NCBI GenBank assembly: GCA_965228895.1 | Contig: OZ245842.1 | Span: forward strand, 3,360,001-3,424,000 | Origin: Alphaproteobacteria bacterium | GTDB lineage: Bacteria; Pseudomonadota; Alphaproteobacteria; SP197 | Reading direction: 5' to 3' | DNA length: 64,000 bases | In this document: piece after piece, positions 1 to 64,000 of the stretch | Position numbering within the stretch: the first letter of the stretch is position 1 | Layout of the letters: every line of letters starts with the position of its first letter | Program-made: the position numbers and the translations under genes | Notes under the pieces: generated by a model | What the model was told of the DNA's origin: nothing | The model's input: only the letters and a program-made list of their open reading frames with translations | The model's database searches: none

Positions 1-66
1 GGCTGCGGCGCTCTGCTCACGGCGTCACGCACCGACGATCTCGACTGGCGCCCCGGCAGCGGCTGA
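1..66 (+). CDS. 3' end of a gene entering from the left edge (partial, unknown product)
   Basis: Frame 1 is open to TGA at 64-66 (GCGALLTASRTDDLDWRPGSG*), converging on the stop of the Rieske oxygenase. Confidence 0.35.
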   Translation, partial: GCGALLTASRTDDLDWRPGSG

Positions 67-69
67 CGC

Positions 70-1194
70 TCAGCCGGCGTTCGCCGGCGCCTCGATACCC
101 ATCCGCTCCAGCAGATGACAGGCGAACTCCCAGTTCGTCGCTTCCCAGGGATGCAGCGGCGCGCGATTGCCGGTGCCTGCGGCAAGTCCGCGCTGGACGC
201 CTTCGATGATCACCTTGTCTTCGGCCATGAACGCATGCACCGCATCGTTGGCCTCGGCGATTGTGGTTTGGTCGACCGGCTCGTTGCCTTCCGGATAAAG
301 CGCCAGCCACATGTGCGCACGCAGGCTTTGCGGCCCGTCTGGCATGACGGAGAGCCATAGCGCCGACCCGCCGTCGATAGCGAAGGCAAGGGCGGGATAG
401 ATGCAGATCAAATGGCTCGCCGTCACGTCTTCCTCCGCGACACCGCGCCGGCGCGCCGGTTCGACCGCATAAGATGCGTTGGTGCGCATCAGGTGATGGT
501 TGAACCCCGGCCCGCCCTTGAGGTTCTCGATCGTCGCCGTCGGTGTCGTGTCTTCCAGCGTCGCCTTGTGGACACGGAAGACGTGGTAACTCTCGCAGAA
601 GTTCTCGACCAGGACCTTCCAGTTGCACGCAAAGCTCATGTCCTCGCGCAGAATGACCTCGTGTTTGTCGAGCTCCAGTGGCGCGATGCGCGGCTCGAGA
701 TCGGCCAGCGCCGGCGCCAGAGGTTCAGCGTTCTCGTCCAGATTGACGAAGACGAGTCCCTGCCAGATCTCCAGCCCGAGCCGCTTCAAGCCGATATCGC
801 CCAGCGCGGCGCGGTCCATATGGGGCGCGCCCATCAGTTTGCCGGTCAGGTCATAGGACCAGGCGTGATAGGGACAGGAAAAGACGCTCGTGTTGCCCGA
901 TCCCGATGCAATGACCGCCGAGCGATGGGCGCAGACGTTGGAGAACGCACGCACCTCGCCATCGCGCCCGCGCGCGACCAGCACCGGCTGGCCGGCCAGA
1001 TCGAAGGTCAGATAGTCGCCGGCGTTCTTGAGCTCCGAGACATGGCCGACCACGATCCAACCGCTGGCAAAGACAGTCTCGCGCTCCAGCTTCGCCATCG
1101 CCTCGCTGGTATAGGCTTCTGGCGGCAGAGCAACGCGATCACCATGTGTCCGGCGCGCGTCGGCCCACGCGCTGAGTGTGGTTTCGATTGACAT
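70..1194 (-). CDS. Rieske aromatic-ring-hydroxylating oxygenase alpha subunit (choline monooxygenase/quaternary-amine oxygenase-like)
   Basis: Rieske motif CAHR...CPYHAW; mononuclear Fe motif NWKVLVENFCESYHVFRVH; C-terminal ED..IIEGVQRG. Confidence 0.9.
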   Translation of the reverse strand: MSIETTLSAWADARRTHGDRVALPPEAYTSEAMAKLERETVFASGWIVVGHVSELKNAGDYLTFDLAGQPVLVARGRDGEVRAFSNVCAHRSAVIASGSGNTSVFSCPYHAWSYDLTGKLMGAPHMDRAALGDIGLKRLGLEIWQGLVFVNLDENAEPLAPALADLEPRIAPLELDKHEVILREDMSFACNWKVLVENFCESYHVFRVHKATLEDTTPTATIENLKGGPGFNHHLMRTNASYAVEPARRRGVAEEDVTASHLICIYPALAFAIDGGSALWLSVMPDGPQSLRAHMWLALYPEGNEPVDQTTIAEANDAVHAFMAEDKVIIEGVQRGLAAGTGNRAPLHPWEATNWEFACHLLERMGIEAPANAG

Positions 1195-1206
1195 GACCGG
1201 ACCCTA

Positions 1207-1512
1207 TCACGCGTCCCTGGCGGCAAGCACGGCTTTGATCAGGTCCTCCGGCACGTCGTCGGGAACTGGCGCGTTCTGCTCATCAAAGGCGCGCTTCGCG
1301 ACCTCGATCGTTCGGCGATAGGCGGCGAGGTAATCGCGGCATTCCCGGCACACTTTCAGGTGCAACTCGAAAACGAATCGCTGCCGGTTGGGAAGCTCGC
1401 CCTCCAGATAGGCCAGAATGAAATCTTCGAACTCCCGGCACGTGATCATCAATGGCATGTGGTTCAGCATCATGCCGTGCAACCACTTCATGGGACGTAA
1501 CCCGTCAGCCAT
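1207..1512 (-). CDS. zf-HC2 zinc-binding anti-sigma factor
   Basis: ITCREFEDFILAYLEGEL...HLKVCREC (Cys...HxxxCxxC); GGGAGG RBS before ATG at 1512; directly downstream of the ECF sigma gene. Confidence 0.88.
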   Translation of the reverse strand: MADGLRPMKWLHGMMLNHMPLMITCREFEDFILAYLEGELPNRQRFVFELHLKVCRECRDYLAAYRRTIEVAKRAFDEQNAPVPDDVPEDLIKAVLAARDA

Positions 1513-1556
1513 CAGCACCTCCCTGCCGGCTGGCGCACGATCCGGCCCATGACATT

Positions 1557-1583
1557 GATGCCGGTCCCGATTGTTTCGTTACA
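1557..1583 (-). promoter_or_regulatory. putative ECF sigma promoter (TGTAACG-N16-CATC) upstream of the anti-sigma gene
   Basis: Minus strand TGTAACGAAACAATCGGGACCGGCATC; same motif and spacing as at 2795-2820. Confidence 0.65.
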
Positions 1584-1609
1584 TCGAACGATCCATGGTG
1601 AAATCACCA

Positions 1610-2242
1610 TCACAGCTCTCCCTTCAGAACCGGCTCCAACAGCTTCTTCAGCGCCGAGCGGCCACGATGCAGACGCACCTTCACGTTCGCCTCGCTGATG
1701 CCAAGTCCCTCAGCCACTTCGCTTGTCGACAACTCCTCGATATCGCGCAGCTTCAGAACCACCCGGTAGTTTTCCGGCAGCTCATCGATCATGCGGTGGA
1801 CGAGATCGCGCCGGTCCTTTTGGTCGTAAATTTCGTCCGGCGTCGCCAAGGCCGACCAGGAGCCTTCGATACGGCAAGCGTTCTCGTCGAACGACGGCAA
1901 CCAGTCGTCGATCGGCACGTCGGTAATGTTGCGACGTGACCGCAGTTTCATTAGCGCCTGGTTGACGGTGATCCGGTGCAGCCATGTCTTGAGGCTGGAG
2001 CGTTCTTCGAAACCACCGATCTTGGCGAGCGCGTTGATCAACGCCTCTTGCGCACAATCCTCGGCCAGCGACCGCTCGCCCAGGATGCGTTGGGCGGCCG
2101 CGATCATGGCACCGGCATGGGTACGCACCAGAATTTCGGCCGCCGACGCCTCGCCCGCCTTCAACGCGGTCACCAGCGACGCCTCGTCAATCGAAGCTTT
2201 GGTCATCGACCTCGATCTATGGTCGAGCCCCTCGTCCATCAC
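1610..2242 (-). CDS. ECF-type sigma-70 family RNA polymerase sigma factor
   Basis: AEDCAQEA, FEERSSLKTWLHRITVN (region 2); LPENYRVVLKLRDIEELSTSEVA...VKVRLHRGR (region 4); start could be 2239 or 2206. Confidence 0.95.
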   Translation of the reverse strand: MMDEGLDHRSRSMTKASIDEASLVTALKAGEASAAEILVRTHAGAMIAAAQRILGERSLAEDCAQEALINALAKIGGFEERSSLKTWLHRITVNQALMKLRSRRNITDVPIDDWLPSFDENACRIEGSWSALATPDEIYDQKDRRDLVHRMIDELPENYRVVLKLRDIEELSTSEVAEGLGISEANVKVRLHRGRSALKKLLEPVLKGEL

Positions 2243-2365
2243 CGCAGCTTACCACCCAGCGACCATCGCGCATGCCGCACAATCAGGGAATATCGCAGCG
2301 GCGACTCCGCCACCGTTCCGTACGGCCTATACTTCCTGACAGCCGGGTGACAACGGGAGGGTGGC

Positions 2366-2773
2366 GTGCGTGAGGACTGGCGAAGGGCCGCGATTGACGG
2401 CGATGCCGACACGATCGAACGTCTGCTGGCCGAAGGTATCGATGTCGAAGGTCTGGATCACTATGCCCAGACCGCTCTGATGTTGGCCGCGCGACACGGC
2501 CATGGTTCGGTGGTCGGCTTGCTGCTGGCCGCAGGCGCCGATAAGGATGTCACCGCCAAGTACAAGCTCAGCGCACTCATGCTGGCGGTCGTTAATCGCC
2601 ATCAGAGTGTCGCCAGGCAGTTGGTCGATGCCGGTGCCAATACGCGGTTGCGCAGCAGCGGCGAGACCGGGTTCTCCGGCCAGACCGCCGCGGAAATGGC
2701 CACGCAAGGTGGCCTTCACGAACTCGCCGCCTACATCGCAGCGGCCGATAAAGGCGCCGCAACGGACAGATGA
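2366..2773 (+). CDS. ankyrin repeat protein
   Basis: QTALMLAARHGH..VV.LLL.AGA, SALMLAVVNRH..VARQLV.AGA, GQTAAEMA repeats. Confidence 0.88.
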   Translation: MREDWRRAAIDGDADTIERLLAEGIDVEGLDHYAQTALMLAARHGHGSVVGLLLAAGADKDVTAKYKLSALMLAVVNRHQSVARQLVDAGANTRLRSSGETGFSGQTAAEMATQGGLHELAAYIAAADKGAATDR

Positions 2774-2794
2774 CACGAATTCGCTCACAATAGC

Positions 2795-2820
2795 GTAACC
2801 AAACCCTCAATCGGCGCATC
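2795..2820 (+). promoter_or_regulatory. putative ECF sigma promoter (GTAACC-N16-CATC) upstream of the nhaP-Rieske/GltB-Rieske/TPP operon
   Basis: GTAACCAAACCCTCAATCGGCGCATC; matches the motif at 1557-1583. Confidence 0.65.
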
Positions 2821-2888
2821 GGACACCCATCTGTTGGTGATTGGGTTCCCCGCAAGCGCCGGGGGTTTGGAAGGGGGCTTGTGTTCGC

Positions 2889-4142
2889 ATGACGGTCGGT
2901 TTGCTCGTGGTAATGCTGGTTACCGCTGCCTTCACCATGGTGGCGCAACGGCTGTCGACCACGGTGATCACCGCACCCATGGTGTTCCTGGCGCTGGGTT
3001 ACCTGGCGTCGCTGACGGGCTTGCTGCCTCACCAGGAGGTCGAGGTGGCCTTGCATCTGGTCGCCGAGATCGCGCTGATCATTCTGTTGTTCCTGGACGC
3101 CGCCCAGATGGACGTGATGGCGTTGCGCCGGCGCCATGTGTGGCCGACGCGCATGCTGGCGATCGGCCTGCCGCTCACCATCGTACTCGGCACGCTGGCG
3201 GCCCTGCCCTTCCTCGACGGCTGGCCGCTGGTCGGCGTGGCGCTTGTGGCCGCCATTCTGGCGCCGACCGATGCGGCGCTCGGCCAGGCGGTCGTCACCA
3301 ACCCGCTGGTTCCCGACCGCGTGCGCCGTGCACTGACCGTCGAAAGCGGCCTCAACGACGGCCTGGCGCTGCCCGCCGTTCTGCTCTTCGCCAGCCTGGC
3401 CGCCGAGGTCATGGATAGCGAACGGACCAACTGGCTGGTGTTCGGCGCTCAACAGCTGATCCTCGGACCCATCGCGGGCCTTATCGTCGGTTTCGCCGGT
3501 GCCAAGCTCCTGCTCTATGCCAAGGATCGCCATTTAACGTCCACCACCTACGAAGGCATCGGCGCGCTCGCCATGGCGTTTGCCTGTTATCTGGCGGCCG
3601 ACGCGGTCGGCGGCAACGGCTTCATCGCCGCCTTTGCAGGCGGCCTGACCTTCGGCGCGATCGTCGAGGGACGCTGCAAGTTCGTCTATGAGTTCACCGA
3701 GAGCGAAGGCCAGATGCTGGCCTGGGCGGCCTTTTTCCTGCTCGGCCTGGCGCTGGTGCCCGAGGCGATCCAGCACCTCACGTGGTCAAGCCTGGCGATC
3801 ATCTTGATCAGCCTGTTCGTCGTGCGCCCTGTCGCTATCTGGCTGTCGCTGATCGGTACCAACGCCGCGCCCATTACCCGCCTTTTCTTCGGCTGGTTCG
3901 GGCCGCGCGGCCTGGCGACGGCGCTCTTCGCGCTGCTGATCCTGGAACAGATCACCGACGAGCTTTCCGCGCCCGTACTGGCGCTCGCGATCAATGCTGT
4001 GTGGATCAGCGCGCTGCTGCACGGCCTTAGCGCCATGCCGGCGGCCAAACGCTACGCCAAGGTCGTCGCGGCGATGGGGCCGTGCGCGGAGACGCAAGCT
4101 ATCGACGGCTCCGCCAAACCGCTTGTCACGCGAGACCATTAA
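2889..4142 (+). CDS. cation:proton antiporter (CPA1/NhaP family)
   Basis: About 12 hydrophobic segments; LAPTDAALG, VESGLNDG and GWFGPRGLA motifs. Confidence 0.93.
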   Translation: MTVGLLVVMLVTAAFTMVAQRLSTTVITAPMVFLALGYLASLTGLLPHQEVEVALHLVAEIALIILLFLDAAQMDVMALRRRHVWPTRMLAIGLPLTIVLGTLAALPFLDGWPLVGVALVAAILAPTDAALGQAVVTNPLVPDRVRRALTVESGLNDGLALPAVLLFASLAAEVMDSERTNWLVFGAQQLILGPIAGLIVGFAGAKLLLYAKDRHLTSTTYEGIGALAMAFACYLAADAVGGNGFIAAFAGGLTFGAIVEGRCKFVYEFTESEGQMLAWAAFFLLGLALVPEAIQHLTWSSLAIILISLFVVRPVAIWLSLIGTNAAPITRLFFGWFGPRGLATALFALLILEQITDELSAPVLALAINAVWISALLHGLSAMPAAKRYAKVVAAMGPCAETQAIDGSAKPLVTRDH

Positions 4143-4177
4143 CCGAAGACCACAACGTTCCTGTCTGGGAGAAGTTC

Positions 4178-5812
4178 ATGAACAAAACAAGTGTCGCCAA
4201 ACTCGACGACCTCAAAGACCGCAAGCCGACCTATGCCCTGGTCGGCGAAGTCGACCTTGTCGTCGTGCGTTTCGGCGAGGAAGTCTCCGTCTTCTATGGC
4301 CGCTGCCTGCATCGCGGTGCCTTGATGGCCGACGGTTTTGTCAGTGGCGACAACTTGATCTGCGGCGTCCACTACTGGGACTACCGGTTGGACTCCGGCG
4401 TCAGCGAATACGCCAACGACGAGAAGCTGCCGAAGTTCTCTTCGTGGATCGAAGACGGCGAGGTCCTGGTCGATGCCGACGAGATCGCCACCTGGGCGCT
4501 CGACAATCCGCAACCGTTCAACCGCGACGCCTACTTGGGCCTTTATGCCGACACCAGCCACGGCACGCCGGAAGAACCCTATAACGGCCTGATCCAGCAA
4601 TACGCCAAGGACGCGCTGACCAAAACCGGCCACCATGGTCGCGTCGAAGCCATGGGCGTGCCGCGCGACGACCTGCCGACCTGGGACGACATTCAGATCT
4701 TGACGGCGCAGCTCCACAAGGCGCCGCTGCTCGACGACCACGACGTCGGCACCGACGTGGTCATCGGCCCGCGCGCGCAGAAACCGCTGCGCCTGAAGAT
4801 CCCGCTTTTTGTCTCCGACATGAGCTTCGGCGCACTGTCCGAACCCGCCAAGATCGCACTCGCGCGCGGCGCGGAGATGGCGGGAACCGGCATCTGTTCG
4901 GGCGAAGGCGGCATGCTGCCGGAAGAACAGCAGAACAACTCCCGCTACTTCTATGAACTCGCATCAGCGCGCTTCGGTTTCGCCTGGGAGAAGCTGCAGA
5001 ACGTGCAGGCGTTCCACTTCAAAGGCGGCCAGGGTGCGAAGACCGGCACCGGCGGCCACCTGCCCGGCCCCAAGGTCAAGGGCAAGATCGCCGAGGTACG
5101 TGGTCTCGACGAAGGCCAGCCCGCCGTTTCACCGCCGCGTTTCCCGGAGTGGACGGAGCCACACCAGATCCGCGACTTCGCCGATGAGGTGCGCGACCGC
5201 ACCGGCGGCATTCCGATCGGCTACAAGCTCTCGGCCCAGCACATCGAAAAGGATATCGACGCCGCGCTCGAAGTCGGCGTTGACTATATCATCCTGGACG
5301 GGCGCGGCGGCGGCACCGGTGCCGCCCCCATCATCTTCCGCGACAACATCTCGGTGCCGACGATCCCGGCGCTCGCCCGCGCACGCCGTCACCTCGACCG
5401 GTCCGGCCAGAAGGACATCACGCTGGTCATCACCGGCGGTCTGCGCAAGCCAGCGGATTTCGTCAAAGCGCTCGCCATGGGCGCCGACGCCGTTGCGGTC
5501 GCCAACTCAGCCATGCAGGCGATCGGCTGCATCGCCATGCGCGCGTGCCACACCAACAACTGCCCGGTCGGCATCGCAACGCAGAAACCGCATCTGGTGT
5601 CGCGCCTGGTGGTCGAGAAGTCCGCCGTGCAGTTGAAGAACTTCTTCGATGCGTCGGTCGAGCTCATGCAGGTCATGGCGCGCGCCTGCGGCCACGATCA
5701 TCTCTCAGAGTTCACCATCGACGACCTGACCACCTGGAAATCCGACATGGCGGCGCTCTCCGGCGTCGCCTTCGGCGGTGTCGGCCCGGCCGACGACCGC
5801 CATGCGCAATGA
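4178..5812 (+). CDS. Rieske [2Fe-2S] domain fused to FMN-binding glutamate synthase-like domain (GltB2-type, no amidotransferase domain)
   Basis: N-terminal CLHRG...CGVHYW; SDMSFGALS, SGEGG, KGGQGAKTGTGGHLPG, DGRGGGTGAAP; 3Fe-4S motif CIAMRACHTNNCPVG. Confidence 0.92.
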   Translation: MNKTSVAKLDDLKDRKPTYALVGEVDLVVVRFGEEVSVFYGRCLHRGALMADGFVSGDNLICGVHYWDYRLDSGVSEYANDEKLPKFSSWIEDGEVLVDADEIATWALDNPQPFNRDAYLGLYADTSHGTPEEPYNGLIQQYAKDALTKTGHHGRVEAMGVPRDDLPTWDDIQILTAQLHKAPLLDDHDVGTDVVIGPRAQKPLRLKIPLFVSDMSFGALSEPAKIALARGAEMAGTGICSGEGGMLPEEQQNNSRYFYELASARFGFAWEKLQNVQAFHFKGGQGAKTGTGGHLPGPKVKGKIAEVRGLDEGQPAVSPPRFPEWTEPHQIRDFADEVRDRTGGIPIGYKLSAQHIEKDIDAALEVGVDYIILDGRGGGTGAAPIIFRDNISVPTIPALARARRHLDRSGQKDITLVITGGLRKPADFVKALAMGADAVAVANSAMQAIGCIAMRACHTNNCPVGIATQKPHLVSRLVVEKSAVQLKNFFDASVELMQVMARACGHDHLSEFTIDDLTTWKSDMAALSGVAFGGVGPADDRHAQ

Positions 5813-5822
5813 GGGGACGATC

Positions 5823-7799
5823 ATGAACGCCGAAAACCTCGACTGGATTGCCGTCGGCCATGTCGACGATCTGCCGGAAGGCCGAGTCAAGACGGTCACC
5901 GCACGCACCGTCTCGATCTGCCTCTCCCACTTCGACGGCCAGTGGGCCGCCATGGACAACCGCTGCCCGCACCAGGGCGGACCGCTCGGCGAAGGCTCGA
6001 TCGAAAAAGGCGCCGAAGGCCAGTGCTGGATCCGCTGCCCCTGGCACGGCTGGGACTTCGATCCCCTGACCGGCGCACCGCCCGGCGGCCATGAGGACAC
6101 CGGCCAGAAACTCTTCCCCGTCGACATCCGCGACGGCAAGATCTTCGTCGGCATGGAGCCCGAGCCGCCGCATGAACGCACGGCGACCGACGTCATGGCC
6201 GAGACCATGGTCAACTGGGGCGTCAAACGCGTCTTCGGCATGGTCGGCCACTCCAATCTGGGCCTTGCTGACGCCATCCGCCGTCGTGTCATCGACGGCG
6301 ACGTCTCCTATATCGGCATCCGCCACGAAGGCGCCGCTGCCTTCGCGGCTTCCGCCTATGGCAAGTTGACCGGCAAACCTGCCGCGTGCTTGACCATCGC
6401 CGGTCCCGGCGCGACGAACCTGTTGACCGGCCTGTGGGACGCCAAGGTCGATCGCTCGCCGGTGTTGGCGCTGACCGGTCAGGTGCAGACTCAGGTGTTC
6501 GGCCCGGGCGCGTTTCAGGACATCGACCTGCGCTCGGCCTTCGACGCCGTCACCCGTTTCTCGCAGCCGGTGCTCAGCACGTCGAAGCATGCGGAACTGA
6601 TGTCGCTGGCGTGCAAAAACGCCATCGTCGAGCGCGACGTCGCCCACCTGATCTTTCCCGACGACATGCAGACCATGCCCAGCGACGCGCCGGCAGGCGG
6701 GCCGGAAGGGCGGACCGGCGGTTCGGTGGTCGTGCCCGAAGACGCGGATCTTGAGAAAGCCGCGCGGATGATCAACGACGCCAAGCGGCCGGTTATCGTC
6801 ATGGGTCACGGCGCGGTCGCTGCGCGCGATCATGTCATCGCCCTTGCCGAACGCATCGGCGCGCCGGTCATGACCACATTCAAGGGCAAGGGCCTGATCG
6901 CCGACAGCCATCCCAACGCTGCCGGCGTGCTCGGCCGCTCCGGCACGCCGATCGCCAGCTGGTTCATGAATGAGGCCGATCTCTTGATTGCACTCGGTAC
7001 GTCGTTCTCCAACCACACGGGCATCACTGACTACAAACAGATCATCCAGGTCGACTTCGAGCGTATGCAGCTCGGCAAGTTTCACCCGGTAACCCTGCCG
7101 ATCTGGGGCGAGATCGCCGCCTTCTGCGACGCCGTCTCTCCGCGCATCGCCGGCAGCCGCGACGCGATCGACCAGATCGGCGAGCTCGACGAACGTTGGC
7201 GCATTTGGCGCGAGGAAAAGGCGACGCGGCTCGGCGAGAACCGCGGCCAGGGCATCCATTCAGCCGCCCTCTTCAAGACGCTGACGGAACTCTGTCCTGA
7301 TGACGCGATCATCCCGGTCGACGTCGGTAACAATACCTATTCGTTCGGCCGCTACTTCGAAACGAAGGGTCAGCGCGTCCTGATGTCCGGTTATCTCGGC
7401 TCCATCGGTTTCGGCTTTCCCGCCGCCATGGGCGCGTGGGCGGCGACCCAGGACTTCCCCGTGTACGCCGGGCGCAAGGTCATCTCGATCTCCGGCGACG
7501 GCGGGTTTGGCCAGTACGCCATGGAGTTCAACACCGCCGTCAAATACAACATGGACATCACCCACATCCTTTTGAACAACGCCGAGCTAGGCAAGATCTC
7601 GAAAGAGCAGCGCGCCGGTGAGTGGGAAGTCTGGGAAACCAACCTGCACAACCCGCCGTTCTCGACCTATGCCCGTCTGTGCGGCGGTCATGGCGTCAAG
7701 GTCAGCAAAACCGAAGACCTTCATGACGCCATTGCCGAGGCCATCGCCCACGAGGGCCCCGCGCTGGTCGAGGTCATGACCGACGCGGAACTTGTCTAA
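5823..7799 (+). CDS. Rieske domain-fused thiamine pyrophosphate enzyme (pyruvate oxidase/PoxB-like)
   Basis: N-terminal CPHQGGPL...CPWHGW; IRHEGAAAFAA, GPGATNLLTGL, GDGGF...NN TPP-binding motif. Confidence 0.92.
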   Translation: MNAENLDWIAVGHVDDLPEGRVKTVTARTVSICLSHFDGQWAAMDNRCPHQGGPLGEGSIEKGAEGQCWIRCPWHGWDFDPLTGAPPGGHEDTGQKLFPVDIRDGKIFVGMEPEPPHERTATDVMAETMVNWGVKRVFGMVGHSNLGLADAIRRRVIDGDVSYIGIRHEGAAAFAASAYGKLTGKPAACLTIAGPGATNLLTGLWDAKVDRSPVLALTGQVQTQVFGPGAFQDIDLRSAFDAVTRFSQPVLSTSKHAELMSLACKNAIVERDVAHLIFPDDMQTMPSDAPAGGPEGRTGGSVVVPEDADLEKAARMINDAKRPVIVMGHGAVAARDHVIALAERIGAPVMTTFKGKGLIADSHPNAAGVLGRSGTPIASWFMNEADLLIALGTSFSNHTGITDYKQIIQVDFERMQLGKFHPVTLPIWGEIAAFCDAVSPRIAGSRDAIDQIGELDERWRIWREEKATRLGENRGQGIHSAALFKTLTELCPDDAIIPVDVGNNTYSFGRYFETKGQRVLMSGYLGSIGFGFPAAMGAWAATQDFPVYAGRKVISISGDGGFGQYAMEFNTAVKYNMDITHILLNNAELGKISKEQRAGEWEVWETNLHNPPFSTYARLCGGHGVKVSKTEDLHDAIAEAIAHEGPALVEVMTDAELV

Positions 7800-7833
7800 G
7801 GCGCGGCGATCCGACACCTAGAAGGAGACCACC

Positions 7834-8685
7834 ATGGCTGATACCAGCCCGCTTACCTCATGCCCGCCCGATGCCTTGGTCGACACGCGTCACATGACCC
7901 ATCAGGCGATGCAACTGCTCAGCAAGGCGGCGCTTGCCAACCTGGAACCGGTCGACGATTACAGCCACACCAACATGGGTTGGGATATCAAGCACGGCGC
8001 GTTTTTGACGCAACCGATCACGACAGCCGGCGGCGACCTCTATGTCGGTCTGGTCTTCGCCAGTTTGACGCTTACGATCGTGCGCGGCGGCGCCATCACC
8101 GCGCAGCTTGATCTGAACGGCATCTCCGACAACGCGGCCGGTCAGTGGCTCGATGCCCAGCTTGCCGAAACCGGCCTCAAACCGGCATCGGCCATGACGC
8201 TCTTCTATGACCTGCCGGCCGAGGTTACCGGCATCACCACCTATTCAAGTGCGGGGCTTGGACCCTGCCTCGTCACCCTCGGACACTGGTTCGCCTTTGC
8301 CGACGGGCTGCTCTCCACGTTCGCCAACGCCAACGCCGCTCTCAATCCAGGACCCAGCCCGGTGCGCTGCTGGCCCCATCATTTCGATATCGCGACTTAT
8401 GTCAGTCTCGAGGAAGGCGACTTCGAAACCGCCAAGGGTATCGGCGTCGGCCTGTCACCCGGCGACGGCAGTTACGCGCAGCCCTATTTCTATGTCACGC
8501 CCTTCCCCGCGCCCGACCTCGCCGCCCTGCCGCCTGCGCCGGCCCCCGGCCACTGGCACAGCGAAGGCTTCGTCGGCGCCATCGCGACCGGCGAAGAACT
8601 CCTCACCCTCGACGACATTGCGTCCGGCGCCGCCGCCTTCGTCGACCAGGCGTTCGCCATCGGCCGTGAGAAACTTGGGGTCTAG
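7834..8685 (+). CDS. conserved hypothetical protein (DUF5996-like)
   Basis: AAGGAG RBS; SPVRCWPHHFDIAT...GLSPGDGSYAQPYFYVTPFP resembles DUF5996-type proteins (from recall). Confidence 0.7.
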   Translation: MADTSPLTSCPPDALVDTRHMTHQAMQLLSKAALANLEPVDDYSHTNMGWDIKHGAFLTQPITTAGGDLYVGLVFASLTLTIVRGGAITAQLDLNGISDNAAGQWLDAQLAETGLKPASAMTLFYDLPAEVTGITTYSSAGLGPCLVTLGHWFAFADGLLSTFANANAALNPGPSPVRCWPHHFDIATYVSLEEGDFETAKGIGVGLSPGDGSYAQPYFYVTPFPAPDLAALPPAPAPGHWHSEGFVGAIATGEELLTLDDIASGAAAFVDQAFAIGREKLGV

Positions 8686-8690
8686 ATCCG

Positions 8691-9374
8691 ATGGCCGCCG
8701 CGCTCACCATCGCCGTCATCTTCATGGTCTCGTTCACCGTCGTGCGGATCGCCGCCGTTGCCATGCGGCTGACTGGCCTGCCGGAAACGGTCGCACGCCT
8801 GCAGTGTCTCTCGGCGCTGACCGGCACCGGTTTCACGACCAGCGAGTCGGAGATGATCGTCAACTATCCGGTCCGCCGGCGCATTCTCGGCCTGCTCATG
8901 GTCACCGGCAATCTGGGGCTGGCCTCGGTCGCCGCGACCCTCATCGTCTCGCTGGTCGACACGGAACCGCGCGCCGGCGCCATCGCCTGGCAGGCCGCAA
9001 TGATGGCGATCGCCGTCGCCATCGTCGTCACGGTCATGTCGCGCGCCATCGTCGACCGCGCCATGTGCGGGCTGATCGGTAAGATCCTGTTGCGCACGAC
9101 GACGCTCGGCAAACGCCACTATCACCGTGTGTTGCAGGTCGATACCGGCTACAGCGTCACCGAGCACCAGTATCGCGGCGCGCGGACGCTATCGCTCACA
9201 GACCTGCCCGCCCCGTTTCACGACCTGCAGCTTCTGGCGAAACGTGGAGAACGTGAACACCTCGGCGAAGACATCGCCGATGACGCCATGATCATGCCTG
9301 GCGATATCCTGGTTTGTTACGGTCACGATGATGTTCATGAACGCTTCGCCGAAGAATTTTTCAATCCGTCATAG
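8691..9374 (+). CDS. membrane protein with K+-channel/KtrB-like pore segment and C-terminal TrkA-C-like domain
   Basis: ARLQCLSALTGTGFTTSESEMIVNYPVRRRI motif; C-terminal IMPGDILVCYG. Confidence 0.78.
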   Translation: MAAALTIAVIFMVSFTVVRIAAVAMRLTGLPETVARLQCLSALTGTGFTTSESEMIVNYPVRRRILGLLMVTGNLGLASVAATLIVSLVDTEPRAGAIAWQAAMMAIAVAIVVTVMSRAIVDRAMCGLIGKILLRTTTLGKRHYHRVLQVDTGYSVTEHQYRGARTLSLTDLPAPFHDLQLLAKRGEREHLGEDIADDAMIMPGDILVCYGHDDVHERFAEEFFNPS

Positions 9375-9476
9375 TCGTTCGCGAGGTGCGCGTCGTATGA
9401 CGATTCCGTAGCCCAATCGCCCTATCGTGGTATAAAAAACCTGACCACAACCAAAAACGTTGAAGGCGGGGACGGT

Positions 9477-10052
9477 ATGACCCACGACGCGGGCGCGTCA
9501 TCGACAGGGGCTGACTTCTGGCAACCCTATCTCGAAGCGGACGAGCGGCTACTTTGGCAAGGCCGGCCTGCTGGCGGCGTCCGTCTGGACGAGCGGCTTC
9601 GGCGCCGGCTGTTTTTCGGCATCCTGTTCATCGGCATCTTTGTCTACCTGATCTTCGGCGAACAAATCACCGGCGCGCCCTCGCCCAGCAGCTTTCCGCC
9701 AGGCGCCGGCATCGCCGTAATCGTTCTCGGCATCCTGTGGCTCGCCGTACCGGTCATCTCGGACGCCGTCACGCGCGCGCGCACCCGTTATGCGCTCACC
9801 AACAAACGCGCGCTGATCGCCCGGGGCGGTTCGGGCCACCGCATCAAGAGCTACGCCATCGACAGCCGCACCGAGATCGACTACCGGCCCAGCAACCTCG
9901 CCGCCATAAACTTCGCCCAACGCCGCGAGAGCGTGATGGAGACAAGTGGTACGACACAGGGGCGTGGCTTCGTCGGCGTCGGCTTTCGTTACCTGACCGA
10001 CGGCGAAAAGGTCTATGACCTCATGACCAAGGTCCAGCGCGGCGAGGTATAG
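9477..10052 (+). CDS. hypothetical membrane protein (bacterial PH-domain-like)
   Basis: DERLLWQGRP, two TM helices, TRYALTNKRALI. Confidence 0.7.
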   Translation: MTHDAGASSTGADFWQPYLEADERLLWQGRPAGGVRLDERLRRRLFFGILFIGIFVYLIFGEQITGAPSPSSFPPGAGIAVIVLGILWLAVPVISDAVTRARTRYALTNKRALIARGGSGHRIKSYAIDSRTEIDYRPSNLAAINFAQRRESVMETSGTTQGRGFVGVGFRYLTDGEKVYDLMTKVQRGEV

Positions 10053-10074
10053 GCCGCACCACCCTAGCGTGGCG

Positions 10075-11175
10075 TTAGTCGGGCGGGATCAAGACCAGCT
10101 TGCCGGTGTGTTTCTTCTCCAGGAAGTCGCGTTGCGCCTCGACGATGTCTTGAAGCGGGTAGGTCTTGGCAACGACCGGGCGAATCTCGCCACGTTCGAT
10201 GTAACCGACCAGGTTTTCGAACACTATATCGTCCTGGAACGTGCAGCCGAAGAAGCTGAGGTCCTTGAGATAAAGCGTCCGCACATCAAGTTCGACGATA
10301 GGACCCGCGATGGCGCCCGCTGTCGTATAGCGCCCGCCGCGGCGCAGAACGTCCAACAGGCTTGGCCAGTCGCTGCCGGCGACCAGGTCGACCACCACGT
10401 CGACGGACTCACGCCCCAGCGCCTCGACCAGATTCGATCCGCGTTCGATGATGTGATCGGCGCCCAACGCCCTGACCTCATCGGCCTTGGCGCCGCCGCA
10501 CACCGCCCAAACCTCGGCACCGCGGCGTTTGCACAATTGCACCGCTGCCGATCCGACACCACCGGACGCACCGGTGATCAGTACCTGCTCGCTGCCCACG
10601 TCGGCGCGGTGCAGCATGCCTTCGGCGGTTGAATAGGCACAAGGGACCGACGCGAGCTCGGCATCCGACCAATCGCAGTCAACCCGGTGGGACTCACGTG
10701 ACGGCGCCACCGCGAACTGCGCGAAACCGCCATCACATTCCGAACCGAAGGTCCAGCATTCGAACGGGCGATAACCGACGGGCGTGCGCAGCATGTTGCG
10801 GACAATCACCCGCTCACCCAAGCGTGCCTTATCAACGCCGTTGCCGACGGCAACAACAACGCCGCAGCAATCAGCGCCCTGGATGCGCGGAAAATGCAAC
10901 GGTGTACCCGACCAACTGCCGTCATCGTCCGACGCGGTTGCGAATCCCTCTTCACCGCCGACGTTCGTATCCGACGTCACCGCCTTGGAATACCAGGCGG
11001 TCCGCGTGTTGATGTCGGTGTTGTTGATGCCGGCCGCGCGCACCTGAATCAGGACCTCGCCCTCGCCGGGTTTCGGCACCGGCACATCGGTGCGGTAGCT
11101 CAGCTTGTCGAACCCGCCATGCCCGGTCAGCAGGACGGCCGCCATGGTGTCGGGGAGTTTCGGCTGTCCGGTCAT
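10075..11175 (-). CDS. medium-chain (alcohol dehydrogenase/quinone reductase family) oxidoreductase
   Basis: PVPKPGEGEVLIQVRAAGINNTDINTR, ITGASGGVG, KHTGKLVLIP; start at ATG 11175 after GGAG. Confidence 0.9.
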   Translation of the reverse strand: MTGQPKLPDTMAAVLLTGHGGFDKLSYRTDVPVPKPGEGEVLIQVRAAGINNTDINTRTAWYSKAVTSDTNVGGEEGFATASDDDGSWSGTPLHFPRIQGADCCGVVVAVGNGVDKARLGERVIVRNMLRTPVGYRPFECWTFGSECDGGFAQFAVAPSRESHRVDCDWSDAELASVPCAYSTAEGMLHRADVGSEQVLITGASGGVGSAAVQLCKRRGAEVWAVCGGAKADEVRALGADHIIERGSNLVEALGRESVDVVVDLVAGSDWPSLLDVLRRGGRYTTAGAIAGPIVELDVRTLYLKDLSFFGCTFQDDIVFENLVGYIERGEIRPVVAKTYPLQDIVEAQRDFLEKKHTGKLVLIPPD

Positions 11176-11183
11176 GATCGCTC

Positions 11184-13484
11184 CTATTCGTCGCCCCAAC
11201 CCAGGACGTTGCGCATGATGCTCCATCGTGGTGTGGAGGCGGCATCGGCTTTGCCGTCGATCCAGTGGTCGACCATACGGTCGTGAAAGCCATCGGTCCG
11301 CTGTAAACGCATCCAATAGTTTAGGAACTGGGTTAGCTGGTCGGCGTTTCCAGGCAGCAGATAGGCGATCAGAAACGGGCTGCCCAGATTGTTCGGTACC
11401 ACGGCCGTGTAGTCGGTCCGCCGCGATGTCCACGCCTTCGCCTGCTCCAATGTCCAGATCGCCGCGTCGACATCGGGATGGTCAGGCAGTTCATCATAGC
11501 TCTTCACCACCTTGACATCGGCGTTGGGCATCAGACGTTTGACCAGCGGCACCAGGACGGGATCGTCGAAGGCGCCGATGACAAGGTCCTGCTGCGCAAG
11601 AATGGCGTCGCGGGAGAGGAAACTGTTGACTTCGTCGGCCCGTACGATCAGCGCCAGGGGACTCTGAAGATAAGGTTCGGAGATGGAGAGATGCTGCAGT
11701 CGGCTATCCGTGACGTAGATGCCCGACACCGCCATATCGAAGCGACCGTCCGCCAAGTCGTCGGCCAGACTCTGCCATTCGAACGGGATCAGCCGCAGTT
11801 TGACGTTCAGGTCCTGTGCGAGTTTGTAGACATAGGCAATGTCGTATCCAACCAACTCACCTCGCTCGTTCGTGTAGCTGAACGGAATCACATTGGGGTT
11901 GTAGCCAACCCTGATCTCGCTGGTGCTCTGAATTCGGGCAAGCGCGCCCATGGTGGAATCGGCCACCGTGTCGGCCGCGCTGCCAGCCGCCGTGTCGGCC
12001 GCGCTGTCGACCTCCGCATCGCCCCCTGTATCGGCCGTGGTGTCGGTCCCCGCTTGTGATGTCGTAGCTGCCGCGTCGGTCTGGCTTGCATCACTGGGTT
12101 TTTCGATCACCACCGTCACATGTTCGGTCAACTCTGGCGCAAGCTGAAAGGCCAGATAGGACGGCGTCTCCTCATCGACCACCGCGTCCTGGATGAACCG
12201 CCCCGCCGTGGTGATAATGGCGATAGCGGCAATGCTGACGCCCAGCGACCACATCAGACGCGACACGCGCAATTTGAGGTGACCGTAATAGTGCAAGGTG
12301 ACCAAAAAGGTAACGAAGGTGAACCCCATCACCGACGCGACCACCTGTCCATAACGGGTGATGGTCATCATACCGACATAGAGTCCCGTGGCATCGGCGG
12401 GGAACTGCAGCCAACTGACCAGGAAGTCCACCGCGTCAATTGACGAGCTGGGCGAACCAATTCCCGACAACAGGCTGACGAAGGGCAGCGACAGCTCCTG
12501 ACTGTCACTCAACGGAACGCGGTAGTAATAGGCGCCGAACAGAACGAACAGCCAGATGAAGAAGTTGCCGAGTTGCGCCAGCGGATAGCTCACCGCCAGC
12601 GTGGTCTTGATGATCTCGCCGCGGTTCTCATCCTTGATGCCCTGTTGCTCGGCGAGCTTTTCGGCCGCCTGCTGGATGAAAGGCAGTGCCGCCACCGATA
12701 GGCTGGTGACCACGGCGATAACCAAGCCATTCTGGACGTCGCGGATAACCTCGCGCGTGGTGACCGGACAGACTGCTGAGATCAGCGACGGCAGGATCCA
12801 AAAGGCCAAGATCACCGTGCCCGCGATCATCACGAGCAGATAAAGCGAGAGATCCGCCAGGTCGGTCGGGTCCAGCGTGCCGGCGGTCTTGGCGAACAGT
12901 GCACAGACGCCGAACGGCGCAAGCAGAACGACCCAGCGCCAAATTGTCACGCTCGCGCCGCGGATCAGATCCAACACATCGAGAAACGTTTCCTTGTTGT
13001 CGATCCGTTGGATGGCGATGCCATAGACAATCGAGAAAACTACGACGGCCGGAACGTAGTTGCGCGCCAGCGCCAGGAACGGGTTGGACGGGATCAGATG
13101 ATCCAGCAGTCCGGGGCCTTCCTGCGGCGCGTTGGCGTTGATGAAGCTGGGCGGCGGCACCTCTGGAATCGCGATCGACAGCAGGAAGATGATCAGGAAC
13201 GTCGTGCCCCAGACGACCAGGTAGACGAGCCAGCTGCAACGGAAGAGCCGCCACGCCGTGTCTGGCGAAAGCCGCCCCAGGCCATGCAGCAGCGAGCAGA
13301 TGATGTAGGGGAAAACCACCACCTCCATCAGCTTCACATACGTCTGGCCGACGGGTTGCAGCACCTTCGCCTGGTCGCCGAAAAACAGCCCGATCGCAAC
13401 GCCGGCAAGGGCGCCGATCAGGACCCAAAGCGGCAGCCTGCGGGCATAAGAAGATGTTTCTGACGTCACGCTCGCCTCATCCAA
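11184..13484 (-). CDS. dicarboxylate/amino acid:cation symporter (DAACS) fused to a family-3 substrate-binding domain
   Basis: N-terminal TM region (LIPSNPF, LAPFGV.AL.A); C-terminal IRVGY...PFSY.NERGELVGYDI, FDMAVSGIYVT.SR, SEPY. Confidence 0.88.
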   Translation of the reverse strand: MDEASVTSETSSYARRLPLWVLIGALAGVAIGLFFGDQAKVLQPVGQTYVKLMEVVVFPYIICSLLHGLGRLSPDTAWRLFRCSWLVYLVVWGTTFLIIFLLSIAIPEVPPPSFINANAPQEGPGLLDHLIPSNPFLALARNYVPAVVVFSIVYGIAIQRIDNKETFLDVLDLIRGASVTIWRWVVLLAPFGVCALFAKTAGTLDPTDLADLSLYLLVMIAGTVILAFWILPSLISAVCPVTTREVIRDVQNGLVIAVVTSLSVAALPFIQQAAEKLAEQQGIKDENRGEIIKTTLAVSYPLAQLGNFFIWLFVLFGAYYYRVPLSDSQELSLPFVSLLSGIGSPSSSIDAVDFLVSWLQFPADATGLYVGMMTITRYGQVVASVMGFTFVTFLVTLHYYGHLKLRVSRLMWSLGVSIAAIAIITTAGRFIQDAVVDEETPSYLAFQLAPELTEHVTVVIEKPSDASQTDAAATTSQAGTDTTADTGGDAEVDSAADTAAGSAADTVADSTMGALARIQSTSEIRVGYNPNVIPFSYTNERGELVGYDIAYVYKLAQDLNVKLRLIPFEWQSLADDLADGRFDMAVSGIYVTDSRLQHLSISEPYLQSPLALIVRADEVNSFLSRDAILAQQDLVIGAFDDPVLVPLVKRLMPNADVKVVKSYDELPDHPDVDAAIWTLEQAKAWTSRRTDYTAVVPNNLGSPFLIAYLLPGNADQLTQFLNYWMRLQRTDGFHDRMVDHWIDGKADAASTPRWSIMRNVLGWGDE
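11966..12006. repeat. 24-bp-period tandem repeat in the inter-domain linker (SAADT repeats)
   Basis: CCGTGTCGGCCGCGCTG at 11966 and at 11990. Confidence 0.75.
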
Positions 13485-13552
13485 CGCCGCCAGAGACTAA
13501 CGAGCGGCCTTGGTCCCGTCGAGCATCTGGGACCTCCATCTGGCGCGCTCGC

Positions 13553-13888
13553 CTAGATCATCGGTACGTAGTCGTACTCACCAATGCCCTGCAGAACCAG
13601 AAATGTTGTTGACGTCTCCAGTCCGTTGGTCACCAGATGCGGTCGCTTAGCCACGACGGTATAGGTCTCACCGGGTTCCAGATCGACTGCCTCCTTGGGG
13701 TTCTGGAGATAAATCCGCAGCAGCCCCTCCAGCACATAGAACGTGTCGGCGATGTTGTTGTGGTAATGCCACGGCACCGACTGGGTCGACGAAATCTGGT
13801 GCTCGGTGATATGAAAACCCGGACGCTCGGCGTGCATTACGGTGCGCTCGACCTCATAGAGGTGACTGGCGTCTTTCAGCGGTTCCAT
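13553..13888 (-). CDS. cupin domain protein
   Basis: PWHYHNNIADTFYVLEG...LEPGETYTV...PHLVTN. Confidence 0.88.
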   Translation of the reverse strand: MEPLKDASHLYEVERTVMHAERPGFHITEHQISSTQSVPWHYHNNIADTFYVLEGLLRIYLQNPKEAVDLEPGETYTVVAKRPHLVTNGLETSTTFLVLQGIGEYDYVPMI

Positions 13889-13994
13889 GGCGGGCCCCTG
13901 TCGCTATGATGCCGGCACCATCATAGATCGTTCGGCGAGCATGCGTGTAGAATTTCGACCCCTCGCAGCCGCCATATTCCGCAGGTTTTCGCCC

Positions 13995-15599
13995 ATGGCT
14001 CAGAATAATCGCTATGACTACATCATCGTCGGCGCCGGATCCGCCGGTTGCGTCTTGGCCAACCGACTGAGCGAGGACGCGAGCGCCAGTGTGCTGATCG
14101 TCGAGGCCGGCGGCAGCGATAAGAACATGCTGATCCAGATGCCGGGGGCCGCCGCCATGGCGGCGCGCGACACGCGTTTCAGCTGGGGTTATGTCGGCGA
14201 GCCGGAGCCGCACCTGAACGGGCGCGGGATTCTGGAGGCGCGCGGGCGGGTGCTCGGCGGTTCGTCGTCGATCAACGGCCTGGTCGCCAACCGGGGCAAC
14301 ACGCGCGACTACGACGGCTGGGCCGCCGGCGGCCTGAACGCCTGGTCCTATGCCCACTGCCTGCCCTATTTCAAGAAGATGGAGACCTTCGATCGCGGCG
14401 CCAACGATTGGCGCGGCGGCGATGGCCCCCAGCACATCGAATCATGCCCGGCCCAGGGCCCGCTCGACCAGGCATTCCTCGCCGCCGGGCAAGAAGCCGG
14501 CTACGCCTTCACCCAGGACCAGAACGGCGAACACCACGAAGGCTTCCACGTCGCCCAGAGCTTCACTCGCAACGGCAAACGCTGGAGCACCGCGGACGGT
14601 TACCTGCGTCCGGCACTGCAGCGCCCGAACCTCACCTTGATGAGTGGCGCGCTTGCCCATCGCGTTGTCTTCGATGGCAACCGCGCGGTCGGTGTGGAGA
14701 TCGAACACGGCGGTAGCGTCGAACGCCATGAGGCCGAGCGTGAGGTGATCCTGGCGGGCGGCGCGATCAACTCGCCGCAGCTTCTTTTGCTCTCGGGCGT
14801 CGGCGATCCCGCGCACCTCGCCGAACACGATATTGCGGTCAACGCCGACGTACCGGCGGTTGGCCGGCACCTTGAAGACCATCTGATCGTGCCGATCCAG
14901 TATTCGACACCGCCGGGCGTGTCGCCGGCCGGCAAGTTCAACGGCCTCGGACGCTACCGCATCGGTGCACAATGGCTTTTCTTCAAGTCCGGCCTCGGCG
15001 CGTCGAATTTTTGCGAGACCGGCTGTTTCTTCAAGAGTTCCGATGACGCCGCCTATGCGGACATCCAGCATGAGTTCTATCCGGTCTGCGCCCAGATGGG
15101 CGAGCCGGACGCCAACGTCGCGGAAGGCTTCATGTTCTCCATGGGCATCATGCGCCCGCAAAGTCAGGGGCGCGTCTGGCTCAAATCCGCCGACCCGCGC
15201 GCCCATCCCGCGATCCTCTTCAACTATCTGGATACCGAAGCCGACCGGCGCGTGATGATCAATGGCCTCAAACGCACCCGCGAGATGGCCGCCCAGTCGG
15301 CGTTCGACCCCGTGCGCACGGCGGAACTCTCACCGGGCCCCGACGTGCAGAGCGATGCGGAGATCCTGGCCTGGCTGGCTGCCGAAGGCTCGACCGAATA
15401 CCACCCATGCTCGACCTGCCGCATGGGCACCGGCGACGACAGCGTCACCAACGGCGACGGTCAGGTGCACGGAACCGAAGCGCTGCGCGTGATCGATGCC
15501 TCGATCATGCCCAGCAACGTCACCGCCAACCTGAACGCACCGGTCATCATGATCGCCGAAAAACTGGCCGACGCCATCCGCGGCAGGCCGCCGCTTTAA
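13995..15599 (+). CDS. GMC oxidoreductase, choline dehydrogenase-like
   Basis: YDYIIVGAGSAGCVLANRLSED, GRVLGGSSSING, YHPCSTCRMG, NLNAPVIMIAEK. Confidence 0.92.
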   Translation: MAQNNRYDYIIVGAGSAGCVLANRLSEDASASVLIVEAGGSDKNMLIQMPGAAAMAARDTRFSWGYVGEPEPHLNGRGILEARGRVLGGSSSINGLVANRGNTRDYDGWAAGGLNAWSYAHCLPYFKKMETFDRGANDWRGGDGPQHIESCPAQGPLDQAFLAAGQEAGYAFTQDQNGEHHEGFHVAQSFTRNGKRWSTADGYLRPALQRPNLTLMSGALAHRVVFDGNRAVGVEIEHGGSVERHEAEREVILAGGAINSPQLLLLSGVGDPAHLAEHDIAVNADVPAVGRHLEDHLIVPIQYSTPPGVSPAGKFNGLGRYRIGAQWLFFKSGLGASNFCETGCFFKSSDDAAYADIQHEFYPVCAQMGEPDANVAEGFMFSMGIMRPQSQGRVWLKSADPRAHPAILFNYLDTEADRRVMINGLKRTREMAAQSAFDPVRTAELSPGPDVQSDAEILAWLAAEGSTEYHPCSTCRMGTGDDSVTNGDGQVHGTEALRVIDASIMPSNVTANLNAPVIMIAEKLADAIRGRPPL

Positions 15600-16744
15600 G
15601 CGGTAATCTTGGTGAAGCGGCGGCGTTGGTAACCGACGACCACGGGCAGATAACCGCCTTCTGTGAAAGCCACGTCCAGTTCGCGCGAGCCGGTGTCAAC
15701 ATGCAGCACGGGCGTTTCGGCAAGCTTGGCCGGGGTCGCGACGACGATCAGGTTGTCGCGGCCGATCCGCTCAAGGATCGGCGGACTGAGCTGCAGATTG
15801 CCGCGACCGAGCACAAAACCCTGCGCGCCGATCGGGCTCAACACCAGACAGCAGGCGGCATAGCGATCAAGCAGCGGCAGGATGTCCGCCTCGGCGACGT
15901 CCTTGGCCACCAGCGCACCGCCGGCGACCGCGTCGATGCCCAGCATGGTCTTGTCGATACGCAGCCGGTCGCCGATCGCCTTGACCGTACTACCCGCACC
16001 CAGCAGGTAGAGCGTGTCGGGGTTCTCGTTCATCGCTTCGACAATGCCGCGTGCAATGGCCTCCTTGATGTCGGCTTCGTCTTCGTGGGCAATCAGCATC
16101 TTGGCCGACTGGGTCAGCGTGGGCTCATAGGGTGTCGTCGCGGCGTCGTATAGCTTCACCGCCCATTCACCGCGTCGGTATCGAGTTTCGTCCAGATCCA
16201 GCACCTCGACCGTCGTCGTCTTGAGCGCGCCGGACAGAAAGCCGGCAACGATCTCGGCCGTGTGTGCCGGGCTGGTGCCGAACACGCCGGAATACATCTT
16301 GACGCCCGACGGGATGCCCAGGATCGGCACGGTCTGCGACGTGACGGCGCAGATGTCGCGCGCGGTGCCGTCACCGCCGCAAAACAGGATGAGGTCGGCA
16401 TTGGCATCCATGAAACGGCGTGCTGCGGCTTGCGTGTCGTCGCGCGATGTCGCCCCACCGGGATCGTAGACCACCTCGATGTTTTGAAACCCCGCTTCCT
16501 CCAGGGCCGCCGCGCCCATCGCGCCGGCGCAGGTCAGCCAGTGCGGTTCGCCACGCCGGGACGACACGGCAAGACGGCGGCGCAGTTCCCGTAACGTTTC
16601 CTCCGCCCGGCCCGGCGCAACCGGCGACGCGCCACGCCGGCGCGCCTCCTCGGCCACGTCATCGGTACCTTTCAAGCCGACGCGCCCGCCCATGCCGGCG
16701 ATCGGGTTGATCACAAAACCGATGCGCCGTCCGGTTTCGGTCAC
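15596..16744 (-). CDS. ATP-NAD kinase family protein
   Basis: INPIAGMGGRVGLKGTD, GGDGTARD, GIPSGVKMYSGVF, QGFVLGRGNLQ. Confidence 0.9.
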   Translation of the reverse strand: MTETGRRIGFVINPIAGMGGRVGLKGTDDVAEEARRRGASPVAPGRAEETLRELRRRLAVSSRRGEPHWLTCAGAMGAAALEEAGFQNIEVVYDPGGATSRDDTQAAARRFMDANADLILFCGGDGTARDICAVTSQTVPILGIPSGVKMYSGVFGTSPAHTAEIVAGFLSGALKTTTVEVLDLDETRYRRGEWAVKLYDAATTPYEPTLTQSAKMLIAHEDEADIKEAIARGIVEAMNENPDTLYLLGAGSTVKAIGDRLRIDKTMLGIDAVAGGALVAKDVAEADILPLLDRYAACCLVLSPIGAQGFVLGRGNLQLSPPILERIGRDNLIVVATPAKLAETPVLHVDTGSRELDVAFTEGGYLPVVVGYQRRRFTKITA

Positions 16745-16753
16745 GGGACGTGT

Positions 16754-17170
16754 CTACAGCCGGTCGAGTTCGATATCCTCGCAGGACATGCCGAACGCCG
16801 CCAGCCCGCCTTCGATGTAATCCGACAGAAGCGGTATGCCGATCAGGTAGGCCGCGGTGTGTTCGGTATGCTGCTGCTCGGCCAGCGCCAGGGCGTCGTC
16901 CCAGTCTTCGGCGTCGTGATCGCCGCGTCCGACCCAGGTCAGCGCGACCAGCGCACACTGTTCGTCCCAGTTCAGCCCGTCGATGGCGTCGCGCAATTCC
17001 TCGAACGTCGGATCGTCCTCATAGGCTTCCAGCACCTGAACGACGCCGTCGTCGGTTGCGTTGGAGCCGTAGTCCGGCTCGACGACGCCTTCCTGCGCGT
17101 CAAACTCGCGCGCTCTGAGCATGATGTAGCAGACCTTGGTGCGATCGATACTGGGCGTGGCCATGGCCAT
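16754..17170 (-). CDS. DUF3775 domain protein
   Basis: EQCALVALTWVGRGD...YLIGIPLLSDYIEGGL; AGGAG RBS before 17170. Confidence 0.88.
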   Translation of the reverse strand: MAMATPSIDRTKVCYIMLRAREFDAQEGVVEPDYGSNATDDGVVQVLEAYEDDPTFEELRDAIDGLNWDEQCALVALTWVGRGDHDAEDWDDALALAEQQHTEHTAAYLIGIPLLSDYIEGGLAAFGMSCEDIELDRL

Positions 17171-17221
17171 CTCCTGCGATTTCCTTTGTCCCGAACGTGA
17201 CGCCAAAGGCGCGGCCTCGCC

Positions 17222-17235
17222 TTGACGCAAATCAA
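17222..17235. promoter_or_regulatory. FNR/FixK box
   Basis: TTGACGCAAATCAA versus consensus TTGAT-N4-ATCAA; upstream of the DUF3775 gene. Confidence 0.75.
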
Positions 17236-17321
17236 CGCAACGGCACGCACCGCGACATGGCAGCCATGGCTCGGGCTAGGTTATGGTGCTCTGGAGCAAA
17301 CAGAACATCGGGGGCGCCACG

Positions 17322-18224
17322 ATGGCACAGTCGGAAACGATCGGTTTCGTCGGCCTGGGCAACATGGGCTGGCCCATGGCGGGAAACCTCTGCAAGGCCG
17401 GTTTCATGGTTGTCAGCATGGATACGGATGCCAAGAGGCAGGCCGCGTTCGCCACGACCTTCGGTGCCGAGATGGCGGTCGGACCGGAATCCTTCGCCCG
17501 GACCGACCGGCTCATCACCATGCTGCCGGATGGCAACATCGTGGCCGACGTGCTGGTCGGCGCGGGCGGCCTGCTCCGCCACCTGCCAAAGGATAGCCTG
17601 GTCATCGACATGAGCTCCGGCGATCCCGCGGCCTATGACGCGATCACGCCCGACATCGAACGGCTCGGCCATGCGATGATCGATGCGCCGGTCTCCGGCG
17701 GCACGGGCGGCGCCGAGGCCGGGACGCTGACCATCATGACCGGCGGCGATGACGCGGCCATCGATCGCGCTTTGCCGCTGTTCGAGGTGATGGGCGGCAA
17801 GATCTTCCGCACCGGCGGTTTCGGCAGCGGCCAGGCCATGAAAGCGTTGAACAACCTGGCCTCGGCGACGGCACTGATGGTGACCATTGAGGTCTTGATC
17901 ACCGCCCAGCGCTTCGGTCTCGATCCCGCGCTGGTCAACAGCATTCTCAACGTCTCGACCGGCCGTAACAATTCGACCGACAAGAAGATCGCGCCGCATG
18001 TCTTGAGCCGCACCTTCGATTCCGGCTTCGGGTTGTCCTTGATGGCCAAGGACCTGCGTACCGCCCATGCCATCGCCGAACGCACGAAGACATCCGTGCC
18101 GCTCAGCGATCTCGCCGTCCAGATGGCCCAGCAGGCTAGCGAAGCCTTGGGTCCCGACGCCGACCACACCGCCGTTGCCCTGTGGATCGAAGACCGGATC
18201 GGCGAGGCGTTGAACGCAAGCTGA
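17322..18224 (+). CDS. 3-hydroxyisobutyrate dehydrogenase family NAD(P)-dependent oxidoreductase
   Basis: IGFVGLGNMG, DAPVSGG, GSGQAMKALNN, LMAKDL. Confidence 0.92.
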   Translation: MAQSETIGFVGLGNMGWPMAGNLCKAGFMVVSMDTDAKRQAAFATTFGAEMAVGPESFARTDRLITMLPDGNIVADVLVGAGGLLRHLPKDSLVIDMSSGDPAAYDAITPDIERLGHAMIDAPVSGGTGGAEAGTLTIMTGGDDAAIDRALPLFEVMGGKIFRTGGFGSGQAMKALNNLASATALMVTIEVLITAQRFGLDPALVNSILNVSTGRNNSTDKKIAPHVLSRTFDSGFGLSLMAKDLRTAHAIAERTKTSVPLSDLAVQMAQQASEALGPDADHTAVALWIEDRIGEALNAS

Positions 18225-18233
18225 CGCAGTGCT

Positions 18234-19358
18234 TTATAGCCGCCGGTCCAGCACGGCCTGCAGCGCGGTGATCAGCTGCAGCTTGCCGTCCAGCCCCATA
18301 CCCGAGCGGTCGATGTGCGAGAAGCCATCGATGACGAAGACCTCGCTGCCGGCGACCGCATTGCCCAAGGCAATGCTTTGCGTATAGGGGATCAGCGTGT
18401 CGTCGCGGCCGTGGATCAGGATCAGGCGGCCTTCCAGGTGGCTGAGGTCATAGGCGGCCGGCGACAGCGCCTCAAGCTGGTCGGTGATTGCCGGCGGCAG
18501 GCGTTGCAACAGGTCGTCGACAGCAGCGGGATCATCATTGATCATGACATCCAACAGCGCCTGGCCCTCCGGTCCCAATCCGGCGACGAGATCATCGATT
18601 GGCACGTTCTCCGACCGGCTGCGGCGCTCGGCGATTGCCTGAAGCAGCGCGCGGTCCTCAGCATTCTCGAGCAGGTCGGTGTTACTCGCCAGCAACAGCC
18701 ACTTGGCGGCAGGCACGGGATCGGCAAACTGCCAGGTCTCGCCCGACCCCTCGCGGTAGCGGCCGGTAGTCGCGAAGGTGATGACGGCTTCCGTATCGTG
18801 ATAACCGCCCAGCCCGACCAGGAAGTCGATCTTGTCGCCGGCATCCGGCTCCATACTCGCCATGACGGCCAAGCCCACCGCATAGGAGATCGCCGCCACG
18901 CCGACGTCATGGCCTTCCGGCAACGGGTCGCTGCCGGCCAGGTAGACGACGCCATCGGCGATTGAACGCGCGTCGTCCGGCCGGATTTCCACCGCGCGCG
19001 ATCCCGCGAGGTCGGGCACCAGAACCAGAAAGCGCGCCCGCGCCAGGGACATCGCCAGGTCGACCAGGCGCGCATCGTCCTTGCCGTCGGGCGTGAAGCC
19101 CGGCACCAGGACCAGGCCGGCGCCGATCGGCTGCAAGGGCTCGTAGATATCGGCCACCGACAGCCGGCCGTCGATGGTGTAGGTAACCGTGCTGCGCCGC
19201 GGCTGGGGCGTCGTCTCTTTAAGCGTGCTGGCTCCGCTGCCGACATCGATATCCTGCAGCACCCGCGTTGCTTCCCAGCTCTGCTTGGAAACGCAGGCCC
19301 CCAGCACAACCACAAGGGCGAGCATCGACATCGTCCATCGGCTACGAGACAGCGTCAT
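18234..19358 (-). CDS. alpha/beta hydrolase fold lipoprotein
   Basis: Lipobox LGAC; nucleophile elbow AISYAVG; LIHGRDDTLIP; GFSH. Confidence 0.8.
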   Translation of the reverse strand: MTLSRSRWTMSMLALVVVLGACVSKQSWEATRVLQDIDVGSGASTLKETTPQPRRSTVTYTIDGRLSVADIYEPLQPIGAGLVLVPGFTPDGKDDARLVDLAMSLARARFLVLVPDLAGSRAVEIRPDDARSIADGVVYLAGSDPLPEGHDVGVAAISYAVGLAVMASMEPDAGDKIDFLVGLGGYHDTEAVITFATTGRYREGSGETWQFADPVPAAKWLLLASNTDLLENAEDRALLQAIAERRSRSENVPIDDLVAGLGPEGQALLDVMINDDPAAVDDLLQRLPPAITDQLEALSPAAYDLSHLEGRLILIHGRDDTLIPYTQSIALGNAVAGSEVFVIDGFSHIDRSGMGLDGKLQLITALQAVLDRRL

Positions 19359-19403
19359 GAACGTTAGTTTAGCACGCGCGACGGCAAGACAGGCGCGACC
19401 CGA

Positions 19404-19883
19404 TCACTCCAAGCCGGAGTCGGACGACGATTGTGATGTCAGGATACGCCGGCTTTCCTCGGCGTCCTTGCCGAAGGTAAAGCGGAACCGGTTACCGAAT
19501 TGATCGATGCCGATGCCCATGCCCGAATGGCAGCCATCGGCGACGAACGTCGCCAGAATGAACCGTCCGTCCGTACATTGCAGTTCGGCGCTGCCCAGGC
19601 TGCCGCGGCACTCGGGCACCTGACGGCGATAGTCGAAGGAACCGATGCATTCGATACCCGAACGCACGCCGATCACCTCGATCGAACCGACGCCCTCGGG
19701 ATAACTCGTCGAGCGGCCAACAAACGCCTCGACACGGTCGGTGAAGATACCCATCACATCGACCGTCACCGGCAGTTCGGGTTCCGGTTCAGGTTCGGGC
19801 GCGGCGCAAGACACGACAATGAGACAACCGGCCAACAGCACGGTTGTTTTCAGCCAATGCGAGGCCTTAACCATCCTCGCCAT
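19404..19883 (-). CDS. hypothetical lipoprotein
   Basis: Signal peptide with IVVSC lipobox, PEPEPEPE linker, Cys-rich domain; start uncertain. Confidence 0.65.
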
Positions 19884-20808
19884 GCCAGCGAAGCGGCGAT
19901 GCGCCCGCTTCGACCAATGTGCCCGCTTCTCCCGCGACGATCGCTTCCAGATCCTTCAGCGCCCCGATCGCCGCCGTACCGCCGGTGCCCTCGGCGAACA
20001 AACAGGCTGCGTCCACCTTCGGCCCCATCGACCCGGCGGCGAAGTCGAGACGCCGCAAGGCATCGGCCGAGGCGCGCCTGATCGGTTTGGCCTCCGGCTT
20101 GCCCCAGTCGACATAAACCGCGTCCACATCGGTCGCCATGACGTAGAGGTCGGCATCCAATTCGCGCGCCAAAAGCTCGCCCGCCAGATCCTTGTCGATC
20201 ACCGCCTCGATGCCGTGCAGTTTGTGGTTCTCGTCATAGACCGTCGGGATGCCGCCGCCGCCGGCACAGATGACGATGGTGTTCTTTTCCAAAAGCCACG
20301 TTATCGGGCGGATCTCAAAAATGCGTTTGGGTTTCGGCGATGCGACAACACGGCGCCAGGCGTCGCCGTCCTGGCGGATCGACCAGCCCTTTTCCTGGGC
20401 CAGGCGCTCGGCCTCGTCCTTACCGTAAACCGGACCGATGAACTTTGTCGGGTTGTCGAAGGCGGGATCGGTGCCGTCGACTTCGATCATGGTCAGCATG
20501 GTCGCAAACGGCACGTCGGGCGCCAGCAGGTTGCCCAGTTCCTGTTCGATCATGTAGCCGATCATGCCTTCGGTCTGGGCGCCCAGCACATCCAGGGGAA
20601 AGACCTCGTCCGGCTTATAGGCCGCGCCCTGCAACGCGAGCAGGCCGACCTGCGGGCCGTTGCCGTGGGAGATGATGACCTGGTGTTTCTCGGCGATCGG
20701 CGCCAATGCCGCCGCCGCGATCTGGACGTTGGCGCGCTGGGCCTCGGCGGTCAGCGGCTCGCCGCGGCGCAGCAGCGCGTTACCTCCCAGCGCGACAACG
20801 ATACGCAT
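19867..20808 (-). CDS. arcC: carbamate kinase
   Basis: [47 protein letters not shown]. Confidence 0.97.
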
Positions 20809-20810
20809 GA

Positions 20811-21812
20811 TCAGTCCCCGATGGTGGCGACAAGCACCGCCTTGATCGTGTGCATGCGGTTCTCCGCCTCCTCGAACACCACGGACGCTTCCGATTCGAA
20901 GACGTCATCGGTCACCTCCATCGAGTCGATACCGTACTTGTCATAGATCTCCTTGCCGACCTCGGTCTCGGTGTTGTGGAACGCGGGCAGGCAATGCATG
21001 AATTTTGTGTGACGGTTGCCGGTCATCGCCATGACCTCGCGGGTGACCCGATAAGGCGTCAGCAGTTTGATGCGTTCCTGCCAGACCGAATCCGCCTCGC
21101 CCATGGAAACCCAGACATCGGTGCAGATGTAATCGGCGCCATCGACCGCCTGTTTGACGTCTTCGGTAAAGGTGAATCGCGCGCCCGTGTCCTCGGCGAT
21201 GCCCTGACACTGCGCGATCAGCTTTTTGTCGGGCCACAAAGACTCCGGTCCGGCGAAACGCACGTCCATGCCCAGCTTCGCGGCAACCACCAGATAGGAA
21301 TGGCCCATGTTGGCGCGGGCATCGCCCATATAGCAGAAGCTGATATCGGAGATGTGCTTGTGGGTGAACTCCGTCATCGTCAGCACGTCGGCCAGCATCT
21401 GGGTCGGATGGAACTCGTCGGTCAGGCCGTTATAGATGGGCACGCCGGCATTGGCGGCCAGTACCTTCGCGTCATCCTGCGAGAAGCCGCGAAACTCGAT
21501 GGCGTCATACATGCGGCCCAGCACCCGCGCGGTGTCGCGCGCGGTTTCCTTGTGGCCGATATGGGAGCCGGATGGGCCCAGATAGGTCACATGGGCGCCC
21601 TGGTCATAGGCGGCGACCTCGAACCCGCTTCGCGTGCGCGTCGAATCCTTTTCGAAGATCAGCGCGATGTTCTTGCCGCCCAGCCGCCGGCGCTCGTAGC
21701 CGCCGTATTTCGCCGCCTTCAAGTCGCGCGACAGGCGCAACAGAAATCGGATCTCGTCGGGCGCAAAGTCAAGCAGGGTCAAAAAGCTCCTGCCTTTCAG
21801 GTTCATGGCCAT
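20811..21812 (-). CDS. arcB: ornithine carbamoyltransferase (catabolic)
   Basis: [40 protein letters not shown]; lies between arcA and arcC. Confidence 0.96.
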
Positions 21813-21843
21813 GGCGGCGGTTCTCCTCTGCGTCGGCCTGTGG

Positions 21844-23076
21844 TCAGGCGGGGTCGCGCACCAAGGGGCAGGTCATGCAGTGACCGCCCCCGCGCCCGCG
21901 TCCCAGCTCGTTGCCCGGGATCGTGATCACCTCGATGCCGGCCTTGCGCAGCAAGGTGTTGGTATAGGTGTTGCGCTCATAGGCGACGACCACGCCGGGC
22001 TCCAACGCCACGACGTTGTTGCCATCGTCCCACTGCTCGCGTTCCCGGACATAGGCATCGCCGCCGGTGCTGACGGTGCGCAGTCCGCCCTTGCCCAAGT
22101 CCAGAACGTCGGCGACGACATCGACGAAGCTGTCCTTCTCCGCGGTCACCTCAAGCGTGCGGTCACCATCACCCGGCCTCAGGCTGAATGGCCGGATACG
22201 GTCGACGACACCGGGGAAGATGTTGGCGACGTCGCGGTCGCACAGCGTGAAGACCGTGTCCAGGTGCATATAGGCGCGCTCGCGCGGCATTGCCGCGACA
22301 ACGACCCGTTCCGCACCACCCTTGGCGAACAGGCCCTTGGCGACCTGGCCGACACCCTGGCGGCTCGACCGCTCGCCCATGCCGATCAAGACCGTCTTGT
22401 TGCCGACGGGCATGATGTCGCCACCCTCCACGCTCGCCAAGCCGTGGTCGTGGTCGACGTCCTCGCCCCACCAGATCTGGAAATCGTCGTCCGCGAACAT
22501 CGGGTGGTGGCGATAGATCGCCGCCATGTTCAAGGTCTCCTGGCGGCGCGCCGGCCAGAACATGTGGTGCAGCGTAACGCCGCCATAGACCCACGCCGTC
22601 GTGTCCCGGGTGAATAGCTGGTTCGGCAACGGCGCCAGCACAAAGTCCTGCGGTTCCATCACGGCAGCCAGCGACGGGCCGGGCTTGAACGGCAGTTCGT
22701 CCAGGTTCATGCCGCCGATCAGGATGTTGGAAAGCTGCTCGGCATCCATCTCCATCATCGCGGCATGCAGATCGGCCGCCAGCCCAACACCGACCAGTTC
22801 CTCGCGGATGCGGCGATCCAGGAGCCAGCGCCGCGCCTCCCGGTTCGCCATGGTTTCTTCGAGCAACTCGCGCACGAAAAAGACCTCGGCGCCGCGATAA
22901 CGCATGGCGTCGACAAACTCGTTGTGCTCGGCGCGCGCCTGCTTGACCCAGATAACGTCATCGAACAGCAGTTCATCGCAGTTCGACGGCGTCAACCGTG
23001 TCAGCGCCAGGCCAGGCCGGTGCACGATTACTTTCTTCAGTTTTCCGATTTCCGAATGGACACCAAAGGCGGTCAT
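21844..23076 (-). CDS. arcA: arginine deiminase
   Basis: [50 protein letters not shown]; GGGAG RBS before 23076. Confidence 0.97.
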
Positions 23077-23144
23077 CGCGTGTTTCTCCCGATCCACCAT
23101 CGCCAATCACGCCACAACCATGCGTCGATTTTCTTCGTCCCGCG

Positions 23145-23158
23145 TTGATGGAAATCAA
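23145..23158. promoter_or_regulatory. FNR/ANR/FixK box between divergent arcA and yfcC
   Basis: Perfect TTGATGGAAATCAA. Confidence 0.88.
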
Positions 23159-23279
23159 TGTCGCCTACCGGAGTGTCGGCAAAACTCAGTGTCATCGTAA
23201 GCGTCAGTCCGTTTTGCCCCGCGCGCGCCTCGCGCGCCGGCCTGCTGGCGCTTGTCCTTTTCTGGGAGGGAACGGACTT

Positions 23280-24716
23280 ATGGCCATGTCCACCGACGAT
23301 CAGCCGAAAGAGCGGCGGTTTCAATTCCCCACTGCTTTTACCATCTTGTTCGCGCTCACCATCGTGGTCGCGGCGCTGACCTGGATCATCCCGGCCGGGC
23401 AGTATGACCGTGCCTATAACGAGGCGCTCGACCGCGACGTGCCGGTGCCCGGCACCTATCAGGAGGTCGCGGCCAACCCGCAAGGGCCGATCGACGTCAT
23501 CCTGGCGCCGATCGCCGGCCTCTATAATCCGCAGACCTACGAGGCCAACGCCATCGATGTGGCGGTCTTCGTGTTGGTCATCGGCGGCTTCATCGGCGTT
23601 GTCGCCAAGACAGGCGCGATCAACGCGGGGATCGGCAGTGTCATGCGCGCGCTGAAGGGCCGCGAGAAATGGCTGATTCCGATTTTGATGGCGTTGTTTG
23701 CCTTTGGCGGCACGACCTATGGCATGGCCGAGGAGACGCTCGCTTTCTATATGATCGTCATTCCGGTGATGATCGCCGCCGGTTACGACTCGTTGACCGG
23801 TGTCGCCGTCATCATGCTGGGCGCGGCCGTCGGGGTGCTCGGCTCCACCGTCAATGCGTTCGCTACCGTAATCGCCTCGGATGCCGCCGGCATTCCGTTC
23901 ACCGATGGCATCATCCTGCGTTTCGTCATCCTCGGCGTCGGCTGGCTGATCTGCGTCCTCTATGTCATGCGCTACGCCGAGCGCGTGCGCAAAGACCCCG
24001 AAAAATCCCTTGTCGCTGACCGCCGCGAGTCGAACGAAAAGCATTTCCTGAAAGGTCACAGCGCCGAGGCGGACGTGCCGTTTACCTTGAAGCGCCGCAT
24101 CGTCCTGGTGCTGTTCGGCGCCACCTTCGCGATCATGATCTGGGGCGTATCGTCGGCCGGCTGGTGGATGGCCGAGATGTCCGGTCTGTTCCTGGTCGCC
24201 GCCATCGTCGTCGGTATTGTCGGACGGTTGGGTGAGCATGAGTTTACCGACACCTTTGTCGACGGCGCCCGCGACCTCCTGGGCGTGGCGCTCATCATCG
24301 GCGTTGCGCGCGGCATCGTCGTCGTCATGGACGACGGCCTGATCTCCGACACGATCCTTTACTGGTCCGAACAATCGGTCGAGGGCCTGCACGCGATCGC
24401 GTTCATCAACGTCATGTATTGGCTGGAAGTCGTGCTGTCGTTCTTCGTGCCGTCGTCGTCCGGGCTTGCCGTCTTGAGCATGCCGATCATGGCGCCGCTC
24501 GCCGACTTCGCCGATGTCCAGCGCAGCCTGGTCGTCACCGCCTATCAGTCGGCCAACGGTCTGGTGAACTTCATCAACCCGACCTTCGCCGTCGTCATGG
24601 GCGGCCTGGCGCTGGGCCGCGTGCCCTATGAACGGTGGCTGCGCTTCACCTGGCCGCTGCTGCTGATCATGACGGTCGTGATCATGGCGGCGCTCAGCAT
24701 CAGCGTGGTCGTGTGA
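23280..24716 (+). CDS. YfcC family arginine/ornithine antiporter
   Basis: PTAFTILF..LTWIIPAGQY, GGTTYGMAEET, PSSSGLAVLSMPIMAPLAD; divergent from arcABC. Confidence 0.92.
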   Translation: MAMSTDDQPKERRFQFPTAFTILFALTIVVAALTWIIPAGQYDRAYNEALDRDVPVPGTYQEVAANPQGPIDVILAPIAGLYNPQTYEANAIDVAVFVLVIGGFIGVVAKTGAINAGIGSVMRALKGREKWLIPILMALFAFGGTTYGMAEETLAFYMIVIPVMIAAGYDSLTGVAVIMLGAAVGVLGSTVNAFATVIASDAAGIPFTDGIILRFVILGVGWLICVLYVMRYAERVRKDPEKSLVADRRESNEKHFLKGHSAEADVPFTLKRRIVLVLFGATFAIMIWGVSSAGWWMAEMSGLFLVAAIVVGIVGRLGEHEFTDTFVDGARDLLGVALIIGVARGIVVVMDDGLISDTILYWSEQSVEGLHAIAFINVMYWLEVVLSFFVPSSSGLAVLSMPIMAPLADFADVQRSLVVTAYQSANGLVNFINPTFAVVMGGLALGRVPYERWLRFTWPLLLIMTVVIMAALSISVVV

Positions 24717-24741
24717 TCGGGCGCTAGGGCCATCGCGTACC

Positions 24742-25638
24742 ATGGATCGGCGCAGCCATCGGTTCGTGGCTCTGTGCCTGCCGATGATGCTGGCCTTGGG
24801 CGTCAGTTCGGTCGGCCACGCCCATCACGGCCATACGCACATCTATGATGGGTTCGAAGGCAGCGTCATCGGGCAGGATTTCTGGCACTTCAGTCAGGCT
24901 CGGCCGGATGCCGTTTGGGTCGCCACCGATGTTGTCCGAAATGGCCACGGCGCGCTGGCGATCCGGATCGGGCCGGAAGACACCCATCCCGCCACAATGA
25001 TGCAGCGCAACGAGGTGCGCGTCGCTAAGGCTTACCAACTGCCGTTCGGCGCGGACGTCTGGTACGGCTTCAGCTTCAGGATCGAAGGCGAGATCGAACG
25101 AAGAGCAAGCACCCGGTGGATTATCGGCCAGTGGAAAGAGGATTCTGATGCAAGCCCGTTTTTGGCGCAACGCTTCGACAACGGTGTCTTTCACATTACG
25201 GTCCAGGACGATATCTGCCGCGTGCTGGTGGCCGCCGCCAATGGGCCAGAGGGCGGCCTGACGACGGACATCGCTCACCATGAGCTCGGTGGATTCGACT
25301 TCGTCTCGGACTTCTGGACCCAAGACTGCACGCCCGAACTGACGATCGCGCGGGGCGACAATCCAACCCTGCCGGACCCCTATGGCAACTGGGTCGATAT
25401 GGTCTATCACATCAAGGGCGACCGAGATGGCCACGGGCTGATCGAGATCTGGGCCAATGGCCGCTTTATTGCCCGCGTGACCGGCTCGATCGGCAGCGAT
25501 CGAACAAACGGTCCGATGCAGTACTTCAAGATCGGCATGTATCGCGACATCATGCCCGGGTCGGCCACCATCTATGTCGACGACTTCAGGCGAGGTGCGA
25601 CCCGCAGCGACATTGACCCGGTTCACGAAGTGCCCTGA
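24742..25638 (+). CDS. secreted polysaccharide lyase-like protein (heparin lyase I/PF14099-like)
   Basis: Signal peptide; QRNEV, WYGFSF, IIGQWK, GLIEIWANG, YFKIGMYRD, IYVDDF. Confidence 0.8.
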   Translation: MDRRSHRFVALCLPMMLALGVSSVGHAHHGHTHIYDGFEGSVIGQDFWHFSQARPDAVWVATDVVRNGHGALAIRIGPEDTHPATMMQRNEVRVAKAYQLPFGADVWYGFSFRIEGEIERRASTRWIIGQWKEDSDASPFLAQRFDNGVFHITVQDDICRVLVAAANGPEGGLTTDIAHHELGGFDFVSDFWTQDCTPELTIARGDNPTLPDPYGNWVDMVYHIKGDRDGHGLIEIWANGRFIARVTGSIGSDRTNGPMQYFKIGMYRDIMPGSATIYVDDFRRGATRSDIDPVHEVP

Positions 25639-25663
25639 CCAGTCGTGACCTCGCTTGCGCTAC

Positions 25664-26251
25664 TCAGATCGCGATTGCCAATTCCATCCGCCGCCAGGGG
25701 TGGAGCAGACGACGGTCGTCCTTGGCGAACGCGAAGTAGTTGCCGCCGCCGGGCGGCTGATCGTGTTCGCGGGCAATTTCGTGGCCCGCGACATGGCACA
25801 GCAGCAACGTGCCGATCGCGCCATGGCCGACGAACAGCACGTCGCCGCTGTCATGACGGTTCAAGACCGCCTCGACCTCGCCGACGATACGAACCTGTGC
25901 GTCGATCGCACGCTCCCAACCACGCACGCTTTCTTCGGGCGCGGCAAAGAACCGGTCGGCGACCGCTTCGAACGCGTCCGACGGTAGAAATCCGGTCGCC
26001 GATCGGTCGTTTTCGTGCATGGCCTTGCGAACCTCGACGGCGAGACCTGACGTCTGCGCGATGATCTCGGCGGTTTCGACGGCCTTCACCTCGCCGCTCG
26101 CCACGATGCGCGCGGTGTCTCGCAGGCACGGATGCCCGGCGAACGCTTCGGCGCGTGCGCGGCCGACCTCGCTCAGTGACCACGAAGGCACCGGCACGGC
26201 GGGATCGATCGTGACCTCCGGATGAGTGAGATAACGTACACAGACAGCCAT
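25664..26251 (-). CDS. histidine phosphatase (phosphoglycerate mutase) family protein
   Basis: YLTHPEV..DP.VPVP.W.LS, KAVETA, ENDRSATGFL, VGHG. Confidence 0.87.
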   Translation of the reverse strand: MAVCVRYLTHPEVTIDPAVPVPSWSLSEVGRARAEAFAGHPCLRDTARIVASGEVKAVETAEIIAQTSGLAVEVRKAMHENDRSATGFLPSDAFEAVADRFFAAPEESVRGWERAIDAQVRIVGEVEAVLNRHDSGDVLFVGHGAIGTLLLCHVAGHEIAREHDQPPGGGNYFAFAKDDRRLLHPWRRMELAIAI

Positions 26252-26276
26252 GTACGTTGTTCTAAAGCCCGCAGCG

Positions 26277-27647
26277 CTAGCGGCCAATCCTCAGGTTGCT
26301 GAGCTCCTGGCCGATCGCGCGGAAAGCGGACTGCAACTCAGCGGCACTCGGCGAATCAAAGTAGTTGTCCGGCTCGCTCGCGCAGCCGCGCATCAGGTTA
26401 CGCACCGTGTTCGAGCTGACCTGGAACGTAATGGTGTAGATGATGATCCCCTCGGCCTTGATGTTGTTGCATACAGCAGTCGTGCGGTTGTTGAGCCGTC
26501 TGATTGCCCGACTGGAATTGCTGGTTCCAAGCCGCTCCGCCGACAGGTAGCCATAGGCGGAGTAAACCGACGAGCTCATGACATTCTCACCATCTGTCAT
26601 CAACACGATGGCCTTCCGGAACTCCTCATCGTCATAGGCATGGCCTTCGGTAAATGGTTCGGTGGGCGATATGACGCGCCAGCCCCAAACCAAGCCGGTA
26701 TTGATGTGCGTGTTGCCGGCAGAGGCCATCTCGTTGATCTTGGCGTCGATGAAGGATTTGGTGCTGGTCAACGGCAACAGTTCCGCCGGGCAATAGCGAT
26801 TGGGCGTGGCCCAGCGCGACGTGTTGTAACCTGACCAGTTGTTGTTGCGGTCATCGGGCCACAGGAAGGCCTCCCAGCGGCGGTTGTTGCTGGTCGGCGG
26901 GACATCGGTACGGTCCCTGTTGCCACCACGCGCCATGACGCAGCCTTCCCAATCGAACGGATCGAAGTCGTCTTCGTCAAACGCGTCGTTCAGATGGGCA
27001 AAATCGTCGCCGACATTGACCGCGGCCGCAAAGGGCACGATGCCGACCAGCAGAAGCTCGTTCTCCGTGCTGTCACCGAACAGGATGTCGACGAAGGTGC
27101 GCGACGCCGTTTTCAGGCTGTTCATCTTCGTCGTGCCCATGGAGCCCGTGTTGTCGAGCACCAGGACCACTTCCAGACCTTTGGTTTCACGAACAATAAC
27201 GGTCGAGGCCGAGACAGTCAGAGTATCGATACCGACGATGCTCATCAGCGTGGTGTTGATCGTGGCCGTCGCTTCCAGCTCGATCTCATCGTCGGTCAGC
27301 GTCATTTCCGGTGTCGCCGCCACGCCGACTTCATTCGCCGGATAGTTCGCCTCGAAAAAGGCCTCCATGAGCTCCTCCAGCTCGGCCTCGTCGGTGATGG
27401 AGGAGGCGCCAACAGCCAGGCCCGCCGCGTCGAGCGCGTAACCCAGCCGCGATTTCACCAGGTAGGCGCGCCCCATATCGATGGCTGCGCCGCCGGCCAT
27501 GCAAAGAGGGATCAAGGCGAGCGCAAAGACCACCGCCACAGCGCCGCGACGGTCTGTCAGAACGTCACGGCAGAACCGCCATGAACTCCTCGACAACCCG
27601 ACTGAATGGCACATCCTGGTGAACCAGAAACCACACCGCGTAACCAT
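26277..27647 (-). CDS. tadG: Tad/Flp pilus assembly protein TadG-like with vWA domain
   Basis: RRGAVAVVFAL prepilin-like motif, DAAGLA, MIDAS DNTGSM, LMTDGEN; start uncertain. Confidence 0.88.
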   Translation of the reverse strand: MVTRCGFWFTRMCHSVGLSRSSWRFCRDVLTDRRGAVAVVFALALIPLCMAGGAAIDMGRAYLVKSRLGYALDAAGLAVGASSITDEAELEELMEAFFEANYPANEVGVAATPEMTLTDDEIELEATATINTTLMSIVGIDTLTVSASTVIVRETKGLEVVLVLDNTGSMGTTKMNSLKTASRTFVDILFGDSTENELLLVGIVPFAAAVNVGDDFAHLNDAFDEDDFDPFDWEGCVMARGGNRDRTDVPPTSNNRRWEAFLWPDDRNNNWSGYNTSRWATPNRYCPAELLPLTSTKSFIDAKINEMASAGNTHINTGLVWGWRVISPTEPFTEGHAYDDEEFRKAIVLMTDGENVMSSSVYSAYGYLSAERLGTSNSSRAIRRLNNRTTAVCNNIKAEGIIIYTITFQVSSNTVRNLMRGCASEPDNYFDSPSAAELQSAFRAIGQELSNLRIGR

Positions 27648-27932
27648 GTTGACGACCCCTCCTCGACACGGTTGCTCCCGCGAACGCCGGGATCGCAAAA
27701 GTGGCTGCGAAACCTCTTGGCGGCCCCGTTTGAGTCGCGCCAAAACCCCAACGCATTTACTACTTGTATCGTGTAGAGTTTATTAATTACAAGAGGTTGC
27801 AATCATTTTTTCCATGAAACTATCAGAAATCACGCACAAGCTGCGGCGCGACAACGCGCCAGGCCGGTCCAGGGCCGTCTCAATGTGGTTCGAACACATG
27901 ATTTGCCAGGCGTTTTGTCGTTGCTGGCGGTA

Positions 27933-29390
27933 TCAGCCGGCGCCTTCTTCGTGAACCCCGGCGGCAAACCGGTCGGCCAGCACGTGGACCGGCGGACCGA
28001 GTGGGCCGCCCGGCGCGACGTCGTCGAACACCGCGCTAATCTGCCCGGCGCGCTCCCTCAGCGGCCCCGGCACGGGACGCTTCGTCACTTGAAGCGCGCG
28101 CATAGCGATCGGCGCCAGCGATGCCAGCACCAGATCCAGGCAACGACCGGCGCGCGCCTGCTTGGTCCAGGCCAGGAACACCGGCGATGCCACGTCGTTT
28201 TGGCCAAAGCCCCCGGACTCGCTGCCGGGTAGCAAGGTCGTCTGGGCATAGAGCCTGGCCTCCTCCTCGTACCCCGTGGCCGCCATGGGCAGGCAGCCCA
28301 TGTAGCTGCGCCGGCCGCCTTCCGTCTCGCCCTCGTCGAACAATTGGTCCAACAACAGCGAGACCGAGCCATCCAGCAGCTTGGCGCCATGCCGTTCGCC
28401 GATGACGCAGAGATTGGCATAGGCCGATGTCACCATGTCCATTGCCATGACCGCCTGGGCATTGTGATAACCGCCGGTCGAAACGAACTGGCCGAACGGA
28501 TGGTCGACATCGGCGTCAAGCAGCACAGGATTATCGGTCGCTGCGGCCAGCGATTCCGTCGCGATCTCCTCGGCCATGGTGGCGGCGCGATGGGTCTGGC
28601 CCAGCAAACGCGGCATGATGCGAAAGCTGACCGGCGCCTGATAGGGCCGGCGCGCACCACCGTGGCCGCCGTCGATGAGCCGCCGCACCGTGCTGAGCGC
28701 CCAGGCGTCGTGCTTGTTGTTCCAACAGTCTTCCAACGCTTCGGCAAAGTGACCGAGCGGTGCGTTGAACGCTTCGGCGGACAACGCAAACACCTCCGCG
28801 GCCAGTGTCAGGCGGTTCATCGCCGCCAGCGCCGTGTCGGTGACCAGCGCGCTTGCCGCGGGCGAGCCGTTGACCAGAGACAGCATGTCTTTTTCCGCCG
28901 GTTCGACCTTCTCGGCCACCCCGGCAAACAGGTGCGACAGCGATAGGATCTCACCGGCCCCGCCCTGTCCCTTGGCCGGCACCTGGGGCAGCGGCGCACC
29001 ATCCAGCATCGCCGCCACGGCTTGCGCGACCTGCGGCGAGACCGCAGCGTGGCCCTCGACGAAATTCGCCAGCCTGGCCAGGACAATCAGCCTGACGACA
29101 CGCTCCGGCAAAACGTCGCCCCATGAGGCCGCCGCAGCGGTTGGCGGGAACTTAGCTTGCGCCTTGCGCTCCTGCGGCGACAACCGCCGTTTCGCCTCTT
29201 GACCCATGCCGGTCGTAACGCCATAGATCGTCACATCCGGATCGTTCTCCAGGATGTCCTCAAAGCGCGACCGCGCGTCCGCAATAGCCACAACGGCCGT
29301 CTCACCCAGCGTCACGGCCTCGCCGCGCCAGCCGACCCGGCGGGCGGCGTCCAGTGTGATGTCACGACGGCGATCAATGACGAAAACCAT
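27933..29390 (-). CDS. aromatic amino acid ammonia-lyase (HAL/PAL) superfamily protein lacking the ASG MIO triad
   Basis: IYGVTTGMG, QAPVSFR, TDNP, GGYHN, QNDVAS; GQGGAGEI in place of GSVGASGDL. Confidence 0.85.
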   Translation of the reverse strand: MVFVIDRRRDITLDAARRVGWRGEAVTLGETAVVAIADARSRFEDILENDPDVTIYGVTTGMGQEAKRRLSPQERKAQAKFPPTAAAASWGDVLPERVVRLIVLARLANFVEGHAAVSPQVAQAVAAMLDGAPLPQVPAKGQGGAGEILSLSHLFAGVAEKVEPAEKDMLSLVNGSPAASALVTDTALAAMNRLTLAAEVFALSAEAFNAPLGHFAEALEDCWNNKHDAWALSTVRRLIDGGHGGARRPYQAPVSFRIMPRLLGQTHRAATMAEEIATESLAAATDNPVLLDADVDHPFGQFVSTGGYHNAQAVMAMDMVTSAYANLCVIGERHGAKLLDGSVSLLLDQLFDEGETEGGRRSYMGCLPMAATGYEEEARLYAQTTLLPGSESGGFGQNDVASPVFLAWTKQARAGRCLDLVLASLAPIAMRALQVTKRPVPGPLRERAGQISAVFDDVAPGGPLGPPVHVLADRFAAGVHEEGAG

Positions 29391-29498
29391 GGTGCCTGTC
29401 TCCCAATACAAAGAGACGCGACCTTAGCTGGCGCGGACGGCGGCGCGATAGACGATACTTGGCGTGGGCAGGCGCGCGCTGACTGATGCATTCAGTTT

Positions 29499-29526
29499 TT
29501 GACCGAACGTTCCAGACTAGTATGAT
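29499..29526 (+). promoter_or_regulatory. sigma70 promoter (TTGACC-N16-TATGAT) overlapped by a TetR-type operator
   Basis: TTGACCGAACGTTCCA (29499-29514) resembles the palindrome at 30144. Confidence 0.65.
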
Positions 29527-29546
29527 GCAGGATCGGAGGGTCGCGG

Positions 29547-30128
29547 ATGCCGTGGGAAAAGAGCTACAAAGAAACCGATGTGCTGGAGCGTGCCATGCTG
29601 GCGTTCTGGGCGCGCGGCTACGAGGCGACGTCGATCAACGATCTGGTCGAGGTGACCGGCATCAATCGCGGCAGCCTTTATGCCGCCTTCGACGACAAGC
29701 ATGGGCTCTTCACGCAGGCCTTGCGCCACTATGACCGCGTCCATCGGCAGGACTATCTGACACGGCTTGCCGCACGCCACGGGCCGAAAGACGCCATCCT
29801 CACTGCCTTCCAGGACGCCGCCCGCAATATCGGGCGCGGCGCCAAGCCGGCCGGCTGCCTGTTGGTCAACACGGCGCTTGAACTCTCGCCCCACGACCCG
29901 GAGATCCGGCAGTTCGTTGGTGGCAGTCTGAAGGCTGTCGAAGACTTTTTCTGTTCGATGATCGAGGCGGGCCAGGAAGACGGCTCGGTCAAGTCGACAT
30001 TATCAGCGCGTAAGACGGCACAGGCGCTGATGGGTCTCTTTTTGGGCCTGCGTGTGCTCACCCGGTCATCGGCCAATCGCCAGGCGCTTGACGCCGTCAC
30101 CGAGCAGGCACGAACCATGTTGTCATAA
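29547..30128 (+). CDS. TetR/AcrR family transcriptional regulator (NemR/ComR-like)
   Basis: AMLAFWARGYEATSINDLVEVTGINRGSLYAAFDDK; GCLLVN. Confidence 0.93.
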   Translation: MPWEKSYKETDVLERAMLAFWARGYEATSINDLVEVTGINRGSLYAAFDDKHGLFTQALRHYDRVHRQDYLTRLAARHGPKDAILTAFQDAARNIGRGAKPAGCLLVNTALELSPHDPEIRQFVGGSLKAVEDFFCSMIEAGQEDGSVKSTLSARKTAQALMGLFLGLRVLTRSSANRQALDAVTEQARTMLS

Positions 30129-30143
30129 AAAATTTGAGTGATT

Positions 30144-30159
30144 TGGAACGATCGTTCTA
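30144..30159. promoter_or_regulatory. TetR-type palindromic operator
   Basis: TGGAACGATCGTTCTA with perfect core GAACGATCGTTC, just upstream of the AhpD-like gene RBS. Confidence 0.7.
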
Positions 30160-30178
30160 CACACCGAAGGAGGAAATC

Positions 30179-30748
30179 ATGAGTGTTTCATACGTCGAAC
30201 GGGATCAGGCCGATCCCATTACCCTGGCCTTCTATGACAAGGCTGAGGACCGCTTTCAGGCGCTGCTGAACATCTTCAAGGTATTCGGCCACCAGCCGGA
30301 ATACGGCACCGTCTTCACCGACATGATTATGGCGGTCCTTAAGGACGGCGTTCTCGACTGGCAGACCAAAGAACTGCTGATCTTGAAGGCGACACAGCGC
30401 AACCAGTGTCAGTACTGCGTCGTCCAGCATGAGCGCGTCTCCAATATGCTGGGCATCGACGACGCCAAAATCGCCGATCTCGACGCGGATCTCTACCAGG
30501 CCAGCCCGCACTTCACCGAAGGCGAAAAGGCGTTGCTCGACCTGACGGTGCAAATCGGCGAGGATGCCAATCGCATCCCCAAAGCGCTATGGGATCGCCT
30601 GCACGCCAACTGGACCGAACCGCAGATCGTCGACGCCGTCTTTGTCATCACGATCTATATCGCGGTCTCAAAGTTCGGCGACGCCCTGGGCGTTGAACTG
30701 GAGCCCATGTTCGACGGCGTCAAACCGATCCTTTCCGTCGAACACTAG
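30179..30748 (+). CDS. carboxymuconolactone decarboxylase/AhpD family protein
   Basis: KELLILK...NQCQYCVVQH; FTEGEKALL; GGAGG RBS. Confidence 0.88.
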   Translation: MSVSYVERDQADPITLAFYDKAEDRFQALLNIFKVFGHQPEYGTVFTDMIMAVLKDGVLDWQTKELLILKATQRNQCQYCVVQHERVSNMLGIDDAKIADLDADLYQASPHFTEGEKALLDLTVQIGEDANRIPKALWDRLHANWTEPQIVDAVFVITIYIAVSKFGDALGVELEPMFDGVKPILSVEH

Positions 30749-30972
30749 GTGATGGCGCGCCGCCGACGCCTGCCCGGTTGCTTATGACCAATCCGACCGT
30801 TTGACCGTGTTGCCGAACGCTCAGGCTTCGTCTTGGGCGCCATGTGCGCAAAATGCGCACGCGATGGTCGAAGTCGTGTAGACTGGCCTATTGGATTACG
30901 CACGCGAAACCACCGGCTTCGGCAAACCCGACGCTAGAGGATGCGCTACACGCGCCAAGAAAAGGAGATTCA

Positions 30973-31128
30973 ATGGCCAGGCAACCCAACTACCGTTTCG
31001 AGCGGGAAGAACGCACGCGCCAGAAAGCTGCGAAAAAGGCAGCCCGCCTTGCCGCCAAACAGGAAAAAGCAGCGGCGAAAAAAGACGCTGAGTCGGATTC
31101 TCAGTCAACCGAACCGTCGGAGACCTAG
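30973..31128 (+). CDS. small basic hypothetical protein (51 aa)
   Basis: AAGGAG RBS; MARQPNYRFEREERTRQKAAKKAARLAAKQEK. Confidence 0.7.
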   Translation: MARQPNYRFEREERTRQKAAKKAARLAAKQEKAAAKKDAESDSQSTEPSET

Positions 31129-31297
31129 GTTCGGTGAGGCGGGAACAGCGGCTCTAGGAACTTTTCCTATGGCGCTGGCACCAAGCTTTATGTTGATGTC
31201 ACCGGCCGCGGCAATTGATCAGCGCCTCCGAGAAAGTCGACCTACCGCTTGCCATGGGCAGTTGCCAATCAGCTAGAACTGATCGGCACCGCCAATT

Positions 31298-31492
31298 TCA
31301 GCGGCTGCTTCCCGAGAATGACCGGACCGGCAAGCCATTGCGCCAAGCGTTCGTCGACTTGCACGATGAACAGATCCGCTCACCCGACCACTTGCTGGCG
31401 AAGGTGTTCTTGCACCTCAAGCATGTGCGCGATCTCGCAACATCTTGAGCTGAGTGGTTATCGGCCGTCGCTTCATCTGCAGAACGGGTCAC
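31298..31492 (-). CDS. small zinc-ribbon protein
   Basis: RTCLRC..F.S.W.GERICSSCK (two CxxC pairs); GTG start overlaps the upstream stop (GTGA). Confidence 0.7.
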   Translation of the reverse strand: MTRSADEATADNHSAQDVARSRTCLRCKNTFASKWSGERICSSCKSTNAWRNGLPVRSFSGSSR

Positions 31493-31800
31493 GGTGTATC
31501 CTTCCCACGCCCGCCCAGCCAAGCGAGGTCCTCCAGCGCGAGTGCGATGAGCTCGCGGCGGCGTGGCTCCTGTCCTTCAATCGTCGCCGCAAACAGTTGG
31601 ACGAGATACTGCGCTCTTGCCGTCGCGTCCGCGCATGTCTCGGCAGGCGCCGCCAACAACGTTGTTTCCAACGCGTCCTGGCGACACTTCAAGTCAGCCT
31701 GATGGGCGTGGAAATCCTCAAGGCGCTGACGCCGGCTCTCTGTCGCCTCGCGGGCAGACTTTTCTCGATGCGCATCAAGATCAACAGGATCGTCTGTCAT
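31489..31800 (-). CDS. hypothetical protein (MTDDPVDLDAHR-type)
   Basis: Co-directional with the transglutaminase gene; LETTLLAAPAET..DA.ARAQYL motif recalled from alphaproteobacterial hypothetical proteins. Confidence 0.7.
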   Translation of the reverse strand: MTDDPVDLDAHREKSAREATESRRQRLEDFHAHQADLKCRQDALETTLLAAPAETCADATARAQYLVQLFAATIEGQEPRRRELIALALEDLAWLGGRGKDTP

Positions 31801-31878
31801 CAGGACTCTTGGCCTCCAGTGCCCGAAACAATGCTTGCGCCAACCATGCCTGCAGTCGGCTGCGACGCGGAATACGCC

Positions 31879-32694
31879 TCATGCAACATCGGCAACTTCA
31901 TCCGTCCAAACGCGGAACGTCTCGAGTGTGTTGGGCCCGAACGTTGTCGTCATGGCGACGTCGGTCGCATCCCGGCCACGCGCCAATAGGACCCTGCCGA
32001 TACGGGGAACGTTGTTTCGCGGGTCAAAGGTGTACCAGCTGCCGCCGAGATAGGCCTCGAACCAGGCAGCAAAGTCGCCGGGCGCATGGGGCGGCGGCGT
32101 TCCGACATCGCCGAGATAGCCCGTGCAGTATCGCGCGGGGATGTTCAATGCCCGGCAAAACGCCACGGCCAGATGGGTGAAGTCGCGGCATACGCCGTGG
32201 CGCTCCTCATAGGCTTCGAAAGCTGTCCGGGTCGCCCGCGCGCGTTGGTAATCGAACGTGATGTGGTCGTGGACAAAATCGCAAATTCCCTGGACACGCG
32301 GCCATCCCGGCTCCAGCGAACCGAACAAGGTCCACGCCAAATCAAGCAGCCGGTCGCTTTCGCAATAGCGGCTCCCCAGAAGAAACACCAAGGCCTCCTC
32401 GGGAAGATCCTCGACCGGGATTTGTCTGGCCCCCGCCACGACCGGATCAGCCTGACCGGTGTCTCGGATGATGGAATCCGATGAGATCGAGACATGACCG
32501 GCCGGGGCGACAATTCTGGTGCACCAGTTGCCGAACACATCGCGATAGCCTGCAACGGGAACGGTCGGGTTGACCACGATATGGTCTGGCGACAGGAGAT
32601 CGGAAGCGCGCGTGAAATGAACGTTCAGCATCAGGATAACCGGCGTCGGCTGGGGGAAGACGTAGCCGATCTTGTAGCCGACACGCAGCTTCAT
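31879..32694 (-). CDS. transglutaminase-like family protein
   Basis: FLLGSRYCESD, GVCRDFTHL, IPARYCTGYL, DFAAWFEAYL, GRDATD. Confidence 0.93.
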   Translation of the reverse strand: MKLRVGYKIGYVFPQPTPVILMLNVHFTRASDLLSPDHIVVNPTVPVAGYRDVFGNWCTRIVAPAGHVSISSDSIIRDTGQADPVVAGARQIPVEDLPEEALVFLLGSRYCESDRLLDLAWTLFGSLEPGWPRVQGICDFVHDHITFDYQRARATRTAFEAYEERHGVCRDFTHLAVAFCRALNIPARYCTGYLGDVGTPPPHAPGDFAAWFEAYLGGSWYTFDPRNNVPRIGRVLLARGRDATDVAMTTTFGPNTLETFRVWTDEVADVA

Positions 32695-32729
32695 CTCGCT
32701 CCCCTGCGGCGACAGGCCGTCCGGTGACA

Positions 32730-32930
32730 TCACGGTAGCGCGCATTGATCACCTGCTTTCTTGTACGGCCGATCGCATTCCCAACCGGTACCGAGACTAT
32801 CGGAACTGGCGTTGGCGGGGATCTCGGCTGAGGCAACTTGAGCGCTTACGGAACCAGGCGTTGCTACGACAAGGATCAAGAACAAAAGTTGGGCTCCGAA
32901 AGTCGTCAATAGCCTTCGTCCGTTAGGCAT
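32730..32930 (-). pseudogene. short or truncated secreted Cys-repeat protein (single IPANA...GWEC.R.Y...C unit)
   Basis: GAGG RBS, signal peptide, one repeat unit, then stop. Confidence 0.5.
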
Positions 32931-33409
32931 GATGGGTTCCTCGTTGTTTTCTGGCCCGCTTCCGACGGATCCACAGGGCTCCTTCGGCGCGACTAAGTGT
33001 TTGGCCGCGCATCATCACGACTGACGCCGCATCGCGGCCAAGCATCAACGCAACGATTTGACCGGCTGATTATCCTGTGCGCGGTCACGAGGGCCTTCGG
33101 CACCACATGGGGCGACGTTCGCTGCCTTGTCTACTACGTAAATAATATTTCGTAGATATTTGCCTTGTTGCAACAATCATTGCTGCAACAATAATTAGCG
33201 TGACATCTTTACTATATACTAGAAAATTGCCGTATACAAACGGCATCGATAAATTTTGATAAACACCTTTCTATGTTTGTATTCAGGCCATTACCAGGTC
33301 TTTCGGATCGACGGATTTCAACAGCGCGCCGGGCCTATCGGTAGGGTCCGTGAAACCGACCTTCCGGCGACCGCCGGAATCCTATGACAGCATTCCGCGA
33401 CATCGCGCA

Positions 33410-34351
33410 CTAGACGTCAAACAGCTCTAACGCGAGTTCGTCGAGTGATCCGACATCATGAAGCGGAAATCGGGCGGCTATGGGTTCAAAGACATCCATC
33501 GTTCGGTGCTGTTCTAATCCGATTGCCTGGCGATAGAGCGCCATGCCCAATGCCTGGCGGGGGAAACTGCCAGTCACCGGCCAGTCGCTGGCATCCAGGA
33601 ACGTCCGAAACAACGCCTTGTCGCATGCGAACATGTCGCGATAGAGCTGGATCAACTCGTAATGACGGTCAGTCGCCAACGCATCGCCCCAATCGATGAT
33701 CCCAGTCAAACAGCCCTGGTCGACGAACACGTGATTGGCGCAGAGATCGCCACGCACAAATACGCAATCAAAGGACTCCATCTGTGCGATGAACCGGTCG
33801 ACCTGCGCGACCAGATGATGCGGCAGAGAGCTTTGTTCGGCGGCAGCCGCAACATCCAGCGGATGCCAGTCTTGGCTCGATTCCATGCCTGCTGGAGATA
33901 GGGCGTGGATGCGGCGCACCTGTTTGCCCAAGTCTTCAGCGAGCGTGTGCCATGCCTGTTTGGACAGTGCCGCATCGCATGACGCGACCCCAGCCACACG
34001 TGACGTGACCAGGTAAGGCCAGGCAGCGTCCGGGTCATCGAACAACCGGCCTTGGGCCAAGAGGCCCGGCGCCGCAATCTCCCGTTCGTCGGCAACAGCT
34101 GTCATGGCCGCGCGTTCGCCGGCAAAACTTCGACGCCAAGCGCTGGCGTATCCGAACAGCTTCACGACCACATCGCCACAAAGAAACGTCGGATAGGTCG
34201 GGTTGGACCCCGCCCATAGCACTGCGCGGTCGTCCAGATCATGGCGCCTGAGAACCTCTGTAATATACGGGGACCAAAAAGTATCATCGCCAAGACGCAC
34301 AACATAGTCGCTATCTGACACGAAACCGGGTGGCGTCATCATCGACTGCAA
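33410..34351 (-). CDS. aminoglycoside phosphotransferase (APH)/choline kinase family protein
   Basis: VVVKLF, WPYLVTSRV.G, RGDLCANH, IIDWGD; AGGAG RBS. Confidence 0.85.
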   Translation of the reverse strand: MQSMMTPPGFVSDSDYVVRLGDDTFWSPYITEVLRRHDLDDRAVLWAGSNPTYPTFLCGDVVVKLFGYASAWRRSFAGERAAMTAVADEREIAAPGLLAQGRLFDDPDAAWPYLVTSRVAGVASCDAALSKQAWHTLAEDLGKQVRRIHALSPAGMESSQDWHPLDVAAAAEQSSLPHHLVAQVDRFIAQMESFDCVFVRGDLCANHVFVDQGCLTGIIDWGDALATDRHYELIQLYRDMFACDKALFRTFLDASDWPVTGSFPRQALGMALYRQAIGLEQHRTMDVFEPIAARFPLHDVGSLDELALELFDV

Positions 34352-34547
34352 CTCCTGGCGTCTGCTTGCGCGTCAAGAGCGCGGACTGATACCCGATTGA
34401 AACATATTTGGTCGTTCAGCGCTAAATCCCGGGGTTGATCCGACATAGACGGCCCTTATCTTTACGCCACATTTGCCGCCATTCATCTCGAACGGCCGCT
34501 TGCCACGCCATGACGCCGTGGCGGCGACACAGTCAAAGGGGGTTTTT

Positions 34548-35627
34548 ATGACGTCTTCAGGTATTCGCACGACCAATGGCCGCGGCCGGCGGTTCGACAG
34601 CGTGCTCGACACCATCGGCGACACGCCGGTCATCCGGGTCAACAATCTGGGACCCGATCACGTCACCATGTATGTGAAGGCCGAGGCCTTCAACCCGGCC
34701 GCGTCGGTCAAGGATCGCCTGGCCGTCAACATCATCGAAGCCGCCGAGCGCGACGGCACATTGAAACCCGGTCAGACCGTCGTTGAGGCGACCAGCGGCA
34801 ACACCGGCATCGGTCTTGCCATGGTGTGCGCGCAGAAAGGTTATCCGCTTGTCGTCACCATGGCCGACAGTTTCTCGATCGAACGGCGCAAGCTGATGCG
34901 CATGCTGGGCGCCAAGGTTGTCTTGACGCCGCGCGCCCAAAAAGGCTTCGGCATGTACCAGAAGGCGGTCGAGTTGGCCGAAGCCAACGGCTGGTTTCTG
35001 GCCCGCCAGTTTGAGACAGACGCCAACGCCGACATTCATGAAACCACGACCGCGCGCGAGATCATCGCCGATTTCGACGGCGAGCGGCTCGACTATTTCG
35101 TCACCGGTTACGGCACCGGCGGCACCGTCAGCGGCGTCGGCCGCGTCCTGCGCAAGGAGCGCCCGGAGACCAAGATCATCCTGACCGAACCGGCCAACGC
35201 CCAGCTTGTCGGCAGCGGCCACGCCCAGGAACGCAATGCCGAAGGCGCGCCGGCAGCAAGCCATCCCGCGTTCGAGCCCCATCCGATCCAAGGCTGGACG
35301 CCGGATTTCATCCCGCTGGTGTTACAGGAATCCCTCGACAACAAATTCCACGACGATCTGATCCCCGTGCCCGGCCCCGAAGGCATCAAGTGGGCGCAGG
35401 AACTGGCGGCCAAGGAAGGCATCTTCACCGGCATTTCCGGCGGATCGACCTTTGCCGTCGGTGTCACGGTCGCCGAGGCGGCCGAACCCGGCTCGGTCAT
35501 CCTGTGCATGCTGCCCGATACCGGCGAGCGCTACATGACGACGCCGCTGTTCGACGACATTGCCGAGGACATGGACGAGGAAGAACTGGCGTTGTCGAAA
35601 TCGACGCCCGGTTTCCAGATGGACTAA
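34548..35627 (+). CDS. cysK: PLP-dependent cysteine synthase
   Basis: TIGDTPV, NPAASVKDRLA, EATSGNTGIGLA, GYGTGGT, HPIQG, PDTGERY. Confidence 0.92.
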   Translation: MTSSGIRTTNGRGRRFDSVLDTIGDTPVIRVNNLGPDHVTMYVKAEAFNPAASVKDRLAVNIIEAAERDGTLKPGQTVVEATSGNTGIGLAMVCAQKGYPLVVTMADSFSIERRKLMRMLGAKVVLTPRAQKGFGMYQKAVELAEANGWFLARQFETDANADIHETTTAREIIADFDGERLDYFVTGYGTGGTVSGVGRVLRKERPETKIILTEPANAQLVGSGHAQERNAEGAPAASHPAFEPHPIQGWTPDFIPLVLQESLDNKFHDDLIPVPGPEGIKWAQELAAKEGIFTGISGGSTFAVGVTVAEAAEPGSVILCMLPDTGERYMTTPLFDDIAEDMDEEELALSKSTPGFQMD

Positions 35628-35658
35628 GCGAACATTCGCCCGCTGGAGTGGCGCGGCG

Positions 35659-36225
35659 TCAGTTCTGCGCTTTTTCGTGATAGAGGCGGCGGGCTTCGCC
35701 AATCTCGTCGATCGACATCTGAAGCGACAGCGTCTCACGATGGTCGACGGCGGCGCTGAAGCCGCCCGCCGCGGCCAGGTCGAACCACATATAGGCGCGC
35801 ACCAGATCCTGCGGCACACCGTCGCCGCGTTCGTACATCAAGGCCAGCATGTGCTGGGCGCGCGCGTTGTTCTGTTCGGCAGCCAGTTCGAACAACCGCG
35901 CAGCCTCGACGAAATCATGCTGCGGGCTTGCGCTGTTCAAATGCATGGTTGCCAGTTTGAACTGCGCCTCGGGAACGCCACGTTCGGCGGCGGACTGGAA
36001 CAGCGCGACCGCCTTGGCATGATCGAGCGGCATGCCGCGTCCGGTATAGTACTTCATGGCGAGGTCGTATTGGGTGCGCGGGTCGACATCGTCGTGAACG
36101 ACCGTATCGCTGACGGCGGCCTGTACCGTACCGGTGCCGGCGACATCGTTGCGCGTACCCTGTGGATCGGCCCACGCCGGCGCCGCAATACAACCAAGTA
36201 AGATCATCAGAGCCAACCGCTGCAT
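35659..36225 (-). CDS. secreted Sel1-like repeat protein
   Basis: Signal peptide MQRLALMILLG; AQFKLA.M, AQHMLALMYERGDGVPQDLVRAYMWF. Confidence 0.88.
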   Translation of the reverse strand: MQRLALMILLGCIAAPAWADPQGTRNDVAGTGTVQAAVSDTVVHDDVDPRTQYDLAMKYYTGRGMPLDHAKAVALFQSAAERGVPEAQFKLATMHLNSASPQHDFVEAARLFELAAEQNNARAQHMLALMYERGDGVPQDLVRAYMWFDLAAAGGFSAAVDHRETLSLQMSIDEIGEARRLYHEKAQN

Positions 36226-36419
36226 GCCGGCCTCGTGATTTCTGCGCGACCCCTCGAAAGAGCCGCCTAGCGCCCGCAACTGTTGTCTAACGCACGGCCC
36301 GATTCGTCTGTGACGGGCCGCACGATCGTGTCGAATCGAGAGGCCTGTGGCTCGTCGAACATCGCGCAAAGCCTCGATTTCACGGATTCCGGCGTTGATT
36401 GTCTGGTAATGGCAATCGA

Positions 36420-36911
36420 TCACATCGCCAGGACGATCAGCGTCACGATGCCCCAGATGGCGGCCAGGAAGTGGGTCATCTGGCCGTGGGTGCCGTGCCA
36501 GTACTGGAACCACTGACCGCCGATCAGAAAGGCTGCCCAAATCATGATGAAGCCGAGCACGGCAAGGATGGCGAGCGTGCTGGCCCCATTCTGAGTGACC
36601 ACACCGGTCATCGCCAGCAACAGCCCAAGACCGCCCAGCCAGAGCGCCAGCGCGACCATACATTCGCACGCAACGATCAGGGCGAAGACCCGGCGTACGG
36701 TCTGCGGGTTCTCGATACGGCGCCACGCGACCATCTTGTAAATCTCGGGTTCGTGCTCGGCGAGTGTCTCCAGCCGCAACACCCGGCCGACGTCGTCGCG
36801 GTTGATGGACGGATAACGCAAATTGTCGAGCGCGCCCAGGCTCAGCCACGCGGCCTGCGCCAGTACCAACACCATCTGCGCGATCTCGATCGCCAGTCCC
36901 TGCATCGCCAT
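36420..36911 (-). CDS. DUF2165-like membrane protein
   Basis: Four TM helices; WRRIENP, AFLIGGQWFQYW. Confidence 0.75.
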   Translation of the reverse strand: MAMQGLAIEIAQMVLVLAQAAWLSLGALDNLRYPSINRDDVGRVLRLETLAEHEPEIYKMVAWRRIENPQTVRRVFALIVACECMVALALWLGGLGLLLAMTGVVTQNGASTLAILAVLGFIMIWAAFLIGGQWFQYWHGTHGQMTHFLAAIWGIVTLIVLAM

Positions 36912-36980
36912 CCCCTGCAGCCTTCAAGGCAACGTTCGGCGATGGTGCCCAAGTCGGCTGACAGGGACAACCGGCTTTGA

Positions 36981-37439
36981 TCAGACAATTTTCTCCGGCA
37001 GCCCGCGTCCGTCGTTCCACCAGCGATGGGGGTTGTCGCTGTTGGGATCGTACGCGGTCCGGCTCGCCCAGTCCTCGCGCACGAAAATGGCCGGCTGTTC
37101 GTAATGATGCACATAAAGGATGGCATCCATGACCCGCTCCAGCGCCGCACGGTCGCGCTCGATCGAAATCTTGAGCTCGACCATCGGATAGGTTTCGGTC
37201 TGGCCCGCCTGGAACCCCGCGACATGGGTCGTGGTTGTCGAACCGGCTGCCGGCTGCGTCGTCTCCTTGCCGGTGGCCGAGATGCTGGCAGTACGCTGGT
37301 AGCGGCCATAACTCAGCGGGTGGACCGCCATGACCGCGTCCAAGATGCGGTCGGTATCGTCGGGCCGCGTCTGGATCTCAAGGGTCCAGACCGGGATCAG
37401 CGTTCCCGATTGCGCCTTGTAGTCGGCAAGTTCGCTCAC
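36981..37439 (-). CDS. hypothetical protein with YqfO/CutA-like (PII-like) fold
   Basis: YGRYQR, ..AILYVHHYEQPAIFVRE, DNPHRWWN; GTG start after AAGGA. Confidence 0.7.
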   Translation of the reverse strand: MSELADYKAQSGTLIPVWTLEIQTRPDDTDRILDAVMAVHPLSYGRYQRTASISATGKETTQPAAGSTTTTHVAGFQAGQTETYPMVELKISIERDRAALERVMDAILYVHHYEQPAIFVREDWASRTAYDPNSDNPHRWWNDGRGLPEKIV

Positions 37440-37517
37440 GGCAGTCGTCCTTAAGTCGTGACGTCGAACGAGCATCCTGCCACGAACCTCCTGACACCCC
37501 TGTGTCAGGAATGGATG

Positions 37518-37988
37518 TCAGTCTTTGGCGCGCAGGGGCGACCCGTCGCGATGGGTGAAGCTGTGGCCGGACTTGGTCTTGGTCAGCAGCAGATCGAGAT
37601 CGCTATAGTAACAGTGGCCCTCTGGCGACCGCGTGCCGACGACAAGGTAAGTCGCCGGTTTGTCGCTTTTGTTCGTGACATGATGGCCGTTCGGGTCGCC
37701 GGCCTTGAAGGCGGCGGCGTCGCCGGGCTGCATCGTGTGCTCGCCGTCGTCGTCGACCAGCACCAGTTCGCCTTCCAGCAGATAGAGGAACTCGTCCTCG
37801 TCATCGTGCCAATGGCGGTGCGACGACGTCGAAGCCGGGTAAAGCACCTCCAGGGTGACACCGAACTGGGTCAAGCCGCCCGCATCGCTAAGCGGCCAAC
37901 CTTGATAGCGGCCCAGTTGGCCGTCAAACGGTGCGGGATAGTCGCCGCCTTCTTGTACCTCGACATCGCGTTGTCGAATCACCGGCAT
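37518..37988 (-). CDS. cupin domain protein
   Basis: LSDAGGLTQFGV, SSHRHWH..EDEFLYLLEGE, FKAGDPNGH; GGAG RBS. Confidence 0.92.
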   Translation of the reverse strand: MPVIRQRDVEVQEGGDYPAPFDGQLGRYQGWPLSDAGGLTQFGVTLEVLYPASTSSHRHWHDDEDEFLYLLEGELVLVDDDGEHTMQPGDAAAFKAGDPNGHHVTNKSDKPATYLVVGTRSPEGHCYYSDLDLLLTKTKSGHSFTHRDGSPLRAKD

Positions 37989-38156
37989 AAGGTATCTCCA
38001 GGACTGAGGGCGCGGCAGCGCCGGCATAGGTGCGCTTCCGGCACCGTTCTGTCAACGCGCGCGCCAAGGCGCCTGGGCGCGGCGATTACAGACGGCCCTT
38101 GCTCCACGACGCCATGTTTGTTTAGGTCTGAACCACGCAACAGACGAGGGTGGGCC

Positions 38157-39002
38157 ATGACCGACTCCAAACGCTTTGATCAGGTGACGGATTTTTACGA
38201 CACCCACCCGATCAACGAGCATCAGATCATCGAAAAACTTGAACGTGACGGCATCAATCTCAACGCTCTAAGCGAAGACGAGCTTCAGGCCTACGACCAG
38301 GACCACTATGGCGGCCTTGCGGCCAACGACAGACTGGCCGAACTTGCTGATATCACGGCATCAACGCACGTTTTGGACGTCTGCTGTGGTATGGGCGGGC
38401 CGGCACGCTACCTCGCCCACAAGTACGGCTGCCGCGTCACGGGAAACGATCTGACCCAGAGCCGGGCCGACGGTGCGACCAGGCTGAGCGCGATGGCAGG
38501 TCTCGACGACCGTGTCACCTTTCGCCAAGGCAACGCGCTCGATCTGGCGTTCGCCGACGGCACCTTCGACGTTGTGATCAGTCAGGAATCGTTCTGCCAC
38601 ATCCCCGACAAGGACCGGCTGATCGCCGAATGCGTGCGCGTTTTGAAACCCGGCGGGCGCATGGCTTTCACCGATATCCTGACGACCGCCACCACCAGCC
38701 CGGCGGCGCTGGAACGCGTTTCAAGAGAGCTGATGTTCGCCGAACTCAGTTCGCTCGACGCCTATCGTCGACGCTTCACCGAGAACGGCTGTGAGATTGA
38801 GTCCGTTGAGGACCTCAGCGACGAGTGGCACGCCATCCTCGTCGACCGTCTGGCAATGTACCGCAGCCTGGAAGACCAGACCGTCTCCAGTTTCGGTCAG
38901 GCGCATTTTGATAAATGGGACAGCGCCTACGCCTTCTTTGTCGGACTCTATGAGACCGGCGACTTGGGTGGTGGCCGCATACTCGCCCGTCGCGGTCAGT
39001 GA
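38157..39002 (+). CDS. class I SAM-dependent methyltransferase (sarcosine/dimethylglycine N-methyltransferase-like)
   Basis: DQDHYGG, VLDVCCGMGGPARYLA, FDVVISQE, RVLKPGG. Confidence 0.88.
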   Translation: MTDSKRFDQVTDFYDTHPINEHQIIEKLERDGINLNALSEDELQAYDQDHYGGLAANDRLAELADITASTHVLDVCCGMGGPARYLAHKYGCRVTGNDLTQSRADGATRLSAMAGLDDRVTFRQGNALDLAFADGTFDVVISQESFCHIPDKDRLIAECVRVLKPGGRMAFTDILTTATTSPAALERVSRELMFAELSSLDAYRRRFTENGCEIESVEDLSDEWHAILVDRLAMYRSLEDQTVSSFGQAHFDKWDSAYAFFVGLYETGDLGGGRILARRGQ

Positions 39003-39229
39003 CAGTCGCGGCAGCGCTTTTGGCGCATCCGATCCGGCTTTTCTGTGGAACCCGCGTTGGCCGGCAGGTCGAAAGCATCCTGCGGCACCAGATCGTCGCG
39101 CGCCACACCGAGCGGCGCCGTGATGCCGTCGAGACCGTCGGCCCAAGGCGAACCATCGCCATCCACATTGGCCGAGGCAGGGAAAGCCACCAGCAGTGCC
39201 ATCAAGGGCCAACCTGCCAGACGGTTCAT
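38996..39229 (-). CDS. small secreted protein with C-terminal CxxCH
   Basis: AGGAGG RBS, Sec signal peptide ending ASA, ends in RCRDCH*. Confidence 0.6.
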   Translation of the reverse strand: MNRLAGWPLMALLVAFPASANVDGDGSPWADGLDGITAPLGVARDDLVPQDAFDLPANAGSTEKPDRMRQKRCRDCH

Positions 39230-39302
39230 GAACGCCTCCTGTCCGATGCCAATGCCATCCCCATCACTACGCCCTACGCGGCCGAACGGATGAGGCCATC
39301 GT

Positions 39303-40154
39303 TCAGTCGCCTTCCGCCGGGCGGCGGCGCAGCATGATGGTCGCGACCACCGCCATGTAGAGGCCCGACAACAAGAAGGCGGTCACGGCACCCCAATACA
39401 TGCCCAGCGAATCGAAAACGTAGCTCCCGGCAAGCGCAAAGATCAGCAGGCTGCCGATACCGAACGGGAAATTCTTGATGATCCCGTGCACCTGCCGTTC
39501 GGAATAGGTCACGTGCACGATCAGCAACACCGGGTAGAGCGTGATCGGGAAACCGGACAGCAGGCCCGACCAGGCTTCACCGATCACGTCCGCAAGCCCG
39601 GTTATCGCCAGCACAATGGCCGAGGCGATCGCCGCGCGCACAACCAGCATCAGAGGCGTCACTGTCACCGCGGCCGCCGTATCAACCTCGACATTTTCGA
39701 TGCCGCGGAAAACCACAATGGCCATGCCCATGACGACCAGTGTCACCACGGTCAGAACCCAGCGGTCCTGTGGCAGGAGCGCCAGGATGCTCGCGAACAC
39801 CAGGAAGGCCACCATCGACAGCAGTGACGTCAAAAAGGCGTTCCACAACACCGGCGCGCCCCGGACTTTCCAATAGGAAAACCAGTGAACCAGCGACCCG
39901 CCGAGGAACTTCGAGATCTGCCAATAGGCGAAACAAAAGACCAGGGCAGCACTCAGGCCGCCGATCGTCGAGGTCGACGCGACAGCGGCAAACTCCGGTC
40001 CCTGCTCGATCCCGATGAAAAACAGGCTGACGGCGATGCCAAGCGGAAGACCTGCCAAAACACCTGCAGTCTTCGGCCCGGCCCGCTCGCTGAGCCACGC
40101 CAGGCCCAGCACCATGGCCGACGTCACAGCGACCTTGATCGCGACCATCAGCAT
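39303..40154 (-). CDS. hypothetical integral membrane protein (internal duplication)
   Basis: About 10 TM helices; duplicated GP..AG.L.G.P / GEAWSGLLSGFP motif. Confidence 0.8.
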   Translation of the reverse strand: MLMVAIKVAVTSAMVLGLAWLSERAGPKTAGVLAGLPLGIAVSLFFIGIEQGPEFAAVASTSTIGGLSAALVFCFAYWQISKFLGGSLVHWFSYWKVRGAPVLWNAFLTSLLSMVAFLVFASILALLPQDRWVLTVVTLVVMGMAIVVFRGIENVEVDTAAAVTVTPLMLVVRAAIASAIVLAITGLADVIGEAWSGLLSGFPITLYPVLLIVHVTYSERQVHGIIKNFPFGIGSLLIFALAGSYVFDSLGMYWGAVTAFLLSGLYMAVVATIMLRRRPAEGD

Positions 40155-40279
40155 CGCGACAGCCCCCTAACCTTATGTCGCCGCCATACTAGTGCGGATT
40201 TGCACCACGTGGCGATTGGGTTACGCCCGTCTCTGTGCGATCACTTACCACCGCCCGTTGTAGCCTGAGGACGTTGATC

Positions 40280-40651
40280 ATGGATCTTGGAAATTTCTCG
40301 GTCAGCCTTGCCGTCAAGGACCTCACGGCATCGCGGACGTTCTACGAAAAACTCGGTTTTCAGGTTATCGGAGGCGACGCCGACCAGGGCTGGCTCATCC
40401 TGCAATGTCCAAGCTGCGTGATCGGCCTGTTCCAAGGCATGTTCGAAAAGAACACGCTCACCTTCAATCCAGGCTGGGACACGGCGGGACAAACGCTCGA
40501 CACGTTTACCGATGTGCGCGACATCCAGAAATCGCTGAAGGCGGACGGCATCACGCCGCTCAGCGAGGCCGACGAAACGACTTCGGGACCCGCGAGCTGC
40601 ATGGTCATTGATCCCGACGGCAACCCCATCCTGATCGACCAGCACGTCTAA
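40280..40651 (+). CDS. VOC/glyoxalase family protein
   Basis: [42 protein letters not shown]. Confidence 0.92.
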
Positions 40652-40660
40652 GCCGTCCCT

Positions 40661-41818
40661 CTAGGGCGACGATTCCAAAGGCGACAGCGAAGCGCGGAAG
40701 CGCCCCACGAAGCCCGCGACATCGGGCTCCATGCAAACGATGACCCAGGCGCCGCTTGCCATGTCTCTGACCAACTCGCCGGCATTGGCGGTTGCCAGGT
40801 GACGGCGCGGCTCGCCACGCCAGTTCGTCGCCGGAAAGTCGCCTGCTGTGCCGGGATAGGACCAGCCGGTGTCCGACATGTCGGCCACGACGCGAAGCGG
40901 CAGAAGCGCGAAGTCGCACACCGACGCGTCCAGCGCCACGCTCGCCGTCAGCGGATCCCAGAAATAGAACCCACCGGATTGGATGTCGCCACTCAGCACA
41001 TCGTGCGCCCACCGCGCCGGCGCCGTTTCGATGCCATCGAAGATCTCTCCGGCGAGCGTCGCATCGACCGGCACATGATTGGTCGCGTCCAGCGGCACCA
41101 GGCGGATCGACACTCCGGAGGAAAACACCGCATCCGCCGCGACCGGATCCAGAAAGATGTTCCACTCCGCAACGCTGTTTACTGGCATGGCGCTGTCACT
41201 GGGATCACTGACATTGCCGGACACATAGACCGCGCCGCCCATGACGACGATCTGGCGCACCTTGTCGACCATGTCGGGCGCCTTGTCGAAGGCGAGCGCG
41301 ATGTTGGTCAGCGGTCCAATAGCGAGGATCGCAATAGGTTCGTCGGCCCCGCGCAGCGTCTCGATGATCAGGTCGACGCCGCCGCGCGGATCAGGCATCG
41401 CCGATGACATCGGCAACGGCTCGAAGTTCTCAGGCGCCGACGCGTCGCGCCATGCCGGCGGCATGGCATGGAACCCGTCGAGCGGACTGGTCGCCCCGCA
41501 CGCGACGGGAATGGCGCCGTCCTCGCCGGTGGCGAACATCACCAGCGCCAGCGCCGTCGCCTCAACCTCGGGACACCGTCCGACACCGTCGCCGACGATG
41601 CTGATCGCCAGGACATCAATATCGTCATGACCCAGGACATACAGCAGCGCCATCCAGTCTTCCGGGCCCATATCGGTATCGATGATCCAGGTCTCGGCGG
41701 GTCGCGCATCCCCATCGCTCGTCTGGGCCGCCGCTTCGCCGATGAGGCCTATGGCCGCAACCCACAGACAGACGAGAACAACCGCGACTGCGCTGCGCTG
41801 AAGGTGCTTGTCGGCCAT
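40661..41818 (-). CDS. nucleoside hydrolase (IUNH family) with signal peptide
   Basis: IIDTDMGPED, IGPLTNIA, MGGA, AEWNIFLDP, PLDAT, WDPLT. Confidence 0.87.
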   Translation of the reverse strand: MADKHLQRSAVAVVLVCLWVAAIGLIGEAAAQTSDGDARPAETWIIDTDMGPEDWMALLYVLGHDDIDVLAISIVGDGVGRCPEVEATALALVMFATGEDGAIPVACGATSPLDGFHAMPPAWRDASAPENFEPLPMSSAMPDPRGGVDLIIETLRGADEPIAILAIGPLTNIALAFDKAPDMVDKVRQIVVMGGAVYVSGNVSDPSDSAMPVNSVAEWNIFLDPVAADAVFSSGVSIRLVPLDATNHVPVDATLAGEIFDGIETAPARWAHDVLSGDIQSGGFYFWDPLTASVALDASVCDFALLPLRVVADMSDTGWSYPGTAGDFPATNWRGEPRRHLATANAGELVRDMASGAWVIVCMEPDVAGFVGRFRASLSPLESSP

Positions 41819-41999
41819 CGCGGCCTCCTCCCCCGGTGCACGACAATGTGCAAGACCCTGTTGCGATGCTGACGCACACGTTATCGTCATTCAACCGGCA
41901 AGAAGATTGATGGGGCGCCGGCAGCCAGACCCTTGGTCGGCGTGGCGCGCGCCCCCATTCTTCTCATGCGCGGTAGTCAAGGCGCGCTTTGGATCTGCC

Positions 42000-43550
42000 A
42001 TGTCCGATACCGTCCGTTCCCCAAAACCCAAACGCGGTGAACGCTCGTCGCGACGTAAGCGCGCCGCCGAGACATCCGCGCCAGCCGTCATCGCCGGGGT
42101 TCGGCGCGAAATCCCGCCTTATGCCCTGATGGGCGAGGAAGGGCTCGACCTCATCGAGCGCCATACCGACAGGATCCTGAAGGAGGTCGGCATCGAGTTT
42201 CGCGGCGACGACGAGGCGCTTGCCCTGTGGCGAAACGCCGGCGCAAGTGTCGACGGCAACCGCGTGCGTTTCGACGAAGGACACTTGAAAGCGATCATCG
42301 CTGAGACCTCGCCCAAATCCTTTACCCAGCACGCACGCAATCCCAAGCGTTCCGTCGTCATCGGCGGCGACCACGTCGTCTTCGCGCCGGCCTATGGCGC
42401 GCCTTTCGTGCACGACATGGATAACGGACGGCGCTACGGCACACTCCAGGACTTCCAGAACCTGATCACGCTGGCCTACGCCTCACCCTGGCTGCACCAT
42501 TCCGGCGGCACAGTGTGCGAACCCGTCGACATCCCCGTCAACAAACGCCATCTCGACATGGTCTACGCGCACCTAACCTGCGGCGACAAACCGTTCATGG
42601 GCTCGGTCACCATGCCGCAACGCGCCGAGGACTCGATTGACCTCGTGCGCATCGCGTTCGGCGAAACGTTCGTCGATCAGAACTGCGTCATCATGGGCAA
42701 CATCAACATGAACTCGCCGCTGGTCTACGACGGCGCCATGTCCGGTTCGCTGCGCGCCTACGCCCGCGCCAACCAGTGCCCGGTTGTCGTGCCGTTCATC
42801 CTGGGCGGTGCGACGGGGCCTGTCACCATGGCCGGCATGATCGCGCAATCCATGGCCGAGGTGATGGTCGGCGTCGCGCTCGGCCAGCTCGAACGGCCGG
42901 GCTCGCCCGCCGTCTTTGGCAACTTCCTGACCACCGTCGATCTGAAGACGGGATCACCAACCTTCGGCACCCCCGAACCGGCGCTCGGCTCCTATGTCGC
43001 GGCACAACTGGCCAGGCGCATCGGCCTGCCGCTTCGTTGCAGCGGCGCGTTCTCGTCATCCAAGCTGCCGGACGCCCAGGCGATGCAGGAAAGCGTCAAC
43101 TCCATGAACACGGCGATCCTGTGCGGCGCCAACTTCGTCCTGCACGCCGCCGGCTGGCTCGAGGCCGCGCTGACCATCGGCTACGAAAAACTCATGCTCG
43201 ACGCCGATTATCTGGGCGCGCTCCACACCTTCGTGAAAGGCCTGCCGATGGACGAGAATGCGCTCGCCATGGATGCCTTCACCGAGGTCGGTCCCGGCAA
43301 CCACTTCTTCGGCTGCCAGCACACGCTGGCCAACTACGAGACCGCCTTTCACACGTCGGACCTTGCCGATACCGCAGCCTACGAAAACTGGCTCGACGCC
43401 GGTGCCACCGACGCCACCACCCGCGCCAACGCCGCCTGGAAGAAGGTCTTAAAGGAAACCGAACCGCCGCCGCTCGACCCCGGCATCGACGACGGGCTCA
43501 AGGACTATATCGCGCGCAAGAAAGAGACCCTGCCGGACATCTGGCACTAG
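42000..43550 (+). CDS. trimethylamine methyltransferase (MttB) superfamily protein, non-pyrrolysine
   Basis: FTQHARNP, APAYGAPFV, GGTVCEPVD, KRHLD, PTFGTPE, SKLPDAQA, HAAGWLE; no in-frame amber codon. Confidence 0.93.
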   Translation: MSDTVRSPKPKRGERSSRRKRAAETSAPAVIAGVRREIPPYALMGEEGLDLIERHTDRILKEVGIEFRGDDEALALWRNAGASVDGNRVRFDEGHLKAIIAETSPKSFTQHARNPKRSVVIGGDHVVFAPAYGAPFVHDMDNGRRYGTLQDFQNLITLAYASPWLHHSGGTVCEPVDIPVNKRHLDMVYAHLTCGDKPFMGSVTMPQRAEDSIDLVRIAFGETFVDQNCVIMGNINMNSPLVYDGAMSGSLRAYARANQCPVVVPFILGGATGPVTMAGMIAQSMAEVMVGVALGQLERPGSPAVFGNFLTTVDLKTGSPTFGTPEPALGSYVAAQLARRIGLPLRCSGAFSSSKLPDAQAMQESVNSMNTAILCGANFVLHAAGWLEAALTIGYEKLMLDADYLGALHTFVKGLPMDENALAMDAFTEVGPGNHFFGCQHTLANYETAFHTSDLADTAAYENWLDAGATDATTRANAAWKKVLKETEPPPLDPGIDDGLKDYIARKKETLPDIWH

Positions 43551-44095
43551 GGCCCGTAGTGGTGTGGCTGCTTGAACCGCACGAACGCCAGCGTCACCGC
43601 GTGGGCATAAAGCGTTGCCCGCGTCACCGCGCCATCGGTCAGCGCCCCGATCGTGCCCTCGGACAATCGTTCATCAGACAATCCGAACACCCTACGGTCT
43701 GCCTCGCCCAGGTTGACGCCGGATCGAACCAGCTGCGCGAGCGAGTCAGGCAAGATAAACGTTCCCGTGCGCGCCCTGCTTATGGTGCCGTCTGCGGCGC
43801 GCACCACGACCCAGGCAAACGAGCTCATCTCGTTGCCGTCGTCATGAACGCCGCCCTCCAGACCAACGCCAAAGTCAAAACCGGGATGCCGTTCATGCGC
43901 GCGCGTTGCCCTGTTTAGCGCCCCTTCCAACGTTTCGGCATCGCTCGTTGGCTGTTCGCTGACACCGGACGGCACCATCACGCCGACAAGCTTCGGCGTA
44001 ACATCGGAGAACAGCAGATGGACGCTCTGCCTGACCGCATCAAGTTTGACGGGATTGCCCGACGCGACAACGATGTTCACGGCATCACGTCCCAT
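43547..44095 (-). CDS. yjjX: inosine/xanthosine triphosphatase (non-canonical purine NTPase, DUF84)
   Basis: VASGNPVKL.AV, VPSGVSEQP, ETLEGALNRA, GLEGG, GTIGALT...TR. Confidence 0.88.
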   Translation of the reverse strand: MGRDAVNIVVASGNPVKLDAVRQSVHLLFSDVTPKLVGVMVPSGVSEQPTSDAETLEGALNRATRAHERHPGFDFGVGLEGGVHDDGNEMSSFAWVVVRAADGTISRARTGTFILPDSLAQLVRSGVNLGEADRRVFGLSDERLSEGTIGALTDGAVTRATLYAHAVTLAFVRFKQPHHYGP

Positions 44096-44603
44096 GCGGG
44101 CGACGCTCAAACGCATCCAGGAACGACGCAACCGCTGACGGATTCGAAAGCACGACACGCTCGCCGCCGAAATCCTTTAGTACGTCCATCAGCCGTAGCC
44201 GTTGGTCCCTCGGGAAGTGCCAGACGTAGACCAGGAACTCCCAGTTGAACCGCTCCGGGCAACCGGGCGTCATGTCCTCGCGCGTGCGGCCGTAGTCGCG
44301 CAAGACGCGTTTGACAACACGCCACAGGCAACGCCACCGTGGCATGTCGAGCCACACGACCGTGTCGGCCCGCTCCAACCGCTGCGGCAAGGTGCCACCG
44401 TAGTTGCCGTCCATGACCCAGGCGGGTTCCGCGATAAGGTCCTTGACCTGTTGCGTCCATGTCGCCTTATCCGGCTCGACCCAACCTGTCCGCCAGTACT
44501 GCCGGTCCAAATGCACCAGCGGCAAGCCGGCAACTGCCGCCAAGCGCTGCGCGAACACTGACTTACCCGCGCCGGGCGAACCGATGACAAGAACGCGTTG
44601 CAT
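44085..44603 (-). CDS. adenylate kinase-like DNA topology modulation (FlaR-like) P-loop protein
   Basis: VIGSPGAGKS, HLD..YW, WVMDGNY, R.DMTPGCPE. Confidence 0.9.
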   Translation of the reverse strand: MQRVLVIGSPGAGKSVFAQRLAAVAGLPLVHLDRQYWRTGWVEPDKATWTQQVKDLIAEPAWVMDGNYGGTLPQRLERADTVVWLDMPRWRCLWRVVKRVLRDYGRTREDMTPGCPERFNWEFLVYVWHFPRDQRLRLMDVLKDFGGERVVLSNPSAVASFLDAFERRPHGT

Positions 44604-44627
44604 TGAGGCCAGTTACGTGCGCCAACC

Positions 44628-45086
44628 TCACCCTTCCAGCGCCTCAATATCGATCGGGTCGGCCAGGACGCCGGTCTTGCGGAAGGCCGCCGGCGCATCG
44701 GTACCAGGGTCGAGGGTCGAGAAATAGAGCTCGATCGTGTGGCCGTTGGGGTCGAGGCAGTAGATGCCATAGGCGACGCCGTGGTCGACCGTGGCGGTGA
44801 TCGAGACGCCGTCCTCCTTCAGCTTCCTGAGGGCCGCCTTATACGCATCAAGCGAGCCATCGAACTCGAGCGCCAGGTGGTGCACCTCGCGCCCAGCAGT
44901 CTTGCCGACATCCTTGCATTCCATCAGCGCGATATCGTGGTCGCGGGCCCCGAAGGAGAGGAACACGGCCTTAAACCGCTCGGACTCGCCGACGACCTCC
45001 ATATCGAACATGTCGCGGTACCAGGCAGCCGACTGGTCGAGATCCTCGACACCCAGCACGATGTGCGCAAGCTGCTTGATCTTCAT
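44628..45086 (-). CDS. VOC family protein (extradiol dioxygenase-like)
   Basis: LAHIVL.V, HDIAL, VHHLAL, DHG..YGIY..DPNGH.IEL. Confidence 0.9.
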   Translation of the reverse strand: MKIKQLAHIVLGVEDLDQSAAWYRDMFDMEVVGESERFKAVFLSFGARDHDIALMECKDVGKTAGREVHHLALEFDGSLDAYKAALRKLKEDGVSITATVDHGVAYGIYCLDPNGHTIELYFSTLDPGTDAPAAFRKTGVLADPIDIEALEG

Positions 45087-45191
45087 GGCCTTCCCCCTCT
45101 TCCATGAGCCGCGCCATCATAACGTGCCGGGGTGGGTACGCCGCAAGAAGGGGGTGACATCGGCCCCTGATCTCTGTATCTACCCTGCCCC

Positions 45192-45278
45192 ATGACCTCG
45201 ACAAGCCGCCATACCGCGTACTTTTGGTACTTCGGCTATCCGACGCCCCCGGCGCCGGCAGAGGATCGTTCGGCCTAA
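45192..45278 (+). CDS. aromatic-amino-acid-rich leader peptide (attenuator) of DAHP synthase
   Basis: MTSTSRHTAYFWYFGYPTPPAPAEDRSA*; 6 aromatic codons in 7 positions; followed by a terminator and then the DAHP synthase gene. Confidence 0.85.
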   Translation: MTSTSRHTAYFWYFGYPTPPAPAEDRSA

Positions 45279-45306
45279 GACCCAACCACCGCCGACCTCC
45301 CCGAAC

Positions 45307-45335
45307 CGCCGCCAGGGACCTTGGCGGCGTTTTTT
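45307..45335 (+). terminator. intrinsic (attenuator) terminator
   Basis: CGCCGCCAGG-GAC-CTTGGCGGCG followed by TTTTTT, 36 nt upstream of the aroG start. Confidence 0.85.
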
Positions 45336-45371
45336 ATGGCCGCCGGTCACCCAACACCCCGGAGCCACACG

Positions 45372-46436
45372 ATGAACCCCAAGAGCCAGTTGACCGACGA
45401 CCTTCGTATCGAGCGCATCGATACGCTGAGCCCGCCCGCCGAGGTGATCGACGAGGCGCCGTCCAACCCGGCCATTGCGCAGACTGTGGATGGCGCCCAC
45501 CAGGCGATCCACAAGATCCTGCACGGCGAGGACGACCGCCTGGTCGTCATCATCGGGCCGTGTTCGATCCACGATCCCAAAGCCGCGATGGAGTACGCCA
45601 ACCGCCTCGTCGCCGAACGCGAGCGCCATGCCGGCGACCTCGAAATCCTGATGCGCGTCTATTTCGAGAAACCGCGCACCACGGTCGGCTGGAAGGGGTT
45701 GATCAACGACCCCCGGCTCGACGACAGCTTTCACATCAACGACGGCCTGCGCCTGGCACGCCGCCTGCTGCTTGACATCAACGCGCTCGGCCTGCCGGCG
45801 GCCTGCGAGTTCCTGGACGTCATGACGCCGCAATACATCGCCGACCTCGTCGCCTGGGGCGCGATCGGCGCGCGCACCACCGAAAGCCAGGTGCACCGCG
45901 AGATGGCCTCCGGCCTCTCCTGTCCCGTCGGTTTCAAGAACGGCACCAACGGTGACGTGAAGATCGCCGCCGACGCCGTACAAGCCGCCTCCAACCCGCA
46001 TCATTTCCTGGCGATCACCAAGGAGGGCCGCGCCTCCATCGCGACGACCACCGGCAACGCCGATGCCCACATCGTGTTACGCGGCGGCGCGGCGCCGAAT
46101 TATGACGCCGCCGGGATTGAGTCTGCCGCCGCCCAGCTCGCCAAGGCGGGCCTCACCGAAGCCATCATGGTCGACGCCAGCCACGGCAACTCCGGCAAGG
46201 ATCACACCAAGCAGCCTGGCGTCATCGCCGATATCGCGGGCCAGCTCGCCGGCGGCGAACGGCGCATCATCGGCGTCATGATCGAAAGCCATCTCGTCGC
46301 CGGCCGCCAGGACATGGTGCCAGGCCAGCCGCTAACCTACGGCCAGTCGATCACCGATGCCTGCATGGATTGGGAGATGTCGGTCGCGGTGCTGGGTGAG
46401 CTTGCGGCCGGCGTGCGCGCGAGGCGCGGCGCATAA
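45372..46436 (+). CDS. aroG: 3-deoxy-7-phosphoheptulonate (DAHP) synthase, class I alpha
   Basis: TDDLRI, GPCSIHD, MRVYFEKPRTTVGWKGLINDP, GAIGARTTESQVHR, SHGNS, YGQSITDAC. Confidence 0.95.
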   Translation: MNPKSQLTDDLRIERIDTLSPPAEVIDEAPSNPAIAQTVDGAHQAIHKILHGEDDRLVVIIGPCSIHDPKAAMEYANRLVAERERHAGDLEILMRVYFEKPRTTVGWKGLINDPRLDDSFHINDGLRLARRLLLDINALGLPAACEFLDVMTPQYIADLVAWGAIGARTTESQVHREMASGLSCPVGFKNGTNGDVKIAADAVQAASNPHHFLAITKEGRASIATTTGNADAHIVLRGGAAPNYDAAGIESAAAQLAKAGLTEAIMVDASHGNSGKDHTKQPGVIADIAGQLAGGERRIIGVMIESHLVAGRQDMVPGQPLTYGQSITDACMDWEMSVAVLGELAAGVRARRGA

Positions 46437-46456
46437 CGAAAACGCTGAACGTCCTG

Positions 46457-46560
46457 CCTCTCCCCCACTGACGCGGGGGCGAGGGGGAAAGGTCGGCGAT
46501 GGTTCCCTTTTCCTGTTTCGGGAGAGGGAGGGGCCCGATACGAAGCGTTAGGAGGGTGAG
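46457..46560. repeat. degenerate CCCTCTCCC...GGGAGAGGG-type REP-like palindromes between convergent genes
   Basis: CCTCTCCCCC-ACTGACGC-GGGGGCGAGG and TCCCTTTTCC-TGTTTCG-GGAGAGGGA...GAGGGTGAG. Confidence 0.6.
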
Positions 46561-46595
46561 CGTCGGCCGGTGACACGAACGACACCGGAGATGCG

Positions 46596-47390
46596 CTAAC
46601 CACCCGCGTAACGTTCCAGAAACGCCGTCATCCTGTCGTAGGCGTCTTCCGCTGCAATGGGGTCATAGGTCATGCCCTGGATCGGCGGTCCGTCCAACAG
46701 CTCCTCCAAGTCGAAGCCGTGGGAGGCGCCGGGATAGATGACGAGCGCGTATTCGTGGTCGGGCTCGCGCGGCATGCGCATGGCGATGCAACGGTCGGCC
46801 GGCGTCCAGATATCGGCGTCGCCGATCATGACCAAGAGCGGCGAGTCCAGTTCCAGCATGCTGGGCGCGCAGCCGGGATAGATCGCGATAGCCGCGGCGA
46901 ACGGGCGTTGCCGGTCGGGCTGCGCACTCTTGATGCTCTCGATCGCCGCCAGCACCGCCGAGCCGCCATGGGACCAGCCGATGACGGCGATGGCCTCGGG
47001 GTCGACATAGGGCAAGCTTTGCAGGAACGTCTTTCCGGCATGGGCGTCGCGCGCGCGGATCGCCGGGCTCGCGACCGCGCGGTCGCCCCGGCACACGCCG
47101 TCAATGCCGCGCGGCCCGTAGCTGTCGATGCGCAGCGACACATAGCCGAGCGCGCCGAAGAAACGTTCCGCCCACGCCACGGTCGGATAGGTCCCGCCGC
47201 AGCCATTCAACAGCACCACCGCCGGGAACGGGCCCTCGCCTTCCGGCCGCGTCAGCGCGGCCGACAACACGGTCGTCTCGCCGGTAAACTCGGTCATCGG
47301 AAACTGAACGGTCTCGCTTTCGGCGCGCGCCGCGGCGGCGCTGAACACAACAGCCAGCGCGGCCATGACGCCGACGGCTATCAATCGCAT
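46596..47390 (-). CDS. secreted dienelactone hydrolase family protein
   Basis: Signal peptide; GPFPAVVLLNGCGG, GWSHGG, GDADIWTP, YPGASHGFD. Confidence 0.9.
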   Translation of the reverse strand: MRLIAVGVMAALAVVFSAAAARAESETVQFPMTEFTGETTVLSAALTRPEGEGPFPAVVLLNGCGGTYPTVAWAERFFGALGYVSLRIDSYGPRGIDGVCRGDRAVASPAIRARDAHAGKTFLQSLPYVDPEAIAVIGWSHGGSAVLAAIESIKSAQPDRQRPFAAAIAIYPGCAPSMLELDSPLLVMIGDADIWTPADRCIAMRMPREPDHEYALVIYPGASHGFDLEELLDGPPIQGMTYDPIAAEDAYDRMTAFLERYAGG

Positions 47391-47405
47391 GCCCCTTTCC
47401 TCCCC

Positions 47406-47543
47406 TAGAGCGGATCGTTGTTAGGTGGAGCCGATGAACGGTTCGACCTGACAACGTGAATCCGCTCTTTATCTGTGAGGAGAGCAGATTCACCTGCCTT
47501 GATGCTATCGCGGAGCGATTCCATCAAAACCGGATCGGCTCTA
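47406..47543. mobile_element. ~138-bp MITE-like palindromic element (TAGAGC...GCTCTA)
   Basis: Terminal inverted repeats TAGAGCGGATC / GATCGGCTCTA; internal hairpins at 47416-47455 and 47456-47493; no ORF. Confidence 0.7.
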
Positions 47544-47660
47544 CGCGCCCAGCGTATCGCGCGAGAACGTGCGGAAGGAAGGGGGAGCCTCTGAAAAGAG
47601 CGTGTAGACCGCTTGGGACGGCGTTTTCGTCAGACGCCGTCCCTCACCAGCGATCCCGGT

Positions 47661-48062
47661 CTAGGACTCGCTCGGCTTGCGCGCCGGTTTGTCGCCAGCA
47701 CCCTCGTCACCGGCCATCGCGGTGCCGTTCGCCCAGCTTTGCGAGGCCGCCTCCATGCAGATGCAATAGAGTTTGGTGGTCTCGGCGAGATAGTCGCTGG
47801 ATGCCGCCTTCATCCAGTCCTGTTGCAATGAGACCGCGTCCTCCACATGCTCGGCGGACGACAGCTTCTGGCCGAAACTGACGTCTTGTTCCAGGCGGCG
47901 GCGCATGAAATCGGCCATTTCCTGGTTAAGCTTTAGGGCGCCTTCCATGTATCCCTGGCAGGCTTGGGACATCATGACCAGCGCCGTGCCGTATTGCTGG
48001 GGGAAATGGTCCGCGAAGGCCGATACGGCCTCTAACTCACTCGTCTTTACTTGATCTGGCAT
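47661..48062 (-). CDS. phasin family protein
   Basis: LNQEMADFMRRRLEQD...LQQDWMKAASSDYLAE; GGAG RBS before 48062. Confidence 0.78.
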   Translation of the reverse strand: MPDQVKTSELEAVSAFADHFPQQYGTALVMMSQACQGYMEGALKLNQEMADFMRRRLEQDVSFGQKLSSAEHVEDAVSLQQDWMKAASSDYLAETTKLYCICMEAASQSWANGTAMAGDEGAGDKPARKPSES

Positions 48063-48287
48063 GTCTTGCTCCACTGTCACGTTGGTTGCTGCGATAACCG
48101 CGCGATCCGCGCCGCGCGCGGATACGCCGTACACATGCCCCCTTTGAAACATCGAATCGTTGCAACATTGATCTGGCGGTCGCCCGCCACGTCGGCGCTC
48201 GCCTGGGCCACCATGGATAGCGTGCGTTCTGCGTCGCGCACATGAACCCGACAATGGGCAATGCTACCGCATCAGTGCGGCTGCGCA

Positions 48288-48301
48288 TTGATTTGGATCA
48301 T
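48288..48301. promoter_or_regulatory. FNR/FixK box upstream of the phasin gene
   Basis: TTGATTTGGATCAT (1 mismatch); minus-strand TAGCAT at 48261-48266 at class II spacing. Confidence 0.6.
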
Positions 48302-48348
48302 GACCTGCCCGGAAAAGATCGCGCCGCGCCGCCGGAAGGGCGATTGCG

Positions 48349-48816
48349 TCAGCCCGCCTTGGGCAGCCGCCCGTTGATCGCGTAGTCCAGGATCTGCACG
48401 ACCTGCTCGGGTTCTTCGGCAACGGCAAGCGCGGCGGCATCGACCTCTTTCAGCGCGTGCTGGTGTTCGGGCGGGTGCAGCACGATCAGGGGTTTGCCGA
48501 GCGCCGCCGCGTAACCGGCGTCGAAGGCGGCGTTCCATTGTTTGTACTTTTCGCCGAAGCGCACGACGACCAGGTCGGCGTCGCCGATCATGGTGCGGGT
48601 GCGCAGCGCGTTCACCTTGGCGCCCTTGTGGTCGTGCCAGAAGGCATCGTTTTCGGCGCCCAGGATACGCACGCCGCAATCGTCCGACGAATCGTGATCG
48701 GTGACCGGGCTGGTCAAGGTCACCGGCAGGTCGGCTGCCTTCACCGCGGCGTCGATACGCTCGCGCCAATCGGAGTGAATCTCACCCGACAGATAGACGT
48801 TCCAGATCTGGCCCAT
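48349..48816 (-). CDS. YtoQ family protein (nucleoside 2-deoxyribosyltransferase-like fold)
   Basis: VYLSGEIHSDWRE, VVRFGEKYKQWNAAFDAG, HALKEVD. Confidence 0.92.
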   Translation of the reverse strand: MGQIWNVYLSGEIHSDWRERIDAAVKAADLPVTLTSPVTDHDSSDDCGVRILGAENDAFWHDHKGAKVNALRTRTMIGDADLVVVRFGEKYKQWNAAFDAGYAAALGKPLIVLHPPEHQHALKEVDAAALAVAEEPEQVVQILDYAINGRLPKAG

Positions 48817-48910
48817 GGTTCAGGTTCCCTTGCGTTGCATACGAACCTGTCCCTAACACGCCAGGCTCCTGATGTCCTGCGCGTGGCGAGAGACCTTGGC
48901 AGCCGGTTAT

Positions 48911-49177
48911 CTAGAGCGGGTAGTCGCGCGCCGGATCGATGCCGGCGCTTTCCAGGAACTTTCTGATCTCGCGTACATGCGCGGGCTTCAGCGAGTGGCT
49001 GTCGTGGGCGATCTCGACGAAGTTGCTGTTCAGATGCAAACCGACCCGCCCGCCGTGGCGCTGGTCGACCTCGCCGCCCAGCTCCTTGATGACCGACTCC
49101 ACCGCGCGCGGCGCGATGTTGGCGCTGACCGGATGGGCAAAAAGCGCGTGAAGAACTTTGCGATGTCTGTGGTTCAT
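48911..49177 (-). CDS. HicA-like small protein
   Basis: MNHRHRKVLHALFAHPVSANI...LGGEV....GGRV...HVREIRKFLESAGI; GGAAGG RBS. Confidence 0.75.
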   Translation of the reverse strand: MNHRHRKVLHALFAHPVSANIAPRAVESVIKELGGEVDQRHGGRVGLHLNSNFVEIAHDSHSLKPAHVREIRKFLESAGIDPARDYPL

Positions 49178-49283
49178 GGGCCTTCCGTTGTTGTCGCGCC
49201 GGGGTTGAGCCGCCTCGCGGCCGGGCAGGCAAGACCGGCCGATCAGGACACCGCCATCTTTCACGCTCGCGGCAGCGCACGCG

Positions 49284-49297
49284 TTGACGTGGATCAA
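49284..49297. promoter_or_regulatory. FNR/FixK box upstream of the HicA-like gene
   Basis: TTGACGTGGATCAA; overlaps the DUF2061 stop codon. Confidence 0.7.
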
Positions 49298-49518
49298 GCA
49301 GGCGTCGGTGCGGGAACAACAACACGCCGGTCGGTGCACCGGCGGCGCCCTACCCGGGTCCAGACGCGCTCATGAAACGCGTAGAACACGGTCTGCACGA
49401 TCGGCTCGATCAAACCGATGCCCAAAGCGATCGTCCAGCTCTGGGTCAGCGCGAAGGCGACGCCGACAGCGACGACCAGATGCATGATGGCGTAGGTGAC
49501 GGTTTTGAGGGGCAGCAT
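49294..49518 (-). CDS. DUF2061 domain membrane protein
   Basis: KTVTYAIMHLVVA..VAFALT.SW.IALGIGLIEP.VQT..YAFHERVW. Confidence 0.9.
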   Translation of the reverse strand: MLPLKTVTYAIMHLVVAVGVAFALTQSWTIALGIGLIEPIVQTVFYAFHERVWTRVGRRRCTDRRVVVPAPTPA

Positions 49519-49544
49519 GGTGCAAGACTCAGATGCAATTGCGA

Positions 49545-49561
49545 CTTAGAATAATTATAGT
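49545..49561. promoter_or_regulatory. possible Irr (ICE)-like iron control element
   Basis: CTTAGAATAATTATAGT versus TTTAGAA-N3-TTCTAAA (10/14) in an AT-rich patch. Confidence 0.4.
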
Positions 49562-49598
49562 ATTTGGCATCTTCGATGGGAATGTCAAGCTGCTGTCT

Positions 49599-50753
49599 CT
49601 ACGCCCCCTCCCCGTCGCGTTGGCGCCAGGCGACGTCCTCATTGTGTTCGCCCAGATTTGGTGCGGGGCCGTCAGGCTTATCCTCTGCCCCTTCAACCTG
49701 GAACGGCGAGCGCAAGGTGGTGAGATCACCTTCCGTCGGATGTTTCTGATCAGCAAAGAAGCCGACATCCCGTAGATGCTCATCATCTTGAAGATCGGCC
49801 AGGCCCTGGACCGGCGCGCAGGGAACGTCGAGCTCGCGCAACACCTTCAACCACGCCTCGCTGGTCCGCTCCGGCATGACGTCGGCCACGATCTCATAGA
49901 GTTCGCCGACCCGTTCGCTCCGCTCGACCATATCCTGGACCCATTCGGCCTCGGCCAGATCCTGTCTGTCGATATGGTTTAGGAACCGCGTCCACTGCCC
50001 GGCGCTATAGGGCACAACGCAGATGAAGCCGTCCTTGGTCTTATAGGGCCGGCGATAGGGCGACAGCAGCCGCTCGTACCCGATACCGCCCAGCGGCGGC
50101 GTAAACGTCTGGCCGGCCAATTGTTCGACCATCAGGAACGACACCATGGATTCGAACATCGGCGCTTCGATCAGACAGCCCTTGCCCGTCGTGCGCTGGT
50201 GGAGAGCGCCGGCCAGGACCCCAAGCGCCAGGTGTAGGCCACTCACCTTGTCGCCGACGATCGTTGTCAAAAACCGCGGCTCGCCCGCGTCGTTGGTGTT
50301 GAGCGCGGCAAGCCCCGACACCGCCTGGATAACATCGTCATAGGCGGGCCAATCGCCGTAAGGCCCATCGCTACCGAAACCGGGCGCGGCGCAATAGACC
50401 AGCCGGGGATAACGCTTCGAGAGATCGTCATAGTCCAGACCCAGCCGCGCGGCCGCCGGCATCCGCATGTTGTGGACGAGCAAGTCGGCGTCTTCCAGAA
50501 GGCCCGCCAGCACCGCCTGGCCCTCTTCGGTCTTCAGATCCAGCGTCACCGAACGTTTGTTGCGGTTGAGGTTCAGGTATCCCGCGCCCATGGTCTCCGA
50601 GCGGCCCGGCCGCACATAACGATAGATGTCGCCACCCGGCGGCTCGACCTTGATGACATCGGCGCCCAAACCACCCAGAAGCTGTGTCGCGTAAGGGCCC
50701 AGCACCACGGCCGTCAGGTCGACGACACGAAGGCCGTGCAAAAGGTCGAACAT
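49599..50753 (-). CDS. family III CoA-transferase (CaiB/BaiF)
   Basis: GLRVVDL..V.LGPY, GADVIKVEPPGGD, LNRNKRS, PAYDDVIQA.SG. Confidence 0.93.
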   Translation of the reverse strand: MFDLLHGLRVVDLTAVVLGPYATQLLGGLGADVIKVEPPGGDIYRYVRPGRSETMGAGYLNLNRNKRSVTLDLKTEEGQAVLAGLLEDADLLVHNMRMPAAARLGLDYDDLSKRYPRLVYCAAPGFGSDGPYGDWPAYDDVIQAVSGLAALNTNDAGEPRFLTTIVGDKVSGLHLALGVLAGALHQRTTGKGCLIEAPMFESMVSFLMVEQLAGQTFTPPLGGIGYERLLSPYRRPYKTKDGFICVVPYSAGQWTRFLNHIDRQDLAEAEWVQDMVERSERVGELYEIVADVMPERTSEAWLKVLRELDVPCAPVQGLADLQDDEHLRDVGFFADQKHPTEGDLTTLRSPFQVEGAEDKPDGPAPNLGEHNEDVAWRQRDGEGA

Positions 50754-50798
50754 GGGTCGGGTGCTCCTCTCGATGCGCGGGCGCACAGCATCGCGGCG

Positions 50799-52469
50799 TC
50801 AGCGCCAGCCCGCAACCGAAAGACCCGAGCCGTAGTTTCCCGCGTCCTCCAGCACCATGGCCGCGCCCTTCATGCCGATCATCATGGACGGCACGTTCAA
50901 GCCGCCGGTAACGACGACCGGCATGATGGAGCTGTCGATCACCCGTAGGCCGTCGACGCCATGGACACGCAAGCGCGGATCAACGACCGCGTCATGGTCG
51001 ACACCCATCTTGCAGGTGCCGCAGCCATGGTGGTGGTTGGCGAAATAGGCGGCGGTGAACGCGTCGATCGCGTCGTCGCTCTGGACCTCCGGCCCCGGCG
51101 CGGTCTCCGGCCCGCGATAGGCGTCGAAAGCCGGCTGGGCATGCAGCGTGCGCGCCAGACGCAGTGCCTTGCGGTTCAGCACCCGGTCCGCCTCGTCGGT
51201 AAAGAAGTTGTTGGCGATGACCGGCGGGCTCTCCGGATCGGCCGAGCGCAGGCGCACGCTGCCCCTGCTTTTGGGATGCACCAACCCCCAGTGGATGTTG
51301 TAGCCGTGATGGCGCGGCTCATACGTTCCCTCCGCGTGCGCGTTGACCGCGACCGGAAAGATATAGAACTGCAGATCCGGCAGCGGCACACCCGGTGCGC
51401 TTTTCACAAGACCACTTGCCGCCATCGGAAAAAGCGAAAACGGTCCACGTGCGAGGACCAGCCATTCCAGCACCGCCAGCGCCGCCCAGGCGGGGTTCCG
51501 GTACCGGTAATAGGTGATGGGTTTGAGACAGTCATGCTGCACAAAGGAACCGATCTGGTCCTGCAGGTTGGCGCCGACACCCGCGAGGTCATGCACAACG
51601 TCGAGGCCGTGCTCCCGCAGATGCGTTGCCGGACCGATGCCCGACACCATCAACAGCTTCGGGCTCTGATAGGGCCCGGCGCTGACGATCACCTCGCGCC
51701 GCGCCTTCGCGATCTGCACAACGCCGCCCCAACGGTACCGCACGCCCATCGCGCGGTTGCCTTCAAACAGGAGCGTCTGGACGAGCGCGTGTTGGCGGAT
51801 CACCAGATTGCGTCGCCGCCAACGCGCCTTCATGAGGTGCGCGTAGGACGACGAACAGCGAAGCGCCGGCCAGTGATAATGGGTGTGCTGGCAGGGCGCG
51901 AAACCCTCGGGGTCTGCGCCGTTGAAGTCTGGACACAGGCGATAGCCCATCTGCCGACCGGCGTCGACAAAGGCGCTGAACAGCGGGTTGTCGTAGCGTC
52001 CGCGCGCGGTCCTCACCGGCCCGTCGGCGCCCCGATAGGCATCGCTGCCGCCCTCCCAGCTTTCCATTTGGCGGAACAGCGGCAACACGTCCTCGAACGA
52101 CCAGCCGGTGTTGCCCAGGCTCGCCCAGCGGTCGTAGTCGCCGGGGTGGCCACGGAAGCAGAGTTGGCCGTTGATGCTGGAGCTGCCGCCCAGGCACCGC
52201 CCGCGAGACAGCGTCAGCCGTTGGCCGCCCAGATGCGGCTCGGGCTCGCCGACGAAGGCCCAGTCCCAGCGCGTTTCCAGAAGCTGCGTCTCGCCGACCG
52301 GCGCGGCGATGAAGGGGTTGAGATCGCTACCGCCGGCTTCCAACAGCAGCACCGTGTACTTGCCCGAGGCCGAGAGTTTCTCCGCCAGCACACAGCCCGC
52401 GCTGCCGGCGCCGACGATGACGAAGTCGAACGCCTCCTCGGCACGGCTCTCTTGGCGCGGTAACGGCAC
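50799..52469 (-). CDS. GMC oxidoreductase
   Basis: FDFVIVGAGSAGCVLA, GRCLGGSSSING, HGCGTCKMG, VVDPRLRVHG. Confidence 0.92.
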   Translation of the reverse strand: MPLPRQESRAEEAFDFVIVGAGSAGCVLAEKLSASGKYTVLLLEAGGSDLNPFIAAPVGETQLLETRWDWAFVGEPEPHLGGQRLTLSRGRCLGGSSSINGQLCFRGHPGDYDRWASLGNTGWSFEDVLPLFRQMESWEGGSDAYRGADGPVRTARGRYDNPLFSAFVDAGRQMGYRLCPDFNGADPEGFAPCQHTHYHWPALRCSSSYAHLMKARWRRRNLVIRQHALVQTLLFEGNRAMGVRYRWGGVVQIAKARREVIVSAGPYQSPKLLMVSGIGPATHLREHGLDVVHDLAGVGANLQDQIGSFVQHDCLKPITYYRYRNPAWAALAVLEWLVLARGPFSLFPMAASGLVKSAPGVPLPDLQFYIFPVAVNAHAEGTYEPRHHGYNIHWGLVHPKSRGSVRLRSADPESPPVIANNFFTDEADRVLNRKALRLARTLHAQPAFDAYRGPETAPGPEVQSDDAIDAFTAAYFANHHHGCGTCKMGVDHDAVVDPRLRVHGVDGLRVIDSSIMPVVVTGGLNVPSMMIGMKGAAMVLEDAGNYGSGLSVAGWR

Positions 52470-52498
52470 GGCGTAGCGTCGATGTCAGCGGCGCGCGG

Positions 52499-53767
52499 TC
52501 AGCGTTTGATGATGACCTCGCGGCTCAGGTTCGAGAACCGCTCGCAGCCCGTCTCCGTCACCACGATCGATTCGGAAAACCCGATGCCGAACTCCCGGTA
52601 CTTCAGACACAGCGGCGGCATGTGAAAGGTCATGCCGGGCTCCAGCGGCCGGTGTTCCTCCTGGCGCAGCGAGATGATCTCGCCCTCGCCCCAGTCGGGC
52701 GGATAGCTGACGCCGATCGAGTAACCCAGCCGGTTGCGGTGATAGTCGCCGAAACCCGCCTTTTGCGTCACCGCCCGCGCGGCGGTGTCGGCCTCGTGCG
52801 GCGTCGCGCCCGGCTTGATCGTCTCCAGCGCGGCCTCGACCGCGCCGATGCAGGCCTCGGCCGCGCGCACCCATTCGTCCTTCGGATTGCCGACAAAGAT
52901 CGTGCGCATCAGCGCCGCGGTATAGCGGTGCTTCGACGCCGAGATCTCGAAATACATGAGGTCGTCGTCGGCGAGCCGGTTGGCGCCGCCGGTCTGGTGC
53001 GGCAGACAGGAGCGTTCGCCCGCCAGGACGAAAGGCGGCAGCCCCATGTATTCGCCGCCATTTTCGAACAGCGTCTTGTTGACGACGGCGTTGATGTCGT
53101 CGCCGCTGGCGCCGGGACGGGTCGCGTCCCAGCCCGCCTCCATAGCAAGATCGACAAGGTGCGCGGACTTGCGCATCACCGCGACTTCCTCATCCGACTT
53201 CACCATGCGCGTATCCCACAGGATCTCGGTCGCATCGACATAGGTGTTGTCCGGCAGATCGGCGAGCAGGGTCTCGTGTTCATCGACCGTATAGAAGAAC
53301 CCGTGCTTTTCGACGCCGATGCGTTTGCCGGTATCCAGACCCAGTTGGCGCAGCACGTTGACCGTGACGCTGGGCGGGTGGTCCCAGTCATAGACCTTGG
53401 CGATCTTCGTGCTCCAGGCGAACTCCGGCGAGTTGATCCATTCGAAGTCGCGCAGCAGAAACACCGGTTCGCCGTCCTTCGGCACGACGACGCAGTGGTA
53501 CTTGTAATAGCCCGGCGTCTCGTAGCCGCTGAAATACGTGATGTTTTCGGGGCTGCGGACGAGCAGAGCGTCCAGATCGTGCTTGGCCATCGCCGCGCGG
53601 ATGACGTCATAGCGGCGGATGTATTCCTCCGGCGAAAACGCCAGGCGGTCGTGCACGATCATCGGCAGCTCGTAACCGGACTCCGTCCGCCGCGTCGTCC
53701 TCTGGAACGTGACGTGTTCGGTGTGGTCGGCGACGTCGAAAATCTCGCGGTCATTGTCGAGAGCCAT
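52499..53767 (-). CDS. M24 (creatinase/ectoine hydrolase DoeA-like) amidohydrolase
   Basis: FSPEEY.RR, PENITYFSGY, RMVKS.EE, RLGYSIGVSYPPDWGEG, PGMTFH, SESIVVTETG. Confidence 0.87.
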   Translation of the reverse strand: MALDNDREIFDVADHTEHVTFQRTTRRTESGYELPMIVHDRLAFSPEEYIRRYDVIRAAMAKHDLDALLVRSPENITYFSGYETPGYYKYHCVVVPKDGEPVFLLRDFEWINSPEFAWSTKIAKVYDWDHPPSVTVNVLRQLGLDTGKRIGVEKHGFFYTVDEHETLLADLPDNTYVDATEILWDTRMVKSDEEVAVMRKSAHLVDLAMEAGWDATRPGASGDDINAVVNKTLFENGGEYMGLPPFVLAGERSCLPHQTGGANRLADDDLMYFEISASKHRYTAALMRTIFVGNPKDEWVRAAEACIGAVEAALETIKPGATPHEADTAARAVTQKAGFGDYHRNRLGYSIGVSYPPDWGEGEIISLRQEEHRPLEPGMTFHMPPLCLKYREFGIGFSESIVVTETGCERFSNLSREVIIKR

Positions 53768-53897
53768 GGCGGTGCACTCCGTTCTCCAGGTGATCCGGCC
53801 ATGCTAGGCGGCTGCCAGCCCGCCACGTATTGCCATCGGTCTACATTTACTTTTAGGATTCTCAAACTAACAGGGTCATTCAAGGAAGGTTTCCGCC

Positions 53898-54812
53898 ATG
53901 CAACGGGTCTCCGATGTCGACCTGCGTCTTCTGCGCGTCTTTGTCGCCGTTGCCGATGCCGGCGGTTTCGCGGCGGCGAGCGCGCATCTCAACGTCTCCG
54001 TTTCGACCATCTCGATTCACATGACGAATCTGGAAACCCGGCTGGGCATGCGCCTGTGCGAGCGCGGGCGCGGCAGGTTCAAGCTCACCGAGCGCGGCCG
54101 GCTGGTCTACCGCGAGACCATGTCGATGCTGAAGTCGCTCGATGACTTCGCCGGCACGCTCGCCGGCGTCAAAAGCATGCTGGCGGGCCGGCTCGCCATC
54201 GGCATTTCCGATGCGCTGGTCAGCCACCCCAACTTTTCGATCAGCGACGCCATCCGCCGCTTCAACGCGATCGACAACGACGTCCAGGTCGAGCTGGTCG
54301 TCGCCGCCAAGCAGAACCTGGAGCACGACGTGGTCGACGGGCGCATCCACATGGCGATCGGCCCCTTTGTGCGCAACAAATCGGGCCTTGCCTTCACGCC
54401 GCTGTTCCGCGAAGCCCACGACCTCTACTGCGGCACCGGCCACCCGCTCTTCAAAGCCACCAAACGCCAGGCCGAAAAGGCCGACCTTTCCCAGCACCGC
54501 GCGGTCGTGCGCCTCTATCATCAGGAGTTCGACCTCGCCCGGCTCGGTGTGGTGCGCGAAGCGGCGACCGTCAACAGCATGGAAGGCATGCTCTCCCTGC
54601 TGTTGTCGGGCGGCTATATCGGCTACCTGCCGCACCACTACGCCGGCCCCTGGGTCGAGGCCGGCCGTCTGGCGCCCGTAAGAAAGAACGATATGACCTA
54701 TGAGTCCCAGCACGGCCTGATCACCAAGCCGGGCAAGCGTCATTCGCTGGCCCTCGACACCTTCGTGGCGATCGTCCGCGACCAGCCGGCGGCCAAAACC
54801 AAGGCCGCGTGA
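53898..54812 (+). CDS. LysR family transcriptional regulator
   Basis: DLRLLRVFVAVADAGGFAAA...STISIHM..LETRLGMRLCERGR. Confidence 0.95.
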   Translation: MQRVSDVDLRLLRVFVAVADAGGFAAASAHLNVSVSTISIHMTNLETRLGMRLCERGRGRFKLTERGRLVYRETMSMLKSLDDFAGTLAGVKSMLAGRLAIGISDALVSHPNFSISDAIRRFNAIDNDVQVELVVAAKQNLEHDVVDGRIHMAIGPFVRNKSGLAFTPLFREAHDLYCGTGHPLFKATKRQAEKADLSQHRAVVRLYHQEFDLARLGVVREAATVNSMEGMLSLLLSGGYIGYLPHHYAGPWVEAGRLAPVRKNDMTYESQHGLITKPGKRHSLALDTFVAIVRDQPAAKTKAA

Positions 54813-54948
54813 GGGCTCGCGACCCGTCCGTCAACTTGGTTTCAGAGGTGTAGAAGTAAGAAGGCAAAGGTATCGCTCTCCCGCCCTCGCCTTCCGCTTG
54901 CCCGAGGTCGGCGTTAGACTGGTCTTCACACTGCCGGATGGAGTCGTC

Positions 54949-55938
54949 GTGGTTGCCAACACCCAGGAAACGTCGCCGGAGCCCGCGAACACGAACCAGG
55001 CCGCCGGCCTCACCGTCGAGCCGCTCGACAGCGCGGCCTTTGGCGCGATGGTGCGTGGCCTTGATGCGGGCGCCATCACCAACGACCAGAAGGCGGCGAT
55101 CTGGCAGGCCTATAAGGCCGCGCATGGGCTCTTGTGTTTTTCCTTCGACCGGCTCCTGGAGCGCGAGGAGTTGCACGCGCTGACCGCCATCTTCGGCGAG
55201 AACGAGTACGCGCCGGGCGTCGTCAACGGCATCGGCAAGCGCGCCCTGCCCGGCGAGGAAGACCAGTCCGTCGAGGAACAGCTCGCCGCCGTGCGCGCCC
55301 GCGGCGAGGACCCGTTCATCTCCTATATCGGCAACCTGAACCCCGCGACGCTGAAGCGCGAGGCGACTGACCCGAACTTTTTCGGCGAATGGGAATGGCA
55401 CACCGATATGTCCTATATCGACGTGCCGCCAACCTTCAGCCTGCTGCACGCACGCCAGATTCCCGCTGAGGGCGGCGATACCGGTTTCTGCAGCCAGGTC
55501 ATGGCCGCGCGCCACCTGCCCGACGATCTGCGCCGCAGGATCGAAGGCCGCCGGCTGAAACACGATTCCACATACAGCAGCAACGGCACGTTGCGGCCGG
55601 GCATGACGGTGCCCGCCTCACCCATCGAGGCCGAGGGCGCAGTCCATCCGATTCTGCGCACCGTCCCCAGCACCGGCGAGGAAGCGCTCTACCTCGGCCG
55701 GCGCACCAACGCCTATATCGTGGAGATGCCGCTTGCCGAGAGCGAGGCGCTGATCGATGCGCTCTGGGCGCACGCAGCCCAGGACGCGTTCTGCTACCGC
55801 CACCACTGGCGCGAGGGCGAGGTCGTCGTCTGGGATAACCGCATGCTGCTGCACAAGCGTTTTCCCGTCGACGAGAGCCTCGACCGCTTCATGTGGCGCA
55901 CCCAGACCAAAGGCGAAGCCGTCGTCGCCGCCGGCTGA
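54949..55938 (+). CDS. TauD/TfdA family 2-oxoglutarate-dependent dioxygenase
   Basis: WHTDMSY, GGDTGF, HPILRT, H.W..G.VVVWDNR..LH.R; GGAG RBS before GTG 54949. Confidence 0.92.
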   Translation: MVANTQETSPEPANTNQAAGLTVEPLDSAAFGAMVRGLDAGAITNDQKAAIWQAYKAAHGLLCFSFDRLLEREELHALTAIFGENEYAPGVVNGIGKRALPGEEDQSVEEQLAAVRARGEDPFISYIGNLNPATLKREATDPNFFGEWEWHTDMSYIDVPPTFSLLHARQIPAEGGDTGFCSQVMAARHLPDDLRRRIEGRRLKHDSTYSSNGTLRPGMTVPASPIEAEGAVHPILRTVPSTGEEALYLGRRTNAYIVEMPLAESEALIDALWAHAAQDAFCYRHHWREGEVVVWDNRMLLHKRFPVDESLDRFMWRTQTKGEAVVAAG

Positions 55939-55962
55939 CCCACGCCGGCATCAAGCGCAAAC

Positions 55963-56994
55963 CTAACGTACGATCAAACAGCTGCACGGCGCCGTGTGGT
56001 TCACCTTGTAGGACACGCTGCCGGCGAAGACGCCTTCGACGGCGCCCAGGCCGCGGCTGCCCATGGCGATCATGTCGACCTTGCGGCGCCGGGCGACGTT
56101 GACGATCGTGCGCGCGGGATCGCCCTCGCGCAGCACCAGCTTCGGCACCGGCGCGCCCTTGGCCTCGGCGGCACGGCGCGCACTCTCCAGGACATACTCG
56201 CCGACCTCCTTGAACGTGCGTTTCGACACGACCGGCGGAAACAGACCGCTGCTCAAGCTCTCGGCGACCGGATGGCGCGCGGGGTCGAGTTCCTCGCGCG
56301 CGATGGCGCTCAGCTTGTCGATGTCGACCGAGGCGCGTAGGTGTTCCAGCGATGGGCCGCGCCAGATCGCATAGAGCACGACCAACTCGGCGCCGTACTT
56401 GGCGGCGATGTCGCTTGCCAGATCGACCGCCCTGCCGGCCGCGTCCGAACCGTCGGTCGGCACCAGGATGGAGCCGACACCGTCAAGCGGCGGTTGGCCG
56501 GCGCGCCGGTTGACGGTGACGCACGAACACGGCGCGGTGTGGAAGACCTTGTGTGACACGCTGCCCAGAACCAGGCCCTTCAGGGTGCCAAAACCGCGGC
56601 TGCCCATGACGATAAGATCGGCGGACCGCTCCCTGGCGAGCTGTATGATCCGATCACCGGGATCGCCCGCCTCAAGGACCGTCTCGGCGCGCTTGACGCC
56701 CTTGACCTCGGCCGCCTCGCGCGCTTTGCGCAACATGACGTGCCCCATGTATTCGAGGCCGCGCAGGAACTGCGGCTGATAGGTCGGGATGCCCGTCACC
56801 TCGCCGCTCGCCTCGACCTCCTCAAGCTCGCGCTCGGCTTCATTCAAAAGGTCCTCCGGCACGTCATCGTTGCCGTCGCCGACATGCAGCATAAGCAGTT
56901 CGGCGTCGTAGCGCGCGGCCAGATCGATGCCCAGGTCCAGCGCCATCTCGGCGTGTTTCGAACCGTCGATCGGTGTGACGATGGTGCGGATCAT
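55963..56994 (-). CDS. universal stress protein (tandem USP domains)
   Basis: Two copies of I..P.DGS...DLIVMGSRG...GSVS.KV.H.APCSC. Confidence 0.93.
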   Translation of the reverse strand: MIRTIVTPIDGSKHAEMALDLGIDLAARYDAELLMLHVGDGNDDVPEDLLNEAERELEEVEASGEVTGIPTYQPQFLRGLEYMGHVMLRKAREAAEVKGVKRAETVLEAGDPGDRIIQLARERSADLIVMGSRGFGTLKGLVLGSVSHKVFHTAPCSCVTVNRRAGQPPLDGVGSILVPTDGSDAAGRAVDLASDIAAKYGAELVVLYAIWRGPSLEHLRASVDIDKLSAIAREELDPARHPVAESLSSGLFPPVVSKRTFKEVGEYVLESARRAAEAKGAPVPKLVLREGDPARTIVNVARRRKVDMIAMGSRGLGAVEGVFAGSVSYKVNHTAPCSCLIVR

Positions 56995-57187
56995 GCAAGT
57001 CTCCAATCCTGACGTGTTGGCAACGAACGTCTGCGGCGCCCGGCATCGGATCAAGACGTCCGCGCGGCGCCATGGCAGAATGGCGCGACCGACCAGACAT
57101 CGACGCGGTCGCAGACGCCCAGGCGTTTCCAACAACGCCTATCCCAACAGAACACGACAAGCTTAGGACGCCGAGGCCGCGGTTACG

Positions 57188-57201
57188 TTGATCTACGTCA
57201 A
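57188..57201. promoter_or_regulatory. FNR/FixK box between the USP and ADH genes
   Basis: TTGATCTACGTCAA; minus-strand TAAGCT at 57160-57165 at class II spacing. Confidence 0.78.
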
Positions 57202-57316
57202 CACCGCACGGGCCGGCCACTCTCTCGCTTTTCCCGGTTGACCCTGCCGATCGATGTTGTTTGTGTCTGATCTGCTACAAACATGCGCGGCCTCAAGCGG
57301 ATAGAGGGTGACCATC

Positions 57317-58303
57317 ATGCGCGCCATGCGACTCCACGAGAAAGGCAGCGGCCAGGTGACCGCCGATGAGGTGCCGAGGCCAGACCCCGAGCCCGGTCAG
57401 GTTCGCGTCCGGGTGAAAGCGTGCGGCGTATGCCGGACCGACCTGCATGTCGTCGACGGCGAACTGCCCGATCCAAAACTGCCCATCGTTCCCGGCCACG
57501 AGATCGTCGGCACGGTCGACAAGAAGGGCGATGGCGTCGAGGACCTCGACATTGGTCAGCGTATCGGCATTCCCTGGCTCGGTTTTTCGTGCGGAAAGTG
57601 TCCGTACTGCCGGCGCGGCCAGGAGAACCTGTGTCCCGACGCCCGCTATACGGGCTATCAGATCGACGGTGGTTATGCCGACTACTGTGTCGCCGATGCG
57701 CGCTACTGCTTTCCGTTGCCTGACGGTTATTCGGACGAGGCCGCGGCGCCGCTGCTGTGCGCCGGCCTGATCGGTCATCGCGCCTACCGCATGGCGGGCG
57801 ACGCGACGCGGCTCGGCGTCTACGGTTTTGGCGCCGCCGCCCACATCATGTGCCAGGTCGCCTGTTGGGAGGGCCGGCAGGTCTTCGCCTTCACTCGGCC
57901 GGGCGACAATGAAGCGCAGGACTTCGCCCGCGATCTCGGCGCAGTCTGGGCCGGCGGCTCCGGCGAAGCGCCGCCCGAGCCGCTCGACGCCGCCATCATC
58001 TTCGCCCCCGTCGGGCCACTGGTACCCGAAGCCCTGACCCGCGTCGCACCCGGCGGTGTCGTGGTCTGCGCCGGCATCCACATGAGCGACATCCCGAGCT
58101 TTCCCTATCGCATTCTCTGGCAGGAACACATCGTGCGATCGGTCGCCAATCTGACCCGGCGCGATGCCGAGGAGTTTTTGGCGCTCGCACCAAAGGTGCC
58201 GGTCAGGACGCACACCAAACCCTACCCGCTGAGCGAGGCCAACCAAGCGCTCGACGATCTGCGCAGCGGCCGCCTGCAAGGCGCGGCCGTTCTTACCACC
58301 TAG
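57317..58303 (+). CDS. zinc-dependent alcohol dehydrogenase (propanol-preferring family)
   Basis: CGVCRTDLH, GHEIVG, CGKCPYC...ENLC, APLLCAG, GVYGFGAAAH. Confidence 0.93.
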   Translation: MRAMRLHEKGSGQVTADEVPRPDPEPGQVRVRVKACGVCRTDLHVVDGELPDPKLPIVPGHEIVGTVDKKGDGVEDLDIGQRIGIPWLGFSCGKCPYCRRGQENLCPDARYTGYQIDGGYADYCVADARYCFPLPDGYSDEAAAPLLCAGLIGHRAYRMAGDATRLGVYGFGAAAHIMCQVACWEGRQVFAFTRPGDNEAQDFARDLGAVWAGGSGEAPPEPLDAAIIFAPVGPLVPEALTRVAPGGVVVCAGIHMSDIPSFPYRILWQEHIVRSVANLTRRDAEEFLALAPKVPVRTHTKPYPLSEANQALDDLRSGRLQGAAVLTT

Positions 58304-58467
58304 GGTGCGTGTCCATTCGCCCGTTCGAACGACCAACGCAAGAAGATGCAGTGCGTACAGGCGGACCATGCGCGATCAGCCTTTCTAGCGCACGACAAGG
58401 ACTGGTCCGACCCTGTGCGGCATCAGGTTACGACCTTGGCCTCGCCACCGGTCGTGGCCGTCAACAC

Positions 58468-59886
58468 TTAACCTGGTGGTTGGGCGTCATCGGCATCGGG
58501 CGGATCGCCGATGACCAAGCGGTCGGCCTTGCCCATGCGCGCTGCCTTGCGCTCCAAGTTGGCAACGAAACGCACGTCGATGGCTGGTTCGCGCGCGCCC
58601 ATGCGCGCGAACATACCGCCATAGGCGTCGCGCAGCCGTGCAGCGAGCTGCTGTTGATCGACACCCGGTTCCGGCACCACATCCAGAACCAGCCTGTCAG
58701 CGTCGAAGGAGACGCGCGACTCGCGTAGCTGTGTATCGCCGTCGATCAGGTTCAAGAGCACCATGGGGGAAACACGCACCCAGCCGCCATCATGCGCCGG
58801 CACATCGATGATATCGCCACTGCGTCCGTCAATCCGTTCGATCAGAGGAAAGGGTCTGCCGCATGGACAGGGATCGGGACTGACGACCAGAAGATCCGAG
58901 GCCTCATAGCGGATCAGCGGCTGAACACGATTGTACAGGTTGGTGATCAGGACCCTGGAACCGGTTCGCCCCGGTTCGACCGGCTGATAGTCATCGTCGA
59001 CCACCTCGATGATGGCCTCGTCACTCAGGACATGCAGACCCTTGTGCGCACTACACTCGATGGCGGCGTTCGGCAGCTCGGTCAGGCCGTAGTGATCATA
59101 AGGCCTGCTGTGCCAGGCATCGTCGATGGTGTCGGCCATCGCCGGCGTCAGCAGCTCGCCATGGGTGCTGATGCATCGAGGCGCGATCTTGAGTTCGCCC
59201 GCCGACTGCGCACGGGCCAGGAGCACGGCCAAGGTGGGATAGGTTATCAGCACGTCGGGGCGGAAGACGTTCAGCGCGTCGACAAGATCGCCCAGCGGCT
59301 GAATCGCGCGCAGCCGCAGGAATGGAAACAGGCCGACATTGCTGGATTCGGTCATGCGCGCGGACACATGAACCGGGCCCGGCGCATCGATGGTGCAGAA
59401 ACGCAGGCTGCGCGGCCAGGTCGGCCAAAGCCCCATAAACGCCTGCCAACGAACCGCGCCGGCCAGCACATGACGCCAGGCCGGCCGGTCGAAGACAAAA
59501 ATACCGCGCCGGCCCGTCGTGCCCGCGGTGACCAGCGCGCGATAGTCGCCCAGATAGTAACGGTCGCTGGAGAGCTCTTTGAGATGCGCCCTCAGGTCGG
59601 CGAGCCGCAAACGCGAGTCGGTGACGATATTGTCGAAGTTTTCCATCACCCTGGCCTTGCCGATCACCGGAAGATCGGTCAGATGGATTTCGCCCGACAA
59701 GTCGAGCGGCGCGTAAAGCTCGCGATAAAAGGGCGCGTGGGCCGCCGCATGGCGCACGAGCGAGGCCAGCAGCCGCTGCTGGTGGGCGGCAAGGCGCGTG
59801 GGCGTCCACCGGTCATGGCGCAGCAGCGACGTCGCCAGCACCACGGCAAGCGCGATATCGACTGCGCGTTTCAGGCCACCCAGAAT
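58468..59886 (-). CDS. phenylacetate-CoA ligase (PaaK)-like adenylate-forming enzyme
   Basis: APFYRELY, TAGTTG, YGLTE, EC..H.GLH, ITNLYN..QPLIRY, IDGRSGD; start uncertain (ATT 59886 after AAGGAG, or GTG 59964). Confidence 0.85.
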   Translation of the reverse strand: MLGGLKRAVDIALAVVLATSLLRHDRWTPTRLAAHQQRLLASLVRHAAAHAPFYRELYAPLDLSGEIHLTDLPVIGKARVMENFDNIVTDSRLRLADLRAHLKELSSDRYYLGDYRALVTAGTTGRRGIFVFDRPAWRHVLAGAVRWQAFMGLWPTWPRSLRFCTIDAPGPVHVSARMTESSNVGLFPFLRLRAIQPLGDLVDALNVFRPDVLITYPTLAVLLARAQSAGELKIAPRCISTHGELLTPAMADTIDDAWHSRPYDHYGLTELPNAAIECSAHKGLHVLSDEAIIEVVDDDYQPVEPGRTGSRVLITNLYNRVQPLIRYEASDLLVVSPDPCPCGRPFPLIERIDGRSGDIIDVPAHDGGWVRVSPMVLLNLIDGDTQLRESRVSFDADRLVLDVVPEPGVDQQQLAARLRDAYGGMFARMGAREPAIDVRFVANLERKAARMGKADRLVIGDPPDADDAQPPG

Positions 59887-59988
59887 GAGCGATCTCCTTC
59901 GCCGCCATGGCCGGTCGTACTGGCAATGGTCACTGCCGCGACCGCGGCCAAGCAGCCGCCACACTCAGGCTGGTGCAACGGTCATGCA

Positions 59989-60002
59989 TTGACACAACGC
60001 AA
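59989..60002. promoter_or_regulatory. FixK2-type box between divergent ligase genes
   Basis: TTGACACAACGCAA fits TTG(A/C)-N6-(T/G)CAA. Confidence 0.5.
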
Positions 60003-60101
60003 TTCAAACGCAACTTGAGACGGTGAGGCGCCGGCAAGACCGGCGATTTCCTGGGGAGTTTCCCCCTTGAAACCGCGGAGGCAGGCCCATTGATGCACGG
60101 G

Positions 60102-62708
60102 ATGACGCAACAGGATTGGACGGTCCAGACCCTGCTCGCCGAGATGGCCAAGCGCGGTGACCATCCGGCCGTCATGGCGTTTCAGGACGGCAAGGCCGCA
60201 ACCGTGTCCTACGGCACGCTCGCCCAGGACGCCCTGGCGCTGGCGTGTGGTCTGCGCCGGGCCGGTGCCGAAACCGGGCAGCGCGCGCTGTTGATCGGCC
60301 CCAATGGCAGTGATCTCATCACCGTACGTCTGGCGCTCGCCGCCGCCGGCCTCATCAGCATGTCGGTCGACGACCTGTCGCCACCCGACGAAGTCGAGGT
60401 TTTGGCCACCGCCGCACCGCCCGACTGGGCAATTGGTGCGGCGAAACACCTGGAGACGTTGAGGCCACTGTCGCCGCCCGGTCGCCTCTTCTGTCTGGAC
60501 GCCGACGACCAGGACGGTGCGCCGCCTTGGCAGAGCCTGCTAGGCGAGGTGACAGAGCTGCCGCCGGTCGATCCCGCCGCACCGACGGCCCTGCTCCAAA
60601 CTTCCGGCACCACCGGCACACCGAAGCTCTTCACCCTCAGCCATCGTCATATCGGCGCCAATGTGCTGGCCATCGCGGCCGAGGGCTTGATCGCCGAAGA
60701 CGACCGGCTTGTCCTGCCGCTTCCCCTGCACCACGCCTATCCCCAGGTCGTCGGTCTCCTGACGCCGCTCACCGCCGGTGCCGTCATCGTGCTGCCGGAA
60801 ACCGTGACCGGACCGTCGCTGGTCGAAGCGCTCAAGGGCAGCGAGGCGAGCGGCATCATCGGCGTGCCACGGCTTTATGAAGCCATCATCGTCGCTATCG
60901 AGCAGAACATCGCGCGCAAGGGCGGCTTTGCCCGCATCCTCTTTAACACGATGATGGCGCTGTCGATCGCCGCACAGCGTCATCTCGGCATCAAGCTGGG
61001 CCGCGTCCTGTTCCGTCCCTTGCGCGGTCGCCTCTCGAACAAGCTCCGCCTGCTCGTCTCCGGCGGTGCGAAACTTGATCCCAACCTGACCTGGAAGCTG
61101 GCGGCGATCGGCTTCAACGTGCATTCGGGTTACGGCCTTGCGGAGACCGCGTCGACGACCACCGGCAACCTGCCCGGCCGCGACCGTCTGGGCAGCGAGG
61201 GGCGCCCGTTCCAGGGCGCGGAAGTCAGGATCTTTGAGCCCAACGAGGAAGGCGTCGGCGAGGTCCAGCTGCGCGGCCCCAACGTCTTCGACGGCTACTT
61301 CGATCCCGAGGCGACCAAGGCCGCGTTCACCGAGGACGGCTGGTACCGCACCGGCGACACCGGCTATCTGGACACCGACAAGTTTCTTTACATCACCGGG
61401 CGCATCAAAGAGACGATCGTGCTCGGCGGCGGCAAGAAAGTGAGCCCGGAGGACGTCGAAAAGGTCTATGGCCAAAGCCCCCTGATCGCTGAGATCGCGG
61501 TTCTGGAAAAGCAAGGCGGTCTGGTCGCGTTGGTTCGACCGGACGAAGCCGAGATCGCCGCGGCCGGCCACCTCAAACCCGACGATGCGATCCGCGTCGC
61601 CCTGAGCCAGGCAGGCGAGAACCTGGCGCCTTACCAGCGTCTTGCGGGTTACGCGCTGACCCGCGAGCCGCTGCCGCGCACGCGCCTTGGCAAGTGCCGC
61701 CGTTTCATGCTGCCGGAGCTCTATGACGAGGCCAAGCGCGGCCCGGCCCGGCGCACGGCGCGGCGTGAGCCGGTCAAGGAGCCCCGCTTCGACGATCCAC
61801 GGGACGCTGCGACCTGGCAGGTTCTGCGTGAACATTGCCGCGATCAACTCCAGGGGCTCGACGACCACCTGGCACTCGATCTCGGCATCGATTCGCTCGC
61901 CTGGATCACGCTGTCGCTGGAGATCCAGCAGAAGACCGGCGTCGATCTCAGCGACACCGACACGACACGGCTGATCACCGTGCAGCACCTCCTGGACGCC
62001 GTGCGCGAAGCGCCCGCCGCCACGCCACTCTCCGGTGAGGAGGTCGCGGCCCAATGGCTGCGCCCAGCGAAGCCGCTCTACCAAACGTTTGCCGGCCTCC
62101 TCTATGGCGCCAACCGCATGCTGATGCGGCTGGTATTCCGGCTGAAGGTGAACGGCGCCGACAACCTGCCGTCATCCGGGCCGTTTGTCATCGCCTGCAA
62201 TCACGTGAGCGATCTCGATCCGCTGGTGGTCGCCGCGGCGCTGCCCACCGCCATCCGCCGTCAGACGCGCTGGGGTGCCGCCCTCAACCGGCTGTTCGAA
62301 GGCCCCCGCTGGAACGCGCTCTATCTTGGGCTGCGGCTGTTCCCCTTGTCGGACGCCCAGCCGGCCCAAGGATTGGCCTGCGCCCGCGCGACGCTTGATC
62401 GCGGTGACGTCCTCGTGTGGTTTCCGGAATCCTGGCGCAGCCCCGACGGCAACCTGCAGGACTTCCAGTCCGGCATCGGCCATCTGGTCGCCGGCACCGA
62501 GGTGCCGATCGTACCGGCCTGCATCAAGGGGACATTCGAAGCCCTGCCACGCACGCGGCGGTGGCCCCGACCGACAGGCGTCGCCATCCGCTTCGGCGCG
62601 CCCGTGACACCCGGCGGTCTCGCGGCACGCGGCGAGGGCGACGACGACATCGCGCGGATCGTGCATGCCCTGCGTCCCGTGGTCGCCGACGTCTGCGCCA
62701 CGTCTTAA
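60102..62708 (+). CDS. AMP-binding long-chain acyl-CoA synthetase + ACP + PlsC acyltransferase fusion
   Basis: TSGTTGTPK, GYGLAET, WYRTGD; phosphopantetheine site DLGIDSL; NHVSDLD and FPES acyltransferase motifs. Confidence 0.92.
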   Translation: MTQQDWTVQTLLAEMAKRGDHPAVMAFQDGKAATVSYGTLAQDALALACGLRRAGAETGQRALLIGPNGSDLITVRLALAAAGLISMSVDDLSPPDEVEVLATAAPPDWAIGAAKHLETLRPLSPPGRLFCLDADDQDGAPPWQSLLGEVTELPPVDPAAPTALLQTSGTTGTPKLFTLSHRHIGANVLAIAAEGLIAEDDRLVLPLPLHHAYPQVVGLLTPLTAGAVIVLPETVTGPSLVEALKGSEASGIIGVPRLYEAIIVAIEQNIARKGGFARILFNTMMALSIAAQRHLGIKLGRVLFRPLRGRLSNKLRLLVSGGAKLDPNLTWKLAAIGFNVHSGYGLAETASTTTGNLPGRDRLGSEGRPFQGAEVRIFEPNEEGVGEVQLRGPNVFDGYFDPEATKAAFTEDGWYRTGDTGYLDTDKFLYITGRIKETIVLGGGKKVSPEDVEKVYGQSPLIAEIAVLEKQGGLVALVRPDEAEIAAAGHLKPDDAIRVALSQAGENLAPYQRLAGYALTREPLPRTRLGKCRRFMLPELYDEAKRGPARRTARREPVKEPRFDDPRDAATWQVLREHCRDQLQGLDDHLALDLGIDSLAWITLSLEIQQKTGVDLSDTDTTRLITVQHLLDAVREAPAATPLSGEEVAAQWLRPAKPLYQTFAGLLYGANRMLMRLVFRLKVNGADNLPSSGPFVIACNHVSDLDPLVVAAALPTAIRRQTRWGAALNRLFEGPRWNALYLGLRLFPLSDAQPAQGLACARATLDRGDVLVWFPESWRSPDGNLQDFQSGIGHLVAGTEVPIVPACIKGTFEALPRTRRWPRPTGVAIRFGAPVTPGGLAARGEGDDDIARIVHALRPVVADVCATS

Positions 62709-62819
62709 GGGCGTCAAAACGGCGACGCACGCACGCGCCGCTGCATTGCGTTCGGCGGCGCCACATGAGCTGGTGATAGGCGCGTTATCAATACTGGCTG
62801 TAGAGATGGAGGCGCAAAG

Positions 62820-63068
62820 GTGACAAACAGCGACTTAGAAGAGTGGCGCAAACTGGACGCGAGAGCGAGGGCCTACTGGCCCGCAAGCGGAAAGACGCAT
62901 ACCTCGGCGCAATACGAGGTGACGTTGCGTCTACCGCAGGAGCTCGTCGACTGGGTCGTCGAGAACGTCGTCGGACGAAGCAGCCATACAGGCGACTTAG
63001 AAGAGACGACACAAACCGCACTCAATGCGTTTTGCGGCAGCCTCGGTTTTGAACCACGCAAAGACTGA
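62820..63068 (+). CDS. hypothetical protein
   Basis: GGAGG RBS before GTG; 82 aa; no recognisable motif. Confidence 0.5.
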   Translation: MTNSDLEEWRKLDARARAYWPASGKTHTSAQYEVTLRLPQELVDWVVENVVGRSSHTGDLEETTQTALNAFCGSLGFEPRKD

Positions 63069-63126
63069 AGACACCGTCTGCGCCAGACCAAAACGGTACG
63101 GATGCGGCAAACAGTCCGCGCGCCGA

Positions 63127-63627
63127 TTAGGAGGGTGAGCCGTTAACGGCGTAGACAATGCTCGCGATGACAATGCCGATGATGGCAAGAACAAGTAAAA
63201 CTCGTAGCAGACTGACAAGGGCCTCCAGCGCTTCGCCGATTATCTCTACAATTAACGCGAGGACTTTGAACAAAGGTGGGCAGGCACAAGCAGCCGCAGC
63301 CGCGAGGCTCGTGATCCACGTCCATGCTGGCCAGGTTGTGTAGGTGAAAATCAGCCACGCGGTCGCAAGAAAGGCCGCGGTCAGCATCACAAGCTTTGTC
63401 GTTGTGAGCCCTCGCCGGTCCCGCACCGCCACCGTCGGTAGCCCGCCGGGAGGCGCGGTGTGGACAGGCTCGCTGACGACATCGGGCTTGCGCGGCGGTA
63501 AGGTCTCAGGCTTTAGGTCCTCAGCCTGCTGGCGTTCGAGCGCCCCAAGAGCCCCCGCCGTGCCACTGCCAACGCCGGTCAGTTTCCCATCGTTGTAATC
63601 TCTCGACCAATCAGAGCTATCAGACAT
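63127..63627 (-). CDS. hypothetical membrane protein
   Basis: Hydrophilic N-terminus, then 3-4 TM helices. Confidence 0.6.
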   Translation of the reverse strand: MSDSSDWSRDYNDGKLTGVGSGTAGALGALERQQAEDLKPETLPPRKPDVVSEPVHTAPPGGLPTVAVRDRRGLTTTKLVMLTAAFLATAWLIFTYTTWPAWTWITSLAAAAACACPPLFKVLALIVEIIGEALEALVSLLRVLLVLAIIGIVIASIVYAVNGSPS

Positions 63628-63801
63628 AACACCAGCCTTGGCTCACTATCGAAAAGCAAGATTTCAATCATTGTAGCGGCGCGACGACAGCCAATGAAGA
63701 ACAGATCGTGTGAAAGTCGCGGTCGGCATTGCCAGACGCCGTCTGTGCGGGCAACATCGCCTCGGAACGCTCGTTGGCGGATGAATGGGGGCTTTGACGT
63801 C

Positions 63802-64000
63802 ATGCAGTTTCGAACCGCAGTCTTGGCGTCAGCCATTGTGGCTGTTCTCTCTGCAGGCACCCAGGCATCAGACGAAGACGCGGCAAGGCCAACCGATCTC
63901 TCACCTGAAGCATTGGACATCTACGATCGGTGTGTCGCTGATCCGATCAGCTTTCACCGGCTCGAGCTCGAAGATCCACCCACATTTTGCGCTTGCCTCG
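63802..64000 (+). CDS. secreted hypothetical protein (partial, runs off the right edge)
   Basis: MQFRTAVLASAIVAVLSAGTQA signal peptide; ...YDRC...FCACL; frame open to the end of the window. Confidence 0.6.
   Translation, partial: MQFRTAVLASAIVAVLSAGTQASDEDAARPTDLSPEALDIYDRCVADPISFHRLELEDPPTFCACL

Follow-up and report, generated by a model that had tools for sequence, protein, structure and literature searches.

In Escherichia coli PoxB, the last ~40 residues form a lipid-activated membrane anchor. PoxB, the pyruvate oxidases and PQO of C. glutamicum (9ev3-9ev6) have three ThDP-enzyme domains, an activating Glu and a GDG...NN motif in common, and these enzymes normally carry no Rieske domain, as an earlier note on the DNA studied here had stated and as the solved structures are consistent with. 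The alpha chain of GltS and Fd-GltS (7mfm, 1ofd, 1llw, 1ea0) contains an FMN barrel, a C-X5-C-X4-C [3Fe-4S] motif and a substrate site, and the solved GltS chains are ~1500 aa long. In the type 5 CDGSH proteins, as described by Lin et al. (2011; PMC3174974), tandem CDGSH [2Fe-2S] domains are fused to a GltS FMN domain. We found no paper on either of the Rieske fusions reported below; the literature, taken without supplementary files, refers to the CDGSH-GltS architecture alone (PMC3174974, PMC5859297).

The window is a stretch of 64,000 nucleotides of an alphaproteobacterial genome, in which two adjacent plus-strand open reading frames, 4178-5812 and 5823-7799, had been read as Rieske fusions. 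Both fusions are real. They encode a GltS-type FMN/[3Fe-4S] enzyme and a PoxB-like 2-oxoacid oxidoreductase, each with an N-terminal Rieske domain whose ligands are intact and invariant in aligned relatives. Counterparts of both are 72-86% identical across 80 species loci from several orders of marine Alphaproteobacteria, including Roseibium, Hoeflea, many Rhodobacteraceae and Pelagibius, with remoter copies in Gammaproteobacteria. Such identity over such a range is unusual for proteins without known function. The Rieske-tagged pair has a wide distribution among marine bacteria, where it is strongly conserved and unstudied. Our leading, still tentative, reading is that both enzymes are dehydrogenases that would feed a shared one-electron acceptor via their own Rieske ports under stress sigma control.

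The Rieske/GltS-Like Protein

The first protein (4178..5812, plus strand; 544 aa) joins a Rieske [2Fe-2S] domain at residues 4-78 (PF00355, E 4.4e-11, 43.0 bits against a cut-off of 20.3) to a GltS-alpha-type FMN/[3Fe-4S] core at residues 199-505 (Glu_synthase, PF01645, E 9.3e-89), as assigned from Pfam, alignments and an AF2 model. Five residues of the core (E243, K282, Q285, K288, and R308) are invariant and align with GltS E903, K966, Q969, K972, and R992, which we take to be the substrate-site residues that bind 2-oxoglutarate; in contrast to GltS, the equivalent of Q978 is His and that of E975 is Thr. All 26 aligned relatives, with identities as low as 37%, retain the Rieske ligands C43-x-H45...C62-x2-H65. 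Equally invariant is the C-X5-C-X4-C motif (C451, C457, and C462; 26/26), which aligns with the [3Fe-4S] cysteines of solved GltS (7mfm, 1llw).

Unlike GltS, this protein has the N-terminal Rieske domain and no GltD partner, and Pfam gave zero matches in it to the amidotransferase, central and GXGXG domains. The match to the gltB equivalog PRK11750 (NCBIfam) reaches 128.4 bits, where the cut-off is 1047. The GltS alpha chains are the top fold matches of the AF2 model (pLDDT 80.2), with a TM of 0.56-0.60 when normalized to the query. GltD is absent near the gene. The 5.53 Mb genome has a single match to Fer4_20 (GltD-type), at C1:4336119, which lies ~970 kb from the window, beside a canonical 1570-aa gltB frame; the canonical gltBD is retained in this genome. 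The earlier description of a GltB-like protein with the FMN barrel and CX5CX4C motif, with no amidotransferase domain and no GltD nearby, is therefore borne out.

The Rieske/PoxB-Like Protein

The second protein (5823..7799, plus strand; 658 aa) consists of a Rieske [2Fe-2S] domain (residues 7-109; Pfam match at 7-85, E 6.2e-17, 61.7 bits against a cut-off of 20.3) and a PoxB-like ThDP/FAD enzyme (residues 120-655), according to Pfam and the PoxB alignment. Downstream of the Rieske domain, Pfam recognizes TPP_enzyme_N, M, and C, of which the middle domain (TPP_enzyme_M, E 4.4e-36) holds the putative FAD site. All 24 aligned relatives share the Rieske ligands C48-x-H50...C72-x2-H75, and the cofactor-activating Glu E169 and the ThDP motif GDG...NN are likewise invariant.

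Among solved structures, E. coli PoxB (3eya/3ey9) is the best match, with 240 bits over residues 120-654. Compared with PoxB, the fusion has an extra N-terminal Rieske domain of 110 residues, PoxB residue 4 being aligned to residue 120. At the other end, the last of the 572 PoxB residues to be aligned is residue 528, and the fusion terminates 4 residues further on, so that the autoinhibitory C-terminal membrane peptide, within the last ~40 PoxB residues, is missing; this tail is the electron outlet of PoxB, and another outlet is therefore needed. In NCBIfam, models of pyruvate oxidase and pyruvate dehydrogenase score highest (PRK08611, 391.9 against a cut-off of 742; PRK09124, 318.8 against 792), and with 392 bits against 742 the protein is not a PoxB equivalog.

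Operon, Promoter and Regulators

Here, the two enzyme genes belong to a six-gene unit behind an ECF-type promoter, and the conserved unit comprises five genes. The first conserved gene encodes a CPA1-type cation/proton antiporter (2889..4142, plus strand; Na_H_Exchanger, E 1.1e-34), which immediately precedes the GltS-like gene in 43/80 loci and occurs in 21/401 class genomes; of the 19 genomes with either fusion, 11 have it. The pair is followed by a DUF5996-like protein (7834..8685, plus strand) of unknown function, whose Pfam match is weak (22.5 bits against a cut-off of 25) and whose Atlas feature matches to DUF5996 clusters are 0.96-0.97; it follows the pair in 11/80 loci. The last gene encodes an uncharacterized 227-aa protein (8691..9374, plus strand) with a homologue in 10/80 loci and no Pfam or NCBIfam match. 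Within the genus, the four genes that follow the antiporter are either all there or all missing: a same-genus genome (G002) is without exactly this block, window positions 4138-9515, but has the antiporter and the flanks on either side, at 78-83% identity.

Divergent from the operon lies an ECF sigma factor gene (1610..2242, minus strand; Pfam Sigma70_r2 and r4_2; NCBIfam sigma70-ECF, 102.8 bits against 42.9), which has a homologue in the same divergent position in 10/80 related loci. Next to it is a small ZAS-type anti-sigma factor (1207..1518, minus strand; zf-HC2, E 8.9e-10), for which an internal Met is probably the true start. The sigma factor has Sigma70 regions 2 and 4 only and the anti-sigma factor has H-x3-C-x2-C, which places the two in the ECF/ZAS group. 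NCBIfam matches of the anti-sigma factor to the anti-sigma-E, ChrR and RsrA models are only weak; its cysteine/histidine pattern, C27-x25-H53-x3-C57-x2-C60, has what we assume to be the RsrA ligand spacing.

The promoter motif GTAACC-N15-GCATC (2795..2820, plus strand, exact match) ends 69 nt before the start codon of the antiporter gene; of the 10 related loci with a divergent sigma gene, 7 have it in the corresponding place. A second copy with one mismatch lies just 5' of the anti-sigma gene (1557..1582, minus strand). Allowing up to one mismatch, the motif has 3 matches in the 64 kb against 0.90 expected, two of which flank the sigma gene. It is exact in another genome of the genus that keeps the sigma gene (G001); in G002, where that gene has been lost, the motif has decayed to TTAATC. 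Across the whole genome, the exact motif occurs 8 times against 4 for the reversed control, and among these 8 only the site in the window is plausibly placed; a wider ECF regulon was set aside. The Caulobacter sigmaF regulon uses GTAACC-N16-CGAA (PMC3511200), which has only the -35 hexamer in common with the present motif, where the -10 is GCATC; its anti-sigma factor is an NrsF-type membrane protein, whereas the one described here is of the soluble ZAS type. The operon promoter is separated from the sigma gene by an ankyrin-repeat gene (2366..2773, plus strand; Ank_2, E 5.8e-19), a lineage-specific insert that lies outside the conserved neighbor clusters; the corresponding interval is 149 bp in G001 versus 575 bp in the window.

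Co-Occurrence of the Rieske Fusions

The earlier note had chosen lack of co-occurrence across genomes as the outcome that would speak against its proposal. In a class-level sample of 401 genomes, both fusions are present in 11, only the GltS-like in 2, only the POX-like in 6, and neither in 382; such a lack was not seen, which supports a functional linkage. In the locus set, which comprises the 80 species loci anchored on the GltS-like fusion, the POX fusion is a neighbor in 49, at most 8 kb downstream, and the two genes are directly adjacent in 34, with a gap of 10 nt in the window. The association of the Rieske fusions persists in co-directional, divergent and dispersed gene arrangements.

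Each fusion also occurs alone. In the class sample, the GltS-like fusion is without the POX fusion in 2/13 genomes and the POX fusion without the GltS-like in 6/17. A targeted check covered 10 genomes in which no POX fusion lies near the GltS-like one: the POX fusion is absent genome-wide in 8 and, together with the membrane Rieske protein described next, in 6, leaving the GltS-like fusion only, so that a closed two-protein circuit is not required. A scan of 125 flanking ORFs around the 33 loci in which ORF clustering had detected no POX fusion revealed no other recurrent redox partner; the recurring genes were those of the antiporter, with 9 ORFs, and of the membrane Rieske protein, with 6.

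This third Rieske fusion is a ferric-reductase-type membrane cytochrome b (PF01794) with a C-terminal Rieske domain. It is found in 31/80 loci, and a periplasmic partner in 30/80, between or after the two enzymes; the partner has no Pfam match, and its Atlas clusters are named 'DUF5666'. In the class sample, the membrane protein occurs in 19/401 genomes, 10 of which are without either enzyme. It completes the set of three in 8 of the 11 two-enzyme genomes, is missing in the other 3, and is found in only 1 of the 8 single-enzyme genomes. In the present genome, the membrane protein and its partner are encoded ~500 kb from the window, at C1:2865618-2867458, among unrelated genes and with no copy of the ECF-type promoter motif at that locus. 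A further Rieske fusion of this genome (P0245) was considered as another client and set aside, as it matches the related loci via its Rieske domain only. As a general design, the self-contained two-protein circuit of the earlier note is not supported, because each fusion is also found alone and the third recurs with the pair.

Rieske Type and Exchangeable Fe-S Modules

High-potential Rieske proteins of the bc1/b6f type have an extra, disulfide-forming cysteine pair in the two boxes, and low-potential Rieske clusters lie at about -150 mV. The boxes are C-L-H-R-G and C-G-V-H-Y in the GltS-like fusion and C-P-H-Q-G and C-P-W-H-G in the POX-like fusion; no second cysteine is found in the boxes of either domain, so neither is of the high-potential type and a low-potential relay is thermodynamically possible. 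The best NCBIfam Rieske matches of both fusions are the ferredoxin and NirD types.

The relatives of the GltS-like core carry other modules. A version with two CDGSH domains occurs in 7/401 class genomes, with a core identity of 66-72%, and the sampled genomes of this kind have neither the POX nor the membrane Rieske fusion (0/7). These are the type 5 CDGSH proteins, which have the same core and an N-terminal [2Fe-2S] module of similar size and are likewise known as an architecture only in the texts cited above; they differ in cluster fold and ligands, with 3Cys-1His CDGSH domains (two) versus the 2Cys-2His Rieske domain. Other sets are Fer4_19 + CDGSH, CDGSH + Fer4_19 + Rieske, and CCG + rubredoxin, and one relative of 46% identity has a rubrerythrin fused C-terminally. 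Since CDGSH, rubredoxin and rubrerythrin modules replace the Rieske domain, the latter looks, by comparison of these architectures, like a swappable one-electron port, and the series is a natural experiment in flavoenzyme wiring on one FMN core. Rubrerythrin is an electron sink, and its fusion to the 46%-identity core, together with the cluster potentials, points to oxidative flow in the GltS-like enzyme, an alternative that the earlier note itself had raised.

Possible Electron Routes

In the shared-acceptor reading that we tentatively prefer, each Rieske domain would be the one-electron port of its own enzyme. The domain in the POX-like enzyme would substitute for the membrane-binding tail through which PoxB passes electrons to quinone, and that in the GltS-like enzyme would sit where relatives have CDGSH, rubredoxin or ferredoxin modules. 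In the most likely wiring, the former may oxidize pyruvate or a related 2-oxoacid and the latter glutamate or a similar 2-amino/2-oxo dicarboxylate; we infer these substrates from family resemblance only, the scores being far below the NCBIfam equivalog cut-offs. Single electrons from both enzymes would then reach a shared acceptor, for which the best candidate is the ferric-reductase-type di-heme membrane protein with its own Rieske domain and its periplasmic partner. The sigma/anti-sigma pair suggests that induction would be by thiol or oxidative stress. Against the shared-acceptor view, the membrane Rieske protein is not obligatory, as its absence from 3 of the 11 two-enzyme genomes shows.

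The occurrence of each of the three Rieske proteins alone in several genomes would suit two independent, co-regulated enzymes whose Rieske partners are general ones (a ferredoxin/Rieske reductase, a cytochrome, or the quinone pool by another route) with no dedicated common acceptor, and loci with only the GltS-like fusion indeed lack any other recurrent redox neighbor; but the co-occurrence far exceeds the base rates (13, 17, and 19 in 401), with all three in 8 genomes, and persists in co-directional, divergent and dispersed arrangements, which makes this reading unlikely. The same co-occurrence, the tight adjacency and the joint gain or loss of both enzyme genes within the genus favor a closed circuit, in which pyruvate oxidation by the POX-like enzyme would drive, Rieske-to-Rieske, the reductive amination of 2-oxoglutarate with free ammonia by the GltS-like enzyme, without NAD(P)H or ferredoxin; the conserved equivalents of the 2-oxoglutarate-binding residues and the low-potential type of boxes are in line with it. 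However, the fusions are often unpaired, the pair has a recurrent companion in the third Rieske protein, neither an amidotransferase nor a partner that delivers ammonia is present and the canonical gltBD is kept, and an electron sink is fused to a related core, so we regard the closed circuit as rather unlikely. A complex prediction with the full-length GltS-like protein and the Rieske fragment of the POX-like protein (residues 1-118), made with own alignments, gave an ipSAE of 0.00 in both runs, a value that speaks neither in favor of binding nor against it. The fuller version, in which the pair would be an NAD(P)H- and ferredoxin-independent glutamate synthase, driven by pyruvate through direct Rieske-to-Rieske transfer and switched on by the thiol-stress sigma factor when NAD(P)H supply is compromised, is more doubtful still.

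Electrons might also flow in reverse, into a GltS-like reductase from a donor such as the membrane cytochrome b/Rieske protein, the POX-like enzyme being an unrelated donor to the same pool. Canonical GltS FMN domains do run reductively, with electrons arriving via the [3Fe-4S] cluster, as set out in PMC8097209; the same paper gives this cluster -280 mV, so that the step from a low-potential Rieske cluster would be uphill, and the rubrerythrin fusion indicates the opposite direction, making reverse flow very improbable. The control of the operon by a thiol-sensing type of anti-sigma factor, and the ability of CDGSH modules, which substitute for the Rieske domain in relatives, to transfer whole clusters (PMC5859297), could suggest Rieske domains that act as redox or iron sensors, switching the enzymes on or off rather than relaying electrons. 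Yet most of the substitutes (rubredoxin, ferredoxin, and CDGSH) are plain electron carriers and the PoxB tail, the electron outlet, is missing, and we give the sensor role hardly any weight.

If both enzymes are substrate:Rieske oxidoreductases, central metabolites such as pyruvate and glutamate would have an NAD(P)+-free electron route, possibly leading to an acceptor in the membrane or the periplasm. The ECF sigma factor and the RsrA-like anti-sigma factor point to thiol or oxidative stress as a concrete condition. The candidate acceptor is similar to MsrQ-MsrP (YedZ-YedY) in pairing a ferric-reductase-type membrane domain (PF01794) with an extracytoplasmic protein, and differs from it in that the partner is not a molybdoenzyme and the membrane protein has a C-terminal Rieske domain. 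The proposed design resembles that of flavocytochrome b2 (L-lactate:cytochrome c oxidoreductase), in which a dehydrogenase built on an FMN barrel delivers to an external acceptor through a one-electron carrier at its N-terminus. There, the carrier is heme b5 instead of a Rieske domain and no [3Fe-4S] cluster is present; with 17% identity the GltS-like enzyme is not a member of that family, and the FMN barrel of flavocytochrome b2 is a secondary fold match of its model, from rank 8 onwards.

The two fusion genes

Two co-directional ORFs lie 10 nt apart on the + strand, encoding the 544-aa protein 1 (window 4178-5812) and the 658-aa protein 2 (window 5823-7799). The database proteins P0005 and P0125 are identical to them in length and agree with the starts at 4178 and 5823. 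According to Pfam, protein 1 is a GltS-like fusion with a Rieske domain at residues 4-78 and a glutamate-synthase FMN domain at 199-505, and protein 2 is a POX-like fusion with a Rieske domain at 7-85 (Rieske_2 reaching 109) and three ThDP-enzyme domains. Neither protein reached a curated NCBIfam equivalog cut-off: protein 1 scored 128 bits against the gltB model (cut-off 1047), and protein 2 scored 392 bits against pyruvate oxidase PRK08611 (cut-off 742). The top fold matches of the AF2 model of protein 1 (pLDDT 80.2) were GltS alpha chains, then flavocytochrome b2 and other hydroxy-acid FMN enzymes.

The cofactor ligands are retained in both families. In an alignment of 26 GltS-like fusions with identity down to 37%, the Rieske ligands C43, H45, C62 and H65 of protein 1, the cysteines C451, C457 and C462 of its C-X5-C-X4-C motif, and residues E243, K282, Q285, K288 and R308 are invariant. 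The last five were aligned by phmmer with E903, K966, Q969, K972 and R992 of Synechocystis Fd-GltS, which we take to line the 2-oxoglutarate site. Protein 1 differs from that enzyme in having His at the Q978 equivalent and Thr at the E975 equivalent. Among 24 POX-like fusions, C48, H50, C72, H75, the activating Glu (E169) and the GDG...NN motif of protein 2 are likewise invariant. The best solved relative of its POX part is E. coli PoxB, and the alignment ends at PoxB residue 528 of 572, with protein 2 stopping four residues later; therefore, the C-terminal peptide that serves PoxB as membrane anchor is absent from protein 2. High-potential Rieske proteins are marked by an extra cysteine pair, which was not found in the Rieske motif of either protein.

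The absence of a nearby GltD, remarked on in the earlier note, was borne out, as the single GltD-type match in the window's own genome (G000) is ~970 kb from the window, beside a 1570-aa gltB frame. Because this match adjoins a separate gltB, protein 1 is something other than the cell's ordinary glutamate synthase. The same genome also encodes a paralogue of the FMN core that has no Rieske domain (G000:C1:286111-287286, - strand), 41-44% identical over residues 164-535. This paralogue is the top match in nearly all 24 genomes of the window's family (best E near 1e-80), and proteins of this kind are called methylamine-glutamate N-methyltransferase subunit C in some sources.

Distribution and exchangeable modules

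For each fusion, over 100 relatives in the database are 78-98% identical, with Roseibium, Hoeflea, Ruegeria, Dinoroseobacter, Pelagibius and Stappiaceae among the named sources. Among species-representative genomes, at least 591 relatives of protein 1 were confirmed, and the loci of the best 80 (79-86% identical) formed our set. The GltS-like fusion is mostly missing from the window's own genus and family, where none of the 24 further family genomes gave a full-length match. When 50%-identity representatives were searched exhaustively, the protein 1 clade formed one cluster (P0246), and at least four further clusters combining Rieske and core were found at 37-43% identity, one of them from Candidatus Endoriftia persephone.

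In seven genomes of the class, a core 66-72% identical to protein 1 carries two CDGSH [2Fe-2S] domains in place of the Rieske domain. This combination is mentioned, with no function assigned, as the "type 5 CISD" architecture (PMC3174974). Distant core representatives bear Fer4_19 with CDGSH, CDGSH with Fer4_19 and Rieske, CCG with rubredoxin, GXGXG with ferredoxin, or a C-terminal rubrerythrin. The swapped-in modules are one-electron carriers, so the GltS-like core would exchange electrons one at a time with external partners; as rubrerythrin serves as an electron sink, the core probably acts as an electron donor in at least one branch.

Operon and regulation

On the + strand, an ankyrin gene and an antiporter gene (2889-4142) are followed by the two fusions, a DUF5996-like gene and an unknown gene, with gaps of 35, 10, 34 and 5 nt downstream of the antiporter. 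Divergent from this operon are genes for an ECF sigma factor and for a small anti-sigma factor of the ZAS type. The anti-sigma factor has the motif C-x25-H-x3-C-x2-C, presumably the ligand spacing of RsrA. The sequence GTAACC-N15-GCATC, 69 nt upstream of the antiporter start, is kept at the equivalent place in 7 of 10 other loci with a divergent sigma gene and is missing upstream of the operon in loci without one; a copy with one mismatch precedes the anti-sigma gene. Its -35 hexamer is that of Caulobacter sigmaF (GTAACC-N16-CGAA; PMC3511200), whereas the -10 element and the type of anti-sigma factor differ.

Two genomes of the same genus were compared with the window. The first (G001) has the sigma gene, the anti-sigma gene, the motif in exact form and the antiporter, within whose gene the contig ends. 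In the second (G002), the promoter motif has decayed, whereas the antiporter is retained together with the flank on either side, all at 78-83% identity. Missing from G002 are the sigma/anti-sigma/ankyrin stretch and exactly window 4138-9515, which contains both fusions and the two genes after them; these four genes therefore behave as a single unit in gain or loss. The antiporter family occurs in 21 of 401 class genomes, and 11 of these have a fusion.

Several neighbouring features were also recorded. The ankyrin-repeat gene (window 2366-2773, + strand) is an insertion that separates the ECF sigma gene from the operon promoter; it is missing at the equivalent place in G001 and the other sigma-bearing loci. 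Two related loci have an additional match to the promoter pattern on the - strand (L041 6796-6820, L051 6780-6804), which overlaps the 5' end of the antiporter gene from within and precedes the sigma gene by 240-300 nt; these matches may be promoters through which the sigma gene is autoregulated. A ring-hydroxylating oxygenase alpha subunit with Rieske and catalytic domains (window 70-1194, - strand) directly adjoins the anti-sigma gene; it is kept in position in both same-genus genomes and therefore belongs to the flank, outside the unit. In a 766-aa frame (window 11184-13484, - strand), a sodium:dicarboxylate symporter domain occupies residues 18-395 and a family-3 solute-binding domain residues 524-742, an unusual fusion found beside the enzyme pair in none of the 80 other loci.

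Co-occurrence and electron flow

A POX fusion is located downstream of the GltS-like fusion in 49 of the 80 loci (ORF clusters), directly adjacent in 34 and behind a 2.5-kb insert in 15; among the remaining 31, contig ends cut several short. Four proteins are encoded in the insert, two of them small membrane proteins. The third, a 356-aa membrane Rieske protein, has its Rieske domain at the C-terminus and a transmembrane domain of the ferric-reductase type; the fourth, its 253-aa partner, has an N-terminal helix and matched no known family. The membrane Rieske protein is present in 31 and its partner in 30 of the 80 loci, and in G000 the two are encoded between unrelated genes (C1:2865618-2867458), with the membrane Rieske protein at C1:2866403-2867458.

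In an even draw of 401 class genomes, G000 among them, full-length GltS-like fusions occur in 13, POX fusions in 17 and membrane Rieske proteins in 19. Co-occurrence across genomes, on which the earlier note had made its proposal depend, was found: 11 genomes from 9 families have both enzymes, 2 only the GltS-like and 6 only the POX-like fusion (one-sided Fisher p = 1e-15, overstated because relatives are not independent). The association persists in co-directional and in divergent arrangements, and also where tens to hundreds of kb separate the genes. The membrane Rieske protein accompanies 8 of the 11 pairs, 1 of the 8 single enzymes, and is found in 10 genomes with neither.

Taken together, the results favour the two enzymes being functionally linked, and they support the view that each Rieske domain is its enzyme's electron port. 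We tentatively rank highest a reading in which both enzymes would donate in parallel to a common acceptor. Independent enzymes, each with general partners, would suit the genomes holding a single fusion and sit poorly with the co-occurrence; this reading ranks next and seems unlikely. The self-contained circuit of the earlier note, with electrons passing Rieske-to-Rieske from the POX-like to the GltS-like enzyme, is in keeping with the adjacent genes, and its functional link stood. As an obligatory two-protein circuit it was not supported: among 10 of the 31 loci without nearby POX, chosen with preference for isolates and long contigs, the genome has a POX fusion elsewhere in 2 and a membrane Rieske protein in 4, and neither in 6, including a complete Ahrensia marina genome. 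A closed circuit is placed third, as the least probable of these readings. For both enzymes, the direction of electron flow and the substrates are inferred.

Two individual Rieske fusions were also noted. The POX fusion of locus L100 (G193:C119:3529-5693) has an in-frame TAG that cuts the frame to 446 aa, through either pseudogene formation or an assembly error; it was left out of the alignment of POX-like fusions (A3). In G000, the 569-aa P0245 (C1:5399725-5401434, L099:5726-7435, + strand) has an N-terminal Rieske domain of the subtype common to the POX and membrane Rieske domains, followed by ~420 residues without a Pfam or NCBIfam match, and could be a further Rieske-tagged protein.

Follow-up and report, generated by a model that had tools for sequence, protein, structure and literature searches.

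The window analysed here, a stretch of 64,000 nucleotides, contains on its forward strand an open reading frame of 28 codons (45192–45278; translation MTSTSRHTAYFWYFGYPTPPAPAEDRSA), an intrinsic terminator and the aroG gene, in that order. The frame, predicted to be a leaderless leader peptide on the basis of its relatives and a ribosome-profiled orthologue (CCNA_03951), carries the run Tyr-Phe-Trp-Tyr-Phe-Gly-Tyr at 45219–45239, in which the aromatic class is kept among relatives while the residues exchange. It is followed at 45307–45335 by a hairpin recognised through hairpin search, folding and alignment (stem 45307–45329 with 10 pairs, 8 of them GC, −18.6 kcal/mol; T6 at 45330–45335), the one terminator found in this region of the window against a mean of 0.3 in shuffled sequences. 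A Shine-Dalgarno GGAG (45361–45364), with a similar purine tract in relatives, precedes the ATG at 45372 of a gene (45372–46436) whose 354-residue product is assigned by profile match to the class I (AroG/F/H-type) DAHP synthases (TIGR00034, E 4.8e-158), its best solved relative being a Phe-sensitive enzyme (E 3e-144). All the elements named in the first-pass annotation, that is, the uORF with YFWYFGY, the terminator with its T6, the ribosome-binding site and ATG of aroG, and the DAHP synthase, are present. In the whole 5.5-Mb genome, 375 of 45,245 short ATG-initiated ORFs precede a terminator-like hairpin, and the leader ORF is the only one among them with six aromatic residues in seven; four short ORFs genome-wide reach five in seven, with a terminator only at the leader ORF 45192–45278. 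This uniqueness among the 375 indicates that the combination of leader and terminator is not due to chance.

The gene after aroG lies on the opposite strand, so that aroG is probably monocistronic. Between aroG and this convergent hydrolase gene, GC-rich inverted repeats occupy 46455–46560; similar repeats occur at two other loci (L002 and L003), and they may represent a REP-like element or a bidirectional terminator. In other carriers, the downstream neighbours of aroG include a cobalamin riboswitch (L007:2633–2839, genome G033) and a 404-codon ORF on the same strand (L029), and the co-induction of CC_1396 with aroG in a cspC mutant (PMC4551563) suggests an aroG operon in some Caulobacter.

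A sigma-70 consensus scan of the window called no promoter, and the leader promoter was found by comparison with relatives: a −35-like hexamer GTGACA lies at 45154–45159 (+), with a similar hexamer 35–38 nt ahead of the leader's start codon in 71 of the 83 leader loci among the matches listed, and a −10-like hexamer TATCTA at 45177–45182 (+), with TA at the same place in relatives. The position of TATCTA predicts a transcription start 0–3 nt before the leader ATG. At one leader locus, L025, the peptide has the same sequence as AHI88554.1, a 27-aa protein of C. crescentus NA1000 listed as uncharacterized. Its gene, CCNA_03951, is a new ORF of 84 nt derived from ribosome profiling (Schrader 2014, PMC4117421), annotated as 'hypothetical' without a function; it lies 95 nt upstream of CCNA_01463, which encodes the DAHP synthase, with the same spacing as in L025. 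The accessible part of that report does not discuss CCNA_03951 and has 0 occurrences of the word 'aromatic', and the ORF is absent from its strict leaderless sheet. A primary start site of NA1000 has been mapped at 1571956, with the ATG at 1571955, that is, 1 nt before CCNA_03951 (Zhou 2015, PMC4287350), and its RpoD motif is identical to the L025 upstream sequence and corresponds to the GTGACA of the window. Promoter geometry and the Caulobacter start site are in agreement with the earlier suggestion of a leaderless start, which is directly mapped in NA1000 and by extension probable in the window genome, whose one RNA run yields a single 151-nt contig reaching upstream of the leader promoter. 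The NA1000 promoter at 1571956 is also listed as cell-cycle regulated, with GANTC at −24 and a GcrA ChIP enrichment of 4.05 (PMC4287350); the spacer of the window promoter is without this GANTC site.

The published Caulobacter data also inform on expression. RNA levels of CCNA_03951 and CCNA_01463 were 240 vs 81 RPKM in PYE and 534 vs 82 in M2G, and the respective ribosome densities were 725 vs 63 and 924 vs 62 (PMC4117421). The RNA step-down from the leader to the enzyme gene, 2.9-fold and 6.5-fold, is compatible with premature termination. In the same data, expression of CCNA_01463 does not rise from rich PYE to minimal M2G, and M2G has the larger ratio of leader to gene; this flat level counts against a simple attenuation model, RPKM values for such a short RNA being noisy, and may be explained by a mild difference in supply together with a second enzyme.

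Class I DAHP synthase itself is patchily distributed, being present in 7 of 41 relatives and in 12 of 401 genomes of the class, the window genome counted in both. The first-pass annotation had proposed to look for aromatic-rich uORFs and terminators upstream of orthologous aroG genes, and such conservation is clear: the leader with the same terminator was found in 6/6 close relatives, in 9/10 further class-wide loci (the contig of the tenth starts inside the terminator) and, in a named genome collection, in 67/80 loci examined as the best 80 of at least 557 confirmed aroG loci, two of the 67 duplicating earlier loci. These carriers are related and hence are not independent observations. Another of the best 80 had a partial leader beside masked bases, and the remaining 12 (11 betaproteobacterial and one unclassified) had no such leader within 330 nt. 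In betaproteobacterial loci that lack the leader (L081, L086–L089, L091 and L094–L097), another conserved element, GTCTACGG...ACGCGCGAAGCAACG, lies 150–230 nt before aroG. The carriers of the leader include Caulobacter, Phenylobacterium, the Rhizobium tropici group and one gammaproteobacterial bin, and a search of a phylum sample of 401 genomes with the RNA pattern gave six matches, five of them in one family of another class, which protein look-ups assigned to Stenotrophomonas and Pseudoxanthomonas, while the sixth was a chance match. ATG, reading frame, stop position and aromatic class of the leader are conserved over two classes of Pseudomonadota.

The least biased test of the association was a metagenome search with a pattern of the RNA core that contained neither the aromatic codons nor any aroG sequence. 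This pattern is strict, missing the window element itself, and retrieved at least 117 loci. Among the matches listed, 82 of 117 lay directly before aroG, and 80 of these 82 had at least three aromatic residues in the last seven codons in the frame of the window, the other two having an aromatic cluster in another frame; seven more had the cluster but too little downstream DNA, and the remaining 28 (25 with at least 200 nt downstream) showed neither cluster nor aroG. Viral contigs gave four matches to the RNA pattern, none with an aromatic cluster or aroG. A covariance model (R1) run on 151 genomes of the class returned six strong matches, all of them training loci, and ten weak ones (E 8e-4 or worse), of which the five inspected resembled plain terminators, so that nothing in these 151 genomes suggests that the element also stands before other genes.

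Three helices that overlap one another are predicted for the leader RNA. A protector (1:2) hairpin at 45240–45258 (45240–45247 paired with 45251–45258, −9.4 kcal/mol) directly follows the aromatic codons. The 5' strand of the antiterminator (region 2, 45250–45274) would pair with its 3' strand (region 3, 45291–45314), which overlaps the 5' arm of the terminator (the 3:4 hairpin) from 45307; in constrained folds, the core CGGCG at 45250–45254 pairs with 45307–45311, and inner helices join 45256–45264 with 45296–45303 and 45270–45274 with 45291–45295. The alternative fold proposed in the first pass, between GTTCGG (45268–45273) and CCGAAC (45301–45306), is correct as a complementarity, although as a helix it has probability 0.0 in the computed ensemble; moreover, it stops short of the terminator, without overlap, and was rejected as the antiterminator in favour of the core at 45250–45254 with the terminator 5' arm. 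In the window, Pro-Pro stands at 45246–45251 where most relatives have Pro-Leu. The terminator 5' arm carries an extra CCG that matches this base change, and the register of the core helix shifts accordingly.

Comparative support differs among these helices. An alignment was made of 43 leaders, hand-chosen for diversity from the 79 distinct ones and used with structures derived from the same sequences. In it, the terminator has 93.8% of cells paired, with both-side changes at 3/9 pairs, and the protector hairpin 88.7%, with both-side changes at 4/7 pairs. The antiterminator core has 86.4% of cells paired, with four compensatory cells at two of seven pairs: in three Rhizobium sequences G-C becomes A-U, whereby one terminator pair becomes G-U, and in L008 U-A is replaced by C-G. 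Such covariation is thin, a control slid by +1 scoring higher (0.097 vs 0.086). For the inner helix, pairing within the own species beats pairing with other species modestly when overlap is removed (42/66, −10.4 vs −9.2 kcal/mol); an earlier count of 60/74 was rejected as inflated by overlapping segments. The fold of the whole region is only modestly better than that of shuffled sequences (z −1.76). After the aromatic cluster there is no synonymous spread, with GCG in 57/58 and CCG in 55/58 leaders, and in Rhizobium, L084, L141 and L178 the same RNA core encodes other peptides; frozen third positions together with these frame changes show that selection in this part of the leader acts on the RNA rather than on the peptide.

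A ribosome covers about 12 nt beyond its A site, and stalls were modelled by masking 12 nt beyond the A site. In both non-Rhizobium groups, the terminator arm was sequestered at about 0.8 as long as the stall lay no further than the last aromatic codon, and this value dropped to 0.1–0.3 within two codons past it; Rhizobium has the same edge in a register of its own, where only the last few stall positions give read-through. The fold with the ribosome-covered region masked, suggested as a check in the first pass, thus sequesters the terminator arm as expected, but not in full-length RNA at equilibrium, where the terminator forms for every stall position (P at least 0.97), and read-through must therefore be kinetic. 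In the non-Rhizobium groups, the antiterminator also forms without a ribosome (0.68–0.79), and the shuffle control of the leader discriminates poorly (0.40–0.68 vs 0.80–0.99).

From these data, the aroG leader is best read as a leaderless, ribosome-stalling transcription attenuator, with a probability of about 0.88. A short uORF has clustered codons for end products of the pathway; it is translated in the C. crescentus orthologue, according to the accessible ribosome-profiling data, and transcription starts there 1 nt before the ATG, a leaderless arrangement that would extend to the window genome; an intrinsic terminator separates it from aroG; and, with moderate support, an antiterminator that excludes this terminator is left free by a ribosome on the control codons, under the assumed footprint. 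The ribosome-mediated attenuator of the first-pass annotation is supported in this respect. RNA polymerase would start at or just before the leader AUG, where the ribosome loads, as observed for the Caulobacter orthologue. When aromatic aminoacyl-tRNAs are plentiful, the ribosome would pass the cluster and cover the 5' strand of the antiterminator, allowing the terminator to form and leaving aroG mostly untranscribed, a state that may be reflected in the Caulobacter RNA step-down. A shortage of charged tRNA-Tyr or tRNA-Phe, and probably also of tRNA-Trp, would stall the ribosome at or before the last aromatic codon; during the stall, as folding and covariation suggest, 45250–45274 would pair with 45291–45314, the terminator 5' arm would be held and aroG transcribed. 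Very probably, then, this bacterium and many relatives, including Caulobacter, make extra DAHP synthase only when aromatic amino acids are short, the support for starvation-dependent read-through being indirect: the co-induction with tyrS in a cspC mutant speaks for it, and the flat level in M2G vs PYE against it.

Other explanations of the leader fit these observations less well. The terminator might act as a fixed damper, or release an sRNA or peptide with a role in trans, without the uORF gating aroG by supply; leader RNA and ribosome density high in both Caulobacter media with a flat aroG would agree with this, as would the trans roles published for the S. meliloti attenuator RNA (rnTrpL/peTrpL), but the strict link to aroG, the aromatic codons and the overlapping compensated helices would be left unexplained, and a role in trans could be additional rather than alternative, which makes this reading very unlikely. 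Nascent-peptide arrest is exemplified by TnaC and ErmCL, and an aromatic-proline peptide sensing a free amino acid or a drug in the exit tunnel, with no role for uncharged tRNA, is conceivable here, as (F/Y)W(Y/F)FxYPxPLA looks conserved as a peptide in many lineages and Tyr/Phe-Pro is near universal. The aromatic residues, however, exchange freely and range in number from 3 to 7, the same RNA core is combined with other peptides in Rhizobium, L084, L141 and L178, the Pro and Ala codons are frozen at their third positions, and a product-triggered stall would turn synthesis on when the product is abundant, the wrong logic for a biosynthetic gene; arrest is accordingly considered extremely unlikely. 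That the frame is a fortuitous ORF within a promoter region, or belongs to a riboswitch that reads by accident as aromatic codons, is next to negligible and largely refuted already by the conservation of ATG, frame, stop and aromatic class over two classes of Pseudomonadota, by the translation of the Caulobacter orthologue and by the lack of an Rfam match.

Within the attenuator reading, the amino acids that are sensed can be weighed in two ways. Phe and Tyr occur in all leaders, and Trp in 56 of 83 aroG-selected leaders and 59 of 80 distinct metagenome leaders (both among the matches listed) and in 56 of 74 dereplicated elements. That the attenuator counts all three, Phe, Tyr and Trp, is held tentatively, at somewhat under even odds; the conservation of TGG at one position in 50/58 non-Rhizobium leaders makes Trp sensing plausible, and in the model a stall at Trp favours the antiterminator just as much (0.67 in the window type and 0.80 in the Caulobacter type). 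A sensor effectively of Tyr and Phe, to which the single Trp codon adds little, is about as well placed, a shade short of an even chance. Trp is absent from 27/83 and 21/80 of the same two sets among the matches listed. A Tyr or Phe codon stands closest to the protector hairpin, and that for Trp lies about 15 nt upstream of the hairpin, so that with about 12 nt covered a ribosome stalled at Trp would not open it; TGG is able to pair in a 5' hairpin, and the Rhizobium type is modelled to give read-through at the last few stall positions only. The C. glutamicum analogue is reported to respond to Phe but not to Tyr, although its leader has a Tyr codon (PMC11802643, PMC4046766, PMC7356990). In a C. 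crescentus cspC mutant, aroG (10.7-fold) and tyrS (9.85-fold) are the top two of five raised genes, with no trp gene among the five (PMC4551563), and Caulobacter tyrS has its own leader with tandem Tyr codons, MIDAFVLARPYYRPLP, about 320 nt before the Pfam match (L250), in agreement with the co-induction of both genes. These cspC data suggest that a Tyr signal alone can open the aroG switch, and are equally explained by an RNA-chaperone effect on both leaders. At the codon before Trp (window 45222–45224), Phe is encoded by TTT in 49/58 leaders vs TTC in one, in a genome that prefers TTC over TTT by about 3:1; this usage perhaps derives from RNA pairing or sensitised decoding.

The window genome also has a class II DAHP synthase without an aromatic leader, as in 5/5 other carriers checked (6/6 with the window genome). 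No aromatic leader was found in it before tyrS, trpS or two chorismate-binding genes either, and TrpR has no match. A leader-free class II enzyme beside an attenuated class I enzyme makes the latter look like a demand-induced second enzyme, and class I aroG is probably the inducible one of the two. The notion of a single attenuator at the entry of the shikimate pathway accordingly stands as regards the attenuator and falls as regards the sole entry. A wider proposal is that a single leaderless uORF acts as an OR gate with three inputs, a shortage of charged tRNA-Phe, tRNA-Tyr or tRNA-Trp each sufficing to open transcription, within a mobile cassette of promoter, attenuator and class I gene spread across Alpha- and Gammaproteobacteria, as a single RNA device replacing the three-isozyme TyrR/TrpR design and with the codon order of each lineage tuning the input weights; it remains speculative, with not quite an even chance of being right.

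Further candidate attenuators were noticed outside the window. A second trpS-like gene of Rhizobium (L254) is preceded, about 184 nt ahead of its Pfam match, by a leader peptide in which Trp codons stand in tandem, MIDLPEPICRLWWRSF. In the window genome, a uORF ending in KTTTKT with a terminator (G000:C1:818430–818528, +) is a candidate Thr/Lys attenuator before a gene like aspartate-semialdehyde dehydrogenase (named from its N-terminus); an apparently leaderless uORF with five consecutive Thr codons and a terminator (G000:C1:3190944–3191021, +) precedes a truncated thrS-like start (named by reading); and a uORF with the Thr/Ile run TTIII and a terminator (G000:C1:3294538–3294633, +) precedes a gene. 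As for the aroG leader, its reading as an attenuator assigns a function to a mapped 'hypothetical' small ORF of the model bacterium C. crescentus, CCNA_03951, and to unannotated uORFs in Phenylobacterium, Rhizobium and Stenotrophomonas, and suggests how bacteria lacking TrpR control the entry of the shikimate pathway. It also raises the question of whether one attenuator can weigh three amino acids, with codon position setting the weights, and offers a model for leaderless initiation coupled to attenuation and a compact aromatic-amino-acid biosensor.

The family is real, widespread and apparently uncatalogued. Rfam gave only chance matches for the window at E up to 10, with no Trp_leader or Phe_leader, and nothing but an unrelated cobalamin riboswitch for eight loci; Pfam and NCBIfam each returned 0 families for 4/4 leaders, short peptides limiting the sensitivity. 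Literature searches, whose coverage largely leaves out subscription papers, found no description of it, and the accessible part of PMC1262725 shows no predicted analogue before DAHP synthase. The earlier statement that no description of such an attenuator in alphaproteobacteria was known therefore holds as far as these searches go, but its novelty was overstated, as aroR of C. glutamicum has been tested and an Acholeplasma counterpart predicted.

The order of elements, uORF with cognate codons, protector, antiterminator and terminator, is that described in the accessible sources for E. coli trpL, pheL-pheA and pheST, for S. meliloti trpL-trpE(G) and for the C. crescentus ilv leader. The thrL and ilv leaders respond to two amino acids each. 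The aroG leader differs from the classical attenuators in its target, the shared entry step of the shikimate pathway, in the three amino acids of one cluster and in its leaderless start. Attenuators have been predicted at class I DAHP synthase genes of other Pseudomonadota, namely Vibrio aroAI-alpha/tyrA (PMC1173090) and Shewanella aroF (PMC2659441); as far as the accessible text goes, these are predictions of structure only, in other lineages and with no aromatic leader described. Closer in form is Acholeplasma uORFC-13-1, a predicted uORF with a terminator before aroF (3-deoxy-7-phosphoheptulonate synthase), which differs in having a run of Phe only and an RBS, in its restriction to Acholeplasma and in being a prediction (PMC8632094). 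The nearest counterpart is the aroR-aroF attenuator of C. glutamicum, a tested system with a Phe-Tyr-Phe leader (PMC11802643, PMC4046766, PMC7356990), in which, as here, an aromatic-codon leader stands directly before a DAHP synthase gene and ribosome stalling controls transcription; it belongs to the Actinomycetota, lacks Trp and is reported to respond to Phe and not to Tyr, the likeness being one of description rather than of RNA alignment. In its mechanism the aroG leader is a textbook attenuator, with a tested precedent on the same enzyme. For that precedent, the primary study is reportedly that of Neshat et al. 2014.
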